This document shows positions 1-64,000 of a stretch of DNA of 64,000 nucleotides, in pieces. The notes beneath the pieces are model-generated. The model was given only the letters and a program-made list of their open reading frames with translations, did no database searches and had not been told where the DNA came from. Within the stretch, counting starts at the first letter, position 1; the number at the start of each line of letters is the position of its first letter. Location of the stretch: assembly GCF_964188315.1 (NCBI RefSeq), contig NC_135670.1, forward strand, positions 23,994,001 through 24,058,000. The letters are read 5' to 3'. The position numbers were made by a program, and so were the translations under genes. Source of the stretch: Podarcis muralis (Eukaryota).

Positions 1-1042
1 TTTTGAGGAAATAGTAGTAGTAGTAGTAGTAGCAATCAATCAATCATCATCATCTATTTATATGCCGTCCATCTGACTGGGTTGCCCCTGGCACTCTGCA
101 CAGCCTCCAACAAATAGTAAAAACAGAATACGATATCAAACACTAAAAACTTCACTCAACACCTATCCAGAACTCTCTCCAGGCCTGACCCTGTTCCATA
201 TGCCCTGAACTGTGATAATGCCTCTTATGCATTTGCCTGGATGGGCCTCCGACTTTTGGATGGCTGGAATGTAGTCCACTGTGCAAGGGTCAAAAAAGGC
301 ACCCATTGCTCCACCCACTTCTGCCTCTGGCCCCACCCACCACTGACGTTTGGCCCCTGGAAGGTTACCCACAAGGGAGTGAGGCTCTCAGGATGGAAAA
401 AAGGTTCCTACCCTTTGTGTGCATTTGTGACACTGCACAACACCAAGTGCTTGGAAACTTTTCCAGCCCGGGGAACTTTTTCCATCCTGTAATGTAAACA
501 CTGGTCTTCAATTGGTGGGCCGTTGCCTGATCCAAGGTGGGTCAAAACAGAAGCCCTGCTGTCGTGCAAATATATGGGAAAAGGTTCCCTGTATTGGGGA
601 AGTTTTTCATTTTTGACTTTTTAAATGTTCGAAGCCGCCCAGAGTGGCTGGGGCAACCCAGCCAGATGGGCAGGTTGTAAATAATAAAAAGTTATTGTTG
701 TTATTATTAAATGGTTAAGAAACAGGTCCCCAGATGCATGTCCAGGGTAAAAGGGGGTCCTGGGTCTGAAAAGGCTGAAGATAACCTGGCTCAGAAGGTT
801 AGTTTCCACACACAAACACTCTGTATCCTCTTTGCAGGCAAGTGAGAGGCATGGTCGGAGTTCAAGGACGCATCCCAGCCAAACAAAACACACTCTAGGA
901 GGGAAAGAAGCAGGGCTGTTGTGCGTGGCCTGGAGAGCGTCTCAAGGACCAGGTTGGAGCGTATCCTGGAGGCCCACATTTGCCCTCCATCCAGACTACT
1001 GTTCCCCAGACAGCTGATTCTTTGGGACTCCTGCCCACTCAC

Positions 1043-1120
1043 CTCCAGGTAGCTCTCAGAGTCCAAGGCATACACCTCCCCATCCTCTGGTGTCAGCTCT
1101 GACAGGGACTGGCCTTCAAT
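1043..1120 (-). CDS. PES1: PES1 exon 8 (IEGQSLSELTPEDGEVYALDSESYLE); later exons lie beyond the left edge
   Basis: AG acceptor, gtgagt donor, 78 nt; conserved YALDSES. Confidence 0.94.
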
Positions 1121-1269
1121 CTGAAAGACACACAGATGCAGGGATGACCTCCTTCCTCAGAATCAGTTTAACAAGAGAACAGTCCTGCTGGCTGGCAGCT
1201 CCAAGTCCATTTTCTGCCTGTAACCCTCCTTGACCCCGCCCAGGCATGGTGGTGATTGGAGGACAGCCA

Positions 1270-1270
<1 letters not shown>

Positions 1271-1319
<49 letters not shown>

Positions 1320-1321
1320 AA
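1271..1321. repeat. Compound (CT)n(CA)n microsatellite
   Basis: Read directly. Confidence 0.95.
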
Positions 1322-2092
1322 CAGATTTTGGTCTGCTGAGACGTGGGACGGGGCCTTTTCATGAGTGGCACCCAGCATGACCCTCAAAATTGCCTGATCT
1401 TTCTCTCTCCCCATCCCTTCTGTGCTTTTGTGACCAGTTCATTTTTCAAGTTTTTGGTCATTCCTTTTAAAGTGACAGGTCTGCTGCTTTAAAATCAAGG
1501 TGGTCCAACGTGATGACGGCCGAATCAAAACTTGATGCCCCCGCACTGCCTTCCCAAAGCCAAGTGAGCAAGATGCATGACTTGGGGAAGGAGGCACGAG
1601 GGCTCTGACAGGGTCCTAGAGCCCTCACCTCCTTCCCAAAGCCTAGGTAGCACTCTTCAAGCTTTGGGAGGAGGTGTGAGAGCTCTAGGACCCTGCCTGA
1701 GCCTTGCATCTCCTTCCCAAAGCCCAGAGCCTCGCTTAGCCAGCTCTGGGAAGGCAGCATCAAATTTTGGCCTCACTCCTCACCCCCACCCCCTCCACTT
1801 GGCAAGGCAGTGCATGGCCCACAGGTTCCATGTCAAAGTACTCTTGCGGCCTACTTGATATAAATATTTTGGTTAATGAAGGAATAAAAACCCTAAGCTG
1901 ACAATTGGGCACGAAGCTCACTGGGTCACCTTGGCCAAGTCGCTGCCTCTCTCAGCCTAATCTACCTCACAGGGTTCTTGCAAGGATAAATTGGGAGAGG
2001 GAGAGCTACGTACGCCAGCTTGAGTCTCAAGTCCCTGGGATTTCCCCTGCCCTCCAGTTGTTTTTCTCAATTCCACACAGTGAATTCCTCAC

Positions 2093-2209
2093 CTTTGGAG
2101 GGTAGTGCAAGTTGATGGACTGGTAGAGGCGGAAATTAATGAAGCCCACGAGAGTGGTGTAGAACTCCGTGAAGGTGGCCATGACTCTGTAGTCCACGTC
2201 TGTCGGGTG
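2093..2209 (-). CDS. PES1: PES1 exon 7 ([39 protein letters not shown])
   Basis: AG acceptor, gtgagg donor, 117 nt. Confidence 0.97.
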
Positions 2210-2685
2210 CTGGGAGGAAAGAGGGGTGCCGATTAAGCCACTGTAACACACACACACACAAACACACCCTTTTCAAAACACTCAGTTCTACTTCCATGTA
2301 GAAGTTTTCTATAGTAACATCTTCACTTTCATAGCTTTATGCAGAGATACAGGAGGTACTCCTGCAGGAGGCAGTGATGGCCAACGACTTGGATGGCTTT
2401 ACAAGAGTAGACACAATCATGCATAAAGCTACCAATGGCTATTAGACATGGTGATGATGCTTTGCCTCCACAGCTGAAGGCAGCAATGCTTCTGAACACC
2501 AGTTGCTGGAAACTACAGGAGGGAAGAGGCCTCTTGTGGTTAGCTGCTGCTTTTGGACTTCCCTTTGGGGCGTCTCTGTGGGTGGAGGGGTCATCATCTC
2601 CCTTTCTCTTCTCTAAGTCTAGCTGCTAGGGTTTCTCAGCCCGACTGCAACTATTCCCCTTCTGCCTCAAGCAGAATAATCTTTA

Positions 2686-2898
2686 CAGTGGTACCTCGGG
2701 TTACATACGCTTCAGGTTACAGACTCCGCTAACCGAGAAATAGTGCTTCAGGTTAAGAACTTTGCTTCAGGATGAGAACAGAAATCGTGCTCTGGCAGCG
2801 CAGCAGCAGCAGCAGGAGGCCCCATTAGTGGTGCTTCAGGTTAAGAACAGTTTCCGGACCGCCGGAACGAATTAAGTACTTAACCCGAGGTACCACTG
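2686..2898. mobile_element. Tc1/mariner MITE (CAGTGGTACCTC TIR, TA TSD)
   Basis: Terminal inverted repeats with TA flanks. Confidence 0.88.
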
Positions 2899-3436
2899 TA
2901 TTTGCATCAGCCACTAGCCACAGCAATAAAATAAAATGTACTGAAGATAGAGGTAAAAACTTAACTATAGAAAATACATTTTGGGGGTTTACATTAAGAA
3001 TCAAATAATAGATCTTATTGTAGTTGCCCCCGCTAAAAACCTTGCAGTTTTTGCTGTCACCTGATCATCTTCATCTGCTAAAAGAAAAAAACACTGTAGC
3101 AATGGTTGAGCGACCCGGCATGGACAATAATAGAGGGATAATAACCTCACTCCTCAAATCTTTATACAAGCCAGAAGCATATGAGCCACTGACCCAATAC
3201 TGCCTCTCCGCAGGGACGTAAGCGTTTTTCCAGTGGAATTTTCTGAAATCGACCCTCAAGTACAGCCGAAGGGAGTATATTCAATCTTGTGAAAGTGAAA
3301 GCGCGTCTGTATTTTGGAATTGTTACCTTTTACAAGCAGGGTTCCAAAGTGTCAAAATGACTTGGTGGGAAATAAACACACCATGGACAAAATTTCCTGA
3401 TTGTGGCCAGATTATTCTGTTGCTTGATATCATATA

Positions 3437-3794
3437 AAAGGTAAAGGTACCCCTGCCTGTACGGGCCAGTCTTGACAGACTCTAGGGTTGTGCGCCCATC
3501 TCACTCAAGAGGCCGGGGGCCAGCGCTGTCCGGAGACACTTCCGGGTCACGTGGCCAGCGTGACATCGCTGCTCTGGCGAGCCAGAGCCGCACACGGAAA
3601 CGCCGTTTACCTTCCCGCTTGTAAGCGGTCCCTATTTATCTACTTGCACCCGGGGGTGCTTTCGAACTGCTAGGTTGGCAGGCGCTGGGACCGAACAACG
3701 GGAGCGCACCCCGCCGCGGGGATTCGAACCACCGACCTTTCGATCGGCAAGCCCTAGGCGCTGAGGCTTTTACCCACAGCGCCACCCGCGTCCC
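3437..3794 (-). mobile_element. Sauria SINE (first of a tandem pair)
   Basis: tRNA-related head GGGACGCGGGTGGCGCTG and ACCTTT tail; TSD ttgatatcatata. Confidence 0.9.
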
Positions 3795-3807
3795 TTGATA
3801 TCATATA

Positions 3808-4168
3808 GGTAAAGGTAAAGGTACCCCTGCCCATACGGGCCAGTCTTGACAGACTCTAGGGTTGTGCGCCCATCTCACTCTATAGGCCGGGGGCCAGCGC
3901 TGTCCGCAGACACTTCCGGGTCACGTGGCCAGCGTGACAAGCTGCATCTGGCGAGCCAGCGCAACACACGGAAACGCCGTTTACCTTCCCGCTAGTAAGC
4001 GGTCCCTATTTATCTACTTGCACCCGAAGGTGCTTTCGAACTGCTAGGTTGGCAGGCGCTGGGACCGAGCAACGGGAGCGCACCCTGCCGCGGGGATTCG
4101 AACCACCGACCTTTCGATCGGCAAGCCCTAGGCGCTGAGGCTTTTACCCACAGCGCCACCCGCGTCCC
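3808..4168 (-). mobile_element. Sauria SINE (second of a tandem pair)
   Basis: Same structure; TSD ttgatatcatata. Confidence 0.9.
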
Positions 4169-5830
4169 TTGATATCATATAGGCACTGTCTAATTAAATT
4201 ATTTGCTTTATCCCCCTTCTGCCTGCTTGCCAACAGCAGGACCTGTTATCCAAGCGACCCCCTTTAACAAGGCGTGGTTGTATATGTTGCTATTATATCT
4301 GCAAGGTGCATTAAGGCATGGCCTGATGGGAAAAGCAACAGAATTAAGTTATGCAAGCCAACGGACAGGGCCAAATGTGTCCAAATAACTGGCTGCCCAC
4401 CAGCTGAGCGGTGTTCCGGGGGAGTTAATTGTTAATTAAGGTCACTTCTGCAGTGCCCATTTTCTAAAGTTAATGGTTCTTCGACCCAAGGGAAGCTCAG
4501 CTGGATAACCAAGGACAAGAGGTCAACGTGGGCAAAAGGACTCAAGGACCAGGTCACGGTCTCCTAGTTCCCTTTGGGCGGCCAATGGAGACGAGGAGGT
4601 GGGCCAAGGCACAGCCAGGGCGCCATTGATTGGAGGGTTCTGGTGGCCTCACCTCAAAAAGGAGATTGAAGTGAAGGGCAAGCAAAATGATGAGCCACAG
4701 GGAGGAAGGTGGCAGCAGCAGCGTTTGGGGATTTTTGGTTTAGAGAAAAGGAAAGCAAGAGGCAAACATGACAGGAGTTCATAAAATTATGCACAGCATG
4801 GAGAAATTGGGAGGGAGAACCAAAGGAGAATGGCAACTTAAGCTGACAGAATATGCTCAGCTTGCATGCTGGCTGGGGTTGATGGGATCTGTAGTATCTG
4901 GAGGGCACCCAAATGGGAAATGCTGTCTGAAACCTTGTTTAGGAAGTCTGGCACTCCTTGCGCAAAACACAAGCTTGCTGCCTATCATTTGCAATCAGAT
5001 CAGAAGAATCTTTATTTGCACCAGCCGCTTAAGTCATAGCAATAAAATAAAATGTACTGAAGACAAAATAATGTACTGATCTGATCATTTGTGACGGGCA
5101 ATGAGATTTTCCTGTACTTGATTAATATTAAGGACTTTTTGTTTCATTTCGTTTTATTTATTTATTTTTAAAAAAGGTCACCTTGAAGTCAAAGTTTCCA
5201 AGGCAGCCTAACAAAGGAAACAAGATGACAGAAATCACCAAAAACAAATCAGCAGATTAAAAACTAGGAATAAAAAGAGCAAGATGAGAAAGAGCAGAAA
5301 TAACATTATCCAGCAGAAAAATGATGCCAGTGTTGTTACTGGTAAATTTCCGCAAGATTTTTTTATTTATTTAAATAAAAATATTATCAATAATATTTTA
5401 TTAAAATAATTTCAGTTATAGAAAATAAAGTGATGAAACAGGAAAAAAATAAAGGGAGAGATAAATAAGTGCAAAAAATAAGAAAGCTATAGTATGGCAC
5501 TTAAAAATGGGGGAAAATAACCACCAAAATTGAAAGATTTATCATAGGAAGCTGTCCTATTCTGAGTATGATCCTTGGTCCTTCTAGCTTAATACTGCCT
5601 TTACTGACTGACAGCAGCTCTCTTGGCTTTCAGCAAGGGGGCATTTCCAGCCCTACTTGGAGATGCTTTTGGGGAATGAACCAGGGATCTTCTGCGTGCA
5701 AAGCAGGTGCTCTGCCGGTGAGCTATGGCCCTTCCATCCTATGATACTGAAGAGGTCAGTGCCTTTGTTTTGCAGCGAATGACCATGAGATTAACAAAAC
5801 TATCCCAGGAAATCTTGCCCCAGTACTCAC

Positions 5831-5920
5831 ATTGTGGGAAAAGGCGTAGGGTGTTATCCAGGTGACAAGCTGCCCCATCACCTCCGCCTGGTAGTAGATG
5901 CCTTTGATGGACAGGAACAC
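5831..5920 (-). CDS. PES1: PES1 exon 6 ([30 protein letters not shown])
   Basis: AG acceptor, gtgagt donor, 90 nt. Confidence 0.97.
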
Positions 5921-6713
5921 CTGGCAAGGGGAGGACAGAGGGTGGTTTCAGAATCAACACAGAACACAGCGGAGAAGTCCAGTGCAGGTGAAAAAAGGCC
6001 GGCCACTTCTCTGATATTGCCTTCCTCAACTTGGTGGCCTCCAGATGTTCTGGACTACGATCCCCATCAGCCCATCAGCGTTCAGCCCTGCCCAGACCTC
6101 AAATCTGCAGGCTCTGCAGCAGGAGGGGCAGGACCCTACAAGGCACTGCCTGTGACCCCGGGAAGCAAGAAGAGCCAGCTATCTCTGTTCCAGGGGCTGG
6201 AGGTCCCTATACCGGGTGCCTGGTTTCCTGGCTGTCTCTCAGACTGCTCCCCAACACTCCATCTCCAGCTAGCTGCACCTGGGTTTACTTGGGAGGAGGA
6301 GGAAGCACAGAGAAACTCCTGCCAGGATCAGCACTTGAGCAAGAAAGAAGTGGAGCCTACAGTTCCTTTATAAAGCCCCCCAGGCTGAGTTACTGCATTG
6401 CTGAAGCAATGGTTACTTTTCCAAACTCTAGATTTCCTGGCCCAGAGAAATCAGTGCTTCTTCTCTCCCCCTTGCAACACCAGAGGAAGAATCAACATTA
6501 AAAGGGAATTATCAAGCTCTGCTAGCATGGCTGTGCTCCCAAGCAGCCTCAGCATCACACAGTCACGCTTGGTGGTTCTGATGGGAGCTGTAGTCTAAAA
6601 CTTCTGGTGGGCACCAGGTTGGTCAAGGCAGTGATGGAGCACTTAAGCCAGCCAGATGTTGCAGGCAGTAATTCTCATCAGCACCAGCAAGCGCAGCCCA
6701 AGGGGGCAAAAAC

Positions 6714-7057
6714 TGTTAGTTTCTGTTTGCCACCGTGCAGTGCTTGGAGTCACAGGACTCTGTTTACATTCCAGACTGTTGGAAGTCTCACGGAAGACAG
6801 GAGACGGATGTGATGTTACTGGTTTCTTGTTCCTTTGTTTGTTCAGTTGCTCTCTGCTTTCACAGAGAGAGGATGTGTTTTCTGTCTGCGTAGTTAGTAA
6901 TAAAGCATAGCGATGTAGCCATAAATCTCATCACTTCTGCGTGCTGCTTTGATTCTCTGCGTAATGGAGAGTGTGCCTGTAGCCTTATCAAAGGCTCAGG
7001 TCATTAATCACGTCAGAGGCAATTCCGGAGGAGCTCGGCTGATCGCAGTTTCAGACA
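6714..7057 (+). mobile_element. Solo LTR (TG...CA) in PES1 intron 5/6
   Basis: TGTTAG start, CA end, internal AATAAA, 5-bp TSD AAAAC (6709-6713 and 7058-7062). Confidence 0.7.
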
Positions 7058-7184
7058 AAAACATCTGGAGGGCACCAGGATGCTGAAGACCCTTCTCTCT
7101 AAGGCTACCCAGCTTGATGTGTGTTGAAATAAAGCCAACTCCTTCCTGGATCTGTAACTCCCCATAGCCTCTCACTCAGCTCAC

Positions 7185-7356
7185 CTTGCGCAGAGAGCGC
7201 GAGCAGATGACGTAGTTGAGGAACTCCACGGTGAGGCGGCGGCACAGCTGGATCGTCTGAACGTGGCACTTGCCAGTACGCGGGAAGGTGGCGAAGAGGA
7301 AGCACATGGAAAGAGCGTCGTCAAGGTCCCGCAGGGCATCGATGAAGGTTGGGTAC
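7185..7356 (-). CDS. PES1: PES1 exon 5 ([57 protein letters not shown])
   Basis: AG acceptor, gtgagc donor, 172 nt. Confidence 0.97.
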
Positions 7357-7690
7357 CTGCAAGGGGGAGGTGAAGAACAAGACCATGTAACGCACACAGC
7401 CTTAATCATCCCAGAGTGCTTTATAAACAAACGGACTATAGTCCGCTTGCCCTGTCCCCATGGGATCGGATCCCCCTTCTGCTGGGGACGAAATTGAGGA
7501 TGCTGGATCAGAAGGGGAACTGCATGTAGGGCCAGCCCCAGTGGCACATCCACAGGATGAGTTCCTGGTACTGGTGCCTCTTCGGCCAGAGGGAACTGCA
7601 CTCCCATCCCCTGACCCTCCTGTGCCCAGTTACTTGGATCCCCATTGTGGTTCCTCTGCAAGGTTCTCCCTTGGGCCTCCCATCTCTTAC

Positions 7691-7800
7691 CTTTCCTTGA
7701 CGATGTGGTCCAACCTATATCCGGGTTTGTTGTCCTTCAGCCGCTCCACAGTGTTCCATTGGCTCTTCCCGTACGCTTTGCGCAATTTGCGGACAAACAC
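7691..7800 (-). CDS. PES1: PES1 exon 4 ([37 protein letters not shown])
   Basis: AG acceptor, gtaaga donor, 110 nt, in phase. Confidence 0.97.
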
Positions 7801-8823
7801 CTTGCGGGGAAGAAAGGTTTCAGAGACAGGCGCCCTTGCCAGCTACCAGCCGCCCAGTCTAGAATTCCCTGACCTAGTCTGCTGCCCACCAACATTATAT
7901 TATCATCCTCATTGCTACAGATTTAATAATCACCTTCTTAACCACCATCTCAAGGCAAGATAATTAAAAACACGAAAACAACAAAAACATTTAAAGCGAG
8001 ACTACAACCTTAACAAGGTTAGGTAAAGACTCCTTTATGCAGCTGGGAAAGCCTGGTCAAAACAAAACGTCTTCAATTGTTTCCAGAAAATGCAGTGAGC
8101 GCCAGTTGTACCTCAAGTCCCCTCTCTTGCTTCTGCAGCCCCCAATCTCTTTGTAGGTAACACATGCTGACTTTAGCTTCCCTGCCAGAAACACTAACAG
8201 CTGATAAACTTTACACTGGGCAAAACCAAGTTTGATTTCATTGGAAGGAACTGATATTCTATCACTTAATGCATCTCATTAGCAACCGGGCTCAGGATCA
8301 TGTCATTAAAGGCAATGATGTGGGATGTTTCAGTGCTTTGTTTTTTCCATGGAAAATATTCAGTTGTAAAAGTTCATTTGAAACAAGGAATGAATCCCAA
8401 CTTCAAATACAGTCTCAGGAACATTTGGCAGTTTCAAAATTTTCAAACTTTGTTTACTTGTTACAAGCAAAATAAATAGGCAGAATTAAATCACTCAGGA
8501 TATTTCCTGATACTTAAATCCCCTAAGGAAGTTACTCTTTCAGAAACAGTAGTTTTAGTTTGCCTCGATGCCTTTTTCTTCTGCTGTTCAGTGATGTGGG
8601 TTAGCCGGGAAATTCTGAAACAGAAATTTTTCCTTTGCTGTTCAAAATTTTCTATAAAACCCAAATCGCTGAGCAGGGGGAACAAAATGGACTGCAGCTC
8701 TTGAAAGGAAATGATAACTCCCTTCCTTTAATCTGTCTCCAAAGTCAGTGCTCTAAAACTGTTGCAGGTGATATTAAATCTAATGCTTGTGATTGGCTGC
8801 AGGATCCCCCGGGATCACAATAC

Positions 8824-8977
8824 CTTATATTCCCGGAACTTGTTGACAATGGGCTCATGTAGGAGAAATTTTATGTCTTTCAGGAGGTAGAAAGTCCTGG
8901 CAGCAGTAGATCCTTTGTTCACCTTCTTCTTATGTTTGGGCTCATGAGGGTAAATCCCTTTGAGGATGCAGAGTCGC
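8824..8977 (-). CDS. PES1: PES1 exon 3 ([51 protein letters not shown])
   Basis: AG/GT boundaries, 154 nt; pescadillo N-terminal domain. Confidence 0.97.
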
Positions 8978-9375
8978 CTGGAAAGGGCAGGGGGTGGGGA
9001 AGAGAACAGATGTCTTGTCGGTTTCCCGTTGGCCAAGTTAAGGCAACATAACGCACAATGCTATTCACTGTGAAGCTATCACAGGTCAGAACTGTTAGCA
9101 GTCACCTAAATAATGCAGACGGAGACCAGAGAGAAGAGAAAGTGATAATACTTGATTGGGTAAACTGAACAAAAACTGTGTATAACTTGAGGAGTCATAA
9201 ACAGAGAGGTTCAGTCTCATTTACAAGCCTTGTTCATAGCAGAAAGATATTCAGCAACTAAAGAGAAAGAGTAAAACTTCCTTTGAAACTACACAGCCAG
9301 TCAGAACGTGAGCTCTCCTGGCAAGGATCATGCCAATCTGACTAGCTGCTGGGCAACACCACCACCCTCTAACTA

Positions 9376-9945
9376 CAGTGGTGCCTCACAAGACGAAAAG
9401 AATCCGTTCCGCGAGTCTCTTCGTCTTGCGGTTTTTTCGTCCTGCGAAGCAAGCCCATTAGCGGCTTAGCGGATCAGCGGCTTAACGGATCAGCTGTTAA
9501 GCGGCTTAGCGGATCAGCTGATAAGCGGCTTAGCGATCAGCTGTTAAGCGGCTTAGCGGATCAGCTGTTAAGCGGCTTAGCGGATCAGCTGTTAAGCGGC
9601 TTAGCGATCAGCTGTTAAGCGGCTTAGCGGATCAGCTGATAAGCAGCTTAGCGATCAGCTGTTAAGCGGCTTAGCGGATCAGCTGATAAGCGGCTTAGTG
9701 ATCAGCTGTTAAGCGGCTTAGCGGATCAGTTGTTAAGCGGCTTAGTGGATCAGCTGATAAGCGGCTTAGCGGCTTGGGAAAAAGGGGGGGAAAGGAAAAA
9801 AACCCTGCAGGAACTTGCAAGACATTTTCGTCTTGCGAAGCAAGCCCATAGGAAATTCGTTTTGCGAAGCACCTCCAAAACGGAAAACCCTTTCGTCTAG
9901 CGGGTTTTCCGTCTTGCGAGGCATTCGTCTTGCGGGGCACCACTG
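9376..9945. mobile_element. Tc1/mariner MITE (CAGTGGTGCCTC.CAAGACGAA TIR) with an internal minisatellite
   Basis: TIRs, TA TSD. Confidence 0.85.
9459..9773. repeat. Minisatellite, 23-24 bp unit GCGGCTTAGCGGATCAGCTGTTAA, about 12-13 copies
   Basis: Read directly from the sequence. Confidence 0.95.
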
Positions 9946-10424
9946 TAACTGTAAACAGAATTAACCCTCAGGTTATTAACTGAATAACCTGTTGTGCTTC
10001 CGACAGGATACTGCTGTCACCACCACTACAACCCAAAGCCAAGAAGTCAGTGCGACAGGGTCTGCTGTGCCTCCACCACCAACACACTGGCCCTAACTGA
10101 CATAAGACTCTAAGAAAGGCCTCCTGGATCAGGCAATGGCCCATCCAGTCCAGCCTCCTGTTCTCTCTGTGGCCACCCAGATGCACCCAAAGGAAACCCA
10201 CTAGCAGGACTCGAGCACCAGAGCACTCTCTCCTCAGACTGCGGAAGAGAAGAGTCATTGTGGTGAGTAGCCACGAGAGAGATGCAAACAGAGATCGTGA
10301 CATGTGTGTACGCAGAGACCAACTACACCCCTGCCAGGCAGCACTGCAATACTCAAGACACTTGTGCCACACACACGTATCAAGAGGCCACGGTAAGCTG
10401 GTAAGTGATGACTCCTTTCCTTAC

Positions 10425-10504
10425 CTGAAGTCTGGAAGGCTCAGTTGCAACTTCTTCCGGGCTTTGTTCCTGGTAATATAGTTGGTGGCAGAACCCCTCT
10501 GGTA
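10425..10504 (-). CDS. PES1: PES1 exon 2 ([27 protein letters not shown])
   Basis: AG acceptor, gtaagg donor, 80 nt, phase 0 to 2. Confidence 0.97.
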
Positions 10505-11439
10505 CTTTGGGATGAAAAAGAGAGACAACGCTTAATATACGTCCTTCCACGAATTAAACCCAAACAAAGAACTGAATGGCTCACAGTGAGAAATTAAGAG
10601 TATTAAATTAAAAGCAAGTGATCCTACAGTGCTGCTTTCATGCCTAGATAGTAAACAGCTAAGACAGGAACATAGGAAGCTACCTTAAGCAGAGTCAGAC
10701 TGCTGGTTCATCTAGCTCAGTATTTTTGACACTGAAGGGGAGCAGCTCTCCAGGGTTTCAGGCAAGGAGTCCATCCCAGCCCTGAAATGCCAAGGATTGA
10801 CATATGCCTTCTGCATACGAAGCAGATGCTCTATCAATGAGTTATGGAAGCTGCCTTATACCATCTAGTTCACTATTTGTTTGCACCAGCCTTTCTCAAC
10901 CTTGGGCCCCAGATGTTATTGAACTACAACTCCCATCATCCCCAGTGAGAAGGGCCAGCAGCCAGGGATGATGGGAGTTATAGTGTCCAATAACATACGG
11001 GGACCCAAGAATGAGAAAAGCTGGTCTACACTGACTGGCAACTGCTCTTTAGGGTTTCAGGCAGGGGACATTCGCTGCCACACCTGGAGATGCTGGGGGA
11101 CAAGCCTCAAACCTTCTACAGGGAATGCATATGTTCCACGGCACTTCCAACCAGAGCGGCCAATAGAGAGTGACACGAGTTGGAAGTCCAGCATCTTGAG
11201 AGCATCCCTTCGGCTACTCCTGCCCCAGGACACGGGAACATGAGAAGCTAACACATCCCGAGTCTCGCCACTGGCCCACCTAGCCCAGTAGCGTCTACAC
11301 GAACTGGCAGCAGCTCCTCAGGGTCTCTCCCAATCCTATCTGGAGAGACCATCAGGCTCTGAACCCGAACCTGGGACCTTCTGCATCCTACGGCCCTGCT
11401 TCACCAGAAGGATAGTTAAAAAAAAACCCCCGCAAGCCG

Positions 11440-11950
11440 CAGTGTATTAGGTAGCCAGTTCCGGAAGTAACGTGTTTCCACTTTCAGACGTTACTTCGCT
11501 ACACGGGAAAGCAAGCGGCATCCCCTCATGAGAGCAACGCGGTGCGCAGACTGGGCCTGCCTTAAGCCACGCGGTACCTTCTTTTTCTCCACGCCGCCCA
11601 TTGCTGTCGCTGCTCCTGCCGCCCCGCCGACACTCACGTGGCGACTCTCGCAGGCCGGCCGAATTGGCTCCGCCCACTAAATGCGTCATCGCTCCTCCTC
11701 CTCAGGGTGTCCACGCGGCTGCCTGACCGGGAGCCAACGTCCTGGAGTTACTTACGCCCACCCGGCGGCGTGTCACCGGCCAAGCGAAGCGGATCATGAA
11801 GTCGCTTTGTTTCAGTCGCCACGCCGGAAGCTCTCCGAGCAGCAAAGGTTTCGAGCAGGCATAGGTTTGGGCACCTTTAAGGGAGCCTTAAGCAAGACCC
11901 TAGGTCTAGGAAGCCGACCTGGGCGACGCGGCGCATGCTGGGGGATTGGA
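11440..11950. promoter_or_regulatory. CpG-rich promoter of PES1
   Basis: High CpG density around PES1 exon 1; CCGGAAGT (ETS-like), ATTGG (reverse CCAAT), CCGCCC GC-box, CGTCA CRE half-site and GCGCATGC (NRF1-like) are present. Confidence 0.75.
11578..11601 (-). CDS. PES1: Pescadillo homolog 1, exon 1 (MGGVEKKK)
   Basis: ATG at 11601, 24-nt phase-0 exon, GT donor (gtaccg); matches the PES1 N-terminus; lies in a CpG-rich promoter. Confidence 0.93.
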
Positions 11951-14900
11951 TGACTATGATAGAGGCCTAGAAATAGAAAGGCTTCCTGTGACATAAAGTC
12001 GGGTGCCTAGAGATAGGAAAAATGTAGACTGACACCCAGGGCTTAACTTTCGGTTTTTGTGTGCATGCAGGTTCAATCCCCAGTGGCGTCTCCAGGGAGG
12101 GCTGGGCATTTTCCCTGAAGAGCTGCTGCCAGCCAGTGCAGACAATACTGAGCTACAGGAACCAGTGGTCTGGCTCAGTAGAAGGGAGCTTCCTGGGTTC
12201 CTAAACTGAAGCAGCAAAGATCCCTGCTTTCCCCCCTAACTGGTTTTTAAACATGTCCAAGTCCCAGTCGCCTTCATGCAAGTCCATTGAAGGCTTTTGT
12301 ATCCAGCTGCTTGCATTTAAGTGAGTGGGCCTTTTCCTGCAACGCGAGGCGGATGTTTGTCTGAAAACCCAAATCTGCCTCAGCTCCACCAACTTGCACT
12401 TTTAACACTGGACTACACTGAAGGGCTGTTGTAAGCCTCTCTTTCTCATCCACGGGCCCATCCAATCATAAATATGGGGACAATAGATAACAGAGAAAAC
12501 ATGCTGCCTTGGGTTTATGATACAGCAAGCAGCCTTGCACAGCTTTGGATTAAAAAAATACTTGGGAGGTTCTTTAGCTGCTTACCCACTATACCTTTTA
12601 AGCACACCTGAAGCACATACTCCCCTCAAAGTATTCTGGGCGCAGTAGTTTGTTAAAGCATGCTGAGAATTGTAACTCTGTGAGGGCTCAACTACAGTGC
12701 CCAGAATTGTTTGAGGGAAAGAATATTATGCTTCGAATGTGCGTTAAATGTACAGTGTGCCCAATTTTACAATCAGAGTACCGTACTTCAAATGAATATG
12801 CAGCCCATCAGTGATTAATCCAGGCTTTCCCTGATCCATAAATTCAGACTCTGATTTATGTGCCTGAATCACCCGGAATTCCTTTTTTATTTGTTATGTT
12901 ATCATATTACTGTTTTATTGGTTTTATGCTACATTTTTGTTTTAACAATAATGTTTGCTTTTATGTTGCACACAGGACTTAATATTTTTCTCCCCCAAAT
13001 ATATTAAGCAGCTTATAAACACTTTTAAACAAGAAAGGGACATTTCCAGCATTATTTATTATTATTTTTGAGAGAGAAATGAAATAGTTACATCTGATTA
13101 ATAGTCAAATTAACTCAGATCCTGCAAAAAGAAGTTCCTATACAGAGATTGATCCCTCCTTTTTCACACTCCAGTATTCTGTAGCCTAAACATATATCTT
13201 GATGCAAAATCACTATGGGCAAACTTCACTTTGAAAATGAACTCGTGTGAGATTTCTTTCAGTGAGGAGTTAGGACTTTTGTTTCTTTAAAAAAAAAGGA
13301 GAAGAGTTGCCTTCAGACAGGTGCCAGCTCAGGCTGTTACGATCTTTGTACCCGTTATCTGAAGACACGTTCCAACCAAGAGCCTTGCATTATTTCAGAT
13401 TATTATCTGAGGTAAATCATGGGGAAGGTACTAATATATCATCAGCAAGGTCACAAGGTTATTTGGGGCTCCTTTGTTCCTGGCCGTCTCTGTGAATTAT
13501 TCCAACATGCTCTTGACCTGTCCTGATTCCACATATTCAGGACTCTGGAACTTGTGTATTTTTCCCTTCCAGAGTTGCAGCCCAGCCACTTAAATTGAAA
13601 GGAAACACTCTGCAAACAGCTGACTTCAGCAGCTGGAGGAGATGTCACGTGACCTGAAATAAACAAGAGTGAAAGAAGATTCCTCGCTGCCTGCCTGTGG
13701 TGAGAAAGTGGAGGAAAAGTCTCGTTCTAAAAGCTGATTTCAGTCCTCCCAATTCAGCACCAATTCAGCACCCCAATTCATAATTCAAGGGAAGAGGTGA
13801 AGACTCCTAGGACATCCAGTGACCATATCAGGTAGGCTCTCCTCCTTAAGACAGCTCGTTTCCCCCTCACACCCCACATCTTCCCACATAATCCTTGATC
13901 CCTCAGGTACAATGTTATATTATTGATATAGCTCAACCCCATGCATGTTTATTTATGCAGAACTAAGTCCTGCTGTATTTAGTGGGGCTTCCTGCCAGGA
14001 ATAGGTGCATGGGATTGAAGCCTGTAGCACCCTTATCCAACAAGGAATGTAAGAGGCAGACACAACGGCTTGGTGGAGAGGTTGAAGGGGGAAGAATGTA
14101 CGTAGTTCAGTAGTTCCCAAAGTGGACACTATATCACACTATCCCCTCTTGCAATTCCCAGCAACAGACATTTAGAGGCATACTTCCTCCGATAGGGGAA
14201 GTGGAACGTAAACATCTAGAAGCCACTGATGGCAGATCCTATTTTCCAGGGGCAGCCCTCAATTTACAGAAGCCGTCCCAGTTTCTGATTTGATCCCAGA
14301 ATGTCCCGCTTTCCCTTAGGACGTCCCTAGTTCCATTGCAGAAATGTTGGAGGGTATGGTAGGACGTCCCTGTTTTCATCAGAGAAATGTTGGAGGCAGT
14401 GCCGGATTTATGTATAAGCTAAACAAGCTATAGCTTAGGGCCCCACTCTCTTGGCCCCCCCCAAAAAATTCACTATTAATATACTTCTTCTTAATTGTAT
14501 TTCAGTTCAACAATTACTTTGATAAAATACATATTTTGTTATGTGCAAATGGCTTTAGATACCTATTAGATCCATAAATTACCATATAGCATATATTCAG
14601 CGCACAAAAAAGCGACAATTTGTTGTTGATGAAGGACAGCTGGACATACCAGGGCCCCATTACCTTCAGTAGCTTAGGGCCTCATCAAACCTAAACCTGG
14701 CCCTGGTTGGAGGGCATGGGGTAGCATTACCCACCACAAGTTTATTCCTGCATTGAGGGCATGGGGGTCCTCTCTGTGAATGTGTGGTGGACCACTTCCT
14801 ATGCTTGATCTCAAAGGCTGTGGCGTGGAGTCTCATCCTGCCACCCGCTATAAAATATCTAGTTGAGATAAAGTGGTTTCTGTGGAACCAGATATGTGTG

Positions 14901-15160
14901 TAACATGTTATCTGCAAAGCATCAAGAGGAAGGATAGCCAATGGACATTCCTGATCTGCCTCACCAGCACTTGTTGTTCCTCATCCAGCCAAAGTCCTTG
15001 CTGTTGCGCAGACTCAGCACTTCTTCCTTGGGAAGATTGTGTCATCGTGATATTCCTCCCATTGAATTTTTCACAGGCTGTCTTTGCCTCCAAGTTCCTG
15101 GACTCCTTCCTGAAATTCTGGCCGGCATCTCTGTCTGTTGACTTCCTTCTTGTGACAAGC

Positions 15161-15227
15161 ATGGACCCCAGAGGTCTATGGTTCTTCGTCTTCTTCCCTA
15201 TCCTGTTTGCCTCCGTCCAGCTTTGTG
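15161..15227 (+). CDS. TCN2: Transcobalamin II exon 1, signal peptide (MDPRGLWFFVFFPILFASVQLC)
   Basis: Hydrophobic signal peptide ending in the conserved Cys, phase 1, gtaatc donor; joins exon 2 as LC-EIS (human MC-EIP, recalled). Confidence 0.88.
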
Positions 15228-15235
15228 GTAATCTC

Positions 15236-15374
15236 NNNNNNNNNNNNNNNNNNNNNNNNNNNNNNNNNNNNNNNNNNNNNNNNNNNNNNNNNNNNNNNNN
15301 NNNNNNNNNNNNNNNNNNNNNNNNNNNNNNNNNNNNNNNNNNNNNNNNNNNNNNNNNNNNNNNNNNNNNNNNNN
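15236..15374. other. Assembly gap (139 N) in TCN2 intron 1
   Basis: Run of N starting 8 nt after the exon 1 end. Confidence 0.99.
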
Positions 15375-15473
15375 ATTGCTTTTCCCTCTCACTGAAATTC
15401 TTTAAAAAACATGAACAAGATTCACATTATGATGTATAACTATCGAGGATGTATAAGCCAAGGTTCTTACAGC

Positions 15474-15735
15474 CATAGCTGTCAACGTTTCCCTTTTTTA
15501 AAGGGAAATTCCCTTATTTTGAATAGGATCATAGCTGTCAACCTTCCCTTTTTTGCGGTAAAATCCCTTATTCCAGCGCCGTTTCCCGCTGCTTCCTGCT
15601 GCTATCGCGGATTGTTAGATATCCCGTAGACTGTCCCCGGGACAGGTGAGGCTGCTGATCCCTTATTTTCAAATCTCAAAGTTGACAGCTATGAATAGGA
15701 TTCCTCGCAAGAAAAGGGAAAAGTTGACAGCTATG
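15474..15735. mobile_element. Nested pair of hAT-like MITEs (TIR CATAGCTGTCAAC); inner copy 15530-15693
   Basis: Two forward and two reverse TIRs; inner 8-bp TSD aataggat. Confidence 0.8.
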
Positions 15736-16099
15736 CTTTACAGCAGAATGTAGAAGAGAATCAGAATGAAGGTGGAGAATCTGTGGCGCTGATATGGGAA
15801 AAGTTTTTACCTTAATGAGGAAGGGTCAGGGCAGATTCACCCCATGCATTTAAAGCACATTCAATACATCTGCAAAGTTCATGACCCCCACCCACCCGGG
15901 CAAGAATGCTGGGAATTGTAGTTTCAACCTCACAGAGACACAAGCTGGCTTCATTGCAGGGGGTTGGACTAGAACTCTATGATTCTATGAATTTCCAGAA
16001 CCCCTAATATAAACTACAGTTCCCACAGTTCTTTGGGGGAAGTCGTGTGTTTTAAAGCAGCCACATTCGCGGTCCTGTTTTGTTCTTCTCTCGGGTCAG

Positions 16100-16289
16100 A
16101 AATCTCTGCAGGAAATTCTGATCGCATCAGATCTTTGAACACGGAGCTCTTGAAAGTGGCGGAGGATGCGTCTGAGGAGCCGAACCCCAGTGTTTACCTG
16201 GCCCTGCGGCTGTCTAACGACCACAACTTGCAGAAGGAGAGCCAGTACCTCCAGCGCCTCAAAGATGCCTTTCAGCCCAATGCCAGCAC
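16100..16289 (+). CDS. TCN2: TCN2 exon 2 (EISAGNSDRI...PNPSVYLALRLS...FQPNAS)
   Basis: AG acceptor, gtatgt donor; NPSxYxxLRLS cobalamin-binder motif. Confidence 0.95.
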
Positions 16290-16692
16290 GTATGTTTAGC
16301 ACAGGGTTTGGGTGGTGGGGAATTTTGCAGGATGAGGACCAGAGGCAGAAGGGGGTGGAGCAATGAATGTACATTGCTGGAAACCACGGAAGAGAAAAGT
16401 CCTCTTGGGATCAGGTCCCCTGCTTGCAGGTTTCACATATGGGTATCTGGTTGGCCACTATGAGAACAGGATGCTGGGCTGGACGGGCCACTGGCCTGAT
16501 GCAACCAGCAAGAAACTCTTATCCTCAGGGTTATGGGTTCGAGTCACGTTGGGCAAAAAGATTCCTGCATTGCAGGGGGTTAGACTCTACCATTCTGTGA
16601 TATATTAGTTCAGTATACTCTTGCATGCCAACAAAGCAACATCAAGCAAGCAAGCAGACAGACAGACAGACAGGCCCACCCCATTCCAAGTA

Positions 16693-16923
16693 CAGTGGTA
16701 CCTCAGGTTACATACGCTTCAGGTTACAGACTCTGCTAACCCAGAAATAGTACCTTGGTTTAAGAACTTTGCTTCAGGATGAGAACAGAAATCGCGCAGC
16801 AGCGGTGCGGCGGCAGCGGGAGGCCCCATTAACTAAAGTGGTGCTTCAGGTTAAGAACAGTTTCAGGTTAAGAACGGACCTCCGGAATGAATTATGGTAA
16901 ATACTTAACCCAAGGTACCACTG
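16693..16923. mobile_element. Tc1/mariner MITE, same family as 2686
   Basis: TIRs with TA flanks. Confidence 0.88.
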
Positions 16924-17105
16924 TATATTACAATCTGAGTTTTGACAGTGGGGGAGACAACGGAGGGGAAGAAGGGGAGAGGGTGAGGGTTACAATCAGG
17001 TCTTCATTTAAAATACAGTGATACCTCTGGTTACGTACTTAATTCGTTCCGGAGGTCCGTTCCGGAGGTCCGAATTACAACTCCCATCCTCGCTAGCTAG
17101 CAGTA

Positions 17106-17651
17106 CAGTGGTGCCTCGCAAGACGAAATTAATTCGTTCCGCAAGTTTTTTCTTCTTGCGAGTTTTTCGTCTTGCGAAGCACGGTTTCCCATAAGAATGC
17201 ATTGAAAATCAATCAATGCGTTCCTATGGAGACCATCCGGGGACAGAGGGGAAGCGCCGCGCGCCTTCCCCTCTGTCCCCGGACCTGTTTAAAGCAAGGG
17301 GCGGCGGGGAGAAGATTGCTTCTCCCCGTTGCCTGCCCCGCAATCTCCGGGGACAGAGGGGAAGGCGCGCGCGCCTTCCTCTCTGTCCCCGGATCTGTTT
17401 TAAAGCAAGGGAAGGGGCAGCGGGGAGAATCGCTTCTCCCCGTTGCCGCCCCTTGGTTCAAAAGGGGTCTGGGGAGAGAGGGGAAGACGCGCTGCGCTTC
17501 CCCGCTATCCCCATTGCTTGCGGGGCAAGCTTCGTTTTGCGAAGCAAGCCCATAGGGAAATGCGTCTTGCGAAGCGGCTAAGAAAACGAAAAACTCCTTC
17601 GTCTAGCGAGTTTTTCGTCTTCCGAGGCGTTCGTCTTGCGGGGTACCACTG
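17106..17651. mobile_element. Tc1/mariner MITE, same TIR family as 9376, with an internal hairpin array
   Basis: TIRs, TA TSD. Confidence 0.85.
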
Positions 17652-17824
17652 TACCAGCAGTCAAGGTGTGATGGGATTTGTAGTCCAGAAACAGCTGGAG
17701 ACACAAGCTTAGGAAGCCCCGTAATAAAATTGAACTGGATAAATGAAGTTAAACCTGGAGAAGGCCTAGCCTGGCTGCATGGGAGGGCCTAACGACATGG
17801 TTATTCTGACTTCTTCCAATCCAG

Positions 17825-17985
17825 CTCTCTGGCTCCAGTCCGCTACCATGAGCATCCTAGCACAGGTCAGCTGGCCCTGTACCTCCTTGCGCTGCGGGCC
17901 GCCTGCCACGACATGGAGGCACTTGAAGGGAGGCAGCTGGTGACCCAGCTTAAGCTTCACTTGAACAAGGAAAAGGCGCAGATAG
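17825..17985 (+). CDS. TCN2: TCN2 exon 3 (SLAPVRYHEHPSTGQLALYLLALRAAC...KEKAQI)
   Basis: AG acceptor, gtaagg donor; GQLALYLLALRA motif. Confidence 0.96.
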
Positions 17986-18246
17986 GTAAGGTTCTAGGTG
18001 ATGGCGCCTGCTTGGTGTCAAGTGGCAAGGAGTTCCAGTGGGTAGGTGCTGCCACATGAAAAGACTGATTGAATGAAAGCAAGTGTTGGAAGTCTGAATT
18101 AGGGGCAAGCACTTAAGGAGAGATTTTGCCAGCATCTGGAAGCATGAGAGCAGGACTTCGTAGGCTAAAGGTCAGCAGGGAGCTGGGTAATTAATTACGG
18201 CAGAAAAGGCAGATTTACCCATTGGTCTTTCTCCTCCTGCAACCAG

Positions 18247-18408
18247 GTCACAAGGACACAGGACACCCCATCACCAACTACTACCAGTACAGCTTGGGTG
18301 TCTTAGCCTTGTGTGTTCACCGCAAGAAGATTGACGAGCATGTGATCCGCAAGCTCTTGCACGCAGAGGAGCGGGGACGATTTGTGCTCCACAACAAGCA
18401 CTCTGTGG
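18247..18408 (+). CDS. TCN2: TCN2 exon 4 (GHKDTGHPITNYYQYSLGVLALC...HNKHSV)
   Basis: AG acceptor, gtacgt donor; TxYYQY motif; His of HSVD retained. Confidence 0.96.
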
Positions 18409-18619
18409 GTACGTGCTGCCCCCTTTACACATGAGTCCACTCAGGTTTCTAGACCTCAACTGTTTTCTGCTGCGGGGGCGTTGATGCCTTGCAGCTTTAA
18501 TCGTCTGTACGGCTTCTGGCTGGGGGCAGCAAGCAGGAGGGAATGGCCCATTTTAATCCAGTTTGCAAGAGTTGTTTTTTTTACTGCTGGTGAATGACTA
18601 ATAATGATGATGATTTATT

Positions 18620-18915
18620 TAAACTCCATCCATCTGGCTAGGTTTCCCCAGCCACTCTGGGTGGCTCACAACAGAATATTAAAAACACGAGCAAAACATC
18701 AAACATAAAAAAAACTTCCCTAAACAGGGCTGCCTTCAGATGTCTTCTAAAAGTCAGACAGTTGTTTATTTCCTTGACATCTGATGGGAGGGCGTTCCAC
18801 AGGGCAGGCACCACTACCGAGAAGGCCCTCTGCCTGGTTCCCTGTAACCTCACTTCCCGCAGGGAGTGAACCGCCAGAAGGCCCTCGGAGCTGGACCTCT
18901 GTGTCCAGGCTGAAC
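18620..18915 (-). mobile_element. L2 LINE 3' fragment
   Basis: Reverse complement of the 34.5-34.75 kb segment. Confidence 0.85.
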
Positions 18916-19775
18916 GATGGGGGTGGAGACGCTCCTTCAGGTATATATTATTATTGTTAGTATACTATCCTATACCCGCAGGTGTCAGTATACTATCCTA
19001 TACCCGCAGGTGTCAGGGTTCAAGTATATATTATTATTATTGTTAGTAGTAGTAGTATATTATCCTATACCCGCAGGTCTCAGGGTGGTTACAACATAAG
19101 CCACAATATAAAAACACAAACTACATTATAAAAACAAAAACATACCAATTAAGCTCCCCAACACATTTTAAAATGGCATTAGATGTTAATCAGCCAAAGT
19201 CCTGGTTAAGGAGGAACATTTTTTGCCTGGTATCTAAAGGTGTATACTTAAGGCGCTAGTTGAACCCCCTGGGGGAGAGCATTCCACAAACGGAGCCACT
19301 GCAGAAAAGGCCCTTTCTCGTGTTGCCACCTTCCAGACCTCTTGTGGAGGAGGCACAGCAAGAAGGGCTGCTCTGGGGCTCTGTGCCCATTTCCCCTGTA
19401 GCATCTTGCCTGTCTTCTCTGGGACCAGCCCTACCGTTAGACAGAATGGGGCATTGCCTCAGGCAGCAAGGGGCAGGGAGCGGTGATTAGCTCTTGGGAG
19501 GACGGAGGTATGGAGAAACAGGGAGCACCGTGGGTATGGAAAACGGGGGCGGCGTTCAGTGGTAGAGCACCTGCTGTGCTTGCAGATGGTCCTGGGTTCA
19601 ATTGCCCACATCTCCAGGTAGGGCTGGGAGAGACTCCCAGAGCTGCTGCAGGTCAGTGTAGACAGTACTGAGCTAGGTGGACCGATGGAGCAAGCCATGT
19701 GAAGGATGTAGGCATGTGTTTGGGACTGGCGGGTCAGCTCTCCTCTTCATGGCTGTTTTAACCTTGCTCACCCAG

Positions 19776-19951
19776 ATACAGAGGCGATGGGAGGTCTGGC
19801 CTTTGCCTGCTTGGAACAAGCCACCTTCTACAGGCCAGAGCTGGTGGCAAACCTCAGCCAGGCTGTCCAGAGAGTCAAGCGGAAGATACTGCAGGCCAAG
19901 ACTGCAGAAGGGGCTTTTGGCAATGTCGACAGCAGCCCCCTGGCCACACAG
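19776..19951 (+). CDS. TCN2: TCN2 exon 5 (DTEAMGGLAFACL...EGAFGNVDSSPLATQ)
   Basis: AG acceptor, gtgagg donor; DTxAMxxLAFxCL and FGNVxSxPLA motifs. Confidence 0.96.
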
Positions 19952-20157
19952 GTGAGGAGGACTCTGCAGGCAAAGTAGAGGGATGGCAATTCTCACATTT
20001 ACTATTTTGTAGCTCTTGCTAAGCCATTTTCTTACTCTGTAACCACGAGGTGGAAACTTGAAGGATCTCTCTACTAGTGGGCATGGCCCATTAGAGCACT
20101 GCTCCACCACCCTCCCTCTGCCCCCGCCCAGCCCCCACCTGCCTGGCCTTTTATATA

Positions 20158-20399
20158 CAGTGGTACCTTGGGTTAAGTACTTAATTCATTCCGGAGGTCT
20201 GTTCTTAACCTGAAACTGTTCTTAACTTGAAGCACCACTTTAGCTAATGGGGCCTCCTGCTGCCGCCGCACCGCCGAAGCACGATTTCTGTTCTCATCCT
20301 GAAGCAAAGTTCTTAACCTGAAGCACTATTTCTGGGCTAGCGGAGTCTGTAACCTGAAGCGTCTGTAACCTGAAGCGTATGCAACCCGAGGTACCACTG
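20158..20399. mobile_element. Tc1/mariner MITE, same family, opposite orientation
   Basis: TIRs with TA flanks. Confidence 0.88.
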
Positions 20400-20916
20400 T
20401 ACAAGCAACCCGGAGGTAGCTGAGCCTTTCTGCTTCTTCCTCCTCTGTAGTCACAGAACTCAACAAGTAGGAGGGGAACAAAGCTAGGATGAGCTGGCTC
20501 CTCCTGTCATTGGCTCTGGTGCCACCTACTGTTGGTCTCCTTACCTTCTGCCCCATCAGCCCCCAGCCACCTCTGGATTTCCTTTCCTGTTGCGTCCCAT
20601 TCCAGAATCTGATTCTCTCCATTTGGTTCTATGGTTTTTTCCAAACGCAACTTGCAGTGCTGAAGAGGCAAGTCTTTTTTTCCCAATCTGAGGTTGAAGA
20701 CCTTGGCTAGGGAATGGCTTGCCTCTTCAGCACAGAGTGGAAACCTCTGCAGAACGTCCGGCTGATGCGGCATTTCCCTTCTAGTTCTGCCAGGATTTCA
20801 GGCAATGCCAGCTGGCCACCGGTAGCCTCTTCTACTGTAGGTGGGAGTGCAAGAACTAACCTAAAAAGGCACTTTTCTTCAGTCTCTGATGCCTTTCCCA
20901 TCTCTTTGCGATTCAG

Positions 20917-21088
20917 TTCCTCATTGCTACGGGGATGAACCCAGAGTGTCCCGAGGCTGTTGCAACCCTGATTCGGAGCCTGGAGCGAGGAGATTTCCAA
21001 AACCCCCTCATCAAGTCCCAGTTGCTGCCTGCCCTGCATGGCAAGAGTTACCTGGATGTCGCCAGGATGGTGTGCCAAGCTGAGACAG
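20917..21088 (+). CDS. TCN2: TCN2 exon 6 (FLIATGMNPECPEAV...FQNPLIKSQLLPALHGKSYLDVARMVCQAET)
   Basis: AG acceptor, gtagcg donor; FQN...SQLLP.L..K.YxD motif. Confidence 0.95.
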
Positions 21089-21329
21089 GTAGCGGGGGGG
21101 GGGGGGAGAAAAGAGGGTGTTGCAAAGGAGTAGTGGGGACACAGTCTACTTTTGGCTCTAGTCAAGCTGGGGTAGAGCTGTGGAACACTGAGACCATAGA
21201 GGGGGACCAGATCCAGAACTGGCCTCTGCGTGCCATTTTGAGAGGTGGAAAGGGCTGCCTACATGTAAGTTGCCTGACATCAAGTCACATGATCAGACGC
21301 AGGCTTGTCCCAGCGAAAGGGTGCAAATC

Positions 21330-21735
21330 ACAAAATATGCAGAAATGGCAAAACTTACCGGAAAAATAAGAAATCAAGGCAACCAACTTATTTATAAAAG
21401 AATGGAAATGGTTTATTGAATATTTACTAATAATCTGTAAACATTTAAATATATACTCTTATAAAACAGCAGATTATTACAATAATCTTGCCAGTGTTGA
21501 ACACTGGCAGGATTATTGTAATAACCTGCAGTTTTATAAGAGTATATATTTAAAGTAGATGAATTAATGAGAAAATTAATTTGGAATATGCAGAAATGAT
21601 AAAAAATAAATTTAAGGAACCACAGAAAGGGGGGAGGAAGTCGAGTTTCGAAATGTTAAAAGGATTGTGAAATCATTGAAATGTGTACAACTGGAAATCA
21701 TAAATAAAATGATTATTATTATGAAAAAAAAATTA
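21330..21735 (+). mobile_element. L1/Tx1-like LINE 3' end
   Basis: Colinear with 57480-58075 once the MITE is removed. Confidence 0.68.
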
Positions 21736-22413
21736 AACACAGGCTTAGCTCCATTCTTAGCAATGTAGCTTCCACAGCGCTGAGACCGGAGACAAGCCTC
21801 TGCCTGCTGCCATTAAAAGACCTATAAGCAAAGACTTCTCTGTGATCTTAGTGCTGTGGTGCTAAGCACTAAGGTCGGAGATAACAGCTCCCTGGTGTCT
21901 CATCTTAGCTCTTAGTGCTTAGATTGGAGGCAGCAGATCTCTGTGCCTGGAGCTGCGGAATTCGCTCCTCCAAGAAGCAATGATGGCCACCAGCTCAGAT
22001 GGCTTTAAAAGACAAATTTGTGGAGGAAAAGGCTGTTGGCAGCTACTAGCCAGGACGGCTGTGTACTACCTCTGCTGTCCGAAATATGGGAATCACACTC
22101 TGTGCTGTGCTCAGGTCCTGTTTGTGAGCTTCCAAGCTTTCCGGGCCCAGCAGGCACTTCTTATGTCCTTACGACAACTTGCATACTCACTTTGCTGCCA
22201 GCCAGAAAACAAGCAGAGGTTTCACCTGAGCATACACAGAGGGCCTCTTGCTCCCCCTCTGAGATTAAAGAGGCAGGGTTCTCAGGGTACCACTTGAAGG
22301 CCAGAGGGGGGAAGAGGGACACCTGTGGGAAGGTGGAACACACCTGGAAAGGGTCCAAAACAGCATCACCAATGATGCAGAAATGATAGGGTCCACCAGG
22401 AGCTTAGCCTATA

Positions 22414-22655
22414 CAGTGGTACCTCGGGTTAAGTACTTAATTCGTTCCGGAGGTCCGTACTTAACCTGAAACTGTTCTTAACCTGAAGCACCACTTTAGC
22501 TAATGAGGCCTCCTGCTGCTGCTGCGCCGCCAGAGCACAATTTCTGTTCTCATCCTGAAGCAAAGTTCTTAACCTGAAGCACTATTTCTGGGTTAGCGGA
22601 GTCTGTAACCTGAAGCGTATGTAACCTGAAGCGTATGTAACCTGAGGTACCACTG
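22414..22655. mobile_element. Tc1/mariner MITE, same family
   Basis: TIRs with TA flanks. Confidence 0.88.
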
Positions 22656-22656
22656 T

Positions 22657-23068
22657 ACTCGAGTAGGACCCTGGCAGAGACACATGCCCGACTGGTATGT
22701 TCCCTCTCTCCTGGTCGATCGTTCGGGAGCTTCAAAAGCTTTCTTCTGCCCGAACATCACAGCGACCGATGCCAACAGACATCGGCACACTTAGGGATCC
22801 GCAGAATCTTCGCAGCTTGCGTAACGGACCTCAGCAGCTCAGCATTTTGGCTAATCTACTTTATTTACATATAAACACACAGTGAGCACTGCAACATGGC
22901 TCCCTCTCTCTCTAGCACCAGACAGCAAAGAGAAAAAGAACAGAGTAACACTAACAGTAACACTAACATCCTGTCTCCGTCACTTCCCACTCTGTGGAGT
23001 CAAAACATACACTGTCATGTGATAGACAACAATCCCATAACTGCAATCACGGAGCAGGAATTCTAACA
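22657..23068 (-). mobile_element. LTR-like fragment related to 6714-7057
   Basis: TGTTAG start on the minus strand, AATAAA, shared ggaagt..cggagacagga..tgttact block; 3' end unclear. Confidence 0.55.
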
Positions 23069-23183
23069 GAACACACCTGGGAAGGGTCCAAAACGGCATC
23101 ACCAATGATGCAGAAATGATAAGGTCCACCAGGAACCAGCCTGACTCCTGATGCACCCTCAACCTTTGTTTCCTTGCGTGCAG

Positions 23184-23382
23184 GTGGTTTGAATTTTGTC
23201 ACCTCCTCTCCCAGGCTGGAGCCGCCCGCTGGGAGTAGGCCGAGCATCCGTGTCCAGCTGCTTGTGAAGCAGCCACCTCTTCACGTGCCGTTGTACAGAC
23301 ACGTCGTCAGAGTTCCTCTCGGCTCCTCTCTGCTGGACGTGCTGAAAATTGCAGAGAAGCTGAACACCCCTAAGCGCTTCAC
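23184..23382 (+). CDS. TCN2: TCN2 exon 7 (linker and start of beta domain, ...VPLGSSLLDVLKIAEKLNTPKRFT)
   Basis: AG acceptor, gtgagg donor, 199 nt, phase 1 to 2. Confidence 0.92.
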
Positions 23383-23647
23383 GTGAGGCTAATTCCATCT
23401 TCATTCGCTTTGGCTGGTGTTATAGAGGGGGTGGGGGGCAGTGGAGGTACAGGAACTGAGGGAGCTGCCCTCCACCGAGGCAGACCACAGATCCATCCAG
23501 CCTAATACTGCCAGCACTGTCTGGCAGTGACCCTCCAGGGTTTTAGACAGGGGTGATTCCCAGTCCTACCTTGGAGATGCCACGTGTGTGTGTGTGTGTG
23601 GTTTGAACCCGGGACCACCTTCATGCATTGTTTTTAGTTTTGATTTA

Positions 23648-36479: not shown

Positions 36480-36676
36480 TCCGAGGGCCTTCTGGTGGCT
36501 CCCTCCCTGCGAGAAGTGAGGTTGCAGGGAACCAGGCAGAGGGCCTTCTTGGTAGTGGCACCCACCCTGTGGAACGCCCTCCCATCAGATATCAAGGAAA
36601 TAAAAAACTATATGACATTTAGAAGACATCTGAAAGCAGCCCTGTATCGGGAAGCTTTAAATGTTTGATATTATTT

Positions 36677-36716
<40 letters not shown>

Positions 36717-36734
36717 TTATTATTATTATTATTA
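36480..36734 (+). mobile_element. L2 LINE 3' fragment with (TTTA)n tail
   Basis: Matches 34.49-34.68 kb. Confidence 0.82.
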
Positions 36735-37082
36735 AAGGTAAAGGGACCCCTGACCATTAGGTCCAGTCACGGACGACTCTGGGGTTGCGGCGCTCATCTC
36801 GCTTTATTGGCCGAGGGAGCCGGTGTACAGCTTCCGGGTCATGTGGCCAGCATGACTAAGCCGCTTCTGGCGAACCAGAGCAGCACACAGAACCACCGTT
36901 TACCTTCCCGCCAGAGCAGTACCTATTTATCTACTTGCACTGGCATGCTTTCGAACTGCTAGGTTGGCAGGAGCAGGGACCGAGCAACGGGAGCTCACCC
37001 CGTCACAGAGATTCGAACCGCCGACCTTCTGATCGGCAAGTCCTAGGCTCTGTGGTTTAACCCACAGCACCACCCGCGTCCC
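36735..37082 (-). mobile_element. Sauria SINE
   Basis: Full head, core and tail, flanked by (ATT)n. Confidence 0.88.
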
Positions 37083-37122
37083 TTATTATTATTATTAATA
37101 TATTTTATATCTCTCACCCCAG

Positions 37123-37544
37123 GTACCTTCCTGCAGGAGGAGCGCCTGGACTCGTTAACCTTGCTCTGCCTCACCTCCCTGCCCAGCTTCTACATCCTCT
37201 TTGCGGCCGCCCTGGTCCTTGAGGTGGGGCCCGCCTGGGACGGCACCCTGGCCTACGGAGGGGGTCTCTGGGCCTGTGTCCTGCTCAGCTGCCTGGGCTC
37301 GGTGCTGTACAACTTGGCCAGCTTCTACGTCATCTCGCTGACGTCGGCCCTCACCATCCACGTCCTGGGGAACTTCAACGTGGTGGGCAACCTCCTGCTC
37401 TCCCACTTCCTCTTTGGCAGCCGCCTGACGCTGCTCAGCTACGCGGGCATCGCCCTCACCCTCTCCGGGGTCTTCATGTACCATCACTGTGACTCCATCG
37501 CCTCCTGCTGGCGCTCCAGGGGTGGGCGGGGCAAAGAGGAGTAA
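37123..37544 (+). CDS. SLC35E4: SLC35E4 terminal coding exon ([15 protein letters not shown]...LYNLASF...[11 protein letters not shown]...GKEE*)
   Basis: ccccag acceptor, phase 1 matches; TAA stop. Confidence 0.95.
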
Positions 37545-40027
37545 GCGGAGAGAGGGAGGACGTGATTGGAGCTGTGACTGCCAAGCGCGGGAGCTGTAGG
37601 GCCAATGGGGTAGGGGGCCTGCCCTGCCAACCCCAGCCTGCTCTTGTCTAGCCCCCATCTGGTCCAGGAGGGTTGGCACTGGCTGCCCGCTTCCTGCTCC
37701 CTGGTCTCAGTGTCGCTCAGCCGGGAGGAGGACGGGGACAAAACTAGAATGAGTTGACTCAGCCTGCTCTCTGGCGCCACCTACTGTTGGGCTCCCTGCT
37801 TTCTGCCCTACCGGTGGGCACCGGCCGCCACGGGGAGTTAGGGTGACTCTGAATACCCGTTGTTGGGAATTGCAGGTGGGCAGAGTGTCGGTTTGCTCAG
37901 GTCCCGCTTGCAAGCTTCCAATTGGGGCATCTGGTTGGCCACTGTGAGAACATGATGCTGGACTAGATGGGCTTGATTCAGCAGAGTTGCTCTTATGTTC
38001 TTACACCACCACTGCAGGCGGTGGCACTGCCGGCCAGCTTCCTCCCCTCGGTGTTGCCCTTGCGGAACTGCAGAAAGGAGGACGGGGACAAAAGCTGCAG
38101 TGAGTTGGCTCTGCCTGTCGTTGGCTGTGGCGCCACCTACTGTTGGGCCTCCCTGCTTTCTGTCCTGCCAATCCCAATGGGTGCCAGCCACTACTGCCGA
38201 AGGTGTGCCTCTCCTCTCTGATGGATCATAGCATGCCTCTGGTACGTTGCGGGGGGGACAGTGGGCGCTCATGATCAGCAGATGCCAGAGTTGTGGGAAG
38301 GCTTATCCTCCTCCAAATAACTCAGCCCCACCTGACCCCTGAGCCATTTTACGCACTGGGCAAGAGCTACAGCAGATGGTTTTTAGAGGAAGCCAGGAGG
38401 CGCCACCTCTGCCCACCGAAGGATTTGACGGCAGGGATTAGATGCTGCGTATCTGAATTCTCACCTACATAGAATCTTTTTTTAAAAAAATATTTTTAAA
38501 ATCCCTGCCCCTAGAAAGCCAGCACCTTGGGAGAGAGAGGGTTCTCTTCTCTTTTTCTCCCTGATGTGCTAGATTTCTACATGCAGGTAGTCTCCCCAGC
38601 TCCTCTGAGGCAGATAATTCAAACATGCAGACTCTGGGGAAGAGAGAAGGGAAGAGCGGATCTGCCTCAGCAGAGCCCTCTGGCACCAGCCGCTACTTCT
38701 CATAGGGCTAAAAATTGGGGGAAACTAAGTGTTTCCTTCTTTTTAAAAAATGTTGAGACTTGAATGTGTGCTGGAGTGCACCTCTGATCTCCGCAAGCCG
38801 CTTGGCAGCCATGCCAATTCTCGTGCCAGTTCCTCTCCAACCCCTGCGAGGGCACTGTGGGATTGATGCCCGCAGAGGGAGGTGGCACAGAGTTCCTCCT
38901 TTCCTTGGGCAGGGCTCCCCACTTGGTACTAAAGTACTGAATGAGGAGCTCCCATATAGGAGGAACATGGAGATGAAAAGTGGGGTGTTCAGGGTCGTGT
39001 GTGTGTGTGTGTGTGTGTGTCTATTTCCGTTCTCTACTGCCATCTGGTGGGGTGGCGTATAGTGCAATTTTTATGGATGGATGTTTTATTTCTGTGCTGC
39101 CTGCTAGTGGATTAAGGGTGTGTGTTTGAGAGAGAGAGAGAGAGAGAGCGTGCATGCACATTTGCTTATGAGTAGACACCCATTAGTATTTCCTTATCCT
39201 CACTGGGCTACAACAAGGATCAGGAGATCTGCAGCCCTCCGGTTTCCGTTGGACTACAGCTCCCATCAGCCCCAGCCATCCTTGTCAATGGTTAGGGATG
39301 ATGGGAATTGTAGTCCCAGCATCTAGAGGACTATAGAGGTCCCTCCGTTCCTGGACTAGGTAACTCCTCAGGGTGCTCATTTGCTTTTGGTGGATGAAGA
39401 AAATCTTTACTGTTTGGCCTGTGTGGATATATTCGAAGGGCATTTTCCACCTGCCTACCAGATTCACTGGAAATCCTCTGATGAATGGGCACCCATTAAG
39501 CCCACCGGTAGTGGGTGAAAATGGTCAGTATTACTTTCCATGGGGTAAAATGCTTTTGGACACGTTTGAATTTGTTTACTTGTTGTTGCAGGGTGGGGAT
39601 GCACCCCGTTTTTGAAGGAGTCAAGGTCAATCTGTGCACGCAGATCAAATCACATGGCGCAGAATTGTCTTGGACCAATTTCTGCTTGCACATGGAAGTC
39701 TAGCATGTGAGGGGGGGAGAGTTCTAGCCCACCCAAACTCCCTGGGAGGCTAGCTTTCTACACGCAGGGAAGGGTTCGCTCTGCATACTTTGGTTTCGTT
39801 CCTGCGGTTCGACGTGGAACTCATGTGTCATGTGGTTCACCAGCAAGTGTTGATTGGCTTTCAGCCACCCCTATAGAAGTGGATTGTCATTTCCCCCTTA
39901 CGACACTGGCTGTCTTGCATTGCGTTTTACATGTTCTCCAAGCGGAGGCTAATGTACATATCTGTAATGTCTGCAAGATGTGCCAATGTCGGCTTGCTGT
40001 CATTTATAGCAAAGGGGGTTCGATAAT

Positions 40028-40030
<3 letters not shown>

Positions 40031-40064
<34 letters not shown>
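40031..40064. repeat. (GT)n microsatellite
   Basis: Read directly. Confidence 0.95.
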
Positions 40065-40066
<2 letters not shown>

Positions 40067-42092
40067 GGTCAGGCTTCTCTGACCTGGCGCTCTCCAGATG
40101 TTTTGTTCTTCCATTTCTACCAGACCCTACCAGCACAGCTGTTTTGAACTACAACTACAGCCATTCTGGCTGGGGGCTGCTGGGAGCTGTAGTCAAAACA
40201 TCTAAGAGGATGTTTTGGAGGAAGACTGGGTTCCGGATATCAAGGGCAGAGCCAACACATTCGTCCCTGGTGAAAAGGCTGTGGATACAGGCGTTTCCCT
40301 ACTCAAGTGTAAAGGGAAACATAAAGGCTGAACTGACCCCCACATAGCCTGCCAGAATCAATTTGGTGCAGCAGAAAGAACTGTTAGCAGATTAATAAGA
40401 TTGCCACTAGAAGGCTAGCCGTGAACACTCAGCAGCGCTGGGTGGGTGTGTGGCCAAATGTTTTTGCCAGTGTGTAAATTATTCAACTTTTTTTTATTTA
40501 CCATATGTGTGTGTCTTTTTTGGGAGGGGGGAAGGGTCGAATTAGGTTCAGCCCTAGCCACTTTTGTGCCTGAGATAAAAATTTGCAAGGCACCACCTTT
40601 GTCCACTGACATGAGGAAAAGTTAATATGACGATTCCTCTGGATATGTTCATATAGGGCTGAGTAAAAGTGTTTGAAAGTGCTGGTGGATCAGGTCTGTC
40701 TGTCCTACTAGTACCCAAAATATATCGGCTGGAACAGCCACTCCTAGTGTCTGCCCTCTGTCCACTGTCGGAGGCAGTATGCAGGGGAAGGTAGAAAAAA
40801 ACCACCACTGTTGAGGAATTATTGGGCTCCTCACAATACCATTTGTTTCATAAAACCAGATTTCTACGGTGTGAGGTGGGCCCTGTGTCATTGTTAACTG
40901 CTGCCTGAGTTGTCCATAAAGCACAAGGTATTTTGTGACAACCGGAGTGGTGTAGTTGTGAAAAGTGTCTAATCGGGACCCAGGGAAATTTGAGGTCCTT
41001 TCCTCACACAGCCTCAATACAGGCCAGTCACTCTTTGGACATAACTATCCTGGCTTCATACCCCATGGTTTTTGAATTCTGGCTAGTAACAGAAAGCCAC
41101 AGTTTCGTGTGTAATGGGAAACTGTGGTTTGGTTCACCAGTATTAACACAGGAAGCTGCCTCACACAGAATCAGAGACTGCCGGTCCACCTAGCTCAGAA
41201 TTGCCTACGCGGGCTATCAGCGACTCTCTAGAGTTTCAGATCTGAGACATCACCACCAGCCCTACCTGGAAATGCCAGGGATTGAACCCACGGCCTTCTG
41301 CTTGCAAGGCAGATGTTCTGCCACTGAGCTACGGCCCTTTCCTTGAAGCCACCAGGGGAGGGGAAGGAGTGTGGAGGCTCAGTTTCACAAACCATGGTTT
41401 CCAAAGCCAGGATCATTATATCCCGACTGACAGTGTCCGTCAGCTTAGCCTACCTCACAGGGTTGTGTGGTGAGCATATTGTGGTAGGCAGAGGACCTCA
41501 TATGCCACGCTGAGGTCCTCAGTGGGAGAGTGTTCACAAAATCACCACCGTAGTGGAGGCATCGCCATTTTTGCACGCACAGCTCTGGGGAATTGTATCT
41601 GTCCGGTTTCCTGTCTGGTGATGCCGTCGCCGCTCTCGCCCCCGACCCTTCCTTCCAGCAGTGAGCGATCCTTGCCGTATCACACCCAGCCTGAACCGTC
41701 CCAGTTAGGGACACGTGTCAAGTTCTCCTTTCGTGAAGCGTCCGGGTCATGCCATCCGATCAACGAGATAACGGGCGACTGAGGGAACCTCTGGCGCAAC
41801 CAGAGCACAAAGGAGGCCAAGCCGGCCTCTCCGGTTTCATTTGCCCTTCAAATAAAGCTCTATTTTTGTCTTACTTGAGCGCTTGTGCTTGTGTCCTTGA
41901 ACGACCCGAGGAAGGGAGGGAAACAGAGATGTGGGCGAGAGGGAGAGCCCACTCCTCCACCTCCAGCAGCTGTTTTGAGAAAAGAAATAGCTCTACATCA
42001 GGAAAGAGGATAATTCCCCAAGGTCTTTGCCCTTCCGTTGCCAGAGAAGGCGGGCGATGCAGGAAAATGCCTGTTCCTGCCCATCACGGATG

Positions 42093-42106
42093 GTTGCCAT
42101 GGCAGC
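42093..42106. promoter_or_regulatory. RFX X-box-like motif GTTGCCATGGCAGC (candidate promoter of the SYNRG-like gene)
   Basis: 13/14 match to GTTGCCATGGCAAC, next to a CpG-enriched patch at about 41570-42250. Confidence 0.5.
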
Positions 42107-42581
42107 CGGTCGCATGAAAGGCTTGCTTTTGCCAGCAGCAAAATCAAGGGGAGGTTTTTCATCCTACACCAGGGGGTGAAGCACCTTTTTCAGCCCAAGG
42201 GCCGTCTTCTCTTCCGGGCAACGGTGCCAGGGGTAGGCGGGACTGGAGGCAAAGATGCGAGGAGAAACAAATACGAGTTTTGACTTATATATACTAGGCA
42301 GGTTCCTACTCACGTTCAAACACAGCTCCATCTGCCGTTCAGGCAAGCAGGAGGCATTATCAGAGTTCAAGGGCACATTCCAGCCTGGCAAAAACACTCA
42401 AGGCCAGATAGGAAGCAAAGCTGGTGAAGGACAGGGCCTGGGGACAGGGAGTGTAGCCTGGAGAGCATTCCAAGAGCCAGATAGGCCTGGAGGGTCACAC
42501 TGACTCCCCCCCAGGCCTGAGGTTCCTTACCCCCCAATGTATGGAATAAATGGAGGCGGCAGATCAAGCCAAATCTTAGGC

Positions 42582-42835
42582 CAGGAGTCAGCAGACTTTT
42601 TCAGCAGGGGGCTGGTCCACTGTCCCTCAGACCTTGTGGGGGGCCAGACTATATTGGGGGGGGGGGGGTAAATGAACGAATTCCTATGCCCCACAAATAA
42701 CCCAGAGATGCATTTTAAATAAAAGCACACATTCTACTCATGTAAAAACACGCTGGTTCCTGGACCGTCTGCGGGCCAAATTTAGAAGGCGATTGGGTCG
42801 AATCCGGCCCCCTGGCCTTAGTTTGCCTACCAATG
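42582..42835. mobile_element. hAT MITE, same family, opposite orientation
   Basis: Reverse complement of 30027-30275; 7/8 TSD tcttagg(c/g). Confidence 0.8.
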
Positions 42836-43789
42836 TCTTAGGGCTTAGGCCATCTGTTCCTCCTCCTCAGATTTCCCTCAGCTGATCTGGCTAGTTTTCT
42901 TACTGAGCTCCTGAGGCAATAAGGAGCTGTCCACTGGCTATATACAGTACTGTATTTTTTGTTCTATAAGACTCACTTTTCCCCTCCTAAAAAGTAAGGG
43001 GAAATGTGTGTGCGTCTTACGGAGCGAATGCAGGCTGCGCAGCTATCCCAGAAGCCAGGAACAGCAAGAGGGATCGCTGCTTTCACTGTGAAGCGATCCC
43101 TCTTATTGTTCTGGCTTCTGAGATTCAGAATATTTTTTTGTGTGTTTTCCTCCTCCAAAAACTAGGTGCGTCTTATGGTCTGGTGTGAAAAATATGGCAT
43201 TTGAGCTGATGTAGGGGAGACCTGGAGCTCTATTGCTTTATCCCAGTTTAAAACAGATCTTTAATTGACCCTGGTTTCCACCCTTCAGTAAGGGGCCCAG
43301 GAAGGCAACGAAAGGGGAAATAATATTGCTTGGTGCTTATTCTCCTTTGCCTCTCGCCCTTCCCCCCTCTCCCAATTTGGATTAACAAGATTAACGTCTT
43401 GGCATGATCTCGCCCTCCCGGGAGCTGCACAGCATGGGGAACATTCTGTTCCTGGTTTGTCACCTTCTTTCTTCAGCAGGGCTCCTGTGCCTTTCAACGC
43501 TGGAACCCTAGCAGAAATGCAGGATCCTTATGGCAGGGAATGTCACACGGGACAGACGTCCGTCCTGCATGCGGCAGTCGAGCGCATCGGAGCTCTAAAA
43601 GGAAATGGAAAGTGGGCAAGAGATTTAGGGCAAGGGATCCCCAAAGCTGCCGCACACAGAGCAATGGGGGGCTTTGTAAACACTGTACATTTAAAGCACC
43701 ATGTTAAACTTTTGTGCAAACAAGTCAGGATGGAGGCTGAATAGAGGGGCCATTTAAAAGAGCTCCTAGTTTAGCACTCAGATCTCTGG

Positions 43790-44148
43790 ATGAATGTGGG
43801 TGGTGCTGTGGGTTAAACCACAGAGCCTAGGACTTGCTAATCAGAAGGTTGGCAGTTCAAATCCCCATGATGGGGTGAGCTCCTGTTGCTCGGTCCCTGC
43901 TCCTGCCAACCTAGCAGTTTGAAAGCACGTCAAAGTGCAAATAGATAAATAGGTACCACTCCGGCGGGAATGTAACCGGCGTTTCTGTGTGCTGCTCTGG
44001 TTCACCAGAAGCGACTTAGTCATGCTGGCCACATGACCTGGAAGCTGTACGCTGGCTCCCTCGGCCAATAAAGCGAGATGAGCGCCGCAACCCCAGAGTC
44101 GGCCACGACTGGACCTAATGGTCAGGGGTCCCTTTACCTTTACCTTTA
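43790..44148 (+). mobile_element. Sauria SINE
   Basis: Matches the other copies. Confidence 0.88.
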
Positions 44149-44192
44149 CTCTGGATGAACAGAGGGTGCTTTCAGACTGTTGCTGTTTTCAG

Positions 44193-44270
44193 GTGAGATT
44201 CAGTCACTTCCTGACAAAAAGATTAGACTTTTTGCAATAATGAAAGTTGTGGGGGAATGCACTGGAAACG
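44193..44270 (+). other. Tentative upstream exon of the SYNRG-like gene (GEIQSLPDKKIRLFAIMKVVGECTGN)
   Basis: ttttcag acceptor, ACG|gtgaga donor, open in only one frame; coding status unresolved. Confidence 0.35.
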
Positions 44271-45640
44271 GTGAGAAAACCCTTGTTTCGATGCCACATC
44301 ATCTAAGCTCCCCAACATACAAATTAGAATGGATCTCGTTAAACAGCCAACGTCGTGCGATCTCACTGCAAATAAATAGCCAACATCGTCTAACCTCCCT
44401 GAAAATGAATCAGGATTGATGCTCAAGAAACTGGTCACCTGGAGGCACTAACAATCCTGCTATGCTACACCAGGTTTTGTAGTTCTTATTTATTTTCCTA
44501 CACCCTGTACAAATCACCTTTAAGGACAAGGACTCTCAAGGTAGCACACAATTTTTAATAAATGATGTAATAAAAGCACGTTAAAAACTACTGAAAACAG
44601 CTGCAAAATAAAAGAGTTAAAAACCAGCAACAGATAAACGCATTCTTGGCTTTAGCTTTTCGGAACACGGTGGACATGGTGATATGAGGCTTTTCCTATT
44701 TTGGAAATATTTGTTCGCTGCTTATCTGTGTGTCTGAATTCTTACAGCTAGTTGGAATAGACATCTGGCTTTCTGTAAACACAGTGGAGCTCTTTGGTTT
44801 ATATCCTTGTGCCCAAGTTGCCACTTTTCCATCCTGGCTGTGCTCCTCCTCCTCTAACAGCAGACAGAGCAACACAAATAATTTAGGCAGGGGAGTTTTT
44901 TCCTGGCAGGGAGATAATGTGTTACCTGCTTAATTACATCATGGTTGCCATTGCTTAAGACAGAATGCTTTGTTGGCAACCCTACATTTATATAAACCAA
45001 ATATAATAAACATATTGAAGCAGTTCATATAAAAAGCAGTAACATAAGCATGCCTATATTATAGTTCTTCAAAGAGAAACATTAACAGTGCAATCCTAAC
45101 CTAATGTCTACTCAAAAGTAAGTCCTATTGAATCCAGAGAGCTTACTTCCGGTCAAGCAGGGTAGAGAATGCAGCCTTAAACACTACACTGTGTTTTAAA
45201 GTGTTCCAGTTATTCAACAGACATTTAAAGCACATGATTTCCCCCGACAGAATCCTGCGAACTTTAGTTTCCTCGCAGAGCTAGAGTTTCCAACACTTTG
45301 AACAAACGACAGTTCCCAGAATTGTTTGAGAGAAGTCTTCTGCTTTAAATTTATGGTGTGGATCTGTCCTTAATTTATTGAGAGGAATGAATTTATTGAG
45401 TTGTGGCAAACCTGGCGCCTTGTGAACTCTCACTCTGCAATGCGCCTGAGAGCCGCAGGAGATTACACTGAGCTCAGGTGGGAAAACTGGCCTGCTCAGA
45501 ATCCAGAGTTTGTCAGCTGACTCTGGAGTAGCACAAAGCAAACTTCCTGTAGACAGTAAAGAATCAGCCAGGTTCCTGTTCAGTACTTTTCCTTTGGAGA
45601 TAGGAATAAAGTCATTTGCTTGCCCACATATCTCATCCAG

Positions 45641-45687
45641 AAAACACCTTTGAATTCCAGCTGCAGAGGACTTACCTGTCTCTCCAG
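45641..45687 (+). other. Tentative upstream exon of the SYNRG-like gene (47 nt)
   Basis: catccag acceptor, CAG|gtaggt donor; frame ambiguous. Confidence 0.45.
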
Positions 45688-46807
45688 GTAGGTCAAGGGC
45701 TTCTCTCCTACATTACAGGAGTTTAAAGAAGCTGTGGATTTTGTTTCGAGGTGGACTGACAGGTGTGTGTGTGTGTGTGTGTTGCCGGAGAGAGAAATTC
45801 AGAGCAATAAGAATGTGTAGTGTGCTCAAAACCCTTGAAGCCATGCTTAATTGTTTGGTTTGTTTTTTAAAAAGCAGTAAGTGCTGCATTCTGGCATCCA
45901 AGAAATCTATCCCCTTTGGGTGTGGAGGAATTACATCAGCCTTCCCCAACCTGGTGCTCTCCAGATGGTTTGGACTGCAGTGCCCACCAGCCCTCGGGCA
46001 GGGATGATGGGAACGACAGGCCAAAACATCTGGAAACTGCCAGGTTGAGCGCCGGCTGCATTAAACACTCAGATGTGAAGTTAGCAGCCAGGCTGTTTAG
46101 AAGCGAGGGGAAAGCACACCTTTCAGCTGTCTGTCTGCTGCAAACAGCGGGAATTAGTGGCTGTTTTTATCTCCACACTCCTGTGTTTCCTTGAACGCTT
46201 AACAAACCTGCTGGGTAAGAAAAAAACTTTCGTGGACCACTGCCTGCTTTGTCAAGATGCAGTCTTAAAGGTGCCAGTAGACTCTTTTGGGTTTTCTTTT
46301 CACTGCAGAAAAACCAGATCATTCTGTTCTTCTGTGTACATAGCCTTTCATTAAAGTCCTGGCCCATCTAGCTTAGTATTGTCTACACTGACTGGCAGCA
46401 GCAACTCTCCAGAGTTTCAGACAGGGGACATTCCCTGCCCTACCTAGGATCTTCTGCATGCAAAGCAGATGCTCTACCATTCAGCTACCATCCTTCCCCT
46501 AAAAATGAATTAAGATCCTAGTCCTTATGGTTTTAAAAGTGGCAGAGCGTGCAGGGCAGATGCTCTACCACTGAGCTACAACTCATACTCCTCCAGTGTC
46601 TTCAACAGATGCACGGCACCCAGAAATATAGCTGGCAAAGCTTTCCCTGGTATGGTGATAAAGAAATGGGGAAAGATTCAGCAGCTACACTTATTTTATG
46701 TTAATCTGCCCATGGCCAGAGGCAGAGGAAGAGGGGAAATGGTTGGTGAAACCCCGCCACCACTTACAGTTTACATCACTCTTAACTTCTTCCTCTTTCC
46801 TGTCAAG

Positions 46808-46862
46808 GCTGATGAATTCTGAGGCTGCCCATCTGATGAGATGCTTGCAGCAGATCCATAAG
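46808..46862 (+). CDS. Synergin gamma C-terminal-like protein, exon A (LMNSEAAHLMRCLQQIHK); candidate ATG at 46812
   Basis: Polypyrimidine tract plus AG, AAG|gtaagg donor; aligns to the recalled SYNRG WQRCL..AL.VI helix. Confidence 0.75.
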
Positions 46863-47018
46863 GTAAGGCTATTGGTGGCTATTAGCCACAGTGTTCGCAT
46901 AACTATAATTAAGGGACCCTTCTGAATTTCCTAGTACGCTACCGTCCCAGGTATGGTGACTGATCTGCCACTACAAGCAGAGGCATATCTTCTCCCCCAC
47001 CCTGTGGAAATAAGTTAG

Positions 47019-47370
47019 GTAAAGGTAAAGGGACCCCTGACCATTAGGTCCAGTCGTGGCCGACTCTGGGGTTGCAGCACTCATCTCGCTTTATTGGCCG
47101 AGGGAGCCGGCGTACAGCTTCCGGGTCATGTGGCCACCATGACTAAGCTGCTTCTGGCGAACCAGAGCAGCGCACGGAAATGCCTTTTACCTTCCTGCTG
47201 GAGCGGTACCTATTTATCTACTTGCACTTTGACGTGCTTTCGAACTGCTAGGTTGGCAAGAGCAGGGACCGAGGAACGGGAGCTCACCCATCACGGGGAT
47301 TCAAATCGCCAACCTTCTGATTGGCAGGTTCTAGGCTCCGTGGTTTAACCCACAGTGCCACCCGCATCCC
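47019..47370 (-). mobile_element. Sauria SINE
   Basis: Matches the other copies. Confidence 0.88.
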
Positions 47371-47649
47371 TGGAAGAAAGTTGGTGCCCTCCAACTGCTT
47401 CGGGCAACTATTTATTCAATTGATTAACTGCTTTCTGCATAAAGAGCCTCTTTAGAACACAAGGCATAACGTCAGATGAAAACACCAGTACATTACAATA
47501 AAATCCATAGAATAACCCTCAAAGAGACCCAGTTAAACAACAGCAAAAGCCTATAATCAATAAACAGCACCATTGTCATCTGTGTAGACTGGGGCTGATG
47601 GAAGTTGTAGTCCAAAACAGCGGGGGGGGGACACAGCTGGAGGTATGGG

Positions 47650-48025
47650 ATGTGGGTAGCGCTGTGGAGTAAACTACTGAGCCTCTTGAGCTTGCCGATA
47701 GGAAGGTCGGCGGTTCAAATCCCCATGGCAGGGTGAGCTCCCATCGCTCTATCCCAACTCCTGCCAACCTAGCAGTTCGAAAGCACACCAGTGCAAGTAG
47801 ATAAATAGGTACCACTGTGGCAGGAAGGTAAACAGCGTTTCCGTGCGCTCTGGTTTCCATCACGGTGTTCCGTTGTGCCAGAAGCGGTTTAGTCCTGCTG
47901 CCCACATGACCCAAAAAGCTGTCTGTGGACAAACGCCGGCTCCCTCAGCCTGAAGGCGAGATGAGCGCCGCAACCCCATAGTCGCCTTTGACTGGACTTA
48001 ACCGTCCAGGGGTCCTTTACCTTTT
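47650..48025 (+). mobile_element. Sauria SINE (variant subfamily with ctgtggacaaac insert)
   Basis: Matches the other copies; longer internal segment. Confidence 0.85.
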
Positions 48026-48802
48026 AGCCTGGTGTGGCTTATATGGGCAGTTTTGAGCCATTGTTCTCTCCTATTCTTACAAGTTAAACCTATGTCCTGT
48101 TTTGCATTCCTTGTTCCTGTCCTTTGTCACTTTCTCCAGTCCATCAGTCTTCTGGAACAAAAAAAACCCTTTCAAATGCTGATTGCAGGATTATTATTTT
48201 TTACTGCCTGGTTGCGTGTTTGGCATCTTCCCCCCTCTGCTGGTTGAACTTAGTCATTGCACCGGCATAAGTGGGTCAGCCCTTTGATTCTTTTCAATTC
48301 TCTTGGGGACTCAGCGCCCTTCAAAGAAGTGTGCTTTATGTGTTGCATAACTTTGGTTTTTGCTCACAGGTTCTGGTTTGAAAAGTGTATTGTTTTTCCT
48401 TTTCTGTGGCAAGCGTCAAGTCTGGAGGGAGAGAAGCCACTCATCATCTTATATAGGAACCAACAGATTGGAGAAATAGTAATTTTGGGTTTGCTTGAAG
48501 CCCTAAGAGAGGGTTTTTTTAAAGTCTCTCTCAAATCTCTGTTTAATTCCTGCACATTCAACAGATGCAGCCAGGACAAAACTGCTTTTCCAACTCTTCT
48601 TTGGCTAAATATTTGTTCTTCCCAAAACCAGTTTCTGAATGATGGGCTGGACCAGGCCCTGAATGTGGCCCTGAAGTCCTGTTGTGTTTTTTTTTGAAAT
48701 GTTTAATCTTTTGTTGTTGTTGTTAACTTTGTGTTAAATATGTATTCTGTAGTTGACCACCTTTGTAATGTTTTATTCTGAAATCTTTAGGATAATATTT
48801 TA

Positions 48803-49106
48803 AAAAGGTAAAGGGACCACTGACCATTAGGTCCAGTCGTGGCTGACTCTGGTCCCTGCTCCTGCCAACCTAGAAGTTCGAAAGCACATCAAAGTGCAAG
48901 TAGATAAATAGGTACCGTTCCGGCGGGAAGGTAAACGGCGTTTCCGTGTGCTGCTCTGGTTCACCAGAAGCGGCTTAGTCATGCTGCCCACATGACCCGG
49001 AAGCTGTACGTCGGCTCCCTCGGCCAATAAAGTGAGATGAGCGCCGCAACCCCAGAGTTGGTCACGACTGGACCTAATGGTCAGGGGTAACTTTACCTTT
49101 ACCTTA
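48803..49106. mobile_element. Rearranged Sauria SINE with 3' tails at both ends (foldback)
   Basis: About 45 nt of reverse-complement tail followed by a plus-strand body and tail. Confidence 0.8.
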
Positions 49107-49289
49107 CAATGTCTGCATGGTTCAAAAGCTCACTTTTGTCGCATGGCCTTAGGAGTGTTGCTGTTTGGATTGCTGTGACGACTGCCTGCATTTCAGAGTT
49201 TGCTGTTGCTAGTGATCCAGCTCTGGTGTGCAGAGATGAACATACCAAGGACTTTGGTTGCAGTATCTTTCTCCCTCTTTCCCCTGCAG

Positions 49290-49386
49290 GTATTCAGCAA
49301 TGCCAATGAAATCCTCGCAGGCATCAGTCAGCCATCTGTGTGCAGCGAGGTGCTGCTGTCTGCACCAGGGACTGCATATATCCTGG
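49290..49386 (+). CDS. SYNRG-like exon B (VFSNANEILAGISQPSVCSEVLLSAPGTAYIL)
   Basis: cccctgcag acceptor, G|gtatgg donor; resembles recalled SYNRG ANDTLNGISSSSVCTEVIQSAQGMEYLL. Confidence 0.88.
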
Positions 49387-49934
49387 GTATGGTATGGATT
49401 TGTGCCTATAAAAAAAGGCCCAGTGTCACAACCTCTACTGCCTATTGGTCTCCCTTTTCCCGAACTTGGGGGGCTGTTCAGTGAAGCTGACTATTAGAAT
49501 ATTTGAGACAGACAAAAGGCAGTAGTTCTTCACACAATTATGGAACTCGCTGCCACGGGAGGCAGTGGGGGCCGAGAAACTTGGATAGCTTTAAAAAAAA
49601 TTAGACAAATTCATGGAAAAGGCTAACAAATGGCTATGCTCTGCCTTCATGGTTGGAGACGAATAACAGCTGCTGGAAAGCTCAGGAGCAGTGATGTAGC
49701 GTGGGTTGCCAAGGCCCGGGGCCACGTGGAAGGAAGGAAGGGAAATGGATGGAAAAGGATGGAATACGCATGCAAATTCAACTGCATTCGCACCACCCAG
49801 GAGATTGCAGCTGTAGAAATAAGAAGAGTCATTTTCATTGACCGGAGAGGTCACTTCCTGGTTCACACGGAGAAGCTATTTTCATTAGACCCCAGCAAGG
49901 GAAGTACACAGCTGTAAGAAGAAGAAAAAAGGGG

Positions 49935-50308
49935 TGTGGGTGGCCTTGTGGTCTAAGCCACTGAGACTCTTGAGCTTGCTGATCAGAAGGTTGGTGGTTT
50001 GAATCCCTGCGACGGAGTGAGCTCCCGTTGCTCTGTCCCAGCTCCTGCCAACCTAGCAGTTTGAAAGCACACCAGTGCAAGTAGATAAATAGGTACCGCT
50101 GCGGCGGGAAGGTAAACGGCATTTCCGTGCGCTCTGGTTTATGTCACAGTATCCATTGTGCCAGAAGTGGTTTAGTCATGCTGGCCACGTGACCTGGAAA
50201 GCTGTCTGCAGACAAACACAGGCTCTCTAGGCCTGAAAGCAAGCTGAGCGCCGCAACCTCATAGTCGCCTTTGACTGGACTTAACCGTCCAGGGGTCCTT
50301 TACCTTTC
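49935..50308 (+). mobile_element. Sauria SINE (variant subfamily)
   Basis: Matches the other copies. Confidence 0.85.
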
Positions 50309-50738
50309 TGCACAGCTGTATTGAGACAGCACCAGGTGTTGAAATTTTGCGCCCCTAACAAATTTGCAACCCTCCCCAATGCTACACCACTGTGCAGGAG
50401 GAGAGAGGGTTCTTGTGCTTGGGTCCTGCTTGTGGGCATCCCATAATGAGCATTTGGTTGTCCACTGTGAGAGCAGGATGCTAGCCTAGATGAGCCACTG
50501 GCAGCCTAAATTTGCCAATAGGCAAGCTGGATCTCACCCACAAAACAGTGGCCTTTGGGAAGTGGCTGTTGCAGCAAGGCTTGCAATATGTGACTTGAAC
50601 CCTCAGAGGTGATATCCTCCCTCGCTAAATCTTTTCTAAGTAACTCCACTCCACCGGTTTATGCTTATGCACGTGCAAATCTATATCCCAACAGCTGCAG
50701 AGGACGACTTGCCTTGCTGTTTCTTTTTTTGCATCCAG

Positions 50739-50899
50739 GGTTGTCAGAAGTGTACCGGGTCTCCAAGCGCTTGGAAGAAGGGATGAAGGCTAGGAGAGCG
50801 GAGAGCGAAGCCCTGTTGCATTGCCTGCGCAAGGTGGATCTGGCCTGGAACAACCTCCTGTCCTTTCTCGCTTTTGGCCATTCTGTATTCCAGATGCTG
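50739..50899 (+). CDS. SYNRG-like exon C (GLSEVYRVSKRLEEGMKARRAESEALLHCLRKVDLAWNNLLSFLAFGHSVFQML)
   Basis: AG acceptor, gtaagg donor, phase 1 to 0; resembles recalled GVVEVYRVTKRVELGIK...IDKVWNNLIGF. Confidence 0.9.
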
Positions 50900-50912
50900 G
50901 TAAGGACGTCTT

Positions 50913-51263
50913 GGGATGCGGGTGGCGCTGTGGGTTAAACCACTGAGCCTAGGACTTGCCGATCAGAAGTTTGGCGGTTCGAATCCCTGCCACAGGGTGA
51001 GCTCCCGTTGCTCGCTCCCTGCTCCTGCCAACCTAGCAGTTCAAAAGCACATCAAAGTGCAAGTAGATAAATAGGTACCGCTCTGGTGGGAAGGTAAACG
51101 GCGTTTACGTGCGCTGCTCTGGTTCGCCAGAAGTGGCTTAGTCATGCTGGCCACATGACCCAGAAGTTGTACACCGGCTCCCTCGGCCAATAAAGCAAGA
51201 TGGGCGCCGCAACTCCAGAGTCAGCCACGACTGGACCTAATGGTCAGGGGTCCCTTTGCCTTT
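50913..51263 (+). mobile_element. Sauria SINE
   Basis: Starts about 14 nt after the SYNRG-like exon C donor. Confidence 0.88.
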
Positions 51264-51699
51264 AAGGACTTCTTAGTGGATACATGAAGAACACCTGGAG
51301 GCAAGGGCTAGCACTGACCCCACCTCTCCCTCTGCTTGGCTTATTTGGTGGGTTTCTCTCTGATGACAGCTTGTTTACATACCCTCAAAAAATTCTCCAA
51401 TGAAAACAGGGACGTCCTAAGGAACAGCAGGACATTCTGGGATCCAATCAGAAACTGGGATGGCTTCTGTAAACCCGGGACTGTCAAAACTGGGACACTT
51501 GGAGGGTCTGTATTTATTTGACCTGCTGAGGCTTGGTCAATGGCACTCTGGGAAATAGTGTCATCATTCCGGCAGTGAAATAAGCATCACCTTATTTATT
51601 TGTCCCTTAGGAAGATAGAATGCTGTCAAACAGAACTGGGTCATCTAGCTCAGGAATGTCCACACCATCGGATCATTCTGTTCTTCTGGGTACATGGCC

Positions 51700-52090
51700 T
51701 TTCATTAAAATACTGGTCCGTCTAGCTCAGTATTGTCCACACTGACTGGCAGCGGCTCTCCAGGATTTCAGGCAAGGGGACATTCCCAATCCAACCTGGA
51801 AATTCTGAGATTGAACCCAGGACCTTCTGCATGCAAAGCAGGTGTCCTGCCACTGAGCTACAGCCATTCACTGTGCTGAATCAGACTCTTGGTCCATTGA
51901 GCTTAGTGCTGCCTACACTGACTGGCAGCAGCTCTCTGGGGTTTCAGGCAGGGAGTCTTTCCCAGCCCTACCTGGAGATGGTGGGGATTGAACCCGGGAC
52001 CTTCTGCATGCAAAGCAAGTGCTCAACCACTGAGCTACAACCTTCTTCACCATCTCTCTCAGCATTGCTTACTCTGACTGGCAGTGTGCC
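51700..52090 (-). mobile_element. Tandem tRNA-derived SINE copies (further copies near 5600, 10680, 11270, 12040, 19545, 29530, 41150, 46360, 59540)
   Basis: A-box/B-box-like head GCTCAGTGGTAGAGCA...GGTTCAATCCC without a complete cloverleaf. Confidence 0.7.
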
Positions 52091-52207
52091 TCTTCAGAGT
52101 TCTGATCCTTGACCAAGTGCCTGGGTTGCTGATTTGGCCTTTGGGGGAGAGAAAGCCAGGTTCTGACACTTTGGGTGCCCCCCCCCCCATGTTGACTTTG
52201 CTTACAG

Positions 52208-52321
52208 AATGTTAACCTGCTGGAGCCGCCTGGTGAAAGTGACTCTCGCTTGTCAGCTTCTGACCTAGCACCCGAACCAGTCTGTGGGGTTTGCCTAACT
52301 GAGGTGAAGCGGGAGCCCCAG
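52208..52321 (+). CDS. SYNRG-like exon D (NVNLLEPPGESDSRLSASDLAPEPVCGVCLTEVKREPQ)
   Basis: cttacag acceptor, CAG|gtgagc donor, 114 nt phase 0; CGVCL motif. Confidence 0.88.
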
Positions 52322-52657
52322 GTGAGCTTATTCATTTTTAAAATTTGTTTCACACATGGAATGGGGAATCTGTGGTCCTCTAGATGCTGGTGTTAAAAGT
52401 GCCAAACTAGGGACCCAGGAGAGCAGGGTTTGAATCCCCACTCGGCCATGAAGCTTGGGCCAGTTGCTGCCTTTCAGCCAAACTACCTCACAGGGTTGTT
52501 GTGGGGATTAAGTGAGGATAACCTTGTACTGTACACTGCCTTGAGCTCCTTAGGAAAAACGGTTGGGATGTGATTATAATAAGCATGTCTATTCTTATCA
52601 CCGTCACGACTACTACTATTTGGTAGTAGTATTTTAGTTGCTTGTTATCCAAATGTA

Positions 52658-53029
52658 AGGGACGCGGGAGGCACTGTGGTGTAAACCACTGAGCCGCTTG
52701 GGCTCACCGATCAGAAGGTTGGCGGTTTGAGTCCCCACAATGGAGTGAGCTCCCGCTGCTCTGTCCCAGCTCCTGCCAACCTAGCAGTTCAAAAGCACAC
52801 CAGTGCAAGTAGATAAATAGGTACCACTGCAGTGGGAAGGTAAACGGTGTTTCCGTGCACTGCTCTGGTTTCCGTCACGGTGTTCCGTCGTGCCATAAGC
52901 AGTTTAGTCATGCTGGCCATATGACCCTTAAAGCTGTCTGTGGACAAACACCGGCTCCCTCGGCCTGAAAGCGAGATGAGCGCCACAACCCCATAGTCGC
53001 CTTTGACCATCCAGGGATCCTTTACCTTT
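52658..53029 (+). mobile_element. Sauria SINE (variant subfamily)
   Basis: Matches the other copies. Confidence 0.85.
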
Positions 53030-53485
53030 ATCCAGATTTTAAAATGACCATAATAGTTGTCGTTAAATTTATTGCCTTCCCTTCACTGGCAGGTCCCAGG
53101 ATAGGTTACATCAGCTTAAAATTCAGAATTAAAAACTGTTGAAACATTACAGGTGGGTCCTGAAAACTCACATCTCAGGTATTCAAGGCTTGTTTACAGA
53201 AGAACATTTTCAGCGTTTATTGAAAGCTGGAGAATGAAGGTGCCAGGCACACTTCTGTGGGGTACAAATGCATTGCAGCATGAAAACAGAAGAACACCCT
53301 TAACAGCCACAATAAGCTTTGGCAGCACATCTTAGTCTATGAGATGCCATGGGGAAAACACAATTGTCTAACTGGCATTGAAAAGATCTTAATGAAGGTT
53401 TCAGGTGGATTACACTGGGCAGAGTATCCTGCAGACAGGGAGCCATGACCGAAAAGGCCTTATTTATTTTTCTTTGCCTTCTCAG

Positions 53486-53596
53486 GTGAGTTCTGGAAAC
53501 TCAGATCCTATTATGTATGAAGGTAACTGTTATCATGCCAGCTGTGCCAATTTCTGGCTGAACTGTGTGGAGGCCACTTTGCCAGGAGGGACGTGA
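53486..53596 (+). CDS. SYNRG-like terminal exon E (VSSGNSDPIMYEGNCYHASCANFWLNCVEATLPGGT*)
   Basis: ttctcag acceptor; YHASCANFW.NCVE matches the recalled SYNRG C-terminus; TGA stop. Confidence 0.9.
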   Translation: MSSGNSDPIMYEGNCYHASCANFWLNCVEATLPGGT

Positions 53597-54492
53597 TTCT
53601 TTTTTCTCTCCCCCCCCCCCCCCCAACTTTCTGAATGTACTCCAGTCGTCAGTTTCTTGGAAGGTTAAGAAGATCTGGAGACACAAACAGAGACTTTTGG
53701 AAGGCTACAGAATCATCTCCAAAGGCTTCATTTGTGGTAGGAAGTAACTTTGGAGAGACAAAACAAGATTGTGTGAAATCAGACTTGTGCCTTTCTGTTC
53801 ATCAAAACAATCTTGTTTTGTAGGATGCTTTAAAATGTGCCCAGGAACAACCTGTTTTCTAATTTATTTTGAGCACTTCTCTATCTGTATTCTGTGGTTT
53901 GCATCCAGACTAAATCAGTGGTGGTTCATCTCTGTGAGCATCAATGGGACAACACAGAAACTTTTTGCACTATTGATGTTGTTGGTCAAGTGACAGCTTT
54001 TTGGATCTGCTATGACCTTTTCTGCCCACCCAACCAAACGTCTGCTAGATGTTTTGGACTACAATATATAATTTGGTATTTGAATGATTGGTATTAGCAA
54101 TTGTATTATAATTTGGTATTGTTACAATGAGGCTGTTATTGGGTGGTAATTGAAAATTAATAAAAATTATTATCAGCCTGGTGACAACCAGAGGTTTTAC
54201 ACTACAACTCCCATCAGCTCCAGAACCATGCTGGCTGAGAGTGATGGGAGTTGTACTGTAGTTTAAAGCTTCTGGTGGTCACTAGGCTGGACTAGGGCTT
54301 AGCAGTGTGAGACCTAACCCGGTCAGCCATGATTTACGTCCCTGGTATCTTTGCTCCATTGCCAATTTTATGCCATCTTACTTTGGCCTGACTGAATTGA
54401 ATTAGCCTTGCCCTTGGGTAAGTACGTAGCATGACATTTGCAACCAGTAACGCCAAATAAAGTCTTAATGCAGGTCCATAGCCTGAAATAAA

Positions 54493-54810
54493 AAGGTAAA
54501 GGTAGACTCTAGGGTTGTGCGCTCATCTCACTCTAGAGGCCAGGAGCCAGCGCTGTCCGCAGACACTTCTGGGTCACGTGGCCAGCATGACAAGCTGCAT
54601 CTGGCGCAGCACACGGAACGCCGTTTACCTTCCCGCTGGTAAGCGGTCCCTATTTATCTACTTGGACCCGGAGGTGCTTTCGAACTGCTAGGTTGGCAGG
54701 CGCTGGGACCGAACGACGGGAGCGCACCCCGCCGCGGGGAATCGAACCGCCGACCTGACGATCGGCAAGTCCTAGGCACTGAGGTTTTACCCACAGCGCC
54801 ACCCGCATCC
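54493..54810 (-). mobile_element. Sauria SINE
   Basis: TSD catagcctgaaataa on both sides. Confidence 0.9.
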
Positions 54811-55446
54811 CATAGCCTGAAATAAGGTGAGGGTAAAGAAGCCTAAGGAAATACTGTAAAATGCAAGTAGTCTTTTATTTTACTAATTAAACATATTGTT
54901 CAATTCTATTAATATAGGTGCTCTGTGTGCAAGTCAATTGATGAACCTAATACTAATTCTGCTGGCTTGCCTGCCTGCCTGCCTGCCTGCCTGCGTGCTC
55001 CTTCTGGGCAGCTCCCTGCCAAGTCACACAGATCAAGGAAGGAAGGAAGGAAGGAAGGGGGTAAAGGAGGAATGGGCAGCCAGGCAGGGGACAGACATGC
55101 TGCACACTCATATGTGCCCCCTTGCTCCTCTGGGAGGCAAGCCAGAAACAGAGGGTGGCGCCCGGCTGGGGGGAGGCAGCAGACTGAGGGGGGGAAGCAG
55201 GAAGGGGGGCAGGGGAATATTGAGGGTGCTGTGCTCCCAGAAGAAAATGAAAGGTAAAAAAGATCTTTTCAATGCCAGTTAGAGAATCGTGTTTTCCCCT
55301 AGGCATCTCGTAGACGAAGATGTGCTGCCAATGCTTATTGTGGCTCTTAAGGGTGTTCTTCTGTTTTCATGCTGCAAGGCATTTGTGCCCCACAGAAGTG
55401 TGCCTGGCACCTTCATTCTTCAGCTTTCAGTAAACACTGAAAAAGG

Positions 55447-55634
55447 CACGCGGGTGGCGCTGTGGGTTAAACCACAGAGCCTAGGACTTGCCGATCAGAA
55501 GGTAAGCAGTTCGAAAGCATGTCAAAGTACAAGTAGATAAATAGGTACCACTCCGGCCAATAAAGCGAGATGAGCGCCGCAACCCCAGAGTCGGTCACGA
55601 CTGGACTTGATGGTCAGGGGTCCCTTTACCTTTA
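55447..55634 (+). mobile_element. Sauria SINE, internally deleted
   Basis: Head and tail present; TSD taaacactgaaaa. Confidence 0.85.
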
Positions 55635-55837
55635 AACACTGAAAATGCTCCTCTTTAAACAAGCCTTGAACACCTGAGGTGTGAGTTTTCAGGACCCACC
55701 GTATTCCTCTGACTGTAATGTTTCAACAGTTTTTAATTCTGCATTTTAAGCTGATGTAACCCACCCTGGGTCCTGCCAGTGAAAGGAAGGCAATAAATTT
55801 AACAACGACAACTATTATGGTCATTTTTTAATGTGGA

Positions 55838-56222
55838 TAAAGGTAAAGGTAAAGGACTCCTGGACGGTTAAGTCCAGTCAAAGATGACTATGGGGTTGCG
55901 GTGCTCATCTCGCTTTCAGGCCGATTGAGCCGGCGTTTGGCCACAGACAGCTTTCCGGGTCATGTGGGCAGCAGGACTAAACCGCTTCTTGCACAATGGG
56001 ACACCGTGACGGAAACCAGACCGCACAGAAACACCGTTTACCTTCCTGCCACAGCGGTATCTATTTATCTACTTGCACTGGTGTGCTTTCGAACTGCTAG
56101 GTTGGCAGGAGCTGGGACACAGCAACAGGAGCTCACTCCGTTGTGGGGATTCGAACCACTGACCTTCTGATCGGGAAGCCCAAGAGGCTCAGTGGTTTAG
56201 ACCACAGCGCCACCTGCATCCT
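55838..56222 (-). mobile_element. Sauria SINE (variant subfamily)
   Basis: Matches the other copies. Confidence 0.85.
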
Positions 56223-56656
56223 TCAGAAGAAAATTACTGGGTAGCGGGCAAGGGACCCCGGCCCCCTAGAGTTGGCACCTATGTGGTCTGGTAACCCTAG
56301 GCACTACAGTCCTGCTTTTGCTGCAACATTGGGTGTTTCCCAACGGAAAAGCTATCTCTCTTCACTGAAGGCTTTGTTATTTTGGAATGAGACACAAAGG
56401 AGTCACAAACTGAGCTTGCCTATGGTTTGCTTGTTTTTTCAATTTTTTGTCGCTTTTATGTATAGAAAAGAAAAAGGCACACGCATACACACAGAGCATC
56501 CCCTTATCGACAATCCCACCCCCTTCTTCTTCATCAGGCAATAGGGTTCTGCACTGGACAGAGTTGGGCAAAATTTCACACTTAGTAAAGATAGCGTCGG
56601 GGTTCGTTAAGCTCCGCTGAGCCCCCTTCTCCCGGAGGGCGCGAGTTCTGTAATTG

Positions 56657-57223
56657 TCACAAGGCTATCATGACCCTGACTTCGTTTTCGTAGAGGTCAG
56701 GAATCACCCCCAGCGGGGACTGGACCATCTTGACGCTGGTTTTCCCAAAGAGTTTCTGCTCGTACTGGATGAGCTGCTGCCAAAAGCCGTTGTTGGGCCG
56801 GACGATGGGCCGGCAGCACTTGACCCAGGCGTGGGCGTTTGCCAGAGACATTGAGTGGTACTTCATCAGGTAGGCGATGCACAGGGCGGCGGATCGGCTG
56901 ATGCCCGCAGCGCAGTGCACTAGCGTCCGGCCTTGGTTTGATTCCACGGCGCGGATCTTATCGGCTACGGGGTCGAAGAAGTCCAAAAGGCGGGACGAGG
57001 GGCAGTCTGTTATGGGGACGTGGATGTAGTAAATGTCTGGGAAGTAAGTGTTGACCACCTCCACCGAAACGTTGATAACTGTGGTGATGTGGTTGGTGTA
57101 GAGGAAGAGTTTGTTGTTGGCGGCCTCGCCATTACTGAGGAACAGGCTGTTTGTGATCCGGGAAAGGCCGTAGACAGACGGGTGCCTGAGTATGATAGGG
57201 ATGGTTCCAAACGCTGCATTCAT
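56657..57223 (-). CDS. DUSP18: Dual specificity phosphatase 18, single coding exon, 188 aa
   Basis: HCAAGISRS catalytic loop; PSV.GLS.IT.SL, NNKL and IPDLYE.EVR.MI.L are DUSP18-type rather than DUSP14-type; ATG at 57223 (the track's 57226 start is TTG). Confidence 0.95.
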   Translation of the reverse strand: MNAAFGTIPIILRHPSVYGLSRITNSLFLSNGEAANNKLFLYTNHITTVINVSVEVVNTYFPDIYYIHVPITDCPSSRLLDFFDPVADKIRAVESNQGRTLVHCAAGISRSAALCIAYLMKYHSMSLANAHAWVKCCRPIVRPNNGFWQQLIQYEQKLFGKTSVKMVQSPLGVIPDLYENEVRVMIAL

Positions 57224-57309
57224 CAAGGCGAACTTTAGACATCAGCTACGACAGGAAGCATCATTCTTGCTCGCTCTGCTTTAGGGAGGCAAATGAGGCT
57301 TCCAGTTAG

Positions 57310-58075
57310 ACAATGAGGAAAAAGGAACCAGAAGCTTTGCTCTTGGGAATTATAGGGACAGAACTATCTAAATTGTATAGAAACTTATTCATGTATGCGA
57401 CTACAGCGGCAAGAATGTTACTTGCCCAAAAATGGAAAGAAGAAAAGCAAAGGAAGAATGGATACAAAAAATTATGGAATATGCAGCAATGGCAAAACTG
57501 ACCGGAAGAGTAAAAAAGCAAGATAACAAGCTTTTTATAAAAGAATGGAAATGGTTTATTGACTATTTACAGACACATTGTAAACAGATAAAAGCACTGG
57601 TAGGATTATCATACTAACCTGCAGTTTCATAAGAGTATACAGTGGTACCTTAGTACTCAAATGGTTTGGCTCCCGAACAAATCAGCTCTTGAATGCCGCA
57701 AACCCGGAAGTGAGTGTTCCGGTTTGTGAACATTTTTTGGAAGCCGAATGTCCAAACGCAGTTTCCGTGACTTCCGAATGACTACAGGAAGCTCCTGCAG
57801 CCAATTGGAAACTGCACCTTGGTTTTCGAACGGTTTTGGGAGTTGATCGGACTCCCGTAATGGATTAAGTTCGAGAACCAAGGTACCACTGTATATTTAA
57901 AGAAGATTAATAAATGAGCAAATTAAGTTAATTTGGATATGCAGAAGATATTAAAAATAAATTTAAGGAACTGCAGAAAGAGGGGGAAGGAAGTCAAGTT
58001 TTGAAATGTCAAAAGGATTGTAAAATCAGTGAAATGTATAAATCTGAAAAGTATAAATAAATTTTAGAAAAAATA
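57310..58075 (+). mobile_element. L1/Tx1-like LINE 3' fragment interrupted by a MITE
   Basis: LFMYATTAARMLLAQKWK...EEWIQKIMEYA...KEWKWFIDYL; homologous uninterrupted copy at 21330-21735. Confidence 0.7.
57640..57891. mobile_element. Tc1/mariner-type MITE nested in the L1-like fragment
   Basis: TIRs with TA TSD. Confidence 0.85.
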
Positions 58076-58782
58076 GGCAATGAGGCAAAAGGCAAACTGA
58101 ATGTGCAATATCCAGTAGTGGCTATCGCTAGGGTTTTGGTTTTTGTTTGCCTTCCAGGTAGGCGCCATCACCATTCAAAGAGAGGAAGGGAGAAATTATT
58201 GGTGAGTTCTTAGCACCTCATTTTCTAGAAAAATAGTACTGGCTAATGCTCAATGTTGGGAATCTGTAAAGCATTATGATTAAAGATGTGAAGGCACTGA
58301 AGAATTAAAAAAAATACCTGCCAATTTTTCTGGTTTCCCTTGCAGAGAACAGGGCTGGAGGAACCTTCAGATCTCCAAATGTTGTTGGACTACAACTCCC
58401 ATCAACCCTGGCAATTAGCCCTGCTGGCTGATGGAGGTCAGAGTCCCACTCTAGAGGGATATATGCCGTTATATAAAAATCTTGCAAATCTTGCCAAAGT
58501 TATCAGGGAAAACAGCAGCACTTTGTGAGTCCTCTTTGCCTGTACCTGTATATATTCCTGGTCAAACACCACCGGCATCTATCGTGGCCCCCAGACACAC
58601 TGATTCAGGAAGTCGTTTGCTTCTTGAACATCATAGTCTTTCAATAATGTCTAAAAGGAGAAAAAGATATTGAAAACTTGGAGCTATTTCAAATGAAGTT
58701 CTTTGTAGCCAGCCCTAGCTCTCTGCACCCTTAACAAACCACAGTTCCCAGGATTCTTGGGTGGTTAGAGCCATGATGACTA

Positions 58783-59043
58783 CAATTTTTCGCCCTATAA
58801 GAGGCACTAGACCATAAGATGCACCTAGTTTTTGGAGGAGGAAAATAAGAAAAAAAATATTCTGAATACCAGAAGCCAGAACAGCAAGAGGGATCACTGC
58901 GCAGCGAAAGCAGCAATCCCTCTTGCTGTTCCTGGCTTCTGGGATAGCTGCGCAGCCTGCATTCACTCCATAAGACGCACACACATTTCCCCTTACTTTT
59001 TAGGAGAGAAAAAGTGAGTCTTATAGAGCAAAAAATACGGTAT
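58783..59043. mobile_element. DNA-transposon MITE (TACCGTATTTT-type end); inverted sister copy at about 42950-43197
   Basis: Two mutually reverse-complementary copies. Confidence 0.65.
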
Positions 59044-60029
59044 TTAAAATGGAACAATACTGCTTTAAATGTATAGTGCATTGTACAAGTAAACGTGGGA
59101 GGGAGGGAAGACTAATGACTTGGAACATTTGTTGTATGAAAAGTTACCAGCAGTAACTTACAGGATATGCACCCTTTGGAAAATGAAACAGTGAGACCAG
59201 CCCAAAGCTTCTGAAGATGCAAAAGCAGGATTGCTTAGGACCACCTTGCTAGCACCGCAAGTGCAAATCCTCATGAATTGCATCCTATTTGGATGCAACC
59301 CTTTAAAAGCATGGTTGTTATTTTGATTACCCTCGCCATCTTTGAATTTGCTCAGACCTGTACATTTGTGCACCTATGTGTTTAAATCAGCACATGCAAA
59401 TTTGCATCAGGAGCCTTGCACCTTCTTAACTACCTAGAAATCAGCATTCTGCGATTCTCTGTGAATTAAGTGTCAGAATTTAAGGACTCGTTTTGAGTTC
59501 AAGGTTGCAGGCTAAATGGCCCTTCTGCTCCCCTTCTCCAGGGTTTCTGGCAAAGGTCTTTGCAATCCCACCTGGAGATGCGAGGGGCTGGTGGTATGCT
59601 ACTGAGCTACAACCCTTCTCCAAATCCTGTCAAGGCTCAGAAACTGATATGCCAGAGCAGTGAGATGGCCAGATTTGCTGAACTGCTCAGCAGGGTTGTT
59701 AAAAAGAAAAGAAAAAAGAGAGATTGCAAAGGGCTGCAAAGGGACCCTCTCCAAACTGAGTGAATGGGCACATATATTATCATCGGGTCTGAACAATGGT
59801 GGACTTGGGTTTCCCCCCCAGATTTTACTAGTGCCCTGTGCAATGCCAAAATTCGGTGCCCTCCTGCCTCTCGTCTTCCATTCTAAGTCACTGTTGCAGG
59901 GGCTCCTACAGCACCCTCTTGGCTAGGCGCCCAGTGCGGGTGAACTGGTCCCTCTCCTCTAAATCCTCCTCTGGTTTGAATCCGCCTAGGAGCAACACTT
60001 TGGAGTTACAGCAGATAGCTGGATGAAGA

Positions 60030-60610
60030 TGTCAACCCAATACAGTATATGGCAGCTTTGAAAAAGGCAGATCCCACGCTAGGGATCATTGGGAAAGGAA
60101 TTGAAAACAAAACTGCCCGTGTCGTAATGCCAATATACAAATCTAGGATGTGACCATATTTAGGATAGGTAAAGGTAAAGGGATCCCCGACCATTAGGTC
60201 CAGTCGTGGCCGACTCTGGGGTTGTGGTGCTCATCTCGCTTTATTGGCAGAGGGAGCCGGTGTACAGTTTCCGGGTCATGTGGCCAGCATGACTAAGCCG
60301 CTTCTGGCGAACCAGAGCAGCGCACAGAAACGCCATTTACCTTCCTGCCGGAGTGGTACCTATTTATCTACTTGCACTTTGACGTGCTTTCGAACTGCTA
60401 GGTGGGCAGGAGCAAGGACCAAGCAACGGGAGCTCACCCCGTCACGGGGATTCGAACCGCTGACCTTCTGATCGGCAAGCCCAAGAGGCTCTGTGGTTTA
60501 ACCCACAGCGCCACCCGCGTCCCATATTTAGGATACCGTGTACAATTCTGGTCGTCTCCCATCAAAAAGGGCATTGTAGAGTTGGAAAAGGTTCAGAAAG
60601 GACTTCTTCA
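60030..60610 (+). mobile_element. CR1 LINE 3' RT fragment, split by the SINE
   Basis: Degenerate LGIIxKGIENKT...YKS...VQFWS...IVELEKVQK, typical of the CR1 ORF2 C-terminus. Confidence 0.75.
60168..60522 (-). mobile_element. Sauria SINE inserted into a CR1 fragment
   Basis: Near-identical TSD ccatattt(t)aggata. Confidence 0.9.
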
Positions 60611-60949
60611 CACGGCACAAACTATGGAACTCCCTGCTGCAGGAGGCAGCGATGGGCACCGACTTGGACGGCTTTTGAAGAGGATCAAACAAATTCATGG
60701 GGGAGAGGGCTGTTGATGGCTACTAGCCACAATGGCTCTGCTGTGCCTCCACAGCCAGAGGCAGAAATGCTTCTGGAAAACCCGCAGGAGAGTCCTCTTG
60801 GGCTCAGGTCCTGCTTCCCACTCAGGCCTCAGGTTGGCCACTGTGAGAAGAGGATGCTGGTCTAGATGGCAGGATCCAGCACGCTCTCCTTACGCTGTTA
60901 TGGCATTCAGAGATAGACTGCCTTTGGACATGGAGGTTCTTCCCCCTTC

Positions 60950-61400
60950 CCTGACTTTGGGGATGGATTTTTGCGCATCTCTTCCTCCGCGCCCCACTCG
61001 CCCCACCAAAACCCCTTCTCGACCTGGTGACGGGGAGCTCTCCTTACCCACCGCCCACCCCAGACGCTTCCTGCGGTGCCCCCTCGTCCTCCTCCTCCTC
61101 CTGCTTCAGAAGCAGCGGCGGCAACGAGAAGGCATTGAGCCCTTCCAAGCCCCGGGGCCGGTTTCCAGGGCAACTCTGAACGCCCGATCCCATTGTGACC
61201 TCCGCTCCCTCCGCGGGGAGGCATTGCCCAGCCATGGCTCAGCGCAGTCCGGTCCAGTCCCCGGTCAGGGGAAGCGCCATGGAGGCGGGGAAACCCGAGG
61301 ACGCCCCGCCGGCCGTGGTCACCTTCTTCCAGCCCCACGTCGGCGGCCAAGTGCTGGTGCTTTTCAGGTAAAGGGGGTGGGTGGATGGGGGGAGCGGGGC
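60950..61400. promoter_or_regulatory. CpG island; bidirectional promoter for DUSP18 (minus, putative non-coding exon 1) and the C5orf52-like gene (plus), with X-box GTTTCCAGGGCAAC at 61161-61174
   Basis: GC/CpG-rich; minus-strand donor GG|gtaagg near 61047; plus-strand GCCATGG at 61279. Confidence 0.65.
61279..61367 (+). CDS. C5orf52: C5orf52-like protein exon 1 (MEAGKPEDAPPAVVTFFQPHVGGQVLVLFS)
   Basis: GCCATGG Kozak, AG|gtaaag donor, phase 2; VLFS junction matches recalled human C5orf52. Confidence 0.78.
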
Positions 61401-61670
61401 AAGCCCCCCCCCCAGGGCACAGGGAGGTAGGGGAGGGGCTTCACTCGTGACACCCTCCCCCCTCAATCAGGAGTTTGCCCCGTTTTGCCTCTGAACATGT
61501 GCAGAGTTCGTTTCCTCCCCGAAAGGGAAAAATACTTTTTTTGGGCACAGGGAGGTAGGGGCAAGCCCCCCCCCAGGGCACAGGGAGGTAGGGGAGGGGC
61601 TTCACTCGTGACACCCTCCCCCCTCAATCAGGAGTTTGCGCCGTTTTGCCTCTGAACATGTGCAGAGTTC
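61399..61670. repeat. Near-perfect direct duplication of about 110 bp (offset about 162) in C5orf52-like intron 1
   Basis: gcaagcccc...tgaacatgtgcagagttc occurs twice. Confidence 0.9.
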
Positions 61671-62920
61671 TTTTCCACCAAGAAAGGGGAAAATAATTTT
61701 TTTTGGGGGGTCCCTCTTTCGCAAATGTAAATATTGCACAGTCCCGATGAAGGGCCCTTGAACATGTGCAGAGTTCTGCCGTTCCCTGACAGAAGAGGGA
61801 AGAGGCTTTGTTGCGTTTCCCCCCTTTGTGTCTGCATGAATTGCATGCCATGTTCAGGGGTAGCAAGACAGCCCCCAGTGACATGCCTCTGAGCATTTGC
61901 AGAGTTATTTTGCTTCAGGAGGGAAGAAGGGTTTATCTGTTGTTCCTCAAATATAAAGCTTGTTTAGGGGTTGCAAGGCAGCCCCTGGCTCAGCTTCTCT
62001 GAGAGTTTTTTCGTTGAAAGAAGAGGAAAGAGGGTTGGGGTTTTTTTGTCTTTCCACAAACATAAAGATTTATATTATGCGTATGTAAAAAATAATAGTC
62101 TCTGTCGTGCGTATAACAGATGCTATTGGTTAAAACAAAAAACTAGTGACCCAGAAACAGATCTCCCAACACCCTATATACTGGGCATTTTCAAAGCACT
62201 TAGCATATGCTCTTGAAATCCTTACAATAAGCATGCAATGTATATCAGTATAAATATTGTTCAGATACTGCAGAGGGCCTGAGACTAAGAAAGAAAGAAG
62301 GCCTGACTTTTCTTTAGGTCACGAGGTTAGAAAGGCAAGGATTGAACCAGGGACTGCCTTGTTTATTTAAATCTTAAAATGTTTATTTGCTCCCCCCCCC
62401 CCAAAGAGGCTTACAAAAATAAGAAGGCAGCTATATCAGTGTTGCCAGAAAAAGATAAAAACACATTCAAATGTTCCATAACACAATATTTCAGCCTTCA
62501 TCCAGCGAGCAGGAGAAAATGGCTCATGGAAAATTAACTTGCATGTGGTCCAGCCTCCTCCTAGCTCCTAGAATACACCAGTGTGAAGAGACAGTGTGGT
62601 GTAATAGTTATAGTGCCAGACTATTACCTGGGAGACCAGGGTTTGAATCCTCACTCAGCCACGATGAAGCTCACTGGGTGACAGCAGTCCAGTCACTGTC
62701 TCTCAGCCTAACCTACCTCACAGGGTTGTTGTGATGGTAAAATTGGGATTAAGGAGAACCATGTGTACTCCCTTGAGCTCCCTGAGGTATATAAATGTAT
62801 GAAATAAAAAAGTGCTAGGCCTGCAGGTGGATATTCCTAAATTGGTGGTATTTACTCCCTTAATTTTGGAGGGAGGCAGTAGCAAATGCAGTTCTAACCA
62901 GGCGCCTTTCCCCCATGCAG

Positions 62921-63029
62921 TTTGCTCAGTGGCAGCGAAGCCGTTTTAAAGAGGTTTTTACCCAAGAGTCATCTTTCTAAGGTGATCATTCGTGACAACA
63001 TCAGTGTCCAGAGAGTGCACGATATCAAG
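62921..63029 (+). CDS. C5orf52: C5orf52-like exon 2 (LLSGSEAVLKRFLPKSHLSKVIIRDNISVQRVHDIK)
   Basis: AG/GT boundaries, in phase; LPKSHLS.VII.DN matches recalled C5orf52. Confidence 0.85.
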
Positions 63030-63961
63030 GTACATCTCGCTATTGAACCTCCTTACCTGAGCCCTCCTGCTTGTGTTACATTTCAAATGCACAAGAGAAT
63101 GTTTCTTTAGGCTGGTGAGCCAAATAACTATTGTGTATCCGGGAACTTGTTTGTATACCTCTATCTCTTTTATGTTCAAGAAGCTCCCTTTGTGTCAATG
63201 GAGGAAGAAGGCGTTCTGTGCACACAATGTCCTTGCAAATCAACTCCATCCACAGGAATGAGCAGGGTTGTGGAGGTGGAAAGAGCTCCACATGGCTCCT
63301 GAACCAGGAATACTTTGGCTGCATTCGCACAGCGGTTTATCCCATTTCCCCAGCGCTTCCCTGTTAATTTCAGCATTATATTTGAGCTTTCATACAACGC
63401 AAAAGCCACTTCTGGAAAACTAATGGAATACAGTGCATAATGGGCATTTTGTTTCCATGTTTTTGAGACCCCGAAAATGTGTTTGCAGCCCCCAGTTTAC
63501 CTGGAAAATTGTGGGAGTAAAGCAATGAAATTTGGGGTAGTATACTGGCATATGTTTCCCCCCCTGCTCTTTCCATGGGGGAAATAGAAGCACACATATG
63601 TGGAAAGGGCGGCGGCGGCGGCGGAGCAGTTAATGACATTATCCAGTGACATGCGCGTCTGAATGCACCCCTAGGTTACACAACTGGATTTTGTGTTCAA
63701 GCACAACAAACCCGCTTCTGACCAGGTAGAGTGGCATGAATTTCACACACAAGCTCTGATTGGCTGAGTAGTTTGTAGGGCTTTTCCTTCTGTATGTTTG
63801 GTTATATGTCTCTCTTCCATGAATGGAGAAAGACAGAACCTCTCTGTTCCTTAATGCACCGGTTTGGTTCAGCTTGCTTAGAGTGTTATTAAGACTTTTC
63901 TCTCTGGACTTTTGTCTGTGTTTAAGTGACTTTGCTAACAGTTGCTTCCGATTTCTTAAAG

Positions 63962-64000
63962 CTCAAGCACATTGAAGAAAGCAAAAGGAAGATGGGCAAT
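63962..64000 (+). CDS. C5orf52: C5orf52-like exon 3, partial (LKHIEESKRKMGN...)
   Basis: ttcttaaag acceptor, phase 0; resembles recalled ALEKTKKKISH; cut by the window edge. Confidence 0.65.

Follow-up and report, generated by a model that had tools for sequence, protein, structure and literature searches.

A lizard gene encoding only the C-terminal domain of synergin gamma, a paralogue of SYNRG at the SLC35E4-DUSP18 locus

Results

Gene model and locus

The window analysed here is a 64-kb stretch of the Podarcis muralis genome, in which five plus-strand coding exons lie between two named neighbours. Upstream is an SLC35E4-like gene on the plus strand (32889..37544), with coding exons within the open reading frames 32889-33686 and 37161-37544 and with Pfam matches to TPT and EamA. 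The downstream, convergent neighbour is DUSP18 (56657..57226, minus strand), a single coding exon for 189 aa with a Pfam DSPc match (2e-34); against solved structures it retrieves human DUSP18 first (8e-84), then DUSP21 and then DUSP14 (2e-59). The small gene lies between these two, where the first-pass annotation had placed it. The order SLC35E4, small gene, DUSP18 is also found in the sterlet, where SLC35E4 is oriented as in P. muralis (locus L005). A small gene followed by a minus-strand DSPc gene occurs in Xenopus, sterlet, Lacerta, Zootoca, Rhineura, P. raffonei and Gekko, that is, the DUSP18 side of the locus is kept in a frog and five other squamates.

Coding exon 1 (46808..46862) carries the ATG at 46812 and encodes residues 1-17, the start of helix 1. 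It is preceded by a polypyrimidine tract and AG acceptor (46788..46807, plus strand; tcttcctctttcctgtcaag followed by GCTGATG), the same acceptor that is used by the Lacerta X1 model. As this acceptor opens the exon at 46808, 4 nt 5' of the ATG, the first coding exon is internal, with one or more 5' exons, non-coding or variable, ahead of it. Splice mapping gives the same 51 nt of coding sequence in lacertids, Rhineura, Gekko, Xenopus and sterlet. Coding exon 2 (49290..49386; 97 nt, ending in phase 1) encodes residues 18-50 (ANEIL..SQPSVCSEVLLS..GTAYILG), and coding exon 3 (50739..50899) residues 50-103 (EVYRVSKR...WNNLLSFL), with the invariant Y55 at 50753-50755; the latter is 161 nt long in all eight species mapped. 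Coding exon 4 (52208..52321; 114 nt, phase 0-0) covers residues 104-141, a low-confidence linker and a C-x2-C knuckle (C129 at 52283-52285, C132 at 52292-52294). Coding exon 5 (53486..53596) encodes residues 142-177, a beta-hairpin and a helix, and the stop codon. Its motif YHASCANFWLNCVE includes H158 (53534-53536), C161 (53543-53545), N163 and W165, and this exon is the part best conserved against invertebrate SYNRG.

All four introns are bounded by GT...AG, the exon phases are mutually compatible, and the spliced frame runs without an internal stop from the ATG to the TGA at 53594-53596, giving the 177 aa that had been described before. The same exons (CDS 51/97/161/114/111 nt) were returned by an independent splice mapper that demanded an exact protein match, and the product is identical in 177 of 177 residues to XP_028566600.2 (P0149), synergin gamma-like [Podarcis muralis]. 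A search of 1.84 billion proteins with the 53 aa of exon 3 alone brought up 33 relatives, with a best E of 1e-17, which puts the gene model far beyond chance. SINE-like repeats of 220-380 nt sit in each of the four introns, as the first-pass annotation had reported, and none overlaps an exon. The five exons are a genuine, conserved protein-coding lizard gene.

That the gene stands alone holds, but it is not new, as RefSeq models exactly these exons as 'synergin gamma-like'. The RefSeq entries of this name (XP_028566600.2 from Podarcis muralis, XP_032991957.1 from Lacerta agilis, AFK11164.1 from Callorhinchus milii and others) are automatic annotations, identical (P. muralis) or orthologous to the window gene, which they match in the five coding exons and in the neighbouring genes. 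In UniProt, members are named 'Synergin gamma C-terminal domain-containing protein', and the family is covered by Pfam PF25999. As a genome annotation finding the gene is therefore ordinary. The annotated gene at this locus carries no gene symbol and has no study of its own, and a literature search found no paper on the function of the small gene.

Domain content and predicted fold

The 177-aa product is the SYNRG_C domain (Pfam PF25999) and nothing else. PF25999 is precomputed on all but one of 113 relatives, which are named synergin gamma-like, and PF25999.1 on the 90%-identity cluster that holds the window protein (representative P0073). A local Pfam copy gave no match even for whole proteins; the PF25999 model is seemingly absent from that copy, so its blank is not counterevidence. 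The AF2 model of the window protein (pLDDT 80.7, pTM 0.78) consists of an antiparallel three-helix bundle (approximately residues 3-95), a low-confidence linker and a small finger, in which the C129-x2-C132 knuckle is followed by a beta-hairpin and by H158-x2-C161 where the last helix begins. In a Foldseek comparison of predicted structures against AlphaFold Swiss-Prot, the best matches were mouse, rat and human SYNRG at ∼1120-1307 (TM by query 0.73-0.77, E 3e-10 to 8e-10). Foldseek also matched C. elegans R10E11.6 at E 4e-5, and matches among AFDB clusters are mostly metazoan SYNRG C-termini. The proposed likeness to the C-terminus of synergin gamma, here its last ∼180 residues, is thus borne out by the fold match and by PF25999 in the family.

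The whole protein aligns with synergin gamma (SYNRG/AP1GBP1) at ∼1128-1307, sharing its conserved motifs and candidate zinc ligands, and is 38-39% identical to the mammalian SYNRG C-terminus. Y55, C129, C132, H158, C161, N163 and W165 are invariant in a 60-sequence alignment that includes clam and other invertebrate-type domains, and all of these except Y55 were also found in insect, spider, tick and clam SYNRG. The EH domain, the gamma-ear-binding region and the long disordered N-terminal part of SYNRG are all missing from the small protein, which is ∼1,100 residues shorter. Neither an EH domain nor a DFxDF/NPF motif was found upstream of the five exons, in line with the first-pass annotation. 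In a tblastn search of both window strands with seven full-length or partial invertebrate-type SYNRGs (four with EH), the EH domain and other SYNRG parts found no match and only exons 2, 3 and 5 matched; DFxDF-type gamma-ear motifs are absent from the 177 aa and from the plus-strand frames of 37545-46807.

With its C-x2-C knuckle, beta-hairpin and H-x2-C at the start of a helix, the small protein resembles treble-clef fingers (RING, PHD, LIM halves). Local matches to RING and LIM domains are weak and none is significant (EL5 RING-H2 E 0.16; Foldseek E ∼1 or above). A RING-type cross-brace takes eight ligands, whereas the four conserved positions here make up one site; with this and the best RING sequence match at E 0.16, we rejected a RING-type zinc finger.

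Relatives, phylogeny and selection

Orthologues of 140-260 aa were found in sharks, rays, chimaera, sturgeons, coelacanth, lungfish, amphibians, side-necked turtles and squamates, and none came from mammals, birds, crocodilians or teleosts among annotated proteins of 102-325 aa sharing 5-residue words. Transcription in relatives is indicated by the cDNA-derived elephant-shark entry AFK11164.1 and by open reading frames without introns on ∼1-kb read-archive contigs. The exact P. muralis protein occurs in the genome and in no read-archive contig.

The evidence supports a paralogue of SYNRG, not its orthologue, as had been suggested from the first reading. Shark and ray copies share 45-52% identity with the window protein, more than mammalian SYNRG does. 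In a tree built on 94 columns and sampled without lamprey or hagfish, the small genes form one clade (100/99) on a long stem branch (0.58 changes per column). This clade joins the vertebrate SYNRG sequences (99/95), which are two fragments, one from an unidentified vertebrate, that do not form a resolved clade. Outside this grouping fall 14 invertebrate-type SYNRG sequences, namely named arthropods and unidentified eukaryotes from metagenome and read-archive assemblies. The small gene thus differs from SYNRG in its locus as well as in its clade.

Of the coding exons of SYNRG, the small gene retains counterparts of the last five only, with intron positions and phases common to both; the true SYNRG counterpart of exon 2 is likewise 97 nt long with the same phases (L002 9828-9924). 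Shared introns indicate copying at the DNA level and not retroposition. Squamate comparisons give dN/dS values of 0.14-0.29; the bootstrap upper bounds, at 0.22-0.65, stay below 1, in keeping with the purifying selection that had been argued for. Together, the SYNRG-like introns, the tree and the squamate dN/dS point to an old vertebrate duplicate under purifying selection.

Since exon 4 is 114 nt long and in phase 0-0, leaving it out preserves the reading frame. Annotated isoforms that lack it come from 13 species; one of them, Podarcis lilfordi P0114, shares 96% identity with the window protein. Skipping removes the C-x2-C.

Discussion

Taken together, the evidence shows that the small gene is a SYNRG paralogue reduced to the SYNRG_C domain. 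With its origin and mechanism as set out below, we hold this to be the best explanation as a whole, at a probability of roughly 85%. The copy probably predates the split of cartilaginous and bony vertebrates and arose by a block duplication that also yielded DUSP14 and DUSP18, followed by loss in mammals, archosaurs, most turtles and teleosts. Human SYNRG lies in the order DUSP14, SYNRG, DDX52, HNF1B (PMC13692584). When we asked whether the pair could be 2R ohnologues, the topology, on 94 columns and two SYNRG fragments, was compatible with this, and DUSP14 and DUSP18 were mutual closest paralogues outside DUSP21.

The acceptor site that opens the first coding exon raises the question whether the five exons are just the 3' part of a longer unit, formed by SLC35E4 read-through isoforms or by unrecognised N-terminal coding exons, whose protein would be more than SYNRG_C. 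Models with a longer N-terminus do exist for Lacerta (192 aa), Rhineura (202 and 287 aa) and Sceloporus (238 aa), and an electric-ray copy is filed at NCBI as 'solute carrier family 35 member E4 isoform X6/X4'. However, the extensions have no common sequence across species, and the shortest models, chimaera to lizard, all begin with a Met at the equivalent position. The X1 isoform of Lacerta agilis (P0148) gains MLKKLVTWRHQQSR at its N-terminus from an alternative first exon. Splice mapping and alignment place the relic of this exon in P. muralis at 44419..44462 (plus strand), where an in-frame TAA at 44449-44451 and the loss of the GT donor disrupt it. The extension is therefore not conserved, and the conserved product is the 177-aa frame. 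The small-gene profile recovers the ray 'SLC35E4' isoforms (191 and 216 aa) at E 2e-67, with 94% of the profile covered, and neither isoform has a transporter match; similarity to the SYNRG N-terminus was found nowhere in the window. A longer coding unit is thus improbable. We give even less credit to the idea that the gene is decaying in lizards, as a truncated copy still transcribed but without function. Apparent loss in large vertebrate groups and the many SINE-like insertions in the introns would fit such decay, but none of the eight species mapped shows a broken frame, coding exons 1-3 keep their length, the dN/dS bounds stay below 1 and the candidate zinc ligands are invariant from chimaera to lizard. 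Least credible of all is that the small gene is the lizard's only synergin, a SYNRG orthologue cut down to its C-terminus. At NCBI, the small proteins of Anolis carolinensis and Xenopus laevis do go under the name 'synergin gamma isoform X2', and our SYNRG comparison set was without a full-length squamate SYNRG. Against this stand the SLC35E4-DUSP18 locus in place of DUSP14-SYNRG-DDX52 (PMC13692584), the greater identity to shark small genes than to mammalian SYNRG, and the position of the SYNRG fragments outside the small-gene clade. With neither EH domain nor DFxDF motifs, and with its own clade and neighbours, the gene was rejected as synergin gamma proper.

How might a SYNRG_C-only paralogue act? 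Judging from the conserved residues and the secondary structure, the four invariant ligands (C129, C132, H158, C161) may bind one structural zinc. The small protein would share its partner with the synergin C-terminal domain, the aftiphilin/HEATR5 scaffold being the most plausible candidate. Within SYNRG, the EH domain maps to 295-377 and gamma-ear binding to 518-786 (PMC2169493). Because the small protein lacks both regions, a complex built with it would have no link to AP-1/GGA ears or NPF cargo adaptors, and the protein could serve as an alternative or competing subunit in place of synergin. The isoform without exon 4 would be a finger-less form made up of the helix bundle only. Taken jointly, these steps are a tentative proposal, more apt to fail somewhere than to hold throughout. 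A published AlphaFold2 screen gave no confident interface between HEATR5A/B and synergin, and predicted that CLBA1, which resembles aftiphilin in its HEATR5-binding region only, binds both HEATR5A and HEATR5B (PMC10798858). CLBA1 and the small gene are alike by analogy and not by homology, each being a short stand-alone version of one module of a large HEATR5/AP-1 cofactor; CLBA1 differs in its unrelated sequence and in being present in humans.

It is possible, though doubtful, that the small protein shares SYNRG ancestry but now does other work, as a small zinc-finger adaptor whose partners have nothing to do with aftiphilin/HEATR5 and which does not compete with synergin. The long stem branch, the modest identity to SYNRG and a HEATR5-synergin interface that could not be predicted (PMC10798858) are consistent with this, and the gene's repeated disappearance from several large vertebrate groups would suit a role that is dispensable or specialised. 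Yet the residues invariant in SYNRG from invertebrates to vertebrates (EVYRV, WNNL, C-x2-C, YHxxCANFWLNCV) are all retained, as expected if the ancestral binding surface was kept. At its most far-reaching, the proposal of an AP-1-uncoupled subunit would make the gene a 2R ohnologue of SYNRG in slowly evolving lineages, a regulated HEATR5 subunit that perhaps forms a paralogous 'mini' complex with HEATR5A and CLBA1, with the exon-4 splice switch toggling the zinc finger. This is a long shot; if true, the gene would offer a natural minimal construct for finding the binding partner of the synergin C-terminal domain.

In searchable papers we did not find described the old duplicate of the last five exons, its linkage to DUSP18, its apparent losses or the recurrent skipping of the C-x2-C exon. 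A recent proposal, cited in PMC13692584, holds biallelic SYNRG variants to be a cause of hereditary spastic paraplegia. Selection maintains the small gene in lineages ranging from sharks to lizards, and Xenopus has it as well. The SYNRG C-terminal domain is conserved from invertebrates to vertebrates, and a 177-aa protein consisting of this domain only is a convenient natural handle on it.

A stand-alone gene for the C-terminal domain of synergin gamma

The gene at 46808-53596 (plus strand) codes for the C-terminal domain of synergin gamma (SYNRG) only. Its four introns all run from GT to AG, an AG acceptor lies just before 46808, and the five exons join into a single open frame of 177 codons, from the ATG at 46812 to the TGA at 53594-53596. 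Independent splice mapping of the protein with a purpose-written mapper, which accepts exact protein matches only and introns of the GT/GC-AG type, returned the identical five exons, with coding segments of 51, 97, 161, 114 and 111 nt. SINE-like repeats of 220-380 nt occur in both orientations, with copies in every intron, and touch none of the exons. The exon structure, open frame and many intronic SINE insertions of the first-pass annotation are thus reproduced.

The acceptor at 46808 follows a strong polypyrimidine tract and stands 4 nt ahead of the ATG, so the first coding exon is internal. Longer isoform models in Lacerta, Rhineura and Sceloporus add variable upstream exons that have no sequence in common; in the window, the counterpart of the Lacerta upstream exon (44419-44462, plus strand) contains an in-frame TAA and has lost its donor. 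It is the 177-aa protein, not the N-terminally extended forms, that is conserved. Further upstream, ARAGORN calls a tRNA-Ala(TGC) at 41268-41339 (minus strand), adjoining a CpG-rich patch at 41401-42000. This call could be a real tRNA gene or the head of a SINE, or it could mark the small gene's promoter region.

The protein is already represented in the databases. Exon 3 alone (53 aa), as the query of a full phmmer scan, retrieved 33 short proteins (75-311 aa; best E 1e-17), in clusters named 'synergin gamma-like' or 'Synergin gamma C-terminal domain-containing protein'. A nine-member profile extended these to 113 proteins of 103-339 aa, and all but one carry the precomputed Pfam domain PF25999 (SYNRG_C). 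Against the ESM Atlas, exon 3 gave matches at chance level only. The spliced window protein is identical over 177/177 residues to XP_028566600.2 (synergin gamma-like, Podarcis muralis); exactly the gene model of the first-pass annotation is therefore already in RefSeq. That annotation was right in its observation and main interpretation, but the databases already have this gene. The proteins of P. raffonei, P. lilfordi, Lacerta agilis and Zootoca vivipara differ from the window protein by 5-10 residues. A full-text literature search found no paper on a synergin gamma-like gene, a stand-alone SYNRG C-terminal gene or PF25999. The small gene is an automatically named, uncharacterised member of a known domain family.

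Likeness to synergin gamma and predicted structure

An AlphaFold2 model of XP_028566600.2, built from a 60-sequence alignment, reached a pLDDT of 80.7 and a pTM of 0.78. As expected for a peptide proposed to follow the SYNRG C-terminus, the best Swiss-Prot structural matches of residues 5-175 were synergin gamma of mouse (1120-1299), rat (1143-1322) and human (1128-1307), with TM scores by query of 0.73-0.77, identities of 38-39% and E values of 3e-10 to 8e-10. The next match after mammalian SYNRG was C. elegans R10E11.6. Matches among AlphaFold database clusters were mainly SYNRG C-termini from many metazoa. Weaker ones (E 0.003-0.03) are the C-termini of long proteins from Dictyostelium (Q55C41) and several unnamed entries; because these weak model matches reach Dictyostelium, the SYNRG_C fold may be older than animals.

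In synergin, the EH domain occupies residues 295-377 and gamma-adaptin binding maps to 518-786 (PMC2169493). The small gene copies the C-terminal part, outside both regions. The first reading had seen no EH domain or DFxDF-type motif upstream, and the searches agree: when seven invertebrate-type SYNRGs, full-length or partial and in four cases including an EH domain, were compared by tblastn with the window on both strands, exons 2, 3 and 5 alone were matched, and the plus-strand frames of the 9 kb upstream are all free of DFxDF and NPF motifs.

The model comprises helices at 3-27, 32-40, 42-67, 73-95 and 99-108, a low-confidence linker (109-123) and a finger part. In the latter, a C-x2-C motif at 129-132 is followed by short strands at 150-152 and 155-157 and a helix (159-169) beginning at H158-x2-C161. 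Across 60 sequences, C129, C132, H158 and C161 never vary, nor do Y55, N163 and W165. From model and alignment we infer that C129, C132, H158 and C161 would together hold a single structural zinc in a treble-clef arrangement. Residues 1-100 are read as a generic three-helix bundle in the model; kinship with spectrin repeats, syntaxin Habc or GAT domains was rejected, since VIA-align Z scores of 8-10 are under the noise level of helical bundles. A PDB sequence search returned no solved SYNRG_C structure, and Foldseek of the model against the PDB nothing significant.

Annotations for 13 species (five squamates, six frog entries, a shark and a ray) include isoforms that lack exactly exon 4 (52208-52321), which encodes the C-x2-C knuckle. 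Because this in-frame skipping recurs across 13 species, it points to a conserved alternative form that lacks the putative zinc knuckle. The length of exon 4 varies between 102 and 114 nt and is a multiple of three in every one of the eight species mapped. In a model of the 139-aa exon-4-less form of P. lilfordi, from a shallower alignment of 13 rows, the bundle is kept (pLDDT 81-93 over most of residues 41-90), but the pLDDT of the finger part drops to 42-61.

An ancient paralogue copied from genomic DNA

The small proteins of sharks, rays and chimaeras share 45-52% identity with the window protein, compared with 38-39% for mammalian SYNRG and 36% for the C-terminus of a clam SYNRG. In a maximum-likelihood tree of 94 shared columns, the small genes of 15 species from chimaera to lizard form one clade (support 100/99). 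This clade joins two vertebrate SYNRG fragments (99/95), leaving outside 14 invertebrate-type SYNRGs, drawn from named arthropods and from eukaryotes in metagenome or read-archive assemblies; the two fragments form no resolved group in this short alignment. Profile searches for full-length or partial vertebrate SYNRG, limited by length window and word sampling, returned arthropod and other eukaryote SYNRGs only. Both identity and tree bear out the proposal of a paralogue too diverged to be the orthologue. On these sequences, the duplication probably took place after the invertebrate split and before jawed vertebrates radiated, whereas the exact topology is not firm.

True SYNRG exons on three vertebrate read-archive contigs (L001-L003) speak to the mode of copying. 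Their counterpart of exon 2 measures 97 nt and, as in the small gene, starts in phase 0 and ends in phase 1; the end of the preceding exon falls on the same alignment point, and the exon-3 equivalent begins at the same codon position. The contigs stop about 0.7 kb past the latter, short of the SYNRG C-x2-C and last exons. These common lengths, phases and boundaries indicate that the copy was made from genomic DNA. The first three coding exons measure 51, 97 and 161 nt in 8/8 species mapped, from sterlet to lizard. P0032, a 176-aa read-archive ORF in which the true-SYNRG equivalents of exons 2 and 3 are fused without an intron, is 66% identical to the L002 fragment and is probably a frameshifted SYNRG transcript of a distant vertebrate.

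Members of the small-gene family turned up in many squamates, two side-necked turtles, about 30 frogs, the axolotl, two caecilians, lungfish, coelacanth, sturgeons, paddlefish and about 15 cartilaginous fishes; the search of annotated proteins yielded none from mammals, birds, crocodilians, hidden-necked turtles or teleosts. Sturgeons have two copies on different chromosomes (Acipenser ruthenus P0108 and P0159; Huso huso P0157 and P0158), which fits retention of both copies from their own genome duplication. A read-archive contig, L011 (SRR22107230_1709, 662-1210), holds a transcript-like, intron-less and GC-rich copy (182 aa; GC3 0.77), 72% identical to the Emydura protein. It may come from a turtle, crocodilian or bird, and the list of apparent losses would then change. 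Its upstream ORF was considered as SLC35E4 and rejected. An elephant-shark cDNA-derived entry and intron-less ORFs on contigs of about 1 kb support spliced expression in relatives. Nei-Gojobori dN/dS among six squamates was 0.14-0.29 (bootstrap upper limits 0.22-0.65), in keeping with the purifying selection first argued from the intact frame.

The locus and its counterpart

The gene lies between SLC35E4 and DUSP18, as first placed: SLC35E4-like exons (Pfam TPT and EamA) lie upstream on the same strand, and a single-exon phosphatase (DSPc, 2e-34) lies downstream on the minus strand. The best solved relatives of the latter are human DUSP18 (8e-84), DUSP21 and then DUSP14 (2e-59), the next following at 7e-26. 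Order and strands of the TPT, small and DSPc genes are the same in sterlet. The DSPc gene is directly downstream on the minus strand in Lacerta, Zootoca, Rhineura, P. raffonei and Gekko; after the small gene of Xenopus tropicalis come the DSPc gene and an OSBP2-like gene. An ORF at 7179-7661 (minus strand) is a PES1 exon (Pescadillo_N, 4e-21), so the window follows the order of human 22q12, PES1 ... SLC35E4, DUSP18. A run of 139 N at 15236-15374 is a gap or masked stretch.

SYNRG itself sits in the human order DUSP14, SYNRG, DDX52, HNF1B (PMC13692584). Because the paralogue pairs SYNRG/small gene and DUSP14/DUSP18 are linked at both loci, they fit a block or whole-genome duplication.

Some annotated transcripts may extend into the neighbours. 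NCBI assigns the small protein of the electric ray Narcine bancroftii (P0104 and P0160) to SLC35E4 isoforms X6 and X4, which hints at read-through or shared-promoter transcripts. In Zootoca vivipara isoform X2, the last exon is swapped for one beyond DUSP18 (L007, 22187-22246); this transcript would cross the whole DUSP18 gene antisense.

Possible function

How might such a protein work? The most economical mechanism, because only this domain remains and its family-wide invariant residues are kept, is that the small protein would bind a putative partner of the synergin C-terminus, leaving the EH domain and AP-1 contacts behind. We hold this tentatively, at roughly three chances in ten. The obvious candidate complex would be aftiphilin/HEATR5B/synergin. 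However, a published AlphaFold2 screen gave no confident HEATR5-synergin interface, although it did predict such interfaces for aftiphilin and for the small aftiphilin-like CLBA1 (PMC10798858).

Taken together, what this analysis adds to the searchable papers is the evolutionary history of the small gene and the recurrent skipping of its fourth exon.

Follow-up and report, generated by a model that had tools for sequence, protein, structure and literature searches.

A convergent gene pair in the Podarcis muralis window

The window, a 64,000-nucleotide stretch of Podarcis muralis DNA, contains two genes that converge tail to tail (Table 1). A five-exon gene with homology to SYNRG occupies positions 46808-53596 of the plus strand, and an intronless DUSP18 gene lies on the minus strand at 56657-57223. 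Their stop codons are 3,060 bp apart, counted from the end of the SYNRG-like stop (53596) to the lowest base of the DUSP18 stop (56657). The first-pass annotation had reported these coordinates and strands, this distance and intron phases of 0,1,0,0, all of which were right on re-reading the DNA. SLC35E4 is located upstream of the SYNRG-like gene on the same strand, and is 56% identical to the last exon of a Callorhinchus TPT gene, itself the immediate upstream neighbour of SYNRG-like in that genome.

Table 1 Features of the convergent pair and its neighbours in the window
Feature	Position	Strand	Details
SLC35E4	32889..37541	+	Two coding exons (~32.9-33.7 kb and ~37.05-37.54 kb); TPT profile 1e-16
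SYNRG-like exon 1	46808..46862	+	ATG at 46812; AG acceptor directly before 46808; donor GTAAGG; phase 0
SYNRG-like exon 2	49290..49386	+	97 nt; end phase 1
SYNRG-like exon 3	50739..50899	+	161 nt; end phase 0; highest conservation among the exons
SYNRG-like exon 4	52208..52321	+	114 nt; phase 0; holds the CGVC half of the C-x2-C...H-x2-C motif
SYNRG-like exon 5	53486..53596	+	Contains YHASCANFWLNCV; TGA stop 53594-53596
Spacer separating the convergent stops	53597..56656	.	3,060 bp
DUSP18	56657..57223	-	Intronless CDS, 188 aa; DSPc profile (2.3e-34); active-site motif HCAAGISRS kept; DUSP18 clade
DUF5528 gene exon	62898..63107	+	Head-to-head with DUSP18; matches DUF5528 genes of Pogona and Platysternon

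The SYNRG-like coding sequence comprises 534 nt and encodes a product of 177 aa, and every exon is bordered by AG/GT. The same gene model is annotated in Lacerta agilis as "synergin gamma-like isoform X2" (P0121), with an exon 3 that is 100% identical. Splicing is predicted here from the splice signals, from conservation, and from the gene models of Lacerta and Zootoca, which are identical. An isoform that skips exon 4 is also predicted. The dN/dS of the gene is 0.17-0.18, indicating purifying selection. The window gene is the annotated "synergin gamma-like" gene, for which entries also exist in Callorhinchus milii (K4FUI8/AFK11164.1), Protopterus, Rana, and Geotrypetes. All of these represent the same gene and derive from automatic annotation only. 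It has been unstudied so far, and our literature search found no paper that mentions "synergin gamma-like", an absence accounted for by the apparent loss of the gene from the best-studied vertebrates.

The DUSP18 open reading frame extends from 56657 to 57226 (minus strand), with the true ATG at 57223-57221. Its product is 98% identical to DUSP18 of Podarcis lilfordi and falls inside the amniote DUSP18 clade (support 100/99). The coding sequence is intronless, as are those of swift DUSP14 and the Callorhinchus DUSP14-like gene. This is an ordinary DUSP18 orthologue, a member of the DUSP14/DUSP18/DUSP21 atypical dual-specificity phosphatases, with nothing unusual about it.

Homology and gene structure shared with SYNRG

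Residues ~5-175 of P0121 align with the C-terminal end of SYNRG proteins of 1000-1500 aa (phmmer E 1e-20 to 1e-27), and the homology runs end to end over the final ~165 residues of true SYNRG. Within the alignment, W86, C129, C132, and C161 are invariant and H158 is nearly so. Precomputed Pfam assignments place the SYNRG_C family (PF25999) on P0121, all of its short relatives, and the Zootoca gene. A local Pfam scan gave no match to P0121 or to individual SYNRG-like exons, presumably reflecting a copy of the database without the PF25999 model. Foldseek yielded no structural match at E<=0.001, and VIA-align returned generic three-helix bundles only (Z 9-11, under the meaningful level for helical bundles).

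SYNRG (AP1GBP1) is a partner of the AP-1 gamma-adaptin and belongs to the aftiphilin/HEATR5B/gamma-synergin complex (PMC10798858). Although homology to the C-terminal domain of SYNRG covers the entire 177-aa protein, with shared exon structure and invariant residues, the protein lacks the EH domain, the spectrin-like region, and the long acidic adaptor-binding part. In addition, the C-terminal LP-x-LL ending, which true SYNRG has kept from molluscs to vertebrates, is missing, and the SYNRG-like gene is a separate gene on a different chromosome. Searches of the window and the shark loci with three full SYNRG proteins (tblastn) detected the C-terminal exons alone.

A relationship between the introns and those of the last SYNRG exons had also been predicted, and it is borne out in lamprey and swift at the level of both position and phase. 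All four SYNRG-like introns, as well as the acceptor of exon 1, coincide with those of the last lamprey SYNRG exons (exon lengths of 55/97/161/114 in SYNRG-like versus 54/97/149 or 161/111 in lamprey SYNRG). Exon 1 corresponds codon for codon to the 54-nt fifth-from-last lamprey exon, and the counterpart of exon 2 is likewise 97 nt with phase 1. The lamprey counterpart of exon 3 measures 149 nt, or 161 nt when an alternative donor 12 nt downstream is used. The exon 4 counterparts in swift and lamprey SYNRG are 111 nt long, and in all of them the intron lies 8 codons past CGVCL; the last two introns match swift SYNRG as well. The SYNRG-like genes of Pristis and Callorhinchus have these five exons as well. 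Because the introns have been retained, an origin by retrocopying is ruled out; the duplication took place at the DNA level and kept the gene structure.

Age and genomic context of the SYNRG-like gene

Phylogenetic analysis places SYNRG-like sequences from chimaera, sawfish, lungfish, caecilian, frogs, and squamates in one clade (support 100/97), which lies outside the clade of lamprey and jawed-vertebrate SYNRG. A recent duplication within squamates, which would nest the gene inside squamate SYNRG, is rejected by this placement with chondrichthyans, lungfish, and amphibians. Since lamprey groups with gnathostome SYNRG (100/99), the split between SYNRG-like and SYNRG predates the lamprey-gnathostome divergence. 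Judged from this tree, the SYNRG-like copy arose no later than the jawed vertebrates. The best tree sets it beside the long tunicate branch rather than vertebrate SYNRG (97/92); an AU test in which both vertebrate clades were forced together did not reject the constraint (p=0.152). There is no mammal among the labelled database matches.

SYNRG-like is found 3' of DUSP18 in Zootoca, Pogona, and a turtle. The convergent arrangement of SYNRG and DUSP14, which the first-pass annotation gave for human 17q12, is present in a bird, the swift, where DUSP14 (plus) and SYNRG (minus) are convergent neighbours 7.5 kb apart. Linkage of the partners was seen in lacertids, Pogona, and a turtle (SYNRG-like/DUSP18) and in a swift (SYNRG/DUSP14), and no partner was detected in chimaera, sawfish, lamprey, or bowfin, where the searches covered 10-kb flanks (Pristis, three Callorhinchus loci, lamprey, and Amia). 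Specifically, the 10 kb downstream of SYNRG-like contain no DUSP gene in either Pristis or Callorhinchus, the 10-kb surroundings of Callorhinchus DUSP14 are free of SYNRG exons, and lamprey SYNRG likewise has no DUSP neighbour over that distance. Because of these results, adjacency of the SYNRG/DUSP type is documented in amniotes only. The bowfin (Amia) "DUSP18" adjoins NAA25, with neither SLC35E4 nor SYNRG-like within 10 kb, and the crocodile DUSP18 locus has no SYNRG-like exons in a 10-kb stretch that includes 765 N. The gene order SLC35E4 to SYNRG-like is common to the lizard and Callorhinchus.

Origin of the pair and its significance

The first-pass annotation had interpreted the two genes as ohnologs from the early vertebrate genome duplication. 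That a SYNRG/DUSP block was co-duplicated long ago is well supported, since the introns match, SYNRG-like falls outside squamate SYNRG, and DUSP14 and SYNRG are convergent in a bird; a duplication confined to vertebrates is neither demonstrated nor rejected by the tree. The full account, in which SYNRG-like and DUSP18 are the surviving half of a duplicated block whose other half is SYNRG and DUSP14, probably through whole-genome duplication, is the one we lean towards. The ancestral adjacency, the mode of duplication, and the later losses are what we infer in it. The ancestral locus would have held a full-length synergin gene tail-to-tail with an intronless phosphatase gene of the DUSP14/18 type. 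Its duplication, at the DNA level and with the introns, would have preceded the divergence of crown vertebrates, the most probable mechanism being an early vertebrate whole-genome duplication. One synergin copy would then have been reduced to its last five exons, driven by a new 5' end, with the retained exons predicted to specify a bundle of three helices and, after it, a small C-x2-C...H-x2-C knuckle. Purifying selection would have preserved the short gene, in its place between SLC35E4 and DUSP18, in cartilaginous fishes, lungfish, amphibians, and squamates, and it appears to have been lost from birds, mammals, and ray-finned fishes.

The pair resembles vertebrate 2R ohnologue blocks in consisting of two linked paralogue pairs of the same order and orientation that are older than the lamprey-gnathostome split. 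It differs in that one partner is truncated to a single domain and the block is known from two genes. The intronless genes of the DUSP tree fall into three to four gnathostome-wide clades on different chromosomes, which fits the expected outcome of two rounds of genome duplication. Literature searches produced nothing usable on 17q12/22q12 paralogy, and none of the papers found names DUSP14 and DUSP18 as ohnologues.

It is possible, if less probable, that a small segment of tens of kb (the final five exons of SYNRG together with the DUSP beside it) was duplicated before the divergence of jawed vertebrates and inserted between SLC35E4 and OSBP2, the new synergin gene being incomplete from the outset. 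The copy begins exactly at a SYNRG exon border and extends through the neighbouring DUSP, neither the window nor the shark loci contain further pieces of SYNRG (the EH domain or the spectrin-like region, for example), and the truncation would be accounted for without an extra loss step. However, relics of lost exons are not expected after >450 million years in any case, and the old DUSP clades on different chromosomes fit genome duplication. Human chromosomes 17 and 22 also have many paralogue pairs in common, which would count against a segmental copy.

The position of SYNRG-like next to tunicates, outside both vertebrate and other invertebrate SYNRG, would agree with a pre-vertebrate duplication, in which a stand-alone SYNRG_C gene already existed in early chordates or before, and corals do have annotated short proteins (177 aa) containing SYNRG_C only. 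We consider this unlikely. Long-branch attraction is a likely cause of the placement, as SYNRG-like and the tunicates have the two longest stems, and the AU test leaves a vertebrate-only clade acceptable. Further, the short coral protein groups with a long cnidarian-type sequence and not with SYNRG-like, vertebrate SYNRG is the best-scoring match of P0121 among the long proteins, and the paired DUSP paralogy, too, would need an earlier origin and losses across all invertebrates. The missing partners within 10 kb in chimaera, sawfish, lamprey, and bowfin could alternatively mean that an amniote rearrangement joined SYNRG-like to DUSP18, with no relation to SYNRG and DUSP14. This is very improbable, because two paralogue pairs that are both adjacent and convergent would be a coincidence on the order of one in ten thousand genes, and in large shark genomes a 10-kb search extends only a short way (the gene in Pristis is 3x as long as in the lizard).

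Under the preferred reading of an ancient duplicated block, one might speculate about function. SYNRG-like could be a functional, free-standing form of the synergin C-terminal module, roughly 500 million years old, that competes with or replaces full-length synergin at the target of that module, possibly the aftiphilin/HEATR5B complex. Wherever the gene has been retained, it might thereby tune AP-1-dependent trafficking. Such a role could stem from a short C-terminal isoform that was subfunctionalised once the genome had duplicated, followed by independent losses in mammals, birds, and ray-finned fishes. We offer this only tentatively.

The locus would represent a clean, structure-backed case of a two-gene block surviving from the earliest vertebrate duplications, in which one partner shrank to a single domain and later disappeared from the vertebrates that are studied most. 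The general view of vertebrate genome evolution is unchanged, and the pair is a tidy, fairly ordinary relic of an old duplication. For annotation, "synergin gamma-like" gains a name and an origin. For cell biology, the synergin C-terminal domain is marked as an independently selected module (dN/dS ~0.17), and the short gene of frogs or lizards could serve as a natural handle on the function of this domain.

A five-exon gene for the C-terminal domain of synergin gamma

Five short coding blocks on the plus strand of the window stand out by their conservation against Pogona and turtle; their AG/GT borders are clean in the DNA, and they join into a coding sequence of 534 nt for a protein of 177 aa. 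The first-pass annotation had described this SYNRG-like gene and DUSP18 as converging, and all elements of that observation (coordinates, strands, phases and the stop-to-stop distance of 3,060 bp) hold on reading the DNA. The window exons were searched one by one, and whole-protein work used P0121, the 177-aa Lacerta agilis "synergin gamma-like isoform X2", which has the same five-exon layout and a 100% identical exon 3.

Features located in the window (positions in nt)
Feature	Position	Strand	Remarks
Run of 139 N	15236-15374		Gap or masked
SLC35E4, two coding exons	32889-33686; about 37047-37541	+	TPT family, TPT 1e-16
SYNRG-like exon 1	46808-46862	+	ATG at 46812; phase 0
SYNRG-like exon 2	49290-49386	+	97 nt; phase 1
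SYNRG-like exon 3	50739-50899	+	161 nt; phase 0
SYNRG-like exon 4	52208-52321	+	114 nt; phase 0
SYNRG-like exon 5	53486-53596	+	Stop at 53594-96
DUSP18	ATG at 57223	-	188 aa from true start codon
DUF5528 (PF17666) gene exon	62898-63107	+	Head-to-head with DUSP18
Interspersed repeat copies	43841-44068	-	Others also present
	47094-47348	+	
	47576-47932	-	
	48827-49027	-	
	52789-53010	-	
	55901-56170	+	

In a word search, the stop-free stretch around exon 3 matched only squamate "synergin gamma-like" proteins, all with precomputed PF25999 (SYNRG_C). Databases already carry an annotation of the gene, in Zootoca next to DUSP18; no literature on "synergin gamma-like" was found. P0121 had 214 matches in an exhaustive phmmer search, the best of which are short proteins (130-270 aa), followed by proteins of 1000-1500 aa to whose extreme end residues ~5-175 of P0121 align. 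Cluster look-ups assigned the short matches to Callorhinchus (including AFK11164.1/K4FUI8, entry name "synergin gamma-like protein"), Pristis, Protopterus, Geotrypetes, four frog genera, and squamates, and short matches without a label most resemble frog, shark or squamate sequences. The long matches are lamprey and toad SYNRG and "synergin gamma(-like)" proteins of tunicates, molluscs, a brachiopod, a nemertean, a hemichordate, a crinoid, and a sea spider. Three full-length SYNRG proteins, compared by tblastn with the window and the shark loci, matched nothing beyond the five terminal exons; SYNRG-like therefore encodes the SYNRG C-terminal domain only.

Predicted isoforms of 139-141 aa in Podarcis lilfordi (P0122), Sphaerodactylus (P0125), and Hemicordylus (P0129) lack exon 4, which is in frame. 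In Zootoca, the annotated span of the SYNRG-like gene (L001, 4021 to beyond 20567, minus strand) continues past the stop and across the opposite-strand DUSP18 into the DUF5528 region, which points to transcripts that read through or have alternative 3' ends, antisense to DUSP18. One interspersed repeat, probably a squamate SINE, is present in many copies, and these yield spurious, almost identical ORFs (MAEGA.VQLPGHV..MTK...CFRTARLAGAGTE...) in the SYNRG-like introns and the spacer.

Intron positions and age of the copy

The last exons of lamprey SYNRG (54 nt [phase 0], 97 nt [phase 1], 149 nt [phase 0], 111 nt [phase 0], and a terminal exon) agree in intron positions and phases with those of the lizard SYNRG-like gene (55/97/161/114/terminal; phases 0,1,0,0). 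The lamprey 149-nt exon is as annotated and would measure 161 nt if a GT 12 nt downstream were used. In both genes the motif RCL occupies codons 11-13 of the first of the five exons, so that even at the start of the first lizard coding exon the splice acceptor equals one of SYNRG. The last two introns are common to swift SYNRG (intron 8 codons past CGVCL), and the SYNRG-like genes of Pristis and Callorhinchus have the identical five-exon set, with an upstream exon spliced to the first acceptor in Callorhinchus. The match of the introns to those of SYNRG rules out a retrocopy and points to a DNA-level copy of the SYNRG 3' end.

In a tree of 56 SYNRG_C domains, SYNRG-like forms a single clade (100/97), and lamprey and gnathostome SYNRG form a separate one (100/99). 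The copy therefore predates both the gnathostome crown and the lamprey-gnathostome split, and a squamate duplication, with SYNRG-like nested in squamate SYNRG, is certainly ruled out. In the best tree, SYNRG-like and the tunicate branch group together (97/92), these being the two longest stems; with SYNRG-like and vertebrate SYNRG constrained to a single clade, the log-likelihood falls by 5.2 units (AU p=0.152). In corals, an annotated protein of 177 aa with SYNRG_C alone (P0303 of Montipora, P0201) groups with a long SYNRG of cnidarian type rather than with vertebrate SYNRG-like, and stand-alone or short-isoform versions of the domain may have more than one origin.

Neighbourhood, the DUSP family and the origin of the block

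The gene order of the window is SLC35E4(+), SYNRG-like(+), DUSP18(-), and DUF5528 gene(+), with a GC-rich stretch at 60-62 kb near the DUF5528 exon. The minus-strand ORF at 56657-57226 encodes a DSPc phosphatase (2.3e-34) whose HCAAGISRS motif is intact. Its identities of 98% to DUSP18 of Podarcis lilfordi and 96% to that of Zootoca mark the genome as lacertid, and it falls within amniote DUSP18 (100/99) in a tree of 63 DUSP sequences. In Pogona, turtle, and crocodile, the DUF5528 gene sits between DUSP18 and OSBP2. Unannotated SYNRG-like exons lie 3' of DUSP18 in Pogona and turtle, and none was found within 10 kb of crocodile DUSP18. The exon 4 counterpart of the turtle Platysternon (L003, 18833-18693) has an in-frame stop within CGVC*TEV, which may reflect either a pseudogene or faulty assembly; a search of the remaining 1.7 kb of that locus did not turn up exons 1-3. 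In Callorhinchus, SYNRG-like is immediately preceded on its own strand by a TPT (SLC35E4-type) gene (L007, 1-7057), so its position has remained stable from the gnathostome ancestor onward, and the SLC35E4/SYNRG-like neighbourhood is conserved from chimaera to lizard.

The arrangement to which the first-pass annotation likened this pair, convergent DUSP14 and SYNRG (cited there for human 17q12), was found in swift, where DUSP14(+) and SYNRG(-) converge with 7.5 kb between them. No DUSP was detected in the 10 kb beyond Callorhinchus SYNRG-like or within 10 kb of Pristis SYNRG-like or lamprey SYNRG, nor any SYNRG exon within 10 kb of Callorhinchus DUSP14, and neither search found a Callorhinchus DUSP18 orthologue. 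Among the loci compared, adjacency of either pair is thus seen only in amniotes. Callorhinchus DUSP14-like (P0415, L009) is on the SYNRG-like scaffold (MU249839.1) but 8.5 Mb distant, adjoining a DED/TRADD-like gene. Just upstream of SYNRG in Lampetra fluviatilis (L008) is a phospholipase A2 group III-type gene (PF05826; 1-2589); human PLA2G3 lies in 22q12.2 near DUSP18, which would be a hint of shared paralogy.

The DUSP tree contains a DUSP18 clade (100/97), a DUSP14 clade from sharks to mammals (100/97), a third, "DUSP14-like" clade (cartilaginous fishes, coelacanth, lungfish, amphibians, turtles, and squamates; no bird or mammal among the sampled sequences), and a small fourth group of caecilian and lungfish. 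Every inspected member is intronless, and in Eublepharis the three genes are on three different chromosomes, judging by the sizes of their contigs. Ray-finned-fish "DUSP18" branches outside shark and amniote DUSP18 (97/86), contrary to the species tree, and may represent an ohnologue distinct from the DUSP18 of tetrapods; in Amia (L011) it adjoins NAA25, with no SYNRG-like seen within 10 kb.

That two paralogue pairs should each be adjacent and each convergent by coincidence is very unlikely, and introns, trees, and synteny together make ancient co-duplication of SYNRG and DUSP well supported. This much of the proposal that the pairs are ohnologs from early vertebrate genome duplication stands; the AU result leaves a vertebrate-specific duplication compatible with the data, not demonstrated. 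A small segmental copy, comprising only the SYNRG tail and its neighbour, is a serious rival, if a rather unlikely one. Three to four old clades derived from one gene are the usual footprint of two early genome duplications, and the DUSP clades tilt the balance toward ohnologues. We regard whole-genome duplication as the most likely source of the block, with confidence slightly better than even. Absence from the labelled matches suggests that SYNRG-like has since been lost in mammals, birds, and ray-finned fishes.

Selection, predicted fold and possible role

Exon-by-exon codon comparison gave dN/dS values of 0.17 against Zootoca and 0.18 against Pogona, so SYNRG-like is maintained. AlphaFold2, with a 44-sequence alignment, predicted (mean pLDDT 85.5, pTM 0.83) a bundle of three helices (about residues 3-108) that is followed, after a disordered linker, by a small hairpin-plus-helix bearing the invariant C129, C132, and C161 and the nearly invariant H158. 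In this model the C-x2-C...H-x2-C arrangement looks like a zinc knuckle; the predicted skipping of exon 4 would delete its CGVC half. In structural searches the model matched nothing beyond generic helical bundles (spectrin repeats, syntaxin Habc; Z 9-11) and, weakly, RING fingers. SYNRG-like lacks the conserved ...LP-x-LL tail at the C-terminus of true SYNRG. Synergin is an AP-1 partner and forms part, as a subunit, of the aftiphilin/HEATR5B complex (PMC10798858). We speculate that the short SYNRG-like protein might act as a competitor of, or substitute for, full-length synergin.
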